From Phyllosticta citribraziliensis (taxonomy: Eukaryota): 64,000 nt of DNA. Where the stretch lies: assembly GCF_038025025.1 (NCBI RefSeq), contig NW_027117340.1, forward strand, positions 1,054,001-1,118,000, in the 5' to 3' direction. A program made the position numbers and the translations under genes. The notes below the pieces were generated by a model. It was not told where the DNA came from, did no database searches, and saw only the letters and a list, made by a program, of their open reading frames with translations. Every line of letters begins with the position of its first letter. The first letter of the stretch is position 1. Below are positions 1-64,000 of this stretch, piece by piece.

Positions 1-907
1 TGCGACTCCAGCTTGTGGGCAGGCTTTTCTTTAGGGAGTTCGGATAGGAAGGACGACATGTGCTTGGTGAAGATTTTCTGCGCAGATTTATCTTTGATGG
101 CCGCAGTCGACACGTTGCCAACGAAGACTGTCCGCGCTGCCTTGTCGAGCTCTGCATTCTCTCCCGTGGGCTTCGTGGAGGACTTGGACTCGTGCGCGGG
201 GACCTCGGCGTCGGAGTCAGCGTCTGCCTCGGACGCGTCGCTTGCATCCTCCATCTCTGAATCTTCATCTCCCTCCTCTGAGGAGCCATCGTCCTCGTCG
301 GAGTCATCCGACTTCTCGGCGGCCTGCCCGTCCTCCTTTTTCAGACGCTTCTTGCTCCTCTCGCTTTCCCGCTTTGCTGTCTCCTTGGCTTCTTCCTTTG
401 CGAGCTTGCGCATGTACTGACCCTCGAGATCATCGTCTTCTGCCTTGCGTTTCCGCTTGCGCTCAGGCTTGTCTTGGCCGTTGGTCAGAGATTCGTGCAC
501 CGGAATTTCCACCTCCTCGGAATCTTCTTCGGACGGTTTCTGCTTCTTGTCTGAGACATCATCATCTGAATCCTCGTTTTCGTCGTCGTCGTCGTCGTCG
601 GGCAATTCCTCGTCGATACTCGACAAGTCCTCGTCGTCAACTTCCTCCGCGTCGTCGGACTCGTCCTTGGCTTCCTCCTCCTCCTTTCTCTTCAACTCTT
701 GATACACTTCTTTCGGCAGAGGCTTCGCAGGTCCAACCTGAATGACGTGTTAGGAGATTGGCATGCAAATGCAGGGATTCTACCCACGGGTTTTGCGAAC
801 AAAGATGCCAGGCCAGGATCAATGGATTTTGTGTCGGCCACCAGCTTCAGGGCTCGAGCATCCTTCTGGGAGACGGCTGCATTCTTCTTGGACTTGTCCT
901 TGGCCAT
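1..907 (-). CDS. NOP12: Nucleolar RRM protein Nop12 (5' part; runs off window start)
   Basis: ATG at 907 (MAKDKSKK...DPGLASLFAKP). Intron 738-787 (GTGGGT...CTAAC...CAG). Then an acidic/Lys-rich N-terminus with DDDLEGQYMRKLAKEE and RRM start ELDKAARTVFVGNVS. Confidence 0.8.
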
Positions 908-1377
908 TGTGCCAGTGTGCGTGGGTGTAGGAAATTTGGGTAGGGCAAGCGCAGAGCAGAGCATGCAGAGAAACGCGCGCATCCAGAAAAAGCGTCGGCG
1001 TCAGGGCTCCCAAACGCCGACCGGGACCCGGCGAGCTCACGCGGAGGGGCCACTGGCCGGGGTTTTCCCGCCTCTGGCCATGGCAATCATCAGGGCCATT
1101 TGAGGTCACTCCTACACCCGCACCACCAGCCAGCGCGCCCGAAGCTGATGCCTCTTTCTCCCTCGTCACCTCTATTCTTCCGCTTCGAGCATCTCGCGCG
1201 AAGTCCGTTTCGACACGCCCAAGACCCTTCCCTGGCGAGCCTTGCTCCTGGTCCTCTCTACGCGCACTCGCTCCACACGCAATCCCGCCAATTTTGACGA
1301 CGCGAAGCTCCCAACGCCCTATACGCATTTCAGAACACTTGCTGGATCTCGTGGGACCATCGTACCGGCAGCGCACC

Positions 1378-4048
1378 ATGAGCGCGCCCTTTCGGAGCAG
1401 CAGAAGCCGGTCCAAAGAGGCCGGCGCACACGCACCCGGTGGTGAGTCGAGACCTGAGCCTCAGACCTCGATACGCTTGCTTCTGCTCTCGATTCAAGCC
1501 TTCTCCATGGCTTTCATGTCACGGTGGATGGCTGAACGTGGACGTGTTGGCCGAGTAGCTCCAAGCGCCGCCTTTTTTGCACCCACCGCATCCCACGTCA
1601 CAAGGAAACCACAAGAACAGCCGCTAATACATGATCGCTCGTAGAATCCGACATCACACACCCCACGGCATCGCCTTCCAAAGCCCCTACTCCAGAACCT
1701 CTCGAGTCCTCTCCCGAGCCCGACACCGTGTTACCGCCCCAGTCTCGCGACGAACCCCACCCCGACAACTCCACGGTCGCAAATGATAGCTCCGCCGTCC
1801 CGACTCAGACGTTCGTCCCTACATTCGGTGAGAGGCTGGACGATACGCCAGACTTGGGCAGAGATACTAGGAACGACCATTATGACAATTTTCTGGGAGA
1901 CGAGGGCTCCAGCAGCCTCAGTGAACCAGAAGAGAGTGTTGAAGGTCGTGAAGACGAAATTCACAGAGCCAACGAAGCTTCGCCGGACGCTGAGGAGAAC
2001 GACTCCGAAGCGGAGACTGAACGCATCGACAACACTCCGCGAAAACTCGCGCGCACGGTTACCGACGTCACAAACGGTTCAGATGGCCCGGCCGAGCGGA
2101 CCCCAAGCAAATTAGCGAGGGGTTTGAGTGTTGACATGCATCATTCAAAGCCAAAACCGTCTGCGGAGCAGGCTGCGATCCATTCCGAAGTCGGCGACGA
2201 CAGCGATGACGACGTTGTTCTCCCAGACGCGAGCCGCGACATTGAAGCTGACGCCGACAATGGCTCAGTAGGTGATGGGGTCGAACGAAAGCGCAAGCGC
2301 TCGAGTAGTGCCCTATCGTCGATCGGAGATGGTCTCGACACCGATCAGCCGGCTCCCAAGCGTCATAGCTCTGCAAGACCGTACGAAACGAATGGCGATC
2401 AGATGGAGGTCGACGAGCCTGAGGTGCAACAGACTGTGGAAGACGATACTGTTCACAAAGAAGCCGAGGCGCAGGCTGAAGACGAGGACAGTGGAGAGGG
2501 CGCCGCTGCACGAGTGGCTGAGCCTGCTGAAGAGGCGCCCGCGGCCTCGAAAAAGGCCAAGGGTAAGAGGGGCCAGCGAAAAGGCAGGAAGGGCAGGCCG
2601 ACCGAGAAGGAAGATCAAACAGCTACACCTGCAGAGGTGGAAGATGAAGACGGCGCAGAAGGCGAAATCGACGCGGAGGAAGCTGGCATGATTGAGGAAG
2701 AACGTAAGCAGACCAAGTCGCGCGAGACGCGTCGCACCGCTCACATATGCGAATTAGGTGACCGAAAACACAACGCGCTCGAAGCTCTCAACAGGATTGA
2801 GCGACAGTTCCTGACCTTTCAGAAAAAGTAAGTCGTCTGTTTCATGAAGGATACCTCGTTGCTAACTGACTTGGCAGGCGACTTGAAGAACGACTTGAAT
2901 TGCTTTCGATCGAACTCAACCAATTACAATCGCCCAACTCGACACACGAAGAATACTTGCTCATGCTGGCAGCAGTAGACCAGCGTCGCGACGAAAAGAT
3001 ACGACAAGAAAACGTTCGGCTGAACTTGAAAAGAGACATCCTCAAGAAGCATTTTGTGGCCATGCGCGGAACGATACACGGACAATTTGTGCATGATGTG
3101 GGAGACATACGGATGACTTATCTCACCCAATGCAACCAACGCATCACGCAGCTTCAGAGAGAAAGACGATACTGGGGAACAAACGAGACGGACTACACAA
3201 TCAAGTTCAACAACAAGAGGTCACAGCAAGCGCTCCAGCAGCAGGCGTACAACCTGGAAGTTTCAGTATTATCGGGTGTCGCCAAGTACGTTGGTTTTCC
3301 AGCTGCGCCGGATCTCAACTCGGCTCGCGCTCCAGAAATCGATCAGGACCTGGCTACAATGGGAGTGAGTAGTATCAGTGCCAAAAGGCCTTCCAAGAGT
3401 CCATGCTGATGACTGCAGATACCATTTCGCTCTGCCCAGCCCAGCCGCCTGGAAGCCGCTCAAGAACCTCCGTTGCGAGGAGAACGACCTGCCGAAGAGC
3501 AACCAGAACAAAATGCTTGGGTGAACCCTCAATTGCCACCTCATCAAGCACATTACCCGCCATCATCGGCACCCCAACCTCGAGTGACCAGCAATCCCTT
3601 TTCGACACCCGCAGCGCAAAGAAACACGGTGGACATCAATGCGCCGAATGGCTCCGCGTCAACAATTGACATGCAAGGGTCCAACCCTCCCTCTTCCGCG
3701 GCACAGGGCCAAGGCTCCGGACCGCAACCAGACACCTACGAGTCCCCTGTTTTGCAGATGAAGCAAGCAATGGCACGCTCCGAGAACCGCCACCATCCAT
3801 CCGAATCAACGCCAATTCGCATCGGACCCCAACAGGCCCGCGAACTTGCCAGAAATGAACCGAATCCACATCCGCCGACGAACATTTACGAAAACCCTGC
3901 ATTGATACCGCGGCTCTCACCTCCTACGACTTCCAATGCCGCTGCTACATCCAACTCAATCAAGGCTGAGGACCCAGGCGAGCAGCTTCAGCGAGCCGCC
4001 ATGCCGCCCAGAACAGGTCTCGCTGTTGGCGGCGGCATGTTCCGCTGA
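1378..4048 (+). CDS. DEP1: Sds3-like / Dep1 subunit of the Rpd3L HDAC complex
   Basis: Exons 1378-1441, 1645-2703, 2758-2827, 2878-3364 and 3419-4048 keep frame. Motifs NDSEAETERI, a coiled coil, and QAYNLEVSVLSGVAKYVGFPAAPDL are typical of fungal Dep1. Confidence 0.8.
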
Positions 4049-4602
4049 GTCTTGCCTTTTTGCGGCTTTGGTTTTCTTTCGCACCGGAGACTTTGAAGCA
4101 TGAGATTTGGCGTTTGCGGCAGGATTCATCCGGACAGGCCGGACTATGACTCTGTATGGAATCACGGCGTTTTTGTTTTGCTGGCGAGCTTGGGAACCGG
4201 GGGAACGCGACATACCCAGCTGACCTCAACTGCATTGAACATGGAGCCCTATTGGCATTCTGTGCTTTTTCTCCACGCTTGTTATTGACCATCTTTCCCT
4301 TTTTGCGTTTCTTTGTCTCATTGTCGACTTTCCTGGGTTTGAGGTGTTTTGAGCGCGCTGATGAGTGGATGAACTCTGGGGGCGCATTCTATCCGTTGTG
4401 ACATCAGCTCGACTCCCGACTTCTAATATCGAATGATAGGATCACTCTTCTATCACAAGGGTGAGCGCAACAGGCTTGGCATGGTCTTTGAGTCGGGAGA
4501 ATCACCAAATATTTTGAAGACTGTCTCCCCTTTGTAGTGGAATGGACTCGAGTGCTTTTTGGGTGCCGCAGATCACAGGATCGCCGCCCTCCGCGTCGAC
4601 AC

Positions 4603-7596
4603 CTAAAAGTCAACCAAATCCCCCATCATCAGACGCTGCCACCTCTCAACAACATCGCCAATCCTGACCAGTACGGCCGCAGCCAAACTCCTAACCCTCT
4701 CCTCCTCCTCACTTCCGCCCGCCGTGTTTTCAAAGACAGTCCGCACCCACTCCTGCGTCTCAAGCAGCTCCCTCGCCTGGTCCCTGACCAGCTGCTCGCC
4801 GTCTTCATTCACCTCCATGGCGGCCAGCAGGGCAAACAAGACGGCCTCCAGCACGGCGGCGTCGGCCACGGCCACGGCGCGCAGCGAGAGCAGCAGGTCC
4901 AGCAGCTCGGCCGTCATCTGCGGCAGCGACAGCGTCGCTGGGCCCGCGGCGTGCAGCACAATGGCCAGCGTCTTGAGCAGCAGCGGCAAGACGTGCGGCG
5001 AGTGCAGGATGCCATTGCCGGCACCGCCGCCGCCCCTGTTCATTCCTGATGCGCGCGCGTAGGCCCACCACCCGCCCGTCAGCGGGAAGAAGATGCCGTG
5101 CGCGACGACCTTGGCCAGCGCGTTGTTGATGACGCGCCGCCGCTTGGCCACGTCCATGCGCGACGAGAAGGTGCGGACTTTCAGCGCCGACGGGCCCGTC
5201 AGCTTGTCGGCCGCGTCGAGCGCCAGCGGCGAGATGAGGCGCTGCTTCAGCTGGTTGCTCATGGCGTCGATGGGCGTCTTGCTGTCGTCGGCGGAGTAGA
5301 TTTTGTGGAGCGCCGGGGGAAGCGTTTTGGTTGGGAAAGAGGACGAGGCTTTATCCTTGCTGTTGTTTTCGTCGTCGTCGCCAAAGTCTGCCAGCTCGCG
5401 AGCGCCGAGTCCCAGTGCTGTCAGGATGGCGGCGCGTTGGCTGATGGAGAAGTCGCCCGTGTAGAATGAGTGCACGAAGAGAGGTCCCATCTCCTCCGGT
5501 TCGGCGAGAAGCACCGCAATCAGCCCCTGCTGCCGCATCTCCTCAAACTCGTCCATGTTAAATTGATCCTTGAGGTTGGTGAGGACAAAGGCGAGCTCGT
5601 CCAGGCTGTCTTTGACTTCCTTGCCAAAGTTGGTTTTGCGCCGGATCAGACTTGCCGCCGTGCTGAGGGCCAGGTGGTGTTTGTCGTAGTCTTCTGCTTC
5701 GCGGAGGCCTGCCAGAAGGTCACGGATGTACACTGGTGCGGTTGGTTTGTTGCGCGTGACTAGTGTGGGGTCTTCGTGGTCGTCTTCTGGGTCAGAATCT
5801 GGCTTGGCGTAGGGTATCAGGTCGTCGTCCTGATCAGAATCGAGTATTTCCACTATTCTGGGCCCTGTAGCCGTTGTCACTGCTTCTTTTTCCTTTAATG
5901 GGCCGCACTGATGTTCGAACTTGGGTGCTTTTTTCGACATAGACGATGATTTGTCGTCGGTCTTCCTTTCGGCCGAGACATCGTCCAGGTTTCCAATGGA
6001 ATCATTTATGCGGACCAGCTGGAGATACCATTGGGCCTCTGCAGATTCAGTTTGGGGGATATCAAACTTCAACCTTTTGTCAGGCTTATCGATGAGCTCA
6101 GATATGGCCATTGCTGTGACCATTCCGAGAAACCTTGCACGGAGCGATGAGGCCGAAAGTCTGTTGGAAGTTCCGCTCATGTGTACGCTAGATCTTGCAA
6201 CGGTAAAAAGAAACATTGGATCTGAGCGATGTACGTAGCCGCTTGATATGAGCAGCACTTGAGCGAGGGCTTCTTGATGGACGATTGGGGTGTGCTTTAT
6301 GAAAAGCTCGTCTCCAAATTGCTCCATGGTCCGTTCCATGACTTTTGTCATCCGGTCTACGCACACGTCAGCAGCGGTTGTTCCAGGACCTGTGATTTCG
6401 TACCTTCATCAGTCTGCAATGCAGCTATGGCTGCGCGTCGGACTAGAAAGGAGCCAACACAGTTCTCACTGGACAACCAGTTCACCAACGCGTCTTTCAT
6501 GGAGTTGCTGCTTGAAATCAGTACCGCTATCAACGCGGATGCTCCGCTAAGCGCCCTCTGTTCCTTTTCTGTTTCCATCTTGGAGACTCTTTGGGCGCCC
6601 AGATGCTTCTTTGAGATCCAATCAATCGTCGAGAAAAGAAATTGTCTTTGTTCATGGGCTCGGGTCTTTTGCAACAGCCGTTGCAACTGTGTTGATTTAC
6701 TCGATGGATCGGCGACCAAGTCCGAGATGATCTCTCCCACTATGTGCTCTGTTTCTCGTCAGCGGAGAATCAGACAGTAGTCGGTGCGTCTTACCATTAT
6801 AGCCCAATGTCAAAGACTTGCCGAGCAGTAGAGCTGCTGCAGGACCAACGTCGCCCTGTCCGCTTCCGAGCAGAGTAACGACATTGCAACCAATCCATGT
6901 TGCGAATCTAGGGCCGCTGGACAGCCATGAGCTTTCCACTTGCTCGGATGTCTCTTTCAACAAGTCTTCTGCTTGCGCAGAGACCGAGACGATGCGACCA
7001 GAAGCTGTGAGGGAAACAAACTCACGCCAAAGAATTTGGCGCTGGTTTGATGCGGAAACGAATTTATTGACGTCGGTGCAGATTGCTGAAGCAAAGTCAG
7101 ACCCGGTGATGAGTCTACTCAAAACATCCAGAATGATCCTGATCTGGCTCCTTGTGCTCCTGGACTTTTTGATCTGCTGCTGTGATTGGGCCTGCTCCTC
7201 TACGCAAAGACTCTTCATCCGCGCTACCAATGCTCCCAACCCACCAACACTTTTGAGGGATTGCAAGACAAGACTGCGATCACTATGGTCCGACTGATTC
7301 CACGTTTCCCAGTAGTCGGGAATTGTTGAGTTGACCAGCGTACCGATGACTTGCGCTGAAAGCGGTTCGGGGACTCTCACGTTGAAGTCTGCAGAATTTC
7401 GCGTAGATTTCTGGAGAAACCCCAAGACATCGTGAAGAGATTGTGGATCAGGTTGTTCTCGTAGGACCTTCAGAGCTTGATCTGGAGTGCTTGTAGCTGC
7501 GGAAACTGCCGCAAGACGTTGAGGCTTCGGTGCGTGATGTTCAGAATTGACGTCCTGAATTCTAGTCGTCTTGACAGCGGTTAGTAAGTCATCCAT
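4603..7596 (-). CDS. TEL2: Telomere length regulation protein Tel2 (TTT complex)
   Basis: Three ORF blocks joined by introns 6749-6794 and 6357-6403. Motifs RARFLGMVTAMAISELID, YAKPDSDPEDD (CK2-type site) and PVYIRDLLAGL. Confidence 0.9.
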
Positions 7597-7852
7597 GATC
7601 GATGTTTATGGTCATGATTCAGTTTCGAGGGCGGTTATTGAAAAGGTTCGGTGTGGATGGAGTGAAGGCGAAGGCTCCAGTAAAGTCCAGGTCCGGGTCC
7701 CAGGTCTCGCGTCGCTCGCGCGTGTTGGCCAGTGCGCTTATCGATAGTGGAGGACCGGGAGCTTTGACGCAATTGGGTTCCTCAGTTTCCTTCCAGAACG
7801 ACAACCCGACAACTCCACCTCTCCGAAACTGGATTGCCCAGAAGAATCAGCC
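7597..7852. promoter_or_regulatory. Compact divergent (probably bidirectional) promoter between TEL2 and UBA3
   Basis: Start codons face away from each other only 256 bp apart. Confidence 0.55.
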
Positions 7853-9394
7853 ATGGCAGCAACTGACGGCGAGCCTCCTCAAAAATGGTGTGTCTGCAAG
7901 CCGCTTCCACATATCTCCGCTCACACAAAACAGGAAGTACCTTCGGAACATCCTCAGCCGACGAGGACCATTCACAGACCCTGATTGGGAGCCGGGCATG
8001 ACGTCTCTTGAGACGCTGGCAAATATGAAGATTCTGTACGCTGCCTTTTTCAAAATGATGGGCTCAAATACTAACGGTCTTGATTTAGAGTCATGTAAGC
8101 TGTTAGACGCCGCACGCAGGCGCCTAGCTGACAGCGAGCAGCGGTGCAGGAGGTCTGGGATGCGAGATTCTCAAGAACCTTGCCCTTTCTGGCTTCAAGG
8201 ACATTCACGTCATTGACATGGGTACGAAAAGAGCACAAGTCCTCTTTATCGAAGCATCACGTGACTAACTTCCATAGACACCATCGATGTCTCAAACTTG
8301 AACCGGCAGTTTCTTTTCCGTCAAGCCGATGTTGGAAAACCAAAAGCGGAGGTGGCGGCTCGATTCGTCGAGAGACGCGTCAAAGGAGTCCAAATCACCC
8401 CTTACTGCGGCAAGATTCAGGACAAGGATGAAGAATACTACATGCAATTCGGCATGGTGATTTGTGGTCTCGACAGTATCGAAGCACGGCGATGGATCAA
8501 CGCTATGCTCGTTGGCATGGTAGACGGAGACGACCCAGACTCGCTGAAGCCTTTGATAGACGGAGGCACCGAAGGTAAGGGTCTATTCCAGGTCGGAGTG
8601 AAACAAACTCTGACAGTCTCACAGGCTTCAAGGGCCAAGCTCGTGTTGTCCTGCCTACCATGACTTCGTGCATCGAGTGTCAGCTAGACATGCATGCACC
8701 GCGGGCAGCTGTACCTCTGTGCACACTGGCGACCATTCCCAGACAACCGCAGCACTGCATCGAATGGGCACACATCATTGCTTGGGAGGAGGAGCGCAAG
8801 GAAGACACGCTCGACACTGATGACCCCGAACACATCACCTGGCTCTACAACAAGGCTCTGAACCGCGCCAAGGAATTCAACATCCCAGGGGTCACGTACT
8901 CTATGACGCAGGGTGTCGTGAAAAACATCATTCCCGCCATTGCCTCGACAAATGCAATAGTCGCAGCTAGCTGTTGCAACGAGGCATTCAAGGTAGCTAC
9001 CAGCACGGCCCCTCCGCTCGGCATGCCCGAGGAGAGCAACTACATGATGTACACGGGCGACGACAGCGTGTACACGTACACCTTCGAACATCAAAAGAAA
9101 GACGACTGTCCGGTTTGTGGTAATCTGGCCAGGAAGCTTGACGTGAATGCGAAGAGCACGCTCGAAGATTTCCTAGAAAGCCTAGCTGAGAGACCTGAAG
9201 CGCAGCTGAAGAAGCCTTCGATCCGGTCAGAGGCAAAGACGCTGTACTACCAGTTTCCGCAGAGCATTGAGGAGCAGACCAGGCCAAACTTGAAGAAGAG
9301 AATGGAAGAGCTGGTAGAGGATGGCGAGGAAGTTGTCGTCACAGATCCTGCCTTCCAACTGCCATTCAAGTTCAAGCTGGCGTTCAGACAATGA
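7853..9394 (+). CDS. UBA3: NEDD8-activating enzyme E1 catalytic subunit
   Basis: Exons 7853-7887, 7934-8035, 8089-8094, 8142-8221, 8278-8574 and 8625-9394. They give [33 protein letters not shown], catalytic [27 protein letters not shown] and CPVC. Confidence 0.95.
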
Positions 9395-9962
9395 GAGGGG
9401 GAGGGAAGCTCCTCGTGGGGCTCAAGGAATGCGGGCAGAGGTAGAGAGGAGGGCAACGGGGGCTGCATTGTTTACAGCACACGGGCAGGGAGCTTGAAGA
9501 TGGAAGATGGACGGAAAGATTCGGAGGCGGTCGTAGAGTTGAACACGAACAAGTCTATCCTAGAAGGAACTGATTTATAGATTTCATTTGCTTCACCACC
9601 AAAGCTACGAGCGCCTGATCCGAGCTTGTTGAGGCGGACGATTGATCTGCCAGAATGGAACGGATTGAGGACACAATGCGGAGGTGGGTACGTTGAGGTT
9701 TCACGAAGCTGTGGTTTCAACAAGAAAGGGGTGCCGTGAAGCAGAAAAGGGCCTTTTGGATGTTTGGTCGGTGTTGGCAGGGCCGCGCAATCTGAGTCGC
9801 GGTGACGCTGACCCCGGTCGCGGGCGGGGACCAGGGGGTTTACCCTGGCTCTCCCGACGAAACCTCCAAATATATCCACCAGCACGGAGCCTCCTCGTTC
9901 TCTTCCCTTGTTGTTGTGAAGACATGCTCGCCAGACCCCTATCTCTCCCGCCCCGTTGAATC

Positions 9963-12107
9963 ATGACCGCCTACGATGACTGGGGCTATCCGACGTCTTC
10001 GCGCAACCACTTCCACGAGCCTCTCTCACTGACTGCTCGGGCGACAACATTGGCCAAGTCGGGCCTCGAGCAGGTGGGAATCTACAATTCGCGTGCCCCC
10101 GCCTCCAGAAGATGGAACCTCAGGCGTGTATTCTCTCTTCCCAACTTCGTGATACTTCTCTGGATCTTCTACCTGCGGTGGGGTGAGCGGACCGTGTTCC
10201 GCAGCGCCATCCAAGCCTGCGACTGGAGCAACTGGGAAAGCTGGGTATGTCGCTACAACAACCGGCCTGCGGGCCATCGCCACTGGTCAGGCAAATCGAG
10301 ATCAAGCTGACTTGCTCGCCAGCCTCAAGATGCTAATCCTCATCACCTCGTCTTCGTCGCCGACCCACAGCTCGTGGACCCGCATACCTACCCAGGCCGT
10401 CCGTGGCCACTGTCCACCCTTACTGTTGCATTTACGGACCAATACCTACGCCGCTCCTTCTCTCTCATCCAAACCGACCTATACCCCGATACCATTATTT
10501 TCCTCGGTGACCTATTCGACGGCGGAAGAGAATGGACTGCAGATGGCAGTATAAGCGAGGATACGTCGTGGAAGAAGTATGGAGACAAATACTGGCTGCG
10601 CGAATACGATCGATTCGGGAGCCTTTTCTTCGGACACTGGCCGGACGCGGGGATGGCGGCTCGCAAGGGACAAGAAGGTCGCAAGATTATTGCCAGTCTT
10701 CCCGGAAACCACGACCTCGGCTTTGCGACGGGGATCCGGCCGAATGTGCGCAAGAGGTTCAACACGTACTTTGGAGATGGAAACCGAGTCGATGTCATTG
10801 GGAACCACACATTTGTATCGGTAGACACCGTGTCTCTGAGCGCGCTTGGCCATGCCACCGGCTCCGAAACGCTCTGGAAACCCACCCAGGATTTTTTGGA
10901 TCAAGCACAAGAGCAAAAGAAACGCGCTGTTTCGAGAGAGTTGCTGCGACAACAAGGCCTGCCTCCGCATCCGCTCTATGATCACGTCGTGCTGGAGGGT
11001 GATGATATGGCCGATTCCCACCTTCCATACCCTAACGTCAATGATGCCGAATTTCCTACCATTCTCCTTTCTCACGTTCCGTTGTACAGAGCTGAGGGCA
11101 CGCCATGCGGACCCCTGCGAGAACACTGGCCCCCAACAGAGCCACCAAAAGGCCAAAAGGAACCAGTCAATCCTGACGAACGCAACGCAATCCCCGTGCG
11201 CGGAGGCTACCAGTATCAAAACGTTCTGACGCGCCAAATCTCCAAGGACATTACCGAAAAGGTTGGCCACATCGAGTACGCCTTCTCCGGAGATGACCAT
11301 GACTACTGTGAAGTCGTACACATGGGATATCCCTCTGGTGGTAGCGGCATTAGAGAGATTACCGTCAAATCATTGTCCTGGGCAATGGGAGTGAGAAAAC
11401 CAGGATTTCTAATGGTCAGCATGTGGAACCCGGTTGACCACCAAGGCAATCCCCTTACGGCCCAGGAAACCTCTGGACAGCCGACTATCCAAACTCATCT
11501 CTGTCTTTTGCCAGACCAGCTGAGCACTTTCATCCGCTACGGTTTTCTTCTTGGCTTCTCGCTCAGCCTTCTCATCGTTCGTGCAACCATCCTCAGTCTC
11601 CGAGCCAAGAAGACGGCATCCTTTTCGAATGGCTCTATACTTCCGACCCACAACCACACCGAGTCTTCTGCAGAGGCAGAGAAAGCAGAGGGCAACTCGG
11701 ATCGCAAGCGGACCGACTCTCTTGGAAAAGGCTCTTCCAACTCATCAGACTCATCAGACAAGGGGGGTCTGTCTGCTCGGTCTTTGCCACCACGCTCCCC
11801 TCGCAATCCCAGTCCAACTCCCGTAGGTGGGTATGGCTTGCCCTCGCCCCAGCTGAATGGCCATGGGAAGCAGCCAAACGGTCACGAAAAGTATCCGCTG
11901 CCTCTTATCAATTATGCGGGTTACTACGGCGTGCCCCTTGAAGAGAAGAAAAAAGTAATATCCCCAGTCATTGAGACGAGACCGCGGAAAAAGGGCGTGT
12001 GGCGGCAGATCCTCTCGAGTTCTTTCATGGCGGAGTTGGGCAAGAGTCTCGCGCAGGTTGCACTAGTGGTGTTGGCGTACTATTTCTGGCTTCTTCACAA
12101 GTGGTGA
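9963..12107 (+). CDS. CDC1: Cdc1/PGAP5(MPPE1)-type metallophosphoesterase, membrane anchored (GPI remodelling)
   Basis: Intron 10245-10322. Calcineurin-like motifs ADPQLVD, FLGDLFDGG, PGNHD, LSHVPLY and FSGDDHDYC, with N- and C-terminal TM helices. Confidence 0.85.
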
Positions 12108-13150
12108 TGGGCGAACACCACTGTGCCATGCATTGTTTTACATAGAGCCATCGTCTTCGTCGTTTTCTTTCCTTTCGCTTTCATTGCAGTCATGATGCAT
12201 ACACGGATGTCGTAATTATTTGAAATCAAGCATGCAGCTTTTCACCGTTCCGTCCGCTTCCTCGATCGTGTATTTCAAATTCGCATGCCTTGACCCCGCG
12301 TGGCATTGAGATTGCATGCCATCCCCCGCCGGAGGTCCGTTTGCATTACGGCCCGCCCCCCTTCGGACCGCATGCCGGGTAGCACGTCATCTCTCTGTGA
12401 CGCCAAGCTGTTTGCCCAACAACTTCAAACGTCTAAGAGTGGAAATTGCCCGAAGATGTGCCCCCTTGCTGTTTGTTTCCAATGTGGTGCCGTGACTTGC
12501 GTCTCTCAGCAATCTGCACTCACTGCTTGGAACCAGTAGGATATTGTCGCTGCCGGTCTCTGGGTAGTGAAGCGATGTATACTCCTACTTTAGAGTACAT
12601 CTCAGGGATCATATATTTTTCAGACTTGAAATAACTTGCAAAGGACATGAAAAGCAGTTTAGAGATAGCGTTGGCCAATGAGAAGAGGTAGACGCGTTGC
12701 TCCTATCGATAAAGTTGCGTACTGGTGATGGTCGGAGAAACATCGGTCCGAAAGATCCTGGTGCACATCAATAGCTTGCCTATGAGCCTCTTGCATGGCA
12801 TCTTTGCCTTCATCCGAACTGATTGAGTCTTTCATTCTTGAGAGAACAAATCCCGCCGCTCTACATTCAACATCAAAACGTCTCGTCGATCGACATTGCG
12901 TGCTTGAGGCTCGTAGCCCATGAACGCGGTTCGCGCCCCCCCTGCTCGCATGACGAAAGCCCAACGGCACCGGGCCCCATCTCGAGGCGCCAGCTGGTAC
13001 CGACTCTCCACCGCCATCCGGAACGGCGTCTCGAGCTAGCTGTCCTTGCTGCTGATGCTGCTACTGCTGCATGCATGACCTGGCCTCTCCTCACCTCTGC
13101 TCGAATATCCGCTTCCATCGACCAAGCTATCGCTCTGGTGTGAGTCGGGC

Positions 13151-14299
13151 ATGTCTTCCTCCAACGACCGGGGCGACGACGCCCTCCTCGCACGCCTCAA
13201 CGCCCTCAAGAAGTCCAGCGTGACCTTGTCCTCGGCTCCGCCTGGTGCTGAGATCCAGCCGGACGTGTTGCGCGAGTTTGCAGAGGCGCCGCCTCCGACG
13301 TCCGTGGATGAGACCAAAGACCCAGTGGTTGACCTGGCGACGCGCTTCAAGCGCCTACACACGCCCAGTCCACGCTCTGGATCTTCTGGCAAGGCTTCGC
13401 CAGCTTTAGAGGATGCCGGGGTCGACTTTGGTGGCGAGGAAAAGAGCTTGGATGTGTTGTTAAAGGAGCTTGGCGGTGAAGATTGGGACTTGCAAAAGAG
13501 CGAGGAGAGAGATGTTGGGAACCTGGTAAAAGAGGTCAGAAGCGTGTTGCCTGCTGCCGAGACGCCTGGGAATGAGCAGGAGACTGCAAAAAGAAAGAAG
13601 GATCATAAGGAGTTCGATGAAGATGCCAAAGAGGTGGACATCGCGAAGCTGGAGCCTGGACGGGTCGAAGAAGAGCCGGATGAAGATGCTCTCGATGATC
13701 AGGAAGCTGACGAGTATATTGCTCAAGTTTTGGCCGATTTGGAGATCCAGGAGAAGTATGCTGAGGCTGAAGGCCCCAAAGAAGAACAAGGACAAGAAGA
13801 AGAGCATTTTGGCCCATCCAGCGAAAAGAACGAGGTGCAGAAGCCAACCAGGAGCGAAAGGCTTGACCAGACACCCGCCTCCACTGCCGACGTGATCGAC
13901 TCGGCTTGGTCTCTGCCAGCAGCACCAAAGGATCTTCCAGACGAAGAGTCTGGCAGGGCCACTCCTGATGACGAGGCCTTGAATGCGCGTCTGGCCGCTC
14001 TTTCTGGGAATCCCAGCTTCCCCTCTGCGCCCTCATTTGCACCGTCAAAGAAGCCTCCGATCAAGACCAACAAGTCCCAGTTCACGGACGAAGAGATTGA
14101 CAGCTGGTGCATTATATGTTTCGACAATGCCACATTGCGGTGTCTTGGCTGCGATGGCGACTTGTATTGCCGAAAGTGCTGGCTCGAAGGCCACAAGGGA
14201 GAGAGCGCTGGATTCGCAGAAAGGACGCATCGTGCCGTGGAATTTGTGAGGGGCGGAGGCTTGAAGAAAGAAAAGAAGGTTGCCGTTGGTGCAGGTTGA
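13151..14299 (+). CDS. ANCHR/ZFYVE19-like protein with C-terminal B-box zinc finger (no FYVE domain seen)
   Basis: Intronless 382-aa ORF ending in WCIICFDNATLRCLGCDGDLYCRKCWLEGH...H, with three MIM1-like helices. Confidence 0.75.
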   Translation: MSSSNDRGDDALLARLNALKKSSVTLSSAPPGAEIQPDVLREFAEAPPPTSVDETKDPVVDLATRFKRLHTPSPRSGSSGKASPALEDAGVDFGGEEKSLDVLLKELGGEDWDLQKSEERDVGNLVKEVRSVLPAAETPGNEQETAKRKKDHKEFDEDAKEVDIAKLEPGRVEEEPDEDALDDQEADEYIAQVLADLEIQEKYAEAEGPKEEQGQEEEHFGPSSEKNEVQKPTRSERLDQTPASTADVIDSAWSLPAAPKDLPDEESGRATPDDEALNARLAALSGNPSFPSAPSFAPSKKPPIKTNKSQFTDEEIDSWCIICFDNATLRCLGCDGDLYCRKCWLEGHKGESAGFAERTHRAVEFVRGGGLKKEKKVAVGAG

Positions 14300-14874
14300 G
14301 CTTGTCAGTAAGGAACTCGCGCAGAGCCCATCTCCAGGGTCTCTGGTGCTTGGTCGGTTGAATGTGCTGCGTGGTTCCTGGGATTCTTAGCAAGCTGAGT
14401 GCCCTGAGCTTCACTGCGGCCAACAACACATACCAAGAGACAGGCCTGCTCGTCTCCATTGTCTTTTGGCCATGATAAAGCGGTGCGAAAGGCTCATGTG
14501 GGATTGGGAAAATGGAGGAAGCGGCTTTTGTGAATCGGCTTACTGCAAAAATTGCTGCGTGGGCAGTCGGCGGGACGACACCATACTGCACCACGCGGGC
14601 TCTCTCCGAGACGTGCGAATTCCCAACCCTTCCCAAGCACCCGTCCCGTCCTCCTCTTCTATTTTGGACCTTACTGCTTTTGCCGTCACAAGCCTTTACA
14701 TCAACTGGAGATCGCGGGCGGAGTTGGGTTCGCTTCCAACCGGAAATCCTCTACACTACCCACCACAGGACCTCTTCTCAGCCGAGTACCACCGTCCAAT
14801 TACCGACAACCTCTTTCGCTACACCCTGCTCCTCAAAAACAACCCCTTCAATCCTCTGTCAGACCCTACCCGCC

Positions 14875-15921
14875 ATGGAGAGCACCCCAACGCGTCGCGG
14901 CAGCACTGTCTGCGCTTCCCCATCCAGCGAGCTGCAAGTCTCCAACAAGAACATCTCCCCTGGTGGAGTTACTGAGACGGTCTGCCCATCCAACGGCATC
15001 CACTCCCGTCGCGCCAGCCAGCAAGACCCTTTCGCTCTCGACCACACCCAGACTGCCAAGCTGCCCTCGCACCTCAATAATCAGGTCGTCCCTCTGGGTT
15101 TTCTCTTGACCGAGCGTCCTTCCACGGACTCTCTGGTCATTGACGCGTTCCCAGATTCCCTCAACCCTGAAGATCATGGCCCCTGCATCACCATGTTTCA
15201 GAACGCGCAGGCCGCTTTGGAGGACCTGGCCATGCACGTCAAGGTGCTTAAGCAAGACAAGGAGATTCTCATCCGCAAGATAAAGTCTCTCGTGGATGAT
15301 GTGTCGCGCCTTCGCTTGCAGGCTGCGGTCTCTGACAAACAGGCGCTCCAGGACCGAATCGAAGGACTGATGCGCCAGATCGGATACCTGACGAGTCTTC
15401 CCAAGAACGAGGAGTATCTCGGAAAGATAAAGTTGTTCGAGGCTGAAGCCCGCGGCTCTCGCCAGGCCAAGTTCGACACGGAGCAGCTCCACGCCCAGAC
15501 AGTCTATCATCTCCAGACCGAAAAGGAGGTTCTCACGCGGAAGCTACAGGTCACCGAGCATTGCTACTCAACGGAGCTAACGCGCGTCTCGGACTTGCTG
15601 CAGTGCCAGCGCGAGATGACCGAGAGAGCCCTCCAAGACTACGCGCTCGTCAAGGAGAAGAACAGCAAGTTGGAGACGGAGCTCGACCAGGAGCGCTCCA
15701 AGGTCTCGGAGCTCCACATGTACTTTAATCAGCAGCAAGAATGGGGCCAGGCGGCCAACGACACGTTCTCGCAGAACATCCGTCGCATGGCAAGCGTGCT
15801 CGAGGGCTTAACCGAGTCCGCCCGCATCGAGAACCAGCACCTGGGCATCACTCACCGCGCTCTTCAGGGCTGCCTGGGCAACCCTGTCGACGACCCTCAG
15901 CCCGAGCCTCGTCGCCGTTAG
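14875..15921 (+). CDS. Hypothetical coiled-coil protein
   Basis: Long ORF, open from 14512; likely start is CGCCATGG at 14875. Heptad-rich Q/E/L/K region in the C-terminal half. No family recognised. Confidence 0.6.
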   Translation: MESTPTRRGSTVCASPSSELQVSNKNISPGGVTETVCPSNGIHSRRASQQDPFALDHTQTAKLPSHLNNQVVPLGFLLTERPSTDSLVIDAFPDSLNPEDHGPCITMFQNAQAALEDLAMHVKVLKQDKEILIRKIKSLVDDVSRLRLQAAVSDKQALQDRIEGLMRQIGYLTSLPKNEEYLGKIKLFEAEARGSRQAKFDTEQLHAQTVYHLQTEKEVLTRKLQVTEHCYSTELTRVSDLLQCQREMTERALQDYALVKEKNSKLETELDQERSKVSELHMYFNQQQEWGQAANDTFSQNIRRMASVLEGLTESARIENQHLGITHRALQGCLGNPVDDPQPEPRRR

Positions 15922-16597
15922 GCTGCTTCGTCGCCACCGAAACTTTGGGGTGTGGTGGCAGATGCCGTCGGTCTAGCATATCGACACCGGTATGTACTTT
16001 TCTTCCCCTTCCAACAGATTTCCTTCCCGTACTGACATTGAGAAAGGTTGTTTTACGCCAGCCCCTACGAAGTCTGATTGAGTATGGAAGACGCCATTGG
16101 CGTGGTTGATTGATGATTCCCGGTACGCCACCACTTCCTCTCTCCTTCCACACTATACGTCCTCGTACTAACACCGATCCAGATTCTGTTTCCAGCGATG
16201 CGGCCTCGAAATCTTTGAGAATGGCATGAAGTGCGTCGAGCACAGTGGTATTGGAGAGTTGAGCTCAATGGGTTGGCTCTCAAAGGAAGCAAGCCACGAC
16301 AACTTGTGTTGACAATGACCTGGGCTAGTCTAAGACCTCAAAGGTCTTGGAGAGGTGCCCTTGGCCAAGGTGGCTTCGGAAGTTCGGTTTACAGTGATTC
16401 TCTCGGGGGCAGTTCGTGCTTTCCTTTCGTCATGCAGATGGATAGCTTTAGAATGGAATTTGCCTCAAACTTTTGCTCCGTGTACTGTACGTCGGCTTCG
16501 TAACGTCAAGGTCATTTCATTAAATAGGCTCAGTGCGAGCGCTCTATATGCGTGTCTAAATATTTACTTTTTCCACATCCGGCGCAACGTCTGCCGC

Positions 16598-18673
16598 TCA
16601 GACAGAGATCCACCGGGCCATCCACTCGTCGGTGACCTGCTTGGCCTCGTCCACCAAGCCCATATCCAGCAGCAGCTGCGCGGTTCCACGGACAGCGCTC
16701 TCGAGGGCCGAAAAGATCCACGCGTGCGTGTAGCTCGTGTGCTCGCCAATAAACACGGTCTGCTTCTCCGTCTTGAAGTAGGCGGGCAGATACAGCTCCT
16801 GCTGGCCGACAAGCGGGTCCGCCCACGAGCCCGACTCGAACTCGTTGTTGATCCAGCAGATGCGGTCGTAGCTGCCCGTGTACTGCTGCGCGGCGACATC
16901 GCCGTGGATGGCGACCATGGCGCGCTGCACGTAGGCGACGTGCTCGTCGTCCGAGAGGCCGCCCCAGCTGAGCACCGTGCTGTCCGAGTCGTAGCTGGCG
17001 AGGATGACGCCTGGCAGGCTGCTGTTGATGGCGTACGATGGGTAGCAGATGGAGCCGATGCCCGAGATGTTGGTGCTACCGCAGCCGCCGATGATGGGCG
17101 CGTCGAGGTGCTCCCAGAAGCGCGTTTCGTAGTGCAGCGCGACCTTGCAGGCTGTGCCGTAGTTCATCGTCTCAATGGCCCGGCTGATCAGGCTTGAGTA
17201 ATCTGGGAGTTCCCACAGTTTCACTCTTGTGAATGGCACCGCGACGACCGTGTAGTCGTACTCGGCCGACGTGAGGTCGCTCCAGGGCCCGTCGGGGCGC
17301 CACGAGACCGTCATCTTCTTCGCCTCTTCGTCATACGCTAGGCGCTCTACCTTGGTGTTGTAGCGCGTGCGGTTAGCAACCAACGGGGCAAAGGCGCGCG
17401 GCAGGCTCGACAGACCCTTGTCGATGGTGCGCCATTCGGTTGCGCCAAAGTAGATCGAGTCGTAGAGCCACTCGGGGCTGTTGGATGCCGTCGACACGGC
17501 TTGGTCTGCAATGTCTGCCGACTGGCCCATCACGTAGCGCAGGTAGCCAGCTTCAGAAAAGTCAAAGTAGCCCTCCTCGACGGCCTTCTTGTGCGCTTGG
17601 AAGACATTGGTTGCGATCTCGGTCTTCTTCTCCCATGTCAGAGCGTCCCAGGTGTCGATCTGAGCCAGCGCCTGCTCCACTGCCGTCACGTTGGAGTAGG
17701 TGGCCGTGGTGTTGGTAGTGTCCTCCGGGTCGTTGGCAGCGCTCTGAATCCAGGGGATAAAGTTGACGGCTAGCGAAGAGTCGTTGCCGTTGATCTTGTT
17801 CAGAGTGTCGGCTAGTTGGAAGACCATGCGGTGGTCCATGATTTGAATCGTCTCGTTGGTGGTCGAGTTTGTGATGCTCACTGGGAATCTCATGGGTCCC
17901 ATTTCTTGGTACTGGTAATCATCAGGGGAAGTGCCATTCAGGTAAGCTGTGTGTACGCGGCCTCCAACTCGTTCCGTGGCTTCGAGGATTTCCCAGTTGT
18001 GGATTCCTACAGAGTCGAGCAGGCGCTGTGGCAATATTAGCATCTGGAGTGTAATTTGATGCGGGCGCTGAAATAGAATGCTCCCGGGACTTGTTCGACT
18101 TACGGAGGTCATCAGGCCAGCCATGCCACCCCCCAGGATACCAATGGTCTTCTCCTTTGCCTGGGACACAAAAACCGTATCCGGCTCCTTCTCCTTGAGA
18201 TATTCAACACCGTCGAACCAAGGCCCCATCGCATCAGCAATCTCGGCAAAGGTCACGCTGCGCCTGGCTTTCCTCCTCTTGATGGCAAAGCTTTCCGATT
18301 TTCCAACGAGTTCTTCGCCACTGAATGCGTGCAGACAGCCGCCAGAGAAGGTGTCCGCCGGGGGAAGCCATGTGAACCGGGTAGGCCTGTTGGATTCCCA
18401 TCCAAGGTGACGCTTGGCCAAGGGGTGGTCTCCAATGTGGGTGGTGCCCACATGATGATGAGCCTCATATGGTGAGCTCATGTCGCAGGAGCCATAGTAG
18501 AGGGACAGCTCGCCATCGACTGGGCTCGCAAAGCTGATGTGAATGTTGGAAGCTCCCTCAGCGTCGGCGGTAAAGGGGCCCTTGAAGTGGACGGATGGAG
18601 AGCGAGGAATGACCTTTCCAGCTGCATGTGCAGCCAGAACGCTGGTGGCCGTGAGCAACAAGGAGAGACCCAT
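16598..18673 (-). CDS. Secreted flavin-containing L-amino-acid oxidase (amino oxidase family)
   Basis: Signal peptide MGLSLLLTATSVLAAHAA. Motifs IGILGGGMAGL, EATERVGGRVHT, EMGPMRFP and FIGEHTSYTHAWIFSALESAVRG. In-frame 78-nt intron 18026-18103. Confidence 0.9.
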   Translation of the reverse strand: MGLSLLLTATSVLAAHAAGKVIPRSPSVHFKGPFTADAEGASNIHISFASPVDGELSLYYGSCDMSSPYEAHHHVGTTHIGDHPLAKRHLGWESNRPTRFTWLPPADTFSGGCLHAFSGEELVGKSESFAIKRRKARRSVTFAEIADAMGPWFDGVEYLKEKEPDTVFVSQAKEKTIGILGGGMAGLMTSVSRTSPGSILFQRPHQITLQMLILPQRLLDSVGIHNWEILEATERVGGRVHTAYLNGTSPDDYQYQEMGPMRFPVSITNSTTNETIQIMDHRMVFQLADTLNKINGNDSSLAVNFIPWIQSAANDPEDTTNTTATYSNVTAVEQALAQIDTWDALTWEKKTEIATNVFQAHKKAVEEGYFDFSEAGYLRYVMGQSADIADQAVSTASNSPEWLYDSIYFGATEWRTIDKGLSSLPRAFAPLVANRTRYNTKVERLAYDEEAKKMTVSWRPDGPWSDLTSAEYDYTVVAVPFTRVKLWELPDYSSLISRAIETMNYGTACKVALHYETRFWEHLDAPIIGGCGSTNISGIGSICYPSYAINSSLPGVILASYDSDSTVLSWGGLSDDEHVAYVQRAMVAIHGDVAAQQYTGSYDRICWINNEFESGSWADPLVGQQELYLPAYFKTEKQTVFIGEHTSYTHAWIFSALESAVRGTAQLLLDMGLVDEAKQVTDEWMARWISV

Positions 18674-20179
18674 TTCGGAAAAGAGGCTCTATTGCAGGTC
18701 AAAAGGGAGAGGCCGGTCAAGCTTTCAGCTTCGTCTGTCGAGCTTTCTGTTCTCAAGCCAAATCGGCATGTTTATATACTTGACAAAATCTACTGCCGTT
18801 AGGTGGACCACCGGGCATCTGCGATAGGTGTCACGCCCTGTGGCGGCTCAGTAAAGCGCGCGTTCCTACATATTTGCAGGGGTATTGAAGATAAACGGAC
18901 TCATTTTTGGTCTGCGAAGGGCGTAAGGCCGCCGCCCGGTCGAGGTTGGCACAAGCAACGATCTTGTATGATAGTCGAGAAACTTTAGTAAACTAGAATC
19001 TTGGTCGTCGTAGGCTCTCGGAGGCCAGTGTTCGACATTTGATATTCTGCTTCTGGATAGAGCCAGAGATTGTACACGCCTGGCGGAAGCATGTTGTGGC
19101 CCTGAATGGTGCTGTCAGCTCGAGCCACAAGCAGATTCCGATGGTCATTTGCGGGGTGTAATGTCCTGATAAGCCATTTCGAGGCACCTTCTACGCCGAA
19201 GCTGAACTGAGCAGGTCCACGCTGGTTTCTTGGGGAAGCGTGCCCCGGATCCTATCAGAGATCGGGGGTCTCCACTGGATACGGGTCGATTGCCGTTCAA
19301 GCGATACACGGCCTTAGCAAAATATTCTGCTTTCTACATCGGATGCAGAGACGCTTCAAGCCCCAGAGAGTAAAGCTTGGATTTTCCAGCTGCATGGTCT
19401 CGAAACCTTAGCGATCCTCAAGCTTGGTATCACAGCTTAACCCTAAATCCAAACCCAGGTTTCTGGGTGTCGATGGAAGGCCTGAATAGAAGGCTGAACA
19501 TTGCCGACGGAGCGGGTAAGGGAGCATCCATCAGACCTTGGGCTTCGGTGACATGGGATAGATCTGGACTTGCGGATTTGCCGAGCGACGTCGGAGTCAA
19601 GGGCGTGCCGATGGACGTCTTCTACAGCTGATACGGAATCAGAACGGAGTGAGGCCGACGGCACGGATCTGTGTCAAGCGACGAACAAGTCCGGCAGTAT
19701 CATCGGTTGCCGATGGCCATAAGGACGCTTCAAGACGGCTCATAGCAACTCGGGGCTCGGATTGACGGGCAAAGCGAGAATGAAGACGTGTTCCGGTGAA
19801 TAAATAATCATAGATATCGATTCTCGTTTGCGCTCTGAGACGGCAAAGTCCGATGAGCATGGATGGTGACTTGCAGCATCGTCTCAAGGATAAAAATGGA
19901 GGAAAAGCGTCGTGTCTGGCACGTTCGAGCGCGTGCATGTCGCGACCAGGCGGTTCATGATGATAGATGCGATGGCGTGATGGTGTTGAGTTTGTCTCAA
20001 GCGGCTAGGAAACGGCGTCGAGTCAGTGGCGCGAGGCGTCTGGATTTCCATGACACGGCCTGGCCTTGGCGCCTACGTCAACTGCAGACTAGCGTACCGA
20101 CCTGACCACAACCTCAAAACTACTCCTCCAGTCATCTTGTTCCGGGAGTCTATCATATCGGCATGAGTTATGCGTACAG

Positions 20180-22864
20180 ATGAGACCTTACCACCTCGAC
20201 ACTTTCCACCGCTTGCATCGCTCGCTGTTCAGATTTCGCCTCTCCAAAGTTTTTGACACTGCTCGGCCCTCGACGCTGTCAAGACACAGTCGCGAAAAAC
20301 TTCGTAACCGTCGCGCGCCACCAAAGCGCGTCGTAGCGCCAAATGACTCCCAAATCACAGGTCATGGCGGTGAAATTGTCATGAGGCGCCTTGTGTTGGA
20401 CAAGGATGTGACGATACCTTATCCCACCAAACAACCGCCGCTTCCTATCAAGCAACTCAGTCTTTCCCTGAAACAAGGCCTTCATGAACCTGCCGTTGAC
20501 AGCGTCAGAAAGAATCTGTGGAAGTGGTACGCAAGAGTCAGGTATCAACACCCAGATGCCCTCCGACTCGTACCTGACGACGCCTGGAATGTTCTGTGGG
20601 CGACTCAGTCCCACGTTTCTCCTACCAACGACAACAGAATGGCCCACATGAAGGCTTTGGCCTACGACATGCAAAGGACTGGAAGTTCGAGGTTGCGCAT
20701 GGCCTATCTTGACGCTCTGTCTGAGTCGGGCGAAGAGATGGAAGCGGCTTTGGAGTGGATCGATTGGTACAATTCCTCTTCAGATCCGGAGCGACCAGAG
20801 TTCCTGGAACAAGGAATCAAATTGGTCGCCCGCATCGGAATGGTCGAATACGCTCAACTCATCCTACTGGGATTAGAGGATATTGACCCAAAAGCTGTAC
20901 TGAGAGTTTCGAAGTACATTTTCGCCCCTCTTTTTCAAGACGGCATGCCAGATGCTGTCAAGGAGGCTTGGGAGCTTTACGTCGACGTGCAGGGAAAGTA
21001 TGGCGACCAAATGTCAAACTCCGACTACGAATTCTACTGGATGGGATTTTTGCGGGCCGGTGCAAGAAACCATGCCGTAAAGATATTTGAACACATGGTC
21101 CGCTCTCGAAAATTTGAAACCACTTTTCAAAAGGACAAGACAGAGTTTCATCATCAATTCACCCGTATTGCAAAATCAGCCGCATCTGTCGGTGATGTGC
21201 ACCGACTGTTTCTGCCAATGTTGAACACACTGCCATCATTTTTCAAGACTCGATTATTCTTCAATACGTGGCTGCAAAGGCTCCTTGACTTCCACGACAC
21301 AAGCGCGGCCCTCGTTGTCGTCGAGTTAGCATACGAAAAAGGGTGTGTGCCTGAGCCACGGATAATGGATCAAATCCTTAGCAACTGGGTCTCTTCACCA
21401 ACGGCCACCACACGAGACCTTGAGATGGCTGAAGAGGTTGCCCTGCGCATGGTGTCGCAACGTCTCGAAACAGTTCAACGGCGCAAGAATACTTATAACT
21501 CGAAAATCAGCCAGCGCCGACGAAAACTGTCAATCTGGAAGGAAAGACCTGTCCCACCTGCGTCGAGTGCAACATTTGGGGTTCTCCTTCATCTCTGTTT
21601 CAAACGAAACCAAAAGACACTATCGTCCGACAAGGCAAGGGCAGAGTTTGGAAACCTCCTGGGCGAGCTCCAAAAATGCCAGCTCCCTTTCGACAGCAAA
21701 GGCCTGACCAAAGCCCTCCAGTTCTACCTGCAAAATTACGACCTACACATGGTTGACGAAACAATCATGTACCACCTCAAAAACGCCCCTTTCCAGAATG
21801 TGCCGCAGGAGCCCGCACTCGTTATGATATGGAACGCGTTCTACTTGAGCCAGAGACGGCGCGGAGCCAAATTAATGAGGGGCACAAACCAGGCCAACAC
21901 ACTAAGGGCAGAAATCTGCATGCAATACACGCTACAGTCCCTGAGAAAACGGTGGCGCGGCCGTGCACGAACAATGAAGGCCATGTCCACCCGCAATCGG
22001 GTCCTGCACATGATTATCAAGTGCTTCTGCAGCGCGCGGGACTACGGCGGTGCTCTGATGGCGCTGCGCGTCTTTGCCGGACGCTTCGGCATCTACCCCA
22101 CGCCCAAGATGATTGAAATCATTGCCAGCAGCGTCGCCTCGCTTGCGTTTCGCACCCGGAGCCCCCTGCAACGCAGACAGGTGGCCGCCAGCCCTCTGTT
22201 TCAAGCTGATGCGACCAAGCTGATCCAAATCATGAACCAAATGTTCAACATGCGCGTCCAGAACGACATCATGATGGGAGATGCTGTCGACACGACGCGC
22301 CGCGCTCAGCTCATGCTGGAAACGCTGACGAAGTTTCTACGCATCACCATGTTGCGCAAGCACAGTCCAGATCAGGTCGAGGACAGGATCAACCATCTCA
22401 GAAAGCTATGGGGCGTCGAGGACTGCTCGACGGGCGATGAGACGGCGTCTGAGGTTTATCTCGAGCTGTACATGGGCAATGCTCTGGAAGATGATGGCCA
22501 GTTCGGTCCGGAAACCGTCCCAGAAGAAAGAGAAACGATGCTAGAAGAAGAAAATGCTGTGCCACAGGGACAGGACAACGCGCCAGAGGAGGAACATGAA
22601 TCAGTGGACAAGCCATACCTCGAAGCCCGATCGGAAGAGGAGCGTCTTCAGCAGGAAGTCAAGCAAGTGGACCAGCGACCGCGGGAAAACGAGCAAGTTG
22701 AGCAGGACTTTGTGCCAGAGGACGAGCGTTGGTTGACTGACGACCCATGGCTCCAACCTCGACGGGAAGACAAGAATCTCCAGGGATGGGACAGATCATC
22801 CCAGAAACCCCGTGGCGATAGCTCGTCCGCTTGGGAGAAGGATAAATGGCGTAAAAGCGAGTAA
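20180..22864 (+). CDS. Probable mitochondrial helical-repeat (PPR-like) protein
   Basis: Intronless 894-aa ORF with an Arg-rich presequence-like N-terminus. Degenerate ~35-aa helical units (e.g. YWMGFLRAGARNHAVKIFEHM, MIIKCFCSARDYGGALMALR) and an acidic tail. Confidence 0.6.
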   Translation: MRPYHLDTFHRLHRSLFRFRLSKVFDTARPSTLSRHSREKLRNRRAPPKRVVAPNDSQITGHGGEIVMRRLVLDKDVTIPYPTKQPPLPIKQLSLSLKQGLHEPAVDSVRKNLWKWYARVRYQHPDALRLVPDDAWNVLWATQSHVSPTNDNRMAHMKALAYDMQRTGSSRLRMAYLDALSESGEEMEAALEWIDWYNSSSDPERPEFLEQGIKLVARIGMVEYAQLILLGLEDIDPKAVLRVSKYIFAPLFQDGMPDAVKEAWELYVDVQGKYGDQMSNSDYEFYWMGFLRAGARNHAVKIFEHMVRSRKFETTFQKDKTEFHHQFTRIAKSAASVGDVHRLFLPMLNTLPSFFKTRLFFNTWLQRLLDFHDTSAALVVVELAYEKGCVPEPRIMDQILSNWVSSPTATTRDLEMAEEVALRMVSQRLETVQRRKNTYNSKISQRRRKLSIWKERPVPPASSATFGVLLHLCFKRNQKTLSSDKARAEFGNLLGELQKCQLPFDSKGLTKALQFYLQNYDLHMVDETIMYHLKNAPFQNVPQEPALVMIWNAFYLSQRRRGAKLMRGTNQANTLRAEICMQYTLQSLRKRWRGRARTMKAMSTRNRVLHMIIKCFCSARDYGGALMALRVFAGRFGIYPTPKMIEIIASSVASLAFRTRSPLQRRQVAASPLFQADATKLIQIMNQMFNMRVQNDIMMGDAVDTTRRAQLMLETLTKFLRITMLRKHSPDQVEDRINHLRKLWGVEDCSTGDETASEVYLELYMGNALEDDGQFGPETVPEERETMLEEENAVPQGQDNAPEEEHESVDKPYLEARSEEERLQQEVKQVDQRPRENEQVEQDFVPEDERWLTDDPWLQPRREDKNLQGWDRSSQKPRGDSSSAWEKDKWRKSE

Positions 22865-24427
22865 GTAGGCACAGGCGCCTACACAAAAGCAAAGGTTTGG
22901 CGTTTTCGCGGCGTTGAAAAGCTCAGCACTGGCAAACCAGATTTCTACGCATCCATGCAGCACTTTCTGGTGGTTTGGACCAACAAAGGAGATGGACCGT
23001 TGGTTGGTGCCGGAACTTGTAATTTTGTATTGAAACCGGGGTGGCAGAAATTGGTGACTGGAGTTGTCATGTGTGTATATATAGCTGGACTTATTTTGTT
23101 GGCCAGGACCTTGAATGAATACCCACTCTCAGATCTACCTTCGGATTTCACAGTGGGTGTGAAGGGATCAATCAGCTGACGGCACGCCCATCCGTGAGTC
23201 AGATGTTGCGGCATCTTGAAACTTGAGAAAAAGAGAAGCAAAGAAGGATATAACAGTCCTCCTACAAGTCATCTGTGCGAGATGCTTGCGTTGACGAGAG
23301 AAGTGAGGAAAGCTGCGAGATTCTGTAGGAATCATGTGCAGTCATGAATCGTCCGAGAAGCATTACGCAGAGACAGACGAACGTGATGCCAAAGTTTGAA
23401 GAGCCAAACGCTCGAGAAATTAAAGCAACAAGCTAAGATTGGGTCGAATTTGTCGGTTGTGAGTGCCGAGTCCAAACAACGGCACACAGCTGATTCAGGA
23501 TGCGGTGTTTCGAGACGGCAATGCTGAAGGAAGGATAAATTGTGCGCAGAAATGTACGAGAGCAGCCTACCCAATAATGAGGGGGCAAGGATTCCCTCCC
23601 CGATGGATGGATGGATACGAAGTTGTCGGCTTGTGTATGTAGAGCCTTTGCACTGTTGTTGCAAAAGAACGGAGGAGCCTCGAGAAGTCTGCTTTTAGAA
23701 TCCAACCAAGTCTTGCTTGCTACGGTACCACTGAGCCATCTCTATTCCCTCCTCCTCCTCCTCTTCTTCCCCCTCCTCTTCCTCACACCACGCACCTTTC
23801 CCCCACACTACCCCTGCACGTCACGTCATGCCATATCGTCGTTTATTTGCCCCACAGCCCAGCACAGCGCCGCAGCCTCTCTCACTCAGCGCATCTCTTG
23901 GAAGCGGAGTGCAGGCATCAGGATGAGTGAGGAGGGGGTGGGCGCAGTAAGGCAGTCCGTCCGGATCATGATGGCGGTGGGGTGGGTGTTCCCCACATCA
24001 ACCCCATCCTGCATCCCAACTCATCCATCTCATCCGACATCGGGCGCACCCCGCAACCCCATTTGGGAAGCGGCCTCGCCATCGCCTTCTCTTTCGTATC
24101 TCGCGCCAGTATTTCTGTTTTGGGACGGATTGCTTAGGTTGCTTGCGCACTTCTTCTTCTTCTTCTGTCCGTCTCTCCAACCAACGTGTCGTGGAGTTCA
24201 TCTGACGAACATGTGGGACGCAGTAATAGCGTGACATGACGTAAGAAGCAAACCAAGCAAAAAAAAAAAAAAAAGACAGACAGACAAGCTAAACCATTCT
24301 CGAAGCTTTTCTGTAACTAGTTCATACAGCGGGCAAGCAGTCAGAGCGACGCGACGTGAGGGAGGATGATGACGTGCGCCGGAAGGGCAAGAGCGCGTGG
24401 CCGCTACAGGTACAGGTACAGGTAGCT

Positions 24428-24682
24428 AGCCAGCCAGCCAGCCAGTCGGCTAGCTTGCGTGCGTTGGGCGCGCGCGCGTGCGGCTAGTTGCGCCTCTAGC
24501 AGAGTAGGCTCGTGGGTAGTGCGCTGCTACCTACATGCTACTAATGCTGCACGTGAATTGTTGCATAGATCCATGACCATGAGAGAGAGGTGGGGTTATA
24601 TTGATGGTTGGATATGTGTGGGGACCAGTGGATGTGGATCGATCGGAAAGACCTGAGAGGCTGGCTGGCTGGCTGGCTGGCT
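24428..24682. repeat. Pair of complementary tetranucleotide microsatellites: (AGCC)n at 24428-24445 and (GGCT)6 at 24659-24682
   Basis: Read directly; the two tracts are reverse complements over 18 bp. Confidence 0.85.
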
Positions 24683-25128
24683 CACGCGTCGTTGACCGAG
24701 GCGATAATGACAACGTGCGGAGCAGCAGCGAGCAGTCGCCACAGGGAGCGAGATGAGAGAAGGGGGTCGTGGTGGGTTAGGACAGCCTTTTAGCAAACAA
24801 CGGCCTCATTCACAGGTCAAACAACCAACAAAAAGGGATGGAGAAAAGGGAGACAGTCATTATGCCTTGAGCAGCGTTCCGCCGAGTGTCGGAGCCAGTT
24901 CCTAGACGGACCAAAAGAACGCCGCCGCCGAGTCGAGTCTACCTACATACGTATCTGAACGTACACTGCACCGCGTTCCCTCACAGTAATAGCGGTTGGG
25001 AAGCGGTCGTGAGCAAGGAGCAAAAGTGACGAGGCAAGCCCACCAGACGAGTGAGCCCTTGCCTCAAAACGCTCCCGGGCAGGAAAAGAAAAGGGAAAAT
25101 GGTAGACTCGGAGTGAAACAAGAGGGAG

Positions 25129-25166
25129 AGACGAGGAAAGATGGAGAAGACGAGGAAAGATGGAGA
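25129..25166. repeat. Perfect 19-bp tandem duplication AGACGAGGAAAGATGGAGA x2
   Basis: Read directly. Confidence 0.9.
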
Positions 25167-25915
25167 AAGCGAGACCACGGAAACGGTCTCAACAGGCATC
25201 ATCGTCCGAGACAATCAGAGAACCTACTATGCGCGCTGAAAGAGTAAAGGAGAGGACAGAATTAAACAAGAGACAGAAACTGCGCGTCCCTGCGTACCAC
25301 CTGTCCCAACTAATTTTGCTCTCATCAAAGCTGACTCCGCACGGCTCTCCTTTTGGGTTGTTGTTCTTAGCAAGCGCAAACGCTGGACACTATGGGGGTG
25401 TTGCTGACGATGTTGTGCGTTGAGTGTCGATCGATCGTGGCATACAGCAAGGAAGCGACCGGAGCAACGTTCAACTGGGTATACAGAGAGCAAAGGAAGT
25501 AAGATGGGGTATCTGACGGCGACAATGAAACAAGGAAAAATCCCAACTGAAAAAAAAGCCTACTGAAACCTTATCCTGCCGCCCACTAACCGCATAACCA
25601 TCCGCTACCCGGAGAAAGATGTGAAGAGTATATAAGAACCCGAAGCCGTAGCGCGCCTGTTGGAAACCGTGGGCGGGCTTAGCCGGCGCCGGAAAAGATG
25701 CATCCCTAGAAATCTCGCGTGGTAGGAGGTAAGGAGAGATGAGAGTCATAGAAACCCCAAATTCGAGGGATAAGATGATGCTTTTGAGCATCCCAATGCA
25801 AGTGGTTTCGTGGCCAAGAACTGTGAATCCTAGGCCCAAAGCTGGAATGCAGAGGGGTTCGGTCGAACCGAGATGAGATTGCCTTTGGATGCAAGGAGGA
25901 TGTGCACGTGGTAAA

Positions 25916-27215
25916 TCAGCGAGCGCCGGCCTCCAACTGGCTTGGAGTCGCCGTGGGTGCCGTGGCCGCCGTCGCCTCGTTCGGGTTCTCCGAGCGACGC
26001 CAGACGTTCCTGAATGGCCTGCTAAACGACGGCATGGTTGGACTGAAAGCTCGCAACCGGGCACCAAGGCCTGGAGATTGTGCATTCTCTTGCTGGGCCG
26101 CAGGTGGGCCAGGTGTGTGAGGAGTGCGGGGGCTCCGGCGACCCTCGTTGCGCTGGTCTCCAATCACCATGAGACGTGCGGTGCGCAGTGGCCGACGGGG
26201 GCTGGCAGAAATCCACACAGAGGCTGGTGTCTGCGGCAAGCGAATGCCAGGAGTGTGCCGGCGAGGATTGAGGTCGGCAGCGGCTTCACCCTCTGGACGA
26301 GGCTTAGGCACGAAGTAGTCGTGCTTGCACAATGGACAGCAGGCCCGGCGGCTAGTGAGCCAGGGATCGACGCATCCGGCGTGGAATGCGTGACCACACT
26401 TTAAACCGCGAACGTCATCCTCATCTTCAAGGTCCTCGAGACAGATTGCGCAAGTGTCGCCGCGGGAGGAGAGTAGTTCTGGAGGAGCGGCCGTCCGGAT
26501 GGGATCCTCGTCGTCTTCGTCATCGTCGTCCTCGGAGCCGGCAGGGTTGAGGTGTTGATTTTCCACGGTGCTAGCGACCGTCTTGCACTTTTCCAGCTCG
26601 AGATCCTTTTCTTCGGAAGATAGGTCCCGGGCGTGTTCGGTGTGGTTGTCCGTCGGGGCAGCGGCAGTCGATGGGGCGGGGGGTTGCTCGATTGGATGCG
26701 AATCCCGTTTCTCGGCGTCAATGGTCTCGTCGTGTATGGTGCCATCGGCATCTCTGAGGCTAGCAGCGCGGCTGCCGGGCCTGGAGATTCCTCCAGCAGT
26801 GGGGAGGCCGTCCTTTTCGCGTCCAGAGCGCCACGTCTTGTACTTGATCAGAGGGAAGCGGTCGTTGACCTCGTCCATGGTCATGAGCTTCTTTTCGCGA
26901 CGACGACGGCGCGGATGAGGGTGAACTTGGCCAAGATCGATTTCGGCTTCTCCATTCAGGCGAGCGCGGCGGCTGCGCTGGTTGTAGCGGAAGCAGTACT
27001 TGACGCCGACAATGATCCTGAGCAAAGTATCAGTAGGGTGCGGCGGGACGAGGCGGCGGTTGGGATGAAGCTGACCATAGATTGGTGAAGACGACTCCGA
27101 AGCCGAGGGCAACGAAGAAGAGCAGAGGAGAGTTTGTGGGGCCGCCGCCTCCATTGTTGTTACTGTTGGAGTTTGAAGTGGCGGAAGGGGCGCCGCTACT
27201 CGTCGAGTTGCTCAT
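25916..27215 (-). CDS. Single-pass membrane RING-H2 E3 ubiquitin ligase
   Basis: [33 protein letters not shown] across intron 27018-27075. RING-H2 [43 protein letters not shown]. Confidence 0.9.
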
Positions 27216-27964
27216 GGTGGGCTCGGGCGCAGTGCGACGCAGAGTGTTTCTTGGTGAAGAATCCTACCAAGTGCAAAGAAGGAGTATGACACTCATGTAG
27301 AATGAGCGAGGCGCTTTGGGCGCGGGCGCGAGGGATGAATTGAGGTGGAGTGGACTTGACAGATGGCGTCAGAGGGCCGGCGACAAAGGGTAGTGTAAGG
27401 TAGCTGTGTGTGAGAGCAGAGGGCGCGCGGGCAGCGATGCAGATGGAGGAGGAATAGAGGCCTGGGCTGGGCGGAGCGGCTAGCAGGGTACCGGCTAAGA
27501 TGGGCAGGCCAAGGCGGGCTAGGCTAGGCTAGGGCGCCGGGCAGGAGCGGCGCGATGGCTTTGCGACAGCTGACGGGCGACGGGCGACGGGCGGCAAGGA
27601 AGACAGACGAGGGAGGGCGCAGCAAGGTCGCCGGCTGTTGTTGAACGAGTACGACGACGACGACGACGACGAGGGTGAGAGGGAGCGGAGAGGGAGGACG
27701 AGGGAGAGGGAGGGGGACAGGAAGTAAAAGAGAGTCCTTCAGTGCTGTTCTCGGTGCTGACCCTGCCGAGTACCTACTGACTGCCTGACTGACAGCGGCA
27801 TTGCGCGCCGGGACCGGCCGCCGCCCAATACCTGCGCTACAAACATGTTACCCGCCGCCACGCCGCCAATGGCAGCCACTCCTCCCTCTCCCCACGTCCC
27901 GTCTTGTCTTGTCGTCACCACCATCCCAATCCTTCACGAACCCTCCCGTCATCGCCTCTCCAAC

Positions 27965-28866
27965 ATGGCTTCGTCTGTCCGTAATCCGGAGAACCCCATC
28001 GTCTTCTTCGACGTCTCCCTCGGCGGTAAGCTTGCGTCGCCTCTTTGTCTCCATCACTCCGCCGTCTTTGTTTTCTTCTCCCTTGCCACGCCCCGATCTC
28101 CTGCAAAAGCCACCCTCGACGCTTGATCGCCGCCAACTGTTTTCCTCCTAGCGCTGCCGCACATTGGCTAAGTCTGCATCTGTACAGATTGAACTCTTGT
28201 TCTACCCTGCTGCAAATCATGCCTTGGTCCACTTGCGGCCGCTTGTGCTGACTTTGCGAATTCCACAGGCGAGCCACTTGGCCGCATCAAGATGGAGCTG
28301 TTCAAGGACGTTGTCCCGCGGACCGCTGAAAACTTTCGCCAGTTCTGCACCGGCGAGACCAAGAACGCTCTTGGCAGGCCCCAGGGCTACAAAGGATCCA
28401 AGTTCCACCGCGTCGTAAGTACATGTACCTCTTGCCATGCATGGGCCCTCGCTCCTTTTCGTGCTGACCACGCCGTCATCCAGATCAAGGACTTCATGAT
28501 TCAAGGTGGTGATTTCCTCAACGGCGATGGCACTGGTTCGACCTGCATCTATGGCTCGCGCTCCTTTGCCGATGAGAATTTCCAGCTCAAGCACGACTCG
28601 CCCGGACTTCTGAGCATGGCCGTAGGTCGATTCTTTTTGGACACGATGTGCGCAGAGCTGACCACGTCCAATAGAACTCTGGCGCCGACACCAACGGCTC
28701 CCAGTTCTTCATCACAACCGTGGCCACGCCATTCTTGAACAACAAGCATGTCGTGTTTGGCCAGGTCGTCGACGGCATGGACGTCGTGCGCAAGGTTGAA
28801 AACACTCGCACGCAGCGCGAGAAACCGGTCCAGGACGTCACCATCGCTCAATGCGGAGAGATGTAG
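27965..28866 (+). CDS. PPIH: Cyclophilin H-type peptidyl-prolyl isomerase (U4/U6 snRNP associated)
   Basis: Exons 27965-28025, 28269-28414, 28484-28621 and 28675-28866. Motifs [46 protein letters not shown] and C-terminal QCGEM. Confidence 0.9.
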
Positions 28867-29627
28867 AGGTCGAACGCCATGATCGACTTAGATTCCATGG
28901 TTGCAACGGATGCGACAGTGGAACAAGGTAAGACGCGTGTGCGCCTGAAATAGATGCAGCCACGAATTGCGCGCCTTGTGCCCCAAGGTCATCCCTGAGC
29001 GTCAACAAGACCTTCCATAGTGCAGCAAAAAACAAGGCAAGAGAAGAAAAAAGAGCGAGGCGGGTTAGCATAAAATAAAACGGTTCCGACGTCTCACATC
29101 CCACATCCAAAACAAGCTTGGTCGAGGTGCACGCACCAATCATGGCGCAGCGGGCGTGCCGTCCCTTGGGTGCCCCTCCCTGTGCGTCATCAGGCATAAC
29201 TCCAAACACTTCACCCTGATGCTGCTCCCACGACAAATATCTCCCCCGCTCCACCATTCTCCAATTGCCTGTCCAAAAAGTTACCCTCCATCCCGCGACT
29301 GTTCAACCGCTCCGCCAGCCACCCAAACAAACACCCACCGCACAAACGACCTCACCAAGTAAGTACGACCCAGTTCAATTACCCCGCGAGTCAGGGCCTA
29401 AGCTCCACAATGGTTCCCCGTCGCCGCTTATCCGCACCCCCTGACGCACTACCGTCTTCACATCAGCTTGCCTTGTCGCCGTTGCTTGCCTGGTACACGT
29501 CTTTGACTGTTTGCCCAACGTAAAAAAGAGCTCGCATTGCCGCCTTCGCTTTCTGAATCGCTCAATCCCGAGTCCAAACTTCTCAACGCCCAACTGACGC
29601 TTTTACCCCGCACCTTCTAGACAACTG

Positions 29628-29657
29628 CCACCACCACCACCACCACCACCACCACCA
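29628..29657 (+). repeat. (CCA)10 microsatellite in the 5' UTR, after a 5' UTR intron 29359-29620
   Basis: Read directly; intron signals GTAAGT...CTGAC...CTAG. Confidence 0.85.
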
Positions 29658-29676
29658 TCACAACAGACTCACGACC

Positions 29677-30440
29677 ATGTCTTACAACGACGAATACTCA
29701 CGCCGCGGCGAGGGAGGCTACGGCCGGGACGAAGGCTACGGTCGTTCCGAGGGAGGCTACGGCCGCGAAGAAGGCCACGGTCGTTCCGAAGGTGGCTACG
29801 GCCGTGACGAGAGCTACGGTCGCAGCGAGGGCGGCTACGGCCACTCAACAGGCACATCGTACGGCGGGGGCGCGCGCTACGACGACGATGACGACGACTT
29901 CTCGAGCGCGGCGGAGCACGCATCCAAGCACAGCGGCAGCAGCGGAGACCACTCGCTCTTCAGCCAGGCGCTGGGCATGCTTTCGGGCAAGAAGGGCAGC
30001 CTGGCCCAGGAGGACGTCGACGAGGAGGACGCCGTGCGCCAGCACAAGCGCATGTACACGGACGACGGCAACGGCCACGAGGCCACCTCGGACAACATGG
30101 GCGCCGCCGCCGCCATGCAGGCGCTGAAGCACTTTTCCGGCGGCGGTGGAGGCAGCGGTGGCAAGACCGAATACATTGGCACTGCCATGTCCCTGGCTAG
30201 CCAGCTGTTTGACCAGCAGCAATCGTCGGGCAAGGCCGTGAGTCTTCACTGACTACCCCACACCTGCGAACACGCTCTTGTTGACCCCTCTTTTAGCACT
30301 CCAGCGCCACCAAGCAGGATGCTGTCCAGTCGGCCGCCCAGATGGCACTCAAGATGTACATGAAGTCGGAGATGGGCGGCTCCAGCGGCGGCTCCAGCAG
30401 CGGCGGCGGTCTCATGAAGCTGGCCGGCAAGTTCTTGTAG
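29677..30440 (+). CDS. Gly-rich 'beta-flanking protein'-like hypothetical protein
   Basis: Exons 29677-30237 and 30297-30440. Motifs DVDEEDAVRQH, MGAAAAMQALKHF, IGTAMSLASQLFDQQ, KQDAVQSAAQMALKMYMKS and GLMKLAGKFL* match this fungal family as I recall it. Confidence 0.7.
29701..29843 (+). repeat. Coding 39-nt tandem repeat (GRSEGGYGRDEGY-type, ~3.5 copies)
   Basis: Read directly in DNA and translation. Confidence 0.9.
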
Positions 30441-30960
30441 GAGCCTGGCAGCCACACCACGGCCACCTTCAGTTGCGCTTGCTCCCCCTTGCAATGATGA
30501 AAAGCCATGGGTCCCGAGGAAGCAAATGATCTTTCGACTTTTCATAAACATCTCTCGGGCGCCGGGATATCTTGCGAAACTGGGTACCTCTATGCCCACT
30601 TCACGACCTGTGTCTCGGGCTTACAAAACTGCTTGATGCTTGCCCCTGGGTTGAGGACGACGTCTTGACGCTTTTAGCTTACGAAAAACAACAAATACAA
30701 TGATGATGACTTTCCACTTTCTCCACCAAACGTCTCTCCGCTTCCTTTTGACCCAAGGGTTCCATGGATTCAGAATCTGGTGTAACCATCGTTTGAAGAT
30801 CGGGACTCATGTAAGAGTCCCACAACCACACAGGACACACAATCAAACACGGCATCGTTTGTTTGCGATTCCAGCAACATTCACCTTTTAGTATCAGATA
30901 CCAGCTGCCAAACGCACGAAAGCGGCTGCAATGCAGTCTCGTCTCGTCATCATCATCATC

Positions 30961-31545
30961 ATGGACGGCTTCTTCGCCAACATCAAAAACACAATCGACA
31001 AAGCGGCAGCAGGCGTCGACAAATTCGTCCACAACGAGGCCAAGCCTTGGGTCGACCAAGCAGCAAAAGACGTCGACGGGTTCGTCCACAACGAGGCCAA
31101 ACCATGGGCCGAGCAAGCCGCCAAAGACATCGACGGCTTCGCCAAAAACGAAGCCAAGCCGTGGGTCGACCGCGCCGCCCACGACTTCGTGGCCGTCGTC
31201 AAGCACAACATCGAACCGTGGATCGACCACGCGGCCCACGACGTCGAGAAGGTCGTGGCGAACGACGTGCTCCCGCGGCTCGCCATCGCAGCGCAGCACG
31301 TCGACGGCCTGTGCAAACAACACGGCTGCCATTTCCCCCTTCTCTTTCGACCAAGGGATCTGCTTAGCAAAAGATTTGGAAAGCAAGTGCCGCCTGCTTG
31401 CAGTCTTCTGCTGAAGACCTGTCCAGCACTGCTCATGCGGTTCACCTGCCATGGCGATGTGCGTAGCAGTCACTCAGCTAGTCAGTCACCACATAGCACA
31501 GCAGAGGGCCGCCGACATTCCCTTGTTGTCGGCGGCAAAGAGTAG
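30961..31545 (+). CDS. Hypothetical protein with five 19-aa amphipathic repeats; 3' end uncertain
   Basis: ATG at 30961 and strong C/G third-position bias through ~31320. Possible GC-AG intron 31383-31426 would change the C-terminus. Confidence 0.6.
   Translation: MDGFFANIKNTIDKAAAGVDKFVHNEAKPWVDQAAKDVDGFVHNEAKPWAEQAAKDIDGFAKNEAKPWVDRAAHDFVAVVKHNIEPWIDHAAHDVEKVVANDVLPRLAIAAQHVDGLCKQHGCHFPLLFRPRDLLSKRFGKQVPPACSLLLKTCPALLMRFTCHGDVRSSHSASQSPHSTAEGRRHSLVVGGKE
31015..31308 (+). repeat. Coding 57-nt tandem repeat (VDxFVHNEAKPWVDQAAKD x5)
   Basis: Read directly; copies degenerate toward the 3' end. Confidence 0.9.
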
Positions 31546-31658
31546 AAAAACAAGCCCGCAAGTGTCATCACTTCTCCACCTCCATCCACTCCTCTCCAAC
31601 ATCCTTCTGGAACAAGGGTCGCGTTCGTTCATCCGCCAAACCAAAGTGATCCTCCACC

Positions 31659-32208
31659 ATGGCGGACAACAACTTCTTCGGCAACTTGTTCGTCAACGTC
31701 ACCGAGAGCGCCCAGCAGCTCTTCAACAAGACGACCGAGTACGTCTTCTCCATCAAGTGGGAGGACCTGCCCGAAGACATCAAGACGTACATCCGGGAGA
31801 ACCCTGGCCAGGCGGGCATGCACGTCGTCGGTGGCGTCGTCTTCTTCGCGCCCGCGCTCATCACCGGCCCGCTGCTTGGACTGCTCGGCTTCACGGCTGT
31901 GGGACCTGCTGCTGGTAAGTTGCTCTGCGGTGAGCGCTGTCCATGTGTCGTGGCTTTATTGTGCTAATGAGGACGGGTACGGTGTAGGCTCCATCGCGGC
32001 CGCGTGGCAAGCGTTCATCGGTCCCGTTGCTGCGCGCGGTTTCTTCGCCACGCTTCAGAGCGCTGCCATGGGAGGATACGGCGCACCAATCGTTGGCAGC
32101 ATTGTGAGAGCCGTCGCCGCTTGGGGTTTCGCAGGATGGAAGAGGAACGGAACCGAGACGGGCGGTAACATGACTGGAAACGGTATGGGCAACGAGCCGG
32201 TGATGTAG
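31659..32208 (+). CDS. ISG12/IFI6/IFI27-like small membrane protein
   Basis: Intron 31915-31987 joins GLLGFTAVGPAA|GSIAAAWQAFIGPVAARGFFATLQSAAMGG, resembling the ISG12 motif; 158 aa. Confidence 0.7.
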
Positions 32209-32458
32209 AATTGGGAGTCGTATGGAGATTCCCACCATCAGCGAACTACCAGAGTCAGCACCTTGCAAACACACACACATGATCAGAAAAGCGAATCGGG
32301 AACGAGAGACAGGACTAGGGATCAAATGATGCTTGTTGTAGGGTATCTTCGAAAGACATGAAAGAAAGTGCAGAATTCCAATCCAAGATCAACTCCACCG
32401 CGACCCTCCTGACTATATTGCAAAAGAATACTCGTTATTCGACTGCGACTGCAGATAA

Positions 32459-33776
32459 TTAACGAGCACCAAGCGACTGCAGTGCAATCTGCAGCTCCTT
32501 GACTGCCGTGGGAACATCTTCGAAGTTCAACGCCGAGATGGCCCACTTGGCGTGCTTTTGAGCATTCAAGATCGAGTCATCGTCGTTCTTATATGCCCCT
32601 GAGCCTGCGCTCTCGATACTAGGTGTCACACCGCCCATTGGCATATCACGCGGTGCTGATGGCGCTGTACTTGGTGCCGGGGGAATGTGGTTCGTAGTCG
32701 ATACGGGAGCGGGAGCAGAGCGATAAAAGTCCTGGGGGTCGGAAGCAGGGGGCTGTGATGCCACAGGGTCCGCAGGTGCTGGAGGAGCAGAAGGTGCCGA
32801 TCCCATTGGAGTATCCGTATCCATCGGCTGCTCGGGAGCAGTTGGTAAACTCGGCACAGCATTTGCAGAAGTAAATGTTGGAACCGTCGGGAAGTATCCT
32901 CCTCCTACCGAGGTTGTTGAGCCCTTGCGGCTGGGAGAGTCCAGCGGAGAAACATCGTGCTGCGGTGGAGGAGGGAAAGGACCCGAATTGGAAGGGCCTG
33001 GCGGGGCAAACTCTCCAGGTCCGGGCCAGTCAGAGGCAGGAGCTGGAGAGGGCGCAAAAGATGGAGGCGCATCTTCCACAGTAGGTTGTAGCGATTGGCC
33101 ATTGTTGATGTTTTGTACTTCGGGGTCGTTCGGGTCGAGAGCTGGAGGAGCTTCTTCCAGGGTGGGAGACGGAGAGCGGACAGGATTCGAAAGGTTCGGG
33201 TCCTCGCCCGCTTTCAAAGCCTTGGCTATACGCAAGGCGTGGTATTTGGCATACTTGGACTTGGCCGCGATTTCAGGTTCAAGTGGGCCCCAGATGGCCA
33301 TGAGGTCCAAAAAGGTCGCGGCTGCGCGGAAAGTGTCGGCTGTTTGACTGTACCAGGTCAGAGCTTTGTGCTGTACTTGGGAGAAAGATTCCATACGCAG
33401 TCACTTTATTAGCCCTTACGGTGTTGTCGGCCCTTTGGAATGTCTCGAGCGCAAACTGCTCCAGGTACGCCTTGGCCGCAACCTCGTCCATTATGGCGTC
33501 ATTGTCGGGATTCTGCTCCTTTATCCTCTCGAGCTTGTCCATCAAGGCGGTCGTGTATGTCATGCATTCCTCGTCATTTGTGTGGAGGCCCTTGCCAATA
33601 ATCTGGTTGACGACATGGTACTCGCCTGCAGCCTCTTAGTCGCTGGTCCTGTCCGCGTTTGGCCGCAACTTACACCAGTAGGCAATTACAGGCTTGATTT
33701 TTTCGAGCTGGGAGGCGCGCAGGGCAAAGCGAGAGATGTCGGCCGGCTTGAGGCCTGCAGGAATTTGGGGCGGCAT
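32459..33776 (-). CDS. VTA1: Vps4 cofactor Vta1 (N-terminal MIT domains, C-terminal VSL)
   Basis: Introns 33626-33673 and 33348-33396. Motifs KPVIAYWC, KSKYAKYHALRIAKALKAGEDPN, a Pro-rich linker and AQKHAKWAISALNFEDVPTA. Confidence 0.95.
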
Positions 33777-34073
33777 GGTTGATGGGTGTTGGATCCAAAA
33801 GTGGCGGAGGAGAGAGCGGGAGCCCAGGTGCAAGTGGTGCCTGGGACGTTGAGGGATTCTGCCGCAGCTGCGGGCTCACCGCCTGTCGGGATCGTCGGGA
33901 GCTCTGACCACCGGAGCGGGAGCTTGTCGACGTCGAAACCCCGCGAAATTCTGAGGCCAGCTTGCCGTAACTGTCCAAGCTATAAACTACCCCGTCCGCG
34001 CTCTGCCGCGTTGGCCAAATTTCATTCCTGTACTACCAACCTCTCGGGCTTCCCCTACAGCTTCACGCTCGTT

Positions 34074-35740
34074 ATGGTCCAACTCAAAGCTTTTGCTGCT
34101 GCCGCAGCGGCCTTGTGTTTCTCTTCGCCAGTTTTGGCCGAGACCATGTATACGAAGGGCTCGCCGGTGCTCCAAGTCGACCACAAAAACTACGAAAAGC
34201 TGATTGCGAAATCCAATCACACTTCTGTAGGTGATTCGTAGACTTTCGACGTTCAACTTCCACTAACCGCCCCGCAGATCGTCGAGTAAGCCACGCTGAA
34301 CGACTCCACTTTACCCCGGACTGACTAATGACGAACCACCCCAGATTCTACGCGCCTTGGTGCGGCCACTGCCGGAACCTCAAGCCCGCCTACGAAAAGG
34401 CTGCCAAGAACCTCGCCGGTCTCGCCCAAGTCGCCGCCATCAACTGTGACGATGAGGAGAACAAACCGCTGTGCGGATCGATGGGGGTGCAAGGTTTCCC
34501 GACCCTGAAACTCGTTCGCCCGGGCAAGAAGCGCCCTGTGGTTGAGGATTACCAGGGCGCAAGGAGCGCGAAAGCCATTGTGGACGCCGTTGTGGAAAAG
34601 ATTCCCAACCACGTCAAGAAGGTGGGAGACAAGGATTTGGACGACTTCTTGAAGGAGGGCAACGACACAGCCAAGGCTATCCTCTTCACCGAGAAGGGCA
34701 CTACAAGCGCGCTCTTGAGGGCACTTGCGATTGACTTTTTGGGAAGCGTCCAATTCGCCCAGATCCGGAACAAGGAGAAGAAGGCAGTGGAGACATTTGG
34801 GGTGGAGAAATTCCCGACGCTCGTCCTGCTGCCTGGCGGTGACAAGGCATCTCTTGTTTATGGTGGCGAGCTCAAGAAGGACCCAATGGTGGAATTTGTC
34901 TCCCAGGTTGCCGCTCCTAATCCTAAAGCTGGTGATGCTAAGGGCGACTCGAAGAAGAAGGACTCCAAGGCCAAGGACAAGAAGAAGGAAACAAAGGACA
35001 AGGCCGACTCCAAGAAGGAGGAGAAGGAATCCGAGGGTAGGAGACTCCTGTCATTTTATTCTGGGCATAGAAGCCCTCGAATCCCCAGCCAATCTGACAA
35101 GCCGCCATGTCCACTTGATCTGGCAAGCCAATGAAAATGTGCTGACTTTGTCCTGCCAACAGACAAGAAGCCTGCTCCTGAGACCGAAGCTCAAAAGCCA
35201 ATGGAGGTCAAGGAAGAAAAGCCCCTGATCATCCTCATCGACGCCGACGGTTTCCTCACAGGCGCGTGTCTGACGTCCCAGAGCCACAACTGCATTTTGA
35301 CATTCGTTCCCACCAAGACTGGCGAAGAAGCGACGGGAGATGCAAAGATGGCTCTGGATGGCCTCACCGACGTGCTGAAGAAGCACCAAAGAGGCGGACA
35401 TCGCACCTTTGCAGCATTCCAAGTGCCTGACAACATCGAGGCTTCGGCCAAATTGCGCAAGGAGCTGGGTCTGAAAGCAGACGCTGTTGAGATTGTCGTT
35501 ACGAACGCGAAAAAGGGGTGGTGGAAGCACTACACCAAGGATGATTTCTCGGCCAAAAATTTGGAGGACTGGATTGATGCGGTCAAGATGGGCGAGGGCA
35601 AGAAGGAGAAGCTGCCCGAGGGTGTTGTGGTTCAGGGGATAAAGTTGGGGGACAAGCCGACGGTGAAGAAGTCTTCTTCTCATGAGGGTGTGGTTAAGGA
35701 GAAGCCGGAGGAGGAAGACCAGGATCACGATGAGCTGTGA
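34074..35740 (+). CDS. ER protein-disulfide isomerase family member (Mpd1/PrpA-type, single CGHC)
   Basis: Signal peptide. Exons 34074-34226, 34278-34285, 34345-35036 and 35163-35740. Motifs IVEFYAPWCGHC and GFPTLK, C-terminal HDEL. Confidence 0.9.
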
Positions 35741-35869
35741 TGTGGTCCAGGTGCGAAGAAAACAGGGGCTTGAAGTTTGTTGTAGGTCTTTAGTCGAATT
35801 CAATGTCTGGTTGCGTTTCGAATAACCCAAGTCGTTTGGCTGCTGTCATGATGCGACTGTGCTCGCCAT

Positions 35870-37398
35870 CTACGTTTTCGAGGTGGAATCCCCTTCTCTT
35901 CTCACGTCAACCAACACTAGCAGAATGAAGACTCCTGTCGTCAGCTGAAAGGGGGCACAAGTCAGTCAAGAATCTCAAAGCACGCCACAAGCCCAAGCTC
36001 CTCCCCCTGTCCCATTCACGCCAGAGCCACCAGAACGAGCAGCACGACACATACCAGCAAGCTGCCGACCATGATGACCAGCACCTCCCAACCGCCCGCC
36101 AGGACCTTGCCCCTCACGATGGCGCTCTGTTGGCGCCAGAAGCGGAACGCGCCCAGCAGCGCGACGGCAATGGCACACGCGATGAAGGTCGACGCCAGCG
36201 GGATTCCCAGCACGTAGAAGCCCAGGTGCGCGTCTGGGTGCAGCGAGTGCTGCAGGCGGAATAGCTGCGCGAGGATCACGCCCGTCATGCTCAGCGCGAT
36301 GCTGGTGCGTAGATAGCCGAGAAAGGTGCGCTCGAGGGCTGGAAGACGAGGCCCGAAGGGCGTAGGTTAGGTCTGACTGCGGTATATGAAGGGCAAAGCT
36401 TCTGATAAGGATGGGATGATAGGGGTCTTGGATTCAATCGCTCGCTTACCCAGATGATCCCTCATGCCCTTGACCTCGACCGTGACGCTGACATGGCGTT
36501 TCCACCACCGCTGCACCGCCTGCCACCACAGCGGGCCGCTCAGATTCCGCATACTGCTGCTGCCACTGCCCGTGGCACTTTGCGCCTGTGACAGAGCATC
36601 ACCGCCATCACCTCCTCCCGGCGCATCCTCGCTCCCATGAATTCGGCGCTGTGGCAACCGAGACCCTGCTCCTGACGCTGATGATGAGGAGGAAGACGAA
36701 AAGGGAGGCAGCGCAGCGAGTTCGGTGGCTTCACGTAGATTCGGGTTGCTGAGCCTTGTGTCGTCGAGCTCCTTGGGTCGCCTCTCTTCATGCTCATGCG
36801 GACCTGAGTCGATGGATTCATCGTCTGCTCTGCGTTTGCCCTTGTCTTTAAGCTTGTTCGCCTCCGGCTTGCTGGGCTGGTGCTCTTTCCCTTCTTCCTT
36901 GCTCTTGTTGGCCGTCGAAGCCGAGGAGCCAGTGCTCAATCCCGACGCCGTGTCATCGCTTGGACGACCGGTCGAGCGCTCATCTGTAGTATTTGACAAA
37001 TGAACGGGCGGCGAATCACCACGGGTTATGGTCGTTGCGACATTGGATGGAGAAGAATGCTGATCGTTATCCTCCCGTCCTTGCTCTGTTTGACCGCGCC
37101 AGCCAGCACCGTGGCCAGCTGAACGGTCATTTGAAGAATGATTTTCTTTTCTCACAGACTCCCCAGCGCCTGTCCCAGCTTCCCCAGGTTTCAGATCGGC
37201 GGCACTGGTCCCTTTGGTCGCGTGTCCGCTTATCGGAAGCGTTCCAGATGACGTGCTCGCGGGAGGCACCGCTGCAGGGACCGTGACGTCTTTGGCGGCG
37301 ACGTGGACGGCGCCATCGCTTCCATCATCTTGACTCCGTCTCTTTTCCCTGCTTGTTGAACCCTCTATTCCATCTTCTGTTCCTTCTTGATCAGGCAT
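35870..37398 (-). CDS. DUF202 (YidH-like) membrane protein with a long disordered N-terminus
   Basis: RDHL|ALERTFLGYLRTS across intron 36339-36449, followed by TM helices. Probable last intron 35945-36054 and final exon 35870-35944 (LTTGVFILLVLVDVRREGDSTSKT*). Confidence 0.8.
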
Positions 37399-38048
37399 TG
37401 TCGGCGTTGTGTCGGCTGTGCGCCAAGTCTGCGGTCGCGAGCGACAAGCATCAGCACCCTGGTGCTTCGTTGGTTACGAAGGCGCCTGGCTGCATGTTTT
37501 GCGGGGCGAAGGGCCTGTTTATGATGGCGATGGGCATGAAAAAGCCGAGATGGTGAAGAGATGGCAGAAGAAAGAGAGGGCACATGCGAGGAAAAGCTGC
37601 GCTGCTCCCACCGCTACTGCTGCGATCGCGTAGCTTAAACGCAGCGACCAGTTCTCCAAACGCACGCAGGGCGCGCAAGTGAGGCTCTGGGCCGGTCCTG
37701 TTCGCTGGCTGGTTGGCTGGCTTGCTGCACTGCGGGGATGGGTGGACTGTGAGTATTTTGTTTGGTTTCGTTTCGACATACATCCATGTCGACGCAGAGT
37801 GGTTGCCGACGTGTGACATGGCTAGTGCTGACCAAGTCGGAATCCCGCATCAGAGGTATCGCACTCCACATCATCAAAATCTCAAGATGAATAATACGAC
37901 GACTGCTCAATCCATCCAGACTCGTCTTCACAAAAGAAAGTTCCCAACGACGCCGAAACGAAAGCCGAGCTTCCTACTCGCCACGTGCAAAGAAAAGACA
38001 GGACGCTTCAACGAGCGAACCCCACTCCACTTCTGCAACGACACAACA

Positions 38049-41000
38049 TCAACCGAACCCACAACTCAAATAACGCATGAGCCTCCTCAACCTGGAGACT
38101 CCCGTTCGCTTACGTTGCTCCGCCTCATCTTCTTCAGAGTCAAACTCAAAGAAAGATACCGGCTCTGGCTGCGGCTCCCACGCATAACACTCGTACCCAT
38201 ATATCTCGCAACGTCCACAAAAAGGCGCGCCATCGCAAAGCTCCCTGGTTCCGTCGATCTCGCAAGGGACGCATACTCCTTCTCGTCGGACAATTTTGCG
38301 GTCATCTGTTCCCAATTCCGTCATGTTTCCCCCGCTCTGTGTCCTGCAAAAGGCTTTGCGGTGGCGGAGGCGACAAAACGATTTCCTTACCGACAGGATC
38401 TCTTCGCCGCCCTCGTAGCTTGATGGATATGGCGAAAAGGCCGTACTTGATCGATGACCACACGATTCGACGTCGGCAAAGGCGCGTTCAACGGGTTCCG
38501 TATCTGCAATCGTCGCGACGTCTTCCCATGAGGTGGTCGAGCTCCGACAATCGCCACTTTGTGCATCTCCTTCCTTCAAATTGGACGCTGGCGAAGGCTC
38601 AAGATGCTGTGATACGCTTGGCCGATTTCCCCACTTCTTCCACCTCGGTCTGTCTGCAGGCGCAGACATCAACGTCGCAAGCGAAAGCATCGAGCCTACA
38701 GAGCCCCTTCGATACCACGATGGCGATGGCGGTGTACGGTACAACTCGACGGGGCTGTCTGCGCGAGATCTGGAGCCAAAATTGAGACTTTCACTCTCAT
38801 CGCTGTCGCTGTCGTTTTCAGGCGCAGTGTAGTAGTCGACCTCGGACGTCATCGACCCAGACGCGCCATCACTACCACCACCTCTCAGCCTCAAACGACG
38901 GTTTGAGTGGCTTCTGAGTGGAACTCGGATACAGCAGCATAGCGAGCCTTGGCTTTCCTCTCCAATCGATCCTGTAGACGCCACTGAAACTGCTCCACCG
39001 TCACGAGCGCCATCTTTCGTGGGCAAAGTGCGCTTTTTTGCCGGACGCAACTGATCACATTCGAGCATAAGGGGGATGCACCTCTCGCACGGCCTCTGAC
39101 CCTTGTGCTCGACGTGCCCGGTGGCAGGTTCTTGGCCAAACTCGCAGTGGGTGCAGCTGCTTGACCCACGCTTGGCAGATTTGCGAGAAGACCGTCCTTT
39201 GGGCCTGAGGAGGCGCAAGTCCAGTGTCTGAGAAACGATTGTAGCGGAGGAGCTCGAGGGAGCAATGATCATGATCGAGGGGTTGCTGCTAGGAGTAACG
39301 GTGGAGTGCTGAACTTGTTCCTGTCGATCCCACAGTTCCCCTGCCTCTTGTTGACATTGCCAGTTCACAACGCGCAAATACGACTCGATTTCTGCCCTTG
39401 ATCGGCGACGAGAACGAGGAGGTTCGTGGCTTTTCGTGGCTTCAATCTTGCCTGGGAATGCTTCGGGAGCTGCTTTTGCACCTCCCTGATTGCTCCCCCT
39501 CGTAAACTCAGCGGGAACAGAAGTGTCGGCAGGCGATGTGAACTCATCATCAAAAGCACCATCGAGAAAAGCCCATGGAGCAGGCCCCGTACCGCCGTTT
39601 GGATTGGCAGTTTCGCCAGGAGGAGAGTCAGATGGTCCTGGCGAACCGTCGCCGTTCATCATGTGTGGACCGTCGCCATTCTCCATGTCCGGACCGTCTC
39701 CATTCTCCACATCCAGATCGTCGATATCCACCACGTCCGGAATGGCCCCAGACATCATGTACAGATCGTCGGGATTTATGATGTGCGTATGGTCGCCATT
39801 CACCACGTCCGGACCAGCGCCATTCACCATGTCAGGAATAGCCCCAGACATCATGTACAGATCGTCCAGGTCGTCATTCACCACGTCTGGAATGACGCCA
39901 GACATCATGAACAGATCGTCCAAATCCATCATATCCGGACCGGTGCTATACATCATGTGCGGACCGTTGCCATTCGTCATGTCCGGAACTGCGCCATTCG
40001 TCATGTCCGGGCCGGCGCCATTCATAACGTGTGGACCGTCGCCATTCATCATGTGTGGACCGTCGCCATTCATCATGTGTGGAGCGTCTCCATTCATCGT
40101 GTGTGGACCGTCACCATTCGCTACGTGCGGATCTGCTCCAATCAACAAGCGCAGGTCATCGCCATTCGCCATGGCCAGACCGCCGTCTCCATGGTTTTGG
40201 TCCTCGGGACCGTCCTGCGCCGTATTCTCCTCTCCTGTTTCGCGGGAATAGTTCGAACTGCTATCAGACTTGTCCTCTTCGTTTGCTCCCTCGACAACGG
40301 CATAATGTACAACTTGGAAGGCCGCGTGGAAATGGAGCTCGCCGTTTTGGATCTCGCCGGCAAACGGTAGTCCGTTCGGAAAATCCAAGTACACAATTGT
40401 GTCACGCGAGCGATTCTCTGGTTGCCGACTGGGTATTCGCCGTGCGCCCGCTTGATGAAAAAACGGGGACGACGAAGTATTGCCTGAGCGTAGATTCTGT
40501 CTTCGCCATCTTTGAAATTGAGTGCGCTGACTGGTATGAGTGCCAGCTCTCCTTAGCCCCTCCCCAGTTGGATTTTCTGGGTTGATGTGAGCTTGTGGTA
40601 GCTCTGGCAGCTCTGGCTCCGGCCGTGGTATTGTCCCGGGCTGGTCGAACAGAGTCACCCCATCTAGCGAGCTGGCATCTCCATACCGGTTCCTGATACT
40701 ACTTCCAGCCAGCGCTGCAGTACTTGCACCATCATGACTCTGAGATTGTGCTCGTGAAGAAGCTTGTCGACTCCGCGAACGAGATTCTCGACCACTACCT
40801 CGCGGTGGAACTCTCGTGGTACGTCCAGGATAGGGACTTCGATTTCGCGGTGGAGCTCTCGAAGCGTTTCCAGGATAGGGATTTCGATCCCGCGGTCGAG
40901 AACCGGCCCGTCCTGGAGGGCTCATCGACCTGCGTCTTCGAATAATTCGCGCCACGATGCTCAAAGCTACCACCATAAGGCTCCGAGCTACCTGATGTCT

Positions 41001-41774
41001 ATCCCCCACAAGTATGCCCGCAAGATCAAGGCCAGGACCCGATGCGTCGACGGCCGGGGCGGGAGGATCCTGACGGCGCCGCCCGCCCAACCTGCGAAAG
41101 AAGTCCCTCGTCCGACCGCCTCCTCGGAGTCTGCTGGTGAATGACGAGGGCAAGCAGCCGCGCTTTGAGTCATGGCCTAAGGCCTGGGCGACATCTCTAG
41201 CCGTCTGTTCTGCCTCGGTCTTCCCCTCGTCCTCTTCAATCAACGCTCTCGCATCTTCGTCATCTGTGTCTTTCCAACTGCGCTTACGTTGGTACAAGGG
41301 GCTGGTGGGATACGGTGAGGGCGGTCGTGGCCGACGCTGGAGGCGAGCACTGCTGCTGGAATCGGTAACGTCGTGGCTCTCATTTTCGCCCCGCGTAGAC
41401 AGCGACAAGGACCGTGTCTTGGGAAACTTTCGTGGTGGAGAGGGCATTGGAGTCAAGTTGAGACCCCCAAAAGGATGAAGGGGGTGCTGCTGTGGCGGCG
41501 AATGGCGCGGAGTCAACCTGAGGCGATCAAACGGATGGAGAGGCTGCGCCGGCGAGCGGCGCGGTGTCAGATGGTTCAGACTACGGAAAGGATACAGGTC
41601 ATCCCGCTGAGGCGGAAGATGGAGCGGCGTCAATTCCATACGTCGAAGCGGACCATACAGGATCGAGTGATTGGAATTCTTAGTGTGAGTCGGCGACGTC
41701 CTCGGGGTAACAGTCATGAGGCTCAACAGAGGCTCTGGCTCTTGAGGCTGAGGGCTTTGATTCAAGCCCTCCAT
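38049..41774 (-). CDS. Large low-complexity protein with two Zn2Cys6-like clusters, internal repeats and two LRGG motifs (probably the 3' part of a gene starting at 43534)
   Basis: 1241-codon ORF in the same frame as the upstream ORF, separated from it only by TAG at 41802-41804. Confidence 0.7.
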   Translation of the reverse strand: MEGLNQSPQPQEPEPLLSLMTVTPRTSPTHTKNSNHSILYGPLRRMELTPLHLPPQRDDLYPFRSLNHLTPRRSPAQPLHPFDRLRLTPRHSPPQQHPLHPFGGLNLTPMPSPPRKFPKTRSLSLSTRGENESHDVTDSSSSARLQRRPRPPSPYPTSPLYQRKRSWKDTDDEDARALIEEDEGKTEAEQTARDVAQALGHDSKRGCLPSSFTSRLRGGGRTRDFFRRLGGRRRQDPPAPAVDASGPGLDLAGILVGDRHQVARSLMVVALSIVARIIRRRRSMSPPGRAGSRPRDRNPYPGNASRAPPRNRSPYPGRTTRVPPRGSGRESRSRSRQASSRAQSQSHDGASTAALAGSSIRNRYGDASSLDGVTLFDQPGTIPRPEPELPELPQAHINPENPTGEGLRRAGTHTSQRTQFQRWRRQNLRSGNTSSSPFFHQAGARRIPSRQPENRSRDTIVYLDFPNGLPFAGEIQNGELHFHAAFQVVHYAVVEGANEEDKSDSSSNYSRETGEENTAQDGPEDQNHGDGGLAMANGDDLRLLIGADPHVANGDGPHTMNGDAPHMMNGDGPHMMNGDGPHVMNGAGPDMTNGAVPDMTNGNGPHMMYSTGPDMMDLDDLFMMSGVIPDVVNDDLDDLYMMSGAIPDMVNGAGPDVVNGDHTHIINPDDLYMMSGAIPDVVDIDDLDVENGDGPDMENGDGPHMMNGDGSPGPSDSPPGETANPNGGTGPAPWAFLDGAFDDEFTSPADTSVPAEFTRGSNQGGAKAAPEAFPGKIEATKSHEPPRSRRRSRAEIESYLRVVNWQCQQEAGELWDRQEQVQHSTVTPSSNPSIMIIAPSSSSATIVSQTLDLRLLRPKGRSSRKSAKRGSSSCTHCEFGQEPATGHVEHKGQRPCERCIPLMLECDQLRPAKKRTLPTKDGARDGGAVSVASTGSIGEESQGSLCCCIRVPLRSHSNRRLRLRGGGSDGASGSMTSEVDYYTAPENDSDSDESESLNFGSRSRADSPVELYRTPPSPSWYRRGSVGSMLSLATLMSAPADRPRWKKWGNRPSVSQHLEPSPASNLKEGDAQSGDCRSSTTSWEDVATIADTEPVERAFADVESCGHRSSTAFSPYPSSYEGGEEILSVRKSFCRLRHRKAFCRTQSGGNMTELGTDDRKIVRREGVCVPCEIDGTRELCDGAPFCGRCEIYGYECYAWEPQPEPVSFFEFDSEEDEAEQRKRTGVSRLRRLMRYLSCGFG
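39645..40172 (-). repeat. Coding 24-nt tandem repeat, ~20 degenerate copies (NGDGPHMM / DLDDLYMM / SGAIPDMV)
   Basis: Repeated plus-strand unit ATGTGTGGACCGTCGCCATTCATC read directly. Confidence 0.9.
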
Positions 41775-41801
41775 CTTGCATTGCAGTGAATCATAGGAAT
41801 T

Positions 41802-43534
41802 CTATCCTTCGATTGAGTCTTCCGTCGGTGCTGGATTCGAAAGCACTAGCCCTTGATTAGAGGTTCTGACTTCCGCTCCAGTTTCGCCCAACTGGAGAGC
41901 CGCACCACCTTTTGACGCGTGTGGTGAATGAAGAAGCCCAGCGCCAAGTCGAGAGGAATTTTGAGAAGAGATTCCGGAATCACATTGCGAGACAACTCGG
42001 GAACCATGACGGGAACCGTGCTGTGGCATACTTCTATTCGATGCCTCCATGTCCGCCAAAGGGTCAGGAGTTGGTAGTGACTGGACAGCCGCTGCTCTGG
42101 CATGGTCCCGCTCCGACGACGACCGGAACAACTGCTGCGGGACGTCTGAGAACGATGATTCCAGGGGACGATGAGGTGTCACCGGGCGGAGGGCGCGGTC
42201 AAGGGTAGGCATGGAAAGAGGACTCAACAAGGCGTCGCTCGACCTCTGAGTTTCCTTTACGGAAAGGTCTTCAAACTGAGACCCGATGTCTCTGAGGGTT
42301 GCATTCGTCGCTTTGCGTCTCTCCTGGTGCAATAGAGCGAAGTCTGTTGGGCTGAACGGCTCTGCCTCTGACGCTTCTTCTGGCACAACCTCTTCCGGTC
42401 CTGGGGATATCAGGTAGATTTCTTTTCCATTTTCATCCACTTCTGAATCATCGTTGATATCGGCATCTCTCGAGCGTTGGTTGATGTTGCCCAGGAGCGC
42501 CGAAATACTTGCAGTCAATCTTTCACGAATGGACTGCCCAAAAGACGGCCTGAAGACGCCACGACCGGGCTCTTCACCGACGGCATCATCATTCGGCAAG
42601 TCACTATTGCTGTGTTGCCCAGAATGCTCAAATTTTGTGTCCAGAGGATCATGGTGTGCAGCGTCCGACTTGTCCTCCTGACCATCACCTCGAGAGGTCA
42701 GGCCAGGACACTTGCTTGAGCTTGGGCCGACTTCCTGGGTATTTAGACGTTCAGGATCGTCAGCAGAATGAGGCTCCTCTCCATTTCCGCCGCCTCGAAG
42801 GATGTAAGCAATCGACATTGTGCGAAGGTGCAAGCGTTCTTCAACCGCCGGAGTCGATACAGAATCAGAACGACCTGCACCAAGCGAACCTGAGTCTGAT
42901 GTCAAGGGGGGCGGGGAGGAGCCCGGGATTTCCTTATCTGGCGCTACATCTGATGGCGTCTTTTGCTTGGTCGATCGAGTGTCATCGGGTATAGAAAAGA
43001 TTGGTGCCGCGTCAAGGGAACGCGCAGATGCAGCATCGTCTTTCTCGACCTTTTCGCCAGGAACCACGTTCTCATCTAATCTTCGCTGCGGTCGCGTTGG
43101 AATGAGTTTCCATCTCCTGTCCTCGCCATATTTTCCGTCGGCAATGGGTTTTGGAGGGACAGGATTCTTGAGCGGACCGGTAATAAAGGGACGTCTATCA
43201 GGCACTTTGTCGCATTCACAGACGCGGATACTATCGAATCAGTCAGCTTGTCCCAAACACAACGTCGAATCCCAAGAACCTACTACTTGTCCAGCTCCTC
43301 CTTATCTTCCGTGTGCTTGCCAATGAAGATGAAGGCGGCATCTTGGAGGGTCCCAAACGGTCCGTGGATCCTCTGTATATGCTGAACGAGCCTAGCAGCC
43401 GAGCGCCACTTGAAAGCGCGTTGTTTCTTCGTTTTGCAAAAGTCGCACTGGCGTTCGCACTCGCAAATGGAGAATTCACGGGCGCCGAGCCAGTAGTCTT
43501 CATTGTGTCGGTGATTCTTGTTGGGGCAAGGCAT
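41802..43534 (-). CDS. Hypothetical protein with an N-terminal C2H2-like finger and an LRGG motif (5' part of the 38049-43534 locus)
   Basis: ATG at 43534; CDFC...HIQRIH. Intron 43231-43283 (GTAGGT...GCTGAC...TAG) joins in frame to the 41802-43205 ORF; 559 aa to the TAG. Confidence 0.65.
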
Positions 43535-44247
43535 GCTCGCCGAAAGAATGACGGTAAGTCGGTACTGAGACCCAAAAACAGAATTTGTATGCGCGAATGA
43601 CGAGAGGCTGTAGAGACAGGCTGGTAGGATGATTGGAGACACGGAGGCAGATCTGCGGTTCAACCTCCGCTGTGCAAAGAGACATAGAGATGGTGCGGAT
43701 AGCGATGTAGAATGCCCTCTGAGATGCAGTGTGAGCAAGTCTCAATAATTTATTGCTGGGTGAGTGATGCGGGCTGAGAGACTAAGGACAGACGAGATGA
43801 GAAGGAATTAGATCCAAAGGGCCCGGCCCAGAGTGCAAGTAATTCCTCCCTAACCCGTCTTTGATTTGGTACCGGGGGCTTCCTTCCTTGATTGTTATTG
43901 TAAGTGCATGTGCAGAGTCCGCTGCTTGTCGCTGCCCTGGTTGGTCGTCCCAGCGAGAGTCCCTTCCTTCCATCCGAGTCTCTCAAGAGGGCTGGCATTG
44001 TCGGTAGTGGGTAGGTATCGATCCTTCCTGTATTGATTAGTCGCACAATTCCTCGTGCAGTTTGGGTCTAGAGATGAGGCACCTGACAAGATGGAACTTT
44101 GGGCGCAGTTGTTGCTCTGACCATCTGAGCTCGCCGCGTGCAGATGCTGAGCAGTGCCCCATGAAGTCCAACAAAGCACGTCTCGCAGTCACAGCGAGAA
44201 GCTAGAGGGAAAGCTCAGGTCCAAGGACCAGCCTCCTCACAGCTGGG

Positions 44248-44427
44248 CTACTCATAGGCGATTCTTGAGCACCTCATGAACTGCAATTCGTAATCTTCTC
44301 TGTCTCCCCCACGCACTTCTTTGAGTCTGTCTAGGCGCACCATGCGTAAGTGCAGAAGCATTACCGCAATGATGGCAACCACGACAAGCACGAGGCCAGT
44401 GATGACAACAGGGTCAAGCACACCCAT
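44248..44427 (-). CDS. Possible 59-aa single-pass membrane microprotein
   Basis: MGVLDPVVITGLVLVVVAIIAVMLLHLR followed by a charged tail. A branch/acceptor-like CTCAC..TTGCAG lies just upstream. Confidence 0.35.
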   Translation of the reverse strand: MGVLDPVVITGLVLVVVAIIAVMLLHLRMVRLDRLKEVRGGDREDYELQFMRCSRIAYE

Positions 44428-45783
44428 GATCTTGATCGGCTGCAAGTGAGAGAGCGACAGGAGCGTCGAGAGCTTGTAGGATAGTGAGGTGCTTGAGTTG
44501 CGTGAGTACGATGCGCTGGGCTCAGGACTCTAGGTCTGGATGTCGGCGCATCGGCACGTTGATGCTCTTGTAGGTGTGCGAAAAGTTGGTAAAGAGGACG
44601 TTCTAGTTGGAGAGGAAACTGTTTTCTGTCAGAAACATCAAAGGCATGAATTCAGGAGGATGCGCGCCTGAACTTCAAAGGATTTGATGCTTTGCTGTGA
44701 ATGTTGGCGATTGAGCGGTATTTTGGTTGGTAAGGGCGAAGACGTTGTTGGGTTGTGGCCTCAAAGTGGTGGAAGGTGTCAAGAGGGACATCCAAAGGTC
44801 CACTGTGCCTGGCTGGAGGAAGGTGTGGACCTTTCAGGAGGCTTCGGCCACCTCGACGATGACCACTGCAGACAGTTCCGAACACGTCAATATTAACACC
44901 TTCGAGGAGAAGGTAATTCGAAAGATGCATTGTAGAAATAAGAATCCTCCGCGATGTGAGTCTCGCAGATTCCAAGCAAGCAGTCTAATGACCCACCAGC
45001 TCCAGCAGCCTGCCCTATCGATTCACCTCCAGCAAACACAGATGGCTCCAGACTGTGCTCACCAAGTCTTTTTGATCTGGCTCGCGGCAGAATGCTCCAG
45101 ACCACCTGCACTCGCACCACCGCAGTGTGACCTCTAAAGCAAGACAGCAGGACTTCTCTGTGGGAAAGCTATGACGTGCTTGCCTGGGCTCGTAGACTTA
45201 GAAATGAAGTAGCTTTTTGCAAAGCGGAAGCGAACGAGAGAAGGCTACTTACTGTACCTGTGTTTTGATTGAGCCATAGAAGAGTTGGAAGAATTTAACA
45301 AGGGATATGCGGAACCAATTGATACCACATGGTAAAAGAAATGGCAGCGCCCTGGCTTCATCCACAGAGCGAAACAGCTTGCTGAGCCGCTAGGCGTCAG
45401 GTCCTTTGGCAACCACAGTAACAATCATGCGCTCACAATCGGGCAGGGCAGCCAAACACAATAGGCAAAGAGCAGTCTACGTGGTAGAATCAAGAAATAT
45501 GATTGTGTCATTCATCGCACCCTTCTTCGCGTACTTTTTGTTGCCTCCTGGGTACCAAGCAAGTACCTCATAGCGGAGTCGACCCGCTCAATCCCATGAC
45601 GACCGGCGGAAAGAGACCCCCAGGGTGCATATTCAAAGCCATCATGAAATTTTTTGAGCCCAAAACGCACCCGCATGTCTAGAAGAAAGAAGCAGCTCGT
45701 AGAGTAGTAGTGAAAAAAGCAGAAGAAACCCAGAAACCCCGCTCCGCTCCGGCCAACCCTTCAACCGTGCTGTGATATCAAAT

Positions 45784-48053
<2,270 letters not shown>

Positions 48054-48725
48054 GATGGCTGGGGATTTTTTGGGGTGTGGAGGGAGGTTGAGGAGGTGAG
48101 GAAGAAGGGATTCCGGCGCGGCTACGAACTTTTGTGCTTGCGCGAAACGAAATTTTGCCTGTCTTAGCTAAGGCGATCGCGGGCCGGCTCTTATCCCTGC
48201 CACGGCACTGGACCTCAGCGCCTGCAAAGCTTTGTTTACCGCCCCCGGCCACCTCAAAACCTTTCACGTGCACCCTCGCTGCTATTGAGCTTCGTCTCCG
48301 GGCCTTCGGATTTTTCAATCACTATTCATTGTCCTATCGAAGCTGTCTGCTCCTACATGTACCCTACCACTGCGAATTGGTGCGTCGTTGCACCCACCGC
48401 AATGCCATCTACCCCGCCCAGCAACCGGCCCTTTCTTTGCCCACCGTTGCCACCTTACCCTCCACCCTTTTACATGCCCTCTCAACTCGCGTTTAACTCG
48501 AAATCATCGACGGGGAAAGCCAAGTAGAAATTTGTTGGACGAGGAAACGCAACCAAGACAAAAACACCGCCGCTATGGACCCAGCCCCAGAACGCCAGGC
48601 TGCTTTCACGACTGACTACCACTTTCAACGCTGGTGGGCGCGCAAGGAAAATTAACGCCCCTCAGCCCACAACCATGTCTTTTTGGGGGGATCGACTAAA
48701 CAATTTTTTTTCCATGAATCCCTCC

Positions 48726-51700
48726 TCACTGCTCGGTTGCCTTCGGCTTTCCCAGCTTCAACTTCAGCTTAAACCCGCCTGCCTTTTCGCCCGTCGGCGT
48801 ACCCACTGGTGGGCTGCTTGCTGGCGGACTCATGGCCGAAGGCGTTGTGCCAGGCGTTCCCCCCTGACCTGACGTGTGGTTTGTAGGCCGGGGCAAATGA
48901 GATGGAGGTATGGAAACACTCATCGGCCGCGCGCTACCTTCTTTCCTCCCTTCCTTTGCCTCGTTATGGGCCCTGGGAATCTTTGGCGGACGAGGATTTG
49001 GGTCTTGATGTAATTTGTGCGTCTTGTGCTCCTTGGATTTGGGTACCTTGTGCGAGTTCGACATATGTGGCTTGGGCCCGATCGTGGGTTTTGGTCGAGG
49101 CGGACGCGAGATTATGTGTGCAAGTTTGGATGGCGGAACCCTGAGCTTCAATATTTTACTCGGAGCCTTTTTCCTTTGCCTCTCCTCGGGCGGCGGCATA
49201 GAGGAAGGAGTCGATGCTCTGGAACCGCTAGGAGTAGGGCCTCTAATGAGAGGCATTGACGGCTTGGCAAAAGATGAGGGCGGTCTTTGAGGCGGCTGCG
49301 GAGTTGGCGGTTTGACCATCGGACTTGAGTGAGAAGAGCTCGATTTGATGCCAATGTTCGACGGCCTCGATGAAGGAACAGACGTCGATGACTTGAAATT
49401 TGAGCTGCCGGCCGGTCTGACAGGTGGTGCAGAGGGAGTCGCAGCGGGTGACGGGACGCTGATCGACTTTGGTTTGTTCGAGTTCGCAAGATTGATCTTG
49501 AGCGAAACAGAGCTGTTGGTCTTGTGGAGGTGTGGTGGAGCAACCTGGTGGCGCTTGTTGGGCTCATCGGAGACCGAAGGCCTTTTGCGCTTTTCCGCAA
49601 GTTTTTGTGCAAGGATGGGCGCCTGCTCTTCCTTGATTTTGCTGAGAGGTTTGGTGCGCCTATGAGAATTGCGGAAGAAGCGCATCTTGGCCTTGCCGAG
49701 ATGTTGCGCGCTCCAATAGAATGGATATGTCATCTGGACGAGCAGAGATGCTTTCGGCTCGTATATCAGGGAGCAGATCTCGAGCAACTGCCCCCACTCT
49801 CTCAATCCCACGCGAGGAGACTTGAGAGCCAGAAGAAGTTGCTCCTGGAGCACCTTGTTGTCCGAAAGCTCCATCTTTAAAGCCTTCTTGGCACCTTCGA
49901 GTGTCTGCGTCCTCTCAATCATCGCCGCTCTCGATTCGGTAGACGCTTCTTGTTCAATGACTAGGCCGCCGACTTCAGCTGATGACGACTCTTCCTTGTG
50001 CTTGACACCAATTGCAATACGCCCGAGACCGCGACCGACAATGTAGTGGAGCTGCTCCCGGAAGTACGGCGAACGATCGTACGCCAGAAGGAAGATGATG
50101 AGGCGAAGTATGCCCCCTTGTTCAAGCATGTTTGAATCGACGAGACACTGCAAAGCCTTTAGACGAACGAGATCCGAGGCCATCGGGTTCGTGTAGTGCA
50201 GGAACTCGAGTATTCCTCCCTTGACTACTCCCGTTTGAGTGAGTATCCGGTGACATTCGAGAGCTGTGACGGTTATGATGTTGTGGTATGAAGGTATCCA
50301 CTCGTCAAGGCGACAGTGGCGCTTGATCTCATCGAGGGCATCCTTTTGAAACTCGAGATCGTCTTGCTCGTCGTCGTCAAAATCGAAGGTAATGGTATTC
50401 GTGTCCTGATAGGTTAACTGCTCCGCAAGACAAGCAAGGAGTGTTGCAACATAGTGGCCATCCGAAAACTGTTTCTTATGTCAGTAGTTCAAACGAATCA
50501 GAGAATCGGTCAACATACAGCATTGTGTGAATTGTCGTTGAACTTAAGCTTGTCGAGAATCCACCTCTTGGCTCTCATCAGACCCCTTCCATTTGGCTCA
50601 CGCACTTTGGCAATGGCCCTTGGGATAGCACATTGCACAAGATATTGGTTGCGGTCAGAAAAGTCGTTGGAGCGGACCATTGCTGAGCCTGGAAGACAAA
50701 ACATATCTTGAAAGGCCTTTTCGAGATGAGTCAGGCCGATCCAGTTGAGGTCGACGTCCTCAGCGCGGGCCTTGGCACAGTTCGCGAGTGCCTCAGCAGC
50801 CAAGGTGCGAATGCCATGGAAGTATCGACGATCCATAAGTGTCCTTGCAAAGACTGTCGAGAGCAACTTGGTCGGCTTCTGTTGCGAGAGATACTGCAAA
50901 GCTTCGGCCTGTGCCACCACATCGGGATCCTGCTGAAGTTGTGCGACCCACATCCAGACTGGCTGGCTGAATGTGATTTTGCCGATCCACTCAAAGTCGG
51001 CATCAACCCGGATCCACTCAAATTGCTCAGTGCTCATGATTTCTTCCTCGTCTTTGGACCATTCCTCAAACCCCCATTCTTGGATATCTTGGTCGGAGTC
51101 CAAGACGTCGCCCAAACAGTAAAGAGGTATTTCGTCAGGAATCTCGCCATCGCCGTTGAGATCGATTCCGGCAGCAGCAGCGGCTCTCTCTTTCTGTCTG
51201 CGGTTGCGCTTCAAGCGAGTGTACTTGGTGTTGTAGGTCGCGTCGAATCTCGTCGTCACATCGTTGATGGGGACGATATGATCGTATGGAGTCCCGTCTG
51301 CTTCGTGAACCGTAAAGGTCATTGACCCAGTGAAAAGCCGATTGGCCTTCTTCATGGACAGGCCAGAGTTGCGCTCTTTAATGTCCTTCATAAAAGCGGC
51401 AGGGTCCAGATCACGCCCAGTCTCACCCAAATCACTACGCTCACCCTGAGTCTGCCGAATGGCAAGTTCGATAACCGACTTCTTCTTGTTGAACCGTTGA
51501 GTGACATAGAAGTGCGGACAGCCAGCTCCATAAACCCACTGTTTCCAAAAGTCCGGGATGGGCTTGCTCTCCAGGTACTTGTCGACGATTCCTGTAAAGT
51601 CCTCGGTGGAAATCAAGCCATTTGTGAGCTTCCCAGTCTTGGCATAGAGAAGGACCTTGTAAATGACTTTGGTTATGCCCAGCTTGGCCATCCTCTTAAT

Positions 51701-53397
51701 CTTCTGATTCAAGATAAACATGACCAAAGGTGCCTTCATCTCCATGAATTCTATTTCCGATGGATGCAGCGCCAAGTAGTCTCCGAGGACTTGGAGAGAC
51801 GGGCGATTGACGTCCAGTTCCACGACGCGGTCGGCCATTTGCTTCATCCGGAGCCGGTGCTCGTTGCGGCCGCACAGCAGCTCCATGAAGTCGTCGGTCA
51901 TGAAATGGGATAGGGCGTAAATCACCCACCAGTCCTGAGGACTCTTGGGCAAGACATTGACTCCGATCCATTGGCTGGCCAAAGCGTGGACGAGCTTGTG
52001 CGTGACCGGGAGGATAGGATCCAGCACATCCTCGGGGTAGAGCAGAGAGTTGCGACAGAGTGTGACCGAAGCGCCATGCGCAAAGTCCTGAGGCAGGTCA
52101 TCGACGAAGACCAGTTTGTAGCTTGTAAACGGGTATGAAATGTAGGTCTTGCTGAAATGATCGGTAGCCTAGAAAGAATTAGCACGGTGCCGTATCCATT
52201 GGACTCGAGGGTCTTGCCTTTGGAAGTGGCATGCACGTGTTCCTAACCTCGTCGCCCCTTCCGGGCAAGCAGAAGCCGTGGACACGGATTGCCGCTTGGC
52301 CCATCATTTCGTCATCGTCGCTCTCTCGAAGGTCTGACAAGTCGACGTGCTCGAAAGGGCCAACGGCGAGAGAGACGTGCTGAGCCGCGACGGCACTTTC
52401 ACATTTGAAAGTTACGGTCTTGTGCGAAGGATCCTTGGGGTCGACGATCTGGGTGACCGTCAGAATTGTTCTTCAAATTATTAGCACATCTACCTACATC
52501 ATCGGTCAAGTCACCAGAGCAAATGACGGAAATTTCCAAAGCCTTGTCTTCTTCCGTGAGGCCACTGCAGTCGAGGGCGCCGTCAGACACGTGGACATCG
52601 GTATCGGCAGATGCGCTTTTGGCAAGGCCATTTGTGAGCGTCCCGTTGGGCAAATGACCGTTGACGCCATTCTTGGTCGGCTCGCGAGCCTTCCGGAAGA
52701 TGTCCCCAACTGTCCTTGGGCTTTTGACTGAAATGTCCCACGGGCAACGCGTAGTGCCATCATCTATACAAGGGAACAAGCAGGATGCCGTGCCGGGAAA
52801 CTGAGAGTTTCGCGTGTACACGTGCGGGTATCTTGGGTCGTTGTCTTCAACTCCAACGAAGTGTAGACCGTCCCGGAAGTGCTTGATCTCATAGCGTATG
52901 ACGACTCTTAGCGGCGCAAAGACCACGCCTCCATCATCCGCCGATCTCAGTGCCGTTGTGTTGTTCAACAATCCTCCAAACCCGTCTCCAGAAAATGGGT
53001 CCTGCTCTTTTATTCGCACTCCACGCGGTATGTGCACGACAAGGTCGTCGTCGGCGACTCCGTCGAGATCTTCCTCCACTTTTCGGCGCAAAGCAGCATG
53101 ATGAAAGACCGTACTCTTCGATGACAAGTAGATGTGGGAGTGAGGATCGTCGTGCTCCCAGTGGGTGTCCTTCTCGTTCACGGTAATGCGAAGGATACGG
53201 GCTTGCCGACAATTGAAGCGAAGATGATCCAGGTCCCGAGAAAGCGGTTGCACGTTGATGAGTGCTTCGCCACGCACAGAGCGTCGCAGAAAGTCGATGT
53301 CCAGGTCAACCTTGACGCTGTCGACAGAGAAGCCATGACCGGGCGCCGAAGCGTCAGCGGCCGCGGCCGAGGAGGGATTTTCGAATGGACCAGGCAT
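48726..53397 (-). CDS. TAF2: TFIID subunit Taf2 (M1 aminopeptidase-like fold)
   Basis: Introns 52449-52497, 52169-52217 (GC-AG) and 50469-50518. Motifs FPCIDDG, LVHALASQWIG, TVHEADGTPYDH, EWIRVDADFEWIG, QLQQDPDVVAQ and MDRRYFHGIR. Confidence 0.95.
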
Positions 53398-54220
53398 GAT
53401 GCCGTCGCAGGATTTAACCCGTGATCCAAAGCACAAACGTTGCCCTACTCATCGCCGGATCGGGTTCGCAAGCGGAGTCAGAGGTGGTGTCGTGAAAGTC
53501 GCGAGATTCCAAGGCGCGCTCGTGGTCGGCGGGCGCAGGCGCAACGAGCACGACAGTCACTCGGGGGCGGCGATATGCGGGCGAGTCTGCCGTGAGCGCG
53601 CCGTTGGAGCTGGAGAGGGCGTTGGTGGGGGAGAAGCGGGTCGGGTTGTGTGGATGGGTTTGTCGCAACTTGGAGACTGTTGCCGTTCACCTCACCTGCA
53701 CCCACCGCCCGCCGGGCTGCTGTGACGCGGCGGGAAGTTGCTGTACCGAAGAATTGCCGTCTTGGCACCAAATCCTCCACCGGGCACACGACGCTCGGGC
53801 GCTAAGAGCAACTCAATTGAAAAGGTGAGTTGACTCTGCGGTGGGGGGAAACAGAGTCGGTGGAGGAGACGGTGTATGCCAGTGTGCTGTGCTACTCGAT
53901 TCAGCTGTGAGAGCCCATCCAATCCCGAATCAACGGAGCTTTCAAGTCGACTGCCATGGAGATGCTCGAAGCTGTTTTCACAATGTTGAATCTTGATCCA
54001 GCAATTCAATAGCAATGGAACTACTATGCTAGCTATGTAGGTACAAAAGACCAGGCTACTGAAAGCAAGTTGAATCTTGATAGCCTATTAGGCACAGTGC
54101 CGCGGCTGCACTGCACCCATCGAACGCCGGGCCCCAGCCTTGATATCTTCCGCAGCAACCCCAATTGTTGTGAACGCCATGTCAATGAATGCCGATGCCA
54201 TGGATGGATTACGACCGTCG

Positions 54221-55896
54221 CTATTGTTTCGGTCTTTTTGTCTCCCGTTTCGTTTCCGCCTCTTCATCTCCTTGCGCTCGTCCCTTTTGTTGCGCTGGCC
54301 TCTCTTCCCGTTCAGACCTCCTCTTTCGTCGCTTCTCTCTTTCTAGGGCAGCAAGCGCTTCTGGTGTTATGAAGTCGTCCGGTAGACAGAATTCCTGCTC
54401 GGGCAATTCTGGTATGGGTTGGCCAAAAGCCGTGACATTCCGTCCGTGTCGCTGCTGTCCGAGGGCGGCAGCCCGTAAGTGTGGTTTCGAGTAGAAAGAT
54501 GTAAAGGGTTTTTCGGGTGACGGCTCTCGTAACCACCACTTGTAGACTGGCGTAGGCGGTGGCTTTGGTTTGCTGGCACTCGAACCGCTCGCAGAAATGG
54601 CCTCTTGTTGCAATTGCCGCGCTGCCCCAGCGTCTTCGTCACTGGAATCTGGTACTGCTTCGTCTTCGACGTCGTCTTCTTCCTCGCCTTTGGCATGTTG
54701 AGCCTGTTCCTTCTCAACTCTCAACCTCTTCTCTTCTTCCTTCCAGACTCGAAACTTGTCCACAAGTGCTCTGACCTCGGCGATGAAATAGTCGCGCTTT
54801 GGCTCGTACTCCTTCTTCTCCGAGTCTGTGATGCCAGTGATGCCCATGACTTTGAGCCAGTCGTGGCCAAGAAGCCCGTCCAGCAGCCGCTCTAGCTGCA
54901 CCTTTTCATGCATAGCCCTCTCCTTCTCTATGTTTCGGAGTTGCTTCTCTTTGCGCTCAGCGCGACGATGTGCCTTGAAAAAGACATCATCACCGAGGGG
55001 ATCGCTGGTTATGTGGTGAGGCGTGTGCCGGACTATTGTGGAAAAGTCAACGGACTGTATGCCGCTATTGACCTGAGCTACAGGCCTGTAGCCGTTGAGT
55101 GTCCGACGTTCGGTTGTGAGAGTATTGAGTAGCGAGGAACGGCGTTTTGCAGCCGGCGAATGATGCCTGACTTGGGTTGGTACAGTGTAGTTTTCGTTTA
55201 GTGGCTCATCTGTAATGTGGATTGGCGTGTCGACGTCGAGAAAATCTGTTCCTCGTCAGCCGCGGTGTTGACAGCATCCCTTGCTAAAAGCATACCTGGC
55301 TTCCTCTCTGTGCCCGCAATGACTTCGTCATAATTTGGAAAATATATTGCCAGATCGCTCTTTAATCGTGAGCCCCCATCATGGCTCCTCAATGATCGCT
55401 TGTCTTGGGATCGGGCGCTGGTGGGGCCAGGCGCAGAGTGACCGCGCTGGCCGTCGGGCCTTGGAGTGGCAATCGCCGATGGAATTGGATCGTGGGCGAC
55501 ATTGAGTGAGGATTGCACGCCGTTGGTCGTTTGTACCAGCCCACCATGGGGTTGTGTGACTGTGACTTCAGTCGGAGGTCTCGGGTGCTCAGAGTTGGCG
55601 ATCGGGGTGGCGCGCTTTCTTCGCGACGGGCCTTGACTGCTCGTCGCCGCGCGGGGGTCGAGTAACGGATTCAGCTTCGGGTCGTGGGATGACAGCGACG
55701 AATCGTCATCGGGCGGTGCGGTCGGGGTGCTGGCGGTTGATGATGGCGCGTTTTGGTGAGAAGCAGACGCGGCTGGCGCGGTGATGGAAGGGCGGTGGTG
55801 AGTCTCGTTTGACTTGTCGGTCGCGGTATTTTTAGGACCTCGACGTGTGAAGCGCCCACTTGAGGAGCGGTTCAATGGTCGCGAGGAGCTGACCAT
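54221..55896 (-). CDS. SAS4: SAS acetyltransferase complex subunit Sas4-like protein
   Basis: Intron 55246-55295. Motifs HRRAERKEKQLRNIEKERAMHEKVQLERLL, HDWLKVMGITG and PFTSFYSKPHLR. Confidence 0.8.
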
Positions 55897-56640
55897 TGTT
55901 CACTTGGCTCCCCAAGATCATCTTTTTGTTGCCTTTGTCTCGGGGAATCCGCGTGCTTGATGGGCGTTGTAGAAGCTTGCGAGCTCGGGCGTACCGCGAT
56001 CGTGTTAGGGGACCCTTCTGAGTTTGGTCGTGGCTGTAGGCGAAGGGAAAGCCTTCTGCGTGTCGCAAGGGCTAGCAGCGTCGTTCACTTTGTTCACTTG
56101 ACAGCAGCATGCACAATTACGCCAGGACGAGCCAAAACGGAGACATTGTTTGGCATCCAGTCTTGAGGCTGGTCTGCTGCTCGCGCTCGGAGCGCCTGGC
56201 CGAGGGGTTTGCTCTGCTACAAATGCTCCCGAGGCTCCCAACATTTGCCAACACCATAGAGTCCAAGTTACAGCGTCTCACGAGTAATTCTGGTCTACGA
56301 CGCAGGTTGGATGGTGTGTAATGTTCCTTCGAGCGATCCCTCGACCGCACCACTGACTAGATGTCTTGAGCGCCCAAGGCACTTGTATTCTTCACCACAG
56401 CGCAACTGCAATTTTTTGTTTTTTCGGGGTTTTAAAGTCACCTCTTCACTACCTTGTCTTCGATATTAGCCAGCTCGTTGGGAATCGAACTTGAACGCTT
56501 CGTTCTAGAAGCATTCCCAAACAATGACCATCCAACCAGGCCCACTTGCCTGTCGTTTATCAGAGCCTCCGACGATTACTGATAAGACATTATCTCCTTG
56601 TGAGCAGCGGCTATGCAAGAAGAACCAACGCGGCATGGCG

Positions 56641-57430
56641 CTATGAAAAAAGAAACTCCTTGAGAACAGGAGACGCCGAAAACTCTGGGTTCAACAAGAC
56701 ACAGCTGCGAGACATCAGGGGACTGGATTGCGATGCACGGTGCCAAGCGACTTACTTGAGAAAGTAAGACAGACCAGCTCTTCGCCTCTCCAGGAACCGT
56801 GGCCGGAATCTCGCTGTGCAGCGTTGGTGAGTTTGAGATGACTTTGAAACTGCTGGCTGGCATTTTGCCTTACAAACGAAGCTTTTGGGCGGGAGCTCGG
56901 GCAGAGCAGCCTCGGCATGGGGGAACGTCCGCGCCAGACGTTGCCGTAAATCGTCAAACTCGGAATAGCTACATTGTGCATTCAGGCTATGAGTGGGAGC
57001 CGCATCTGACAGGTCCGGGACGGCATCGGGCGTACCGTTTTCTTATCTTCATAGGACCGCCCTGTCGCGAGATCAGCATCTCGAAAGGACCATCATGGGC
57101 TTTCACGCGACGTACGTTCAGCGTCTGGACAGTGCAATTCCAAACGACGTAGTCGCCCATGCCCGGCACGTTGCCGCTGACAATGACGTAGTCGTCAATG
57201 GAGACGGACCGTGCCCACAGGGCTCTACTCTGGTCAGAGTTTTCGACAGTGTGGTCCTCGAGACGGATCGGATCAGGCCGGTGGTGCTCAGAGGAAGCAT
57301 GACTTGCTACCGAAGCGGTTCGGCCACGGCTGTGCCAGTACGGCGGAACTACGTCTTGGGGTTGGGCGGCGTCCGGGGTCGAGGTCGAGCCATGGCCGTT
57401 AGGCGTTGAGTGGCCAAGAGTGTCATCCAT
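56641..57430 (-). CDS. YPT35: Small PX-domain protein (Ypt35-like)
   Basis: Exons 57430-57116, 57061-57036, 56968-56874, 56813-56756 and 56704-56641. They give GGPMKIRKRYSEFDDLR, LPELPPKS and FLERRRAGLSYFLNCVLLNPEF. Confidence 0.8.
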
Positions 57431-58465
57431 CCATCTACTCCTCCAGAGGACCAGGGGAAGGATGTCAAACAGAGGCGAACGACAGGCAAGGGGTTGTGAG
57501 AAGTCCGGGGCGGGCGACAGGGCAGCGGTGGAAGTCAAAGCACCTCGCATGGGGAAAAAGAAGGGAGTGCGGTGGAAACCAAGACACACAGGCACACGTG
57601 ATGCGCCATGTTGACCGAACTGGAATTGGATGGGTTGTTGTACATGGACTTGCCGATGACTTGCAGCGGCCGGCCTAGTGGAGTAGGCTTTATGCTTATT
57701 CCCCTCTCAGCACCATTAAGGTCATGTAAGTTGCGGACCCGTCCGTCTCACCCAGGCCGAATCCCAGTGCGCCGTCGCCTCGACAAGACCCGACAACAAA
57801 GACTCCAGACTGTCGGTGGATGCTTTGGGACACATGCGCTTCCTAGGTTCCCCATTACGAGCAGTGCGTGACACTCTCAAGGCCGCCCCCTGGTCCCTTT
57901 CGACTGGATCCAATGGAGCACGGATGAGGGGTTAACCCTGGCCGGCCTGCATCGGCCCATGGCGAACACGATAGATGGCCGTGGTGTTGATATCAGCCGC
58001 ATAGCTTCAACGCCACCGACCCAGCTCGCCACCCCGCGATGGAACGAAGGCTGCTCCTAGTCGGATTGGAGCACATGACGACCAACGGTTCTGTTTTCTC
58101 TTGGGCAAATGCTGGCGTGTCGGAAGCGAGGAGGCTGGTGCTGGGGCGTCTGCTGGAGCTGGCGGAGACGCTCTGCCTAGCCGCATGCGCCAGACCGAAC
58201 ATCACTGTCCGCATCGTGTACTACCTCTATGGATCAGCAGCCGCATGGCCTGAAGAGCTCCATTGGGGCCCAGCCATTGGCCGTCGACCCCGGGCAACCA
58301 TCTCTGCCAAGGGCGCAGCATCCTGCCTGCGCCTGCCGACTGCCCGTCGACTCGACTTTTGATAAGACCAATGACATTGGTGGCATGAATCCTCTTCCCA
58401 ACCCAGGTCATCACTCACCTACCTCTTGGGCACTGGCCTGGGCTGACTCCTTCCCGTGCTAGATT

Positions 58466-58471
58466 TATAAA
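58466..58471 (+). promoter_or_regulatory. TATA box upstream of the GPI protein gene
   Basis: TATAAA followed by a pyrimidine-rich initiator-like tract and a 5' UTR intron 58556-58639. Confidence 0.55.
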
Positions 58472-58694
58472 CCCCTCTGTCCTTCCACCGCCGGTCCGCT
58501 CTTCTCCAACGGTCGTTCATCCTCTCGCTCAGCATCAAACGACCTCTCAACTAAGGTACGGTACCTGGCTTCCACCCTTTGCCTCCGCGCGCAAACATTC
58601 CTGCGCACAACATTCCTGGCAAACCCCATCAAAACCACGAGCTGACGCCTCGCCCTCAGGAACAAGAAAAAATAACGTCAACCGACTTGCCATC

Positions 58695-59400
58695 ATGCGT
58701 CTCTTCTCTACCATTGCTCTGGTCGCCGGCTGTGCCCGCCTCTCCTCTTCGCAGACCATTGATCCCGACACCGTCACCAGTGCGACCCGAGGTAGGACAC
58801 GCCCTATTCGCGTCTGGTCGCCGAGTTGGAAATTGACCCTTTTCAGACTACTGGTGCACGTCGCAAACCTCGCAGTGCCCTCTCATCTGCCTGCAGGTCT
58901 ACGAAAACTCGACAGGCTCCTCGGACCCTCAGAGCAACGACTGCGACCCGGTAAGCCCAGAGACATCCCTCGACGCACCCTGACCAGGGTCGACTGACAC
59001 TTTCAACTAGGACACCCTCGACTACTCATGCGTCTGCGCCAACGGTGCTTCGCCAAACGTGACCGAGTATAGCCAGACCATTCCCTACTTTGAGTGCACC
59101 GAGTACAACAACCAATGCGTGGCCAAATGCTCCTCTGGCAACAACCAGTGTGCCAGCAACTGCCGGACGCAGAACCCCTGCGGTGCGCAGAGCCCCAAGC
59201 GCTACAACGTCACCACCTCTACCTCCAGCTCGGCCGTCGCCAGCGCCACTGCGTCCTCAACTGGTGGCTCCAACTTCGGTAGCTTCGATTCCTCAGGAAG
59301 CGGAACAAGCGCTGGCGCATTGGCCGTCGAATTTGGCGCCAGCTATGGTTTGGCTGTCATTGTCGGTGGCTTGTTCGGAGGCATTGCTCTGATTCTCTGA
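58695..59400 (+). CDS. Secreted Cys-rich, Ser/Thr-linker, GPI-anchored cell-surface protein
   Basis: Signal peptide. Introns 58792-58846 and 58951-59010. Cys-rich domain (WCTSQTSQCPLIC, YSCVC, QTIPYFEC, NPCGAQSP), an S/T/G stalk and a hydrophobic C-terminus. Confidence 0.85.
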
Positions 59401-62400
59401 TGGCACAACTCCTCAGCTTCTTGATTCAAATCCGTGCGGCATTATATGGCAGGGCGTTACGGCACCAGGACATTCATTCCCAACTCTTTTCTCATTCCTC
59501 AGCATATGACGAGACTAAGGCATGGAGGCAATCTGTACGATAAAACGGGTCATTATCACGACTCTTACTTGCACCTAATTCCAAAAGGGGGAGCGACCAA
59601 ATGATTTTCCAAAACAATGATTTCGACGGAATGGGAAAAAGCGGCGGTATCTCGAGGTAATAGGACGATTCGACTAGGTACTTAGCATGCTGAATAGCTA
59701 CTAATTTGCCTGTCCCGAAAAACTCTCTCATTCTTTGCAATAGCGGGTTTGGTGTTTCACGTGGAAGGTAACGCTTCACTCCCTCCTTCCCTTCATACCA
59801 TGCCACATGTACTGAAAACTCTGCAGTCGTCTAACGCGCTCGTGTATCGACCATCAACCGCTCCAGCTCGCCTGCGGTCCGTTCCACAAAACCAATGGCA
59901 ATATACACCAAAAGCCGCCGCCGCACCATGCTCCATCACCACAGGGACGCCACGCCTTACGGCCGCTAAATGGACGCGACGCCATCCCTCCCGTCCGCTA
60001 ATCACAGGGTAGAAACCTCGAACGTCGACTCAAGATCCAATGGACAAACCAGACAACATACAACATGTGGAAAATGTTGCCGAGCCGTCCTCGTGCATCT
60101 GGACGTCGTGAGGTCGTCTCTTGGCTGCTTTTACGGGTACGCGCATGCAAATATGCAGTCAGGCGTATTTATAGCCTGCCTATCGCAGTGGTGGTACGAA
60201 CACCTCCATCGTCCTCGACTGTCTCCGGGACTCATCCACATGTCGGTCCATCCCGCGCCGTGTCTGTGGTTATGCATCGGGAGAAAGACCCGCAGCCTTT
60301 GGCTTCTTCTTCCTCTCTTCCTCTGCGCGTTCCACATGTCACACGAAGCTTACCCTGCATCGCCAAACCATAGGTAGGAGAAGTTAGCTGCCCCACTCCT
60401 CTACTGCAACCCGGTCGTCTTGAGCATCAACTAGTCGTCGTCTCGCTTCCTTCGGCCTTCGGTACCGGGTATCCGTGTACCATTTATCAGAAGCCGATAC
60501 GCTGACGAAGTCCCCTCTTTTGATGCCCCTCATGGTCGCTCTCTTCCCCTCTTTCCATGTCTTCCCCATTTTCTTCACGAGCAGTATTATGCGTAATGGA
60601 ACCGACCAATAAGTCTCGCGAAAACACATTGCTTTCCTTCTCTATTTCGAACCGAACTAAAACACCTCCACATCCACTGTTCCATCTTGCTTTTCCACCT
60701 GAATCTCTCGTTATTCCCTCCCATGCTCTTCTTCGCCTCGTTTCCTGGCTGACACCGAACCAAATCGCTCCATCACCCACACCACATACACACCGCGTCT
60801 TCCGTACTCGTACTCTTCCGTTCAGTGCACCGCAGGCAAAGCTGAACCAACAAGCCAGCCGGCCGACTGGCCACCCGATAGACAGGGTAGGTAGCAGCCC
60901 ATCTCTCCACACCCGACGCGACACCTACCCGAGAGCGAACAGGCCTGCCCTGCCGCATCGGGTTAGCGAGGTTCCCGGCTTTAATCGCCAAGCTTATCCG
61001 CCTGCGGGCTTGTGACTGTCAGGAGTGGGCAGATATGGTCTGCCCGCGCGCGCGAGCACGGCTGTGCTGCTCCCACCTCAATCGTGGTGGCAAACACAAG
61101 GACGTTTCCTTCCATCTCTTCATCCTCATTTGAAAACTTTATTTGTCCTCTATCTCTCCCTCTTGCCGTCGAGATCTACCCCAGCCCATCAATCGCGCCG
61201 ACGACGACTGGAGCCATGGCAGCAAGTGTCCAGGGTGCAGAGAAGATAGCCCAGTGCCTCAGCCCTCGGGTCTCATGATGGAGTGGGCGAGCGAGCGGAA
61301 GTGGGTAAGCGGGTGTGGGTCCAGGGTCCACGTCCCTCGCTTCTCTCGGATGCGGTGAGCCGGTGAGCACCGCCTGTTGAGCGTGGGTACGTATCTGTCC
61401 GCAGCTGCTCCGTCATGGGGAGCGTGCATGCGTGGTGTGCGCAGAGGCTCCCCCCCGAGGCGTGTTTGTGTGGAGTGGTGTACCTAGCCTTCCTGGACGT
61501 CTGGTATGAGCTTCGACTGTGAAATGGGAATTTTGAAGCTTTCTTCCATTGCAGTTTTCGGATACGTTCGCGAGTATGGACTCGAGAACGGACGGGACAG
61601 AGCTTGGATATCGATTCCGCTAATATGCATCTCTATCTCCCCGTCCATCTCTCAGCATCCAAGTCTCAAAGGTAAGTAACGTAAGTGCTGTAGGAACCAG
61701 GCGATGTGCTACCGTCCTGCCCTCCTCTTTTCCCCTCTCTGTTGTCGATTCTGCCAAATTCAAAAGGTCCCTTTCACTGCTCGGACACAATTGTGTAGGC
61801 AAGCAGCCTTGGACCCCCTGACGTGGTTCACGCCTACAGATCTGGTCTGGCTGTACCATGTTTTCAAAGCCTCACAGCCAATGAGACGGAGCATGTATCT
61901 CTCGATGCGTCAATCTTTGCTTTTCTTTTGTGCTGTCTCTTTCCCAGCATCTCGGCTCACCTGTGTCAGCAGCTAAAGCCATGAATGAAGAAGGCCAAGC
62001 AGAAATGGTGTACACTCTCTGGTTCTCCCTCGAGTTGACTTGGCTACCGACACTCATCTTTCGGATCGTCCTGCATCTGGAATTATTTCCGCATCTTTCA
62101 CCGTTGTCTTTTTACATGCAGCGCTTCAAGATTGGCGGTTGGCACGGAGAGATGACGACAGTCTCATCACTCAAGGAAACTGGTGCTGAGAACCCTCAAA
62201 GTCAATTAACGCCACCAAACGCCAGACTCATGCAACGGAGCCGTGGCTTGCAAAGCAGCGACGCCGTACTCCAGAACAATTCCCAAGGGGTATATTGCCA
62301 ACACCAAACAAAAATCACAAAGGTAAACCAAGAAACCAATGAAGAAGTGAAGGGAGAAACAGAAAAAGTACCTATTGCCCAGAGGCGACGGCCCAAAACC

Positions 62401-62439
62401 AACCAAAAAAAAACTCCTTTCCATCCCGTTCCACCTGGC

Positions 62440-63630
62440 TCAAGCTGGGCTCGAGTTCTTCCTGCCGACCAGGCGCTGGAACCCTTTCGAAATGGACTCG
62501 CGCGCCGAGTCCATCCGCATCCTCAGCCTTCCACCCCTCTCGTCAGGTCCGTCTCCCTCGGCGACCGCGCTGCTCTCTTCCTCCTCCTCCTGGCCCCACG
62601 TGCGCAGGTCGAACACACTGTGCGGGCGTTCGACGAAATAGGCCTCGCGGCTCGGATCCCTGTGCGGACGCTGCTGGTCCATCTCGAAGCGCGCACCGTT
62701 GACCGCCTCGCGCGGGAGAGACCAAGTCGTAGCACGGTTGGTTTCAAGGTCCCTGAGCCATGTGGACGAGCCCGGATTCGAGATCAACGCCTTTGTTGCT
62801 GCACCGACGGGAAAGTACTGAGGCTTTGGCTCAGGGAAACAGAGGCTTGTTCTCGGCGAGCCGTCTGGCAGCGATGCTGAGGCTCCCGTGCTCGTCCCAG
62901 GAGGCGTCGCTTCGTTTGAAGTGTTCCAAGAGAAGGTGAGACCGAAGAAGGGGTTGAAGGGACGAAAGAAGAATGGGAAGCCATCAGCGGTAGGGGAAGA
63001 GCCGGAGCAAGGTTTGCCGTCGCGTGCACAGGCAGCAGCAGCCTTGGATGGCTGGCTTCGAGAACGGAGGCCTTGGTCGGAGATGTGGTCAAAGGGTACG
63101 TCTCGGTCGGCTGACTTGGGCCGGACTCGAGAGCGAGAGAATGGTTTGCGGACTTGCTCGAGCACAGCAACGCTGAACCGACGGTCTGCTTGGCGAGAGG
63201 CCTCGGTTTGCTCTTTGTTGGTGTCGAACAGCAGCGGACGTTGGCCTTCCCAGTCGTCTGTGGTGGCGGTGCGGCTCACCAGTGATATGGTGGACCGGCG
63301 GTAGGGGGTGGTGCTGTCAGGCTCGGTCTCCCCGCGTCTCAAGGAGGGCTTGTTGTCGCTGCTGGATTTCGGCCGACGAATCGCGTCGTCTCCGCTGATT
63401 GTGCTCCTCCTGACTGGGCACTTTGGCTTGGGCTCGTCTCTTGTTGGCTTCTTGCCCTCGCGGATCCTTCGCTTCTCCCACAGAGTGTACGGTGAGAACG
63501 AGTTGTTCTTTGGGTCGCGCTTCCATTTGATGGTATGCGGAGAGCCGGGGCGGAGGGGCGGCGGTTGGATTGCTGGTCTGGGTGGATCAAAGGGACCATA
63601 TTCTGGCTTCGGAAACGGGTCCTCGTCCAT
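62440..63630 (-). CDS. Hypothetical disordered Pro/Arg/Ser-rich protein
   Basis: 396-codon ORF with AAAAATGG start context; no family recognised. Confidence 0.55.
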   Translation of the reverse strand: MDEDPFPKPEYGPFDPPRPAIQPPPLRPGSPHTIKWKRDPKNNSFSPYTLWEKRRIREGKKPTRDEPKPKCPVRRSTISGDDAIRRPKSSSDNKPSLRRGETEPDSTTPYRRSTISLVSRTATTDDWEGQRPLLFDTNKEQTEASRQADRRFSVAVLEQVRKPFSRSRVRPKSADRDVPFDHISDQGLRSRSQPSKAAAACARDGKPCSGSSPTADGFPFFFRPFNPFFGLTFSWNTSNEATPPGTSTGASASLPDGSPRTSLCFPEPKPQYFPVGAATKALISNPGSSTWLRDLETNRATTWSLPREAVNGARFEMDQQRPHRDPSREAYFVERPHSVFDLRTWGQEEEEESSAVAEGDGPDERGGRLRMRMDSARESISKGFQRLVGRKNSSPA

Positions 63631-64000
63631 TTTTGCGTAGTTCCAAATGAACGGGCTGGCGTTGGGAAAGGAGTGTGAGATGGTTGATGGGAGTTGGCGA
63701 CAGCAGAGGTGGATAAAATAGTCCAGCGAGGGGCTCTTGAGCCTGCCCCGGAGCGCAAGCTAGGGGCATCGCGGTGGAAAAGAGGAAGTGACGGCCTAGC
63801 TATCTCGACATGTTCGGACTCAAATTAACACCACCAAAATCACTTGAGATGAGGAACTTGCAGACGATGAACAACAACCGATCGAGTACGCACGATACAA
63901 TGACATTGAATTGAGGGCCTTCTTGTGTTTCTACAGATTCTGTGCGCCTTCGGCCTGTTGCTCCAGGCGTTGCGGTGGTGGTTGAGGTTCCGGATTCTGT

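Follow-up and report, generated by a model that had tools for sequence, protein, structure and literature searches.

Comparison of three species-level sequences shows that a gene of the fungal genus Phyllosticta, whose product has about 1,800 residues, carries several copies of a short linear motif, LRGG, that is selected and held under purifying selection. The gene lies in the 64,000-nucleotide stretch of Phyllosticta citribraziliensis DNA analysed here (hereafter the window), and its motif copies resemble the C-terminal tail of ubiquitin. The conservation of the motif amid changing surroundings suggests, without proving it, that the copies are sites for cutting or docking. Our leading model, which we put forward tentatively and on sequence grounds, is that the protein may be cleaved after Gly-Gly by a protease of the ZUFSP/Mug105 type that accepts bare RLRGG.

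The locus is a real gene, and its product is a largely disordered protein with a few Cys/His-rich islands (Table 1). It is chromosomal, with Vta1, TAF2 and other genes nearby, and comprises about 1,809 codons when an internal TAG is counted as one position. The start of the protein (MPC) agrees with that of the orthologues from P. citricarpa (P0004) and P. capitalensis (P0010 and P0013). The original prediction had placed the three sites in one reading frame; the protein as a whole is not a single open frame, as exon 1 sits in another frame and is separated by a 56-nt intron from the long exon 2. The same two blocks are joined in the annotated orthologues of the gene, and splicing was not seen in the sole run contig covering the intron. 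The locus is missing from every run recorded as RNA, an absence that speaks neither for nor against its expression. The protein is rich in Arg, Gly, Ser and Pro, and 74% of its residues are disorder-promoting.

Table 1. Features of the gene and its product, in window coordinates.
Feature	Position	Strand	Details
Whole gene	38049..43534	-	ATG at 43534, stop at 38049-38051; from ORF lists, translations and the spliced model
Exon 1	43287..43534	-	248 nt; frame differs from that of exon 2
Cys/His finger-like region	43352-43474	-	FSICxCERxCxFC...LVQHxQxxHGPFG; conserved, in exon 1
Intron	43231..43286	-	56 nt, GTAGTA...GCTGACT...ATAG; required to join the two frames
Site 1	42786..42806	-	YILRGGG; LRGG at 42789-42800
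81-nt segment	42414..42494	+	Skipped in some contigs (see text)
In-frame TAG	41802..41804	-	Codon 559, in the poorly conserved linker between sites 1 and 2
TP-rich array	41379..41717	-	TPRTSP, LTPRRSP and HPF repeats
Site 2	41115..41135	-	SRLRGGG, then RTR; RLRGG at 41118-41132
24-nt tandem repeat array	39645..40119	-	19.5 copies, giving Met-rich NGDGPHMM-type repeats
Cys cluster 1	39057..39155	-	C-x2-C-x18-C-x2-C-x6-C, ~55 residues ahead of site 3
Site 3	38874..38897	-	RLRLRGGG, then a conserved GSxxS...YYTAPE island; LRLRGG at 38877-38894
YYTAPE	38817-38834	-	3' of site 3
Cys cluster 2	38187..38273	-	C-x2-C-x8-C-x5-C-x2-C-x6-C
C-terminus	38052..38093	-	RLRRLMRYLSCGFG; basic stretch and Cys at -4, CaaX-like

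The three motif copies of the window lie on the minus strand exactly where they had first been located, each is followed by Gly, and their codons differ as originally stated (CTT CGA GGC GGC, CTC CGA GGA GGC and CTG AGA GGT GGT at sites 1, 2 and 3). LRGG starts at residues 227, 784 and 1531 of the spliced model, and cuts would follow residues 230, 787 and 1534; the positions given earlier (about 231, 788 and 1535) were right to within a residue, each being one off. At site 3 the motif extends to LRLRGG, which we take to be the tail of ubiquitin and ISG15. The protein's own composition predicts 0.083 LRGG and 0.007 LRGGG, in line with the earlier rough estimate of about 0.01 LRGGG. Among 20,000 shuffles of the protein, at least three LRGG arose in 2, one LRGGG in 146 and three LRGGG in 0, and the observed number of LRGGG is far beyond chance. 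There are exactly three RGG in the 1,809 residues (at 228, 785 and 1532), and all of them, as well as all three GGG of the protein, fall inside the LRGGG motifs. In the six frames of the whole 64-kb window LRGG occurs nine times, three of these being the motif sites.

Exhaustive searches returned no relatives outside P. citricarpa/P. paracitricarpa, the former a citrus pathogen, and P. capitalensis, a common endophyte; the conservation described here rests on three species-level sequences and two orthologue clusters and is phylogenetically shallow. The proteins are 27-50% identical across these relatives, and 279 of 1,809 columns (15%) are invariant in the three species. The original prediction had proposed comparing the LRGG islands with their flanks, and the islands turn out to be much better conserved: all four LRGG columns are invariant at site 2 (vs 13 of 80 flank columns), at site 3 (vs 16 of 80) and, between the window and P. 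citricarpa, at site 1 (vs 31 of 80). Site 1 is identical in P. citricarpa (YILRGGG) and displaced in P. capitalensis, which has NLRGGA nearby. Ten invariant runs reach at least four residues; RLRGGGR of site 2, at seven residues, is the longest in the three-species alignment, RLRGG of site 3 is another, and further ones are FSIC, LVQH, HGPFG, TPRT, PRPP, YYTAPE and LSCG. LRGG is also the sole 4-mer that occurs at least three times in each of the three species, with 3, 3 and, in P. capitalensis, 4 copies vs 0.04-0.08 expected. In the resulting ten sites, P4 Leu, P3 Arg, P2 Gly and P1 Gly are constant by search definition, and P1' is always Gly (seven sites) or Ala (three), with no Pro or bulky residue at any of them. 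Arg occupies P5 at six, namely sites 2 and 3 of all three species, which yields the R-x-R-G-G of ubiquitin; site 1 has no P5 Arg. The motif was picked for its ubiquitin likeness and could, by coincidence, be of RGG type.

The original statement that no ubiquitin fold precedes the sites is upheld by AlphaFold2 and by phmmer searches against the PDB. AlphaFold2 predicted no beta-grasp before sites 2 and 3 (mean pLDDT 31.6, with 0 of 1,200 residues at pLDDT ≥70), a negative fold result whose weight is limited by the shallowness of the three-sequence alignment. One short helix is the only element predicted in the 100 residues preceding site 2, and no secondary-structure element was predicted in the 145 residues preceding site 1, where pLDDT stays below 50 save at four isolated residues (28 and 94-96). 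Searches with the 104-residue stretch up to and including each GG gave 0, 5 and 3 PDB matches (phmmer, E≤10), none of them a ubiquitin-like chain, and Pfam returned no match to the ubiquitin family. Of the hallmarks of ubiquitin-like proteins, the LRGG tail is present, without a predicted beta-grasp fold or a ubiquitin-family sequence match. No papain-like or other protease domain was found in cis by Pfam in the window pieces and both orthologues, nor was a confident fold predicted. The sites themselves sit in segments without predicted structure, between conserved Cys-rich islands.

The modules first described, a Cys/His finger, a TP-rich array, Met-rich repeats and two Cys clusters, are all present; the zinc-finger labels given to them reflect Cys/His spacing, apart from one weak PUT3 match. 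Pfam gave zero families in three window pieces (E≤1) and in both orthologues (E≤0.1). The region of exon 1 labelled C2H2 has Cys/His spacing only, with no Pfam match at E≤1 and a single, unrelated PDB match (E=1.6). In the Atlas, a lead below 0.9 connects exon 1 with a cluster that has zf-C2H2_2 in 12% of its members. Zn2Cys6 domains have the spacing C-x2-C-x6-C-x5-12-C-x2-C-x6-8-C; in Cys cluster 2, which had been called near-canonical Zn2Cys6, the first loop is x8 and not x6, there is no Pfam match at E≤1, and PDB matches appear at E>0.6 only. All six Cys of this cluster are invariant. Cys cluster 1 weakly matches the Zn2Cys6 domain of PUT3 (E=0.024, PDB sequence search); it has five Cys in the window and six in P. 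capitalensis, P. citricarpa also being one Cys short. The Cys spacing is reminiscent of PUT3/Gal4-type Zn2Cys6 proteins, but the window protein has no Pfam match to Zn_clus, GATA or C2H2. One P. capitalensis orthologue is labelled 'GATA-type domain-containing' in UniRef. The Met-rich repeat array is not conserved in the orthologues.

The [R/L/I/N]-L-R-G-G-[G/A] copies in disordered linkers correspond to P5-P1 of the ubiquitin/Rub1 tail; in the leading model they would be bound, in an extended conformation, in the substrate cleft of a ubiquitin-tail-recognising cysteine protease and would be cut after Gly-Gly. The products would be the N-terminal finger, the TP-rich middle, a segment with the repeat and Cys cluster 1, and a C-terminal segment with Cys cluster 2 and the CaaX. 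The likeliest enzymes would be deubiquitinases (DUBs) that take bare RLRGG via R-x-R (such as the ZUFSP/Mug105 family), rather than USP or UCH enzymes, which need the ubiquitin body. As described in excerpts of PMC8776766, ZUFSP-family DUBs, fungal Mug105 included, cleave RLRGG-AMC, and the five-residue tail alone is enough for binding in ZUFSP-type clefts; family members are missing from many organisms, and the Mug105 type occurs in a narrow fungal lineage. ZUFSP, ZUP1 and Mug105 would be candidate enzymes, not relatives, of the window protein: their preferred minimal substrate, RLRGG read via R-x-R, equals the core that is invariant at sites 2 and 3. They are known only as ubiquitin-chain proteases, and the same excerpts mention no RLRGG substrate other than ubiquitin (PMC8776766).

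Several known systems share part of this arrangement. Precursors of ubiquitin, Rub1/NEDD8 and ISG15 also have (R)LRGG ahead of an extension, which is taken off by Ub/Ubl-specific cysteine proteases, but their tail follows a beta-grasp, whereas the window motifs are internal to a disordered protein of 1,800 residues. Sde2 is a cellular non-ubiquitin protein that becomes active when DUBs cut it after di-Gly, with conservation centred on the cleavage motif; the cut, at GGKGG, is directed by its UBL and made by Ubp5/Ubp15 (S. pombe) or USP5 (human), and the processing-impairing mutations in the accessible part of the source all lie in the N-terminal UBL region, ubiquitin-conserved residues included (PMC13572447). 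In contrast, the window protein has no UBL domain, and it has three to four sites instead of one. The autocleavage of USP1 at an internal di-Gly (G670/G671), in an inserted domain, provides a case in which a DUB active site cleaves a di-Gly that does not end a ubiquitin fold (PMC4326527, the available portion of which gives no LRGG sequence at the site). However, USP1 possesses its own catalytic domain, whereas the window protein has no protease domain. Coronavirus PLpro cuts host proteins, LXGG being a term used in the text of two papers on this (PMC7850364, PMC10081575), and in PLpro polyproteins bare LXGG plus a small residue also lies between modules, the enzyme being a DUB as well (excerpts of PMC10126577 and PMC10933793). 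Those polyproteins are viral and encode their own protease, whereas the window gene is chromosomal, fungal and devoid of a protease domain.

The original prediction proposed a candidate 'polyprotein' and overlooked the in-frame TAG that breaks its single chain. This stop is opposite a Glu of P. citricarpa (alignment by eye) and is spanned by a run contig with zero differences and no joint; no credible intron would remove it, as 0 of 80 scanned GT..AG candidates combined a good donor, branch point and acceptor. Because of the TAG the full chain is not made here unless the stop is read through, and sites 2 and 3 may therefore go untranslated from the annotated start. In several P. capitalensis entries the frame of this linker is broken independently, and the gene models of P. 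citricarpa are inconsistent (1,466 to 2,080 aa). Given the TAG of the window and the broken frames of some P. capitalensis strains, the gene might be dispensable or in decay. All these observations would suit a lineage-specific gene of that kind, a pseudogene in this genome, in which the motifs are functionless relics, a reading that we consider quite unlikely. The frame is open over 558 and 1,250 codons on either side of the TAG, which would not survive neutral decay, the motif islands are kept across proteins of such low identity, and three P. capitalensis entries, as well as P. citricarpa, have an intact single ORF.

As an alternative to cleavage, the motif could be an uncleaved docking site for one partner other than a ubiquitin enzyme, its ubiquitin likeness being coincidental; this is possible, if rather doubtful. 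Most known linear motifs are ligand sites and not cleavage sites, and the conservation and multivalency seen here suit any ligand-type linear motif. Docking also accords with the finding of neither a ubiquitin fold nor a protease, and with the choice of the motif for its likeness to ubiquitin. However, it leaves unexplained both the exact P5-P1 match to ubiquitin at two sites in three species and the small-only P1' at 10 of 10 sites, and it comes with no nameable partner or motif class, literature searches having turned up no mention of a motif of this kind. In disordered regions, RGG motifs form a well-known class, and the Arg of the copies might be methylated by a PRMT (Hmt1-like) or the copies might make RGG-RNA contacts. 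The confinement of all three RGG to the motifs and the composition of the protein agree with this idea, which is nevertheless unlikely: RGG boxes are clusters of several closely spaced RGG/RG repeats, whereas these copies are single and 550-750 residues apart, and the idea would not account for the Leu that invariably precedes Arg or for the Gly/Ala that follows GG. Finally, as the original prediction had also offered, the bare tails might act as uncleaved pseudo-substrates or decoys that fill the pockets of DUBs, E1 or other tail-binding proteins. The identity and conservation of the motif would fit such a role, as would the binding of the five-residue tail alone by ZUFSP-type clefts, but we regard it as highly improbable: with Gly/Ala at P1' nothing in the sequence would block hydrolysis, and the Km for RLRGG-AMC, about 70-90 uM in the enzymes measured in excerpts of PMC8776766, is weak by the standards of stoichiometric inhibition.

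Should the motifs be cut, as the leading model proposes, the protein would offer a chromosomal, non-viral case of processing at bare ubiquitin tails that no ubiquitin fold precedes. It would also be a natural non-ubiquitin substrate for peptide-accepting DUBs such as the ZUFSP family, and a simple, mutable reporter (GG->AA) of their activity. If they are not cut, the protein still offers a clean multi-copy linear motif kept in a very fast-evolving, genus-restricted disordered protein. The practical weight of either outcome is limited by the three species-level sequences and by the interruption of the gene in this genome. One can also imagine, although we hold it to be very unlikely, a fold-less 'polyprotein' in which a ZUFSP-type DUB cuts bare RLRGG in disordered linkers and frees a soluble finger module, a TP-rich module and a farnesyl-anchored Cys-cluster module, with free RLRGG fragment ends that could be read by di-Gly-binding domains or activated like a modifier. 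Linker breaks such as the TAG and those of P. capitalensis would then be tolerable, each module acting on its own. The earlier idea that a cleavage product is N-myristoylated is not borne out by conservation: the pattern, G-{EDRKHPFYW}-x2-[STAGCN]-{P}, fits two of ten sites, in both cases site 3 (window and P. citricarpa), P. capitalensis site 3 has Ala at P1' and so no myristoylation pattern, and the others fit in 0 of 7 cases.

Two further features deserve mention. The C-terminus resembles a polybasic CaaX box, in which the Cys stands fourth from the end and precedes two mostly aliphatic residues and X: the protein ends in CGFG in the window and in CGLA and CGMA in the orthologues, with Cys at -4 in all three species, and this invariant Cys follows RRxxR[YH], as in Ras-type polybasic-CaaX proteins. 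A CaaX ending in Gly, as in the window, is unusual. In addition, an 81-nt segment between site 1 and the TAG is skipped in contigs from two runs. Read on the plus strand, the segment is bounded by GT..AG, with CAGG at either edge, and is either an intron of the antisense strand or an in-frame 27-codon deletion allele.

The three LRGGG motifs of the gene, which resemble the ubiquitin tail and are numbered 1 to 3 from the N- to the C-terminus, were recovered by reverse-complement translation at the predicted positions, each followed by Gly. They do not derive from a recent DNA duplication, and the original prediction had held the same: their codon sets differ, so there is no DNA repeat at the motifs, and their flanks are unrelated. 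The protein's own composition predicts 0.083 LRGG and 0.007 LRGGG, against the three LRGGG observed. Among 20,000 shuffles of the protein, 2 contained at least three LRGG, 146 contained a single LRGGG and none contained three. Of the 12 possible arrangements of L, R, G and G, LRGG is also the only one repeated in this protein, and the motifs account for 3/3 RGG and 3/3 GGG in it.

Features of the locus, in positions of the window
Feature	Position	Strand	Remarks
Vta1	32462-33400	minus	PF04652/PF18097; housekeeping neighbour
Exon 2	to stop codon 38049-38051	minus
C-terminus RLRRLMRYLSCGFG	38052-38093	minus	basic stretch, Cys at -4; LSCG invariant in three species
Site 3, LRLRGG	38877-38894	minus	then Gly
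Cys cluster 1, C-x2-C-x18-C-x2-C	39057-39155	minus	weak PUT3 Zn2Cys6 match; no Pfam match
24-nt tandem array, 19.5 copies	39645-40119		encodes NGDGPHMM-type repeats; absent from orthologues
Site 2, RLRGG	41118-41132	minus	then Gly
In-frame TAG, codon 559	41802-41804	minus	between sites 1 and 2
81-nt skip	42414-42494	plus	GT..AG ends, CAGG at both edges; contigs of X1 and X3
Site 1, LRGG	42789-42800	minus	then Gly
Intron, 56 nt	43231-43286	minus	GTAGTA...GCTGACT...ATAG
Exon 1	43287-43534	minus
Gene start, ATG	43534	minus	translation and spliced model
Two ORFs matching PF10712 (NAD-GH)	46049-47793	plus	E about 1e-48
TAF2	48729-52168	minus	PF25316/PF25577; housekeeping neighbour

Conservation of LRGG islands amid divergent flanks, the first test named beforehand, was found in the alignment with the orthologues from P. 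citricarpa and P. capitalensis. Only 279 of the 1,809 window columns are invariant in the three-way alignment, and just ten invariant runs reach at least four residues (FSIC, LVQH, HGPFG, TPRT, PRPP, RLRGGGR, RLRGG, YYTAPE, SWEDV and LSCG), the longest being RLRGGGR at site 2. All four motif columns are invariant at site 2, against 13 of 80 flank columns, and likewise at site 3, against 16 of 80. Site 1 is fully conserved between the window and P. citricarpa (4/4 versus 31/80 flank columns); in P. capitalensis it reads NLRGGA and is shifted in the alignment, which lowers the three-way count to 1/4. The latter species carries a fourth copy, SLLRGGA. The three species thus have 3, 3 and 4 copies of LRGG, where 0.04-0.08 would be expected, and no other 4-mer is found at least three times in all of them. 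Over these 10 sites, the residue following the Gly-Gly (P1') is Gly in seven and Ala in three, and Arg occupies P5 in six, namely sites 2 and 3 of every species. At the level of sequence, this comparison shows selection on the motif within a narrow clade of three species-level sequences.

Relatives of the protein were seen only in Phyllosticta, in word-indexed searches, a cluster listing and an exhaustive HMMER search in which the C-terminal 442 residues served as query. The word-indexed searches yielded only the P. citricarpa orthologue P0004 and the P. capitalensis entry P0005 (2 of 7,995 scored, 1 of 6,442 and 2 of 8,000), and HMMER retrieved the same two proteins and no others at E<=0.001 from 1.84 billion representatives. 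The cluster of P0004 (P. citricarpa/paracitricarpa) has five members, with models of 1,466-2,080 aa, and that of P0005 has ten, from P. capitalensis. A metagenome scan for relatives gave 550 pattern matches, none of them confirmed; in the Protein Atlas, the C-terminal part had no usable match and the N-terminal 110 residues of P0004 produced leads only, all below 0.9. Identities of 43-50% with the P. citricarpa and 27-37% with the P. capitalensis sequences mark the protein as fast evolving.

Most of the protein appears to lack a stable fold. Disorder-promoting residues make up 74% of it, and AlphaFold2 with 3-sequence alignments reached a mean pLDDT of 31.6 for the piece containing sites 2 and 3 and of 43.9 for the other, with confident structure limited to two helices after site 1. 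The view that no ubiquitin fold precedes any site was borne out: AlphaFold2 left the 145 residues ahead of site 1 free of secondary-structure elements and placed one short helix ahead of site 2 and nothing ahead of site 3, and PDB sequence searches with the 104 residues ending at each Gly-Gly gave no ubiquitin-like match at E<=10. A cryptic beta-grasp fold is rejected as far as the 3-sequence AlphaFold run and the PDB sequence searches reach. The best match of these searches was the PUT3 Zn2Cys6 domain (E=0.024), from Cys cluster 1. Pfam recognized no family in the three pieces of the window protein (E<=1) or in two full-length orthologues (E<=0.1), one P. capitalensis orthologue being named 'GATA-type domain-containing' in UniRef without a Pfam match; four plus-strand ORFs over the locus likewise matched none. 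The labels 'near-canonical Zn2Cys6' and 'C2H2' in the original prediction reflect Cys/His spacing only. The comparison shows a short linear motif that is under selection and present in several copies, in apparently disordered linkers between conserved Cys-rich islands.

What this motif does can be approached through its likeness to ubiquitin. An enzyme reading the ubiquitin tail would cut after Gly-Gly, and we tentatively regard such cutting, in our leading model by a deubiquitinase (DUB) of the ZUFSP/Mug105 type, as the most likely mechanism of those considered, though at less than even odds, because P5 to P1 equal those of ubiquitin at two sites, P1' is always small and the motifs lie in linkers. 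The usual objection is that DUBs require the ubiquitin body, and work on Sde2 supports it: the mutations impairing cleavage all map to its UBL region (PMC13572447). Cleavage of Sde2 depends on that region, whereas the present protein has no ubiquitin fold before its sites. A class of exceptions to the requirement is nevertheless known. Moreover, USP1 cuts itself at an internal di-Gly and offers a second precedent without a ubiquitin fold (PMC4326527). Di-Gly/LXGG processing sites are an already known kind, to which the finding would belong. In our literature search, the matches concerned ISG15, PLpro and DUB topics, and none described bare LRGG in several copies within a (fungal) cellular non-ubiquitin protein. 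N-myristoylation after the cut, also part of the original prediction, had to be abandoned as a conserved feature: the pattern fits two of the 10 sites and is absent at site 3 of P. capitalensis.

The same conserved copies in disordered linkers could serve as a docking motif that is never cleaved, a possible but doubtful reading beside the ubiquitin-like P5 to P1. RGG-type methylation or RNA contact at the motifs is unlikely: it would suit the confinement of RGG to them, but would leave the invariant Leu before the Arg unexplained. That they are a relic in a decaying gene is decidedly unlikely: the broken reading frame in some genomes would fit, but the selection on the motif columns in the three species would not. 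Improbable, finally, is an uncleaved decoy for tail-binding pockets, which would share with cutting the match to the ubiquitin tail.

The original prediction placed all three sites in a single reading frame. The frame indeed continues on either side of the TAG at codon 559, staying open for 478 and 1,250 codons, but this in-frame stop had been overlooked; the residue numbers proposed at the time agree with our gene model to within one residue, though not exactly. The model includes a 56-nt intron because the frame must change between exons 1 and 2. No comparable intron would excise the TAG: among 80 in-frame GT..AG candidates scanned across it, none joins a good donor, branch point and acceptor. 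A 45-nt candidate (GTGCTT...GATAG) was ruled out, as it would remove residues that align with P. citricarpa coding sequence. By eye, the residues directly before the TAG align with that orthologue (EDSIEG*NSYDSLQCK versus QDPIEEEQLHDSLQSK). Since there is no credible intron and the preceding residues align with coding sequence, we take the TAG to be a real stop codon of this assembly. Translation in this genome would then yield 558 residues and terminate before sites 2 and 3 are reached, and the polyprotein reading, plausible in itself, is undermined here by the stop codon.

Similar interruptions occur in P. capitalensis, where P0010, P0014, P0016 and P0018 end after the frame is broken independently at about residue 480, in the poorly conserved linker that also holds the TAG here. 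The split models comprise N-terminal parts of 436-508 aa and C-terminal parts of 1,088-1,287 aa; P0015 and P0017 are distinct downstream-only models, and P0013 bridges the region but has a gap of 50 residues there compared with P0005. One open frame is present in P. citricarpa and in three other P. capitalensis entries. As long frames remain open on both sides, the breaks would be recent or tolerated, and the gene either tolerates splitting in that linker or decays in some strains.

No run recorded as RNA contains the locus, a finding that speaks neither for nor against its expression. Four sequencing runs were compared with the locus, all as contigs, which carry neither strand nor level. A contig of X1, from the same organism, crosses the TAG without departing from the window sequence or showing a joint; this support is not independent, because X1 may be the assembly's own source. 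X2 and X3 leave parts without cover, including the TAG region, and are uninformative there. The 56-nt intron is unspliced in the sole contig covering it. X1 and X3, from the same organism and different studies, both show the 81-nt skip, X1 also having the unskipped form; it is either an intron on the antisense strand or an allele with 27 codons deleted in frame. At about 42400-42500 the contig depth of X1 drops to 72, down from some 400-490, and by alignment the drop lies roughly where the 1,466-aa models of P. citricarpa/paracitricarpa begin, so an internal transcription start may lie there.

At the C-terminus, a basic stretch is followed by LSCG and two further residues, the ends being CGFG, CGLA and CGMA in the three species. 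This resembles a CaaX-like prenylation box with an invariant Cys at -4, adjoining Cys cluster 2, and suggests that the last module, which bears this cluster, could be lipid-anchored.

Among the differences listed for X4, the related organism B, which is mostly 85-95% alike, are 24 nt inserted at 39666 and 6 nt missing at 39864, both within the tandem array, the copy number of which therefore varies. Organism B also lacks 75, 75 and 48 nt at 41838-41914, 42038-42114 and 39483-39532; these gaps, all multiples of three, would suit a coding frame that is open and evolving fast in that organism. The genes near the locus are ordinary eukaryotic ones, Vta1 and TAF2, together with the locus matching PF10712. 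This family is suspected to represent the strand opposite to Hsp70 genes, and a minus-strand Hsp70 gene may thus lie at that locus.
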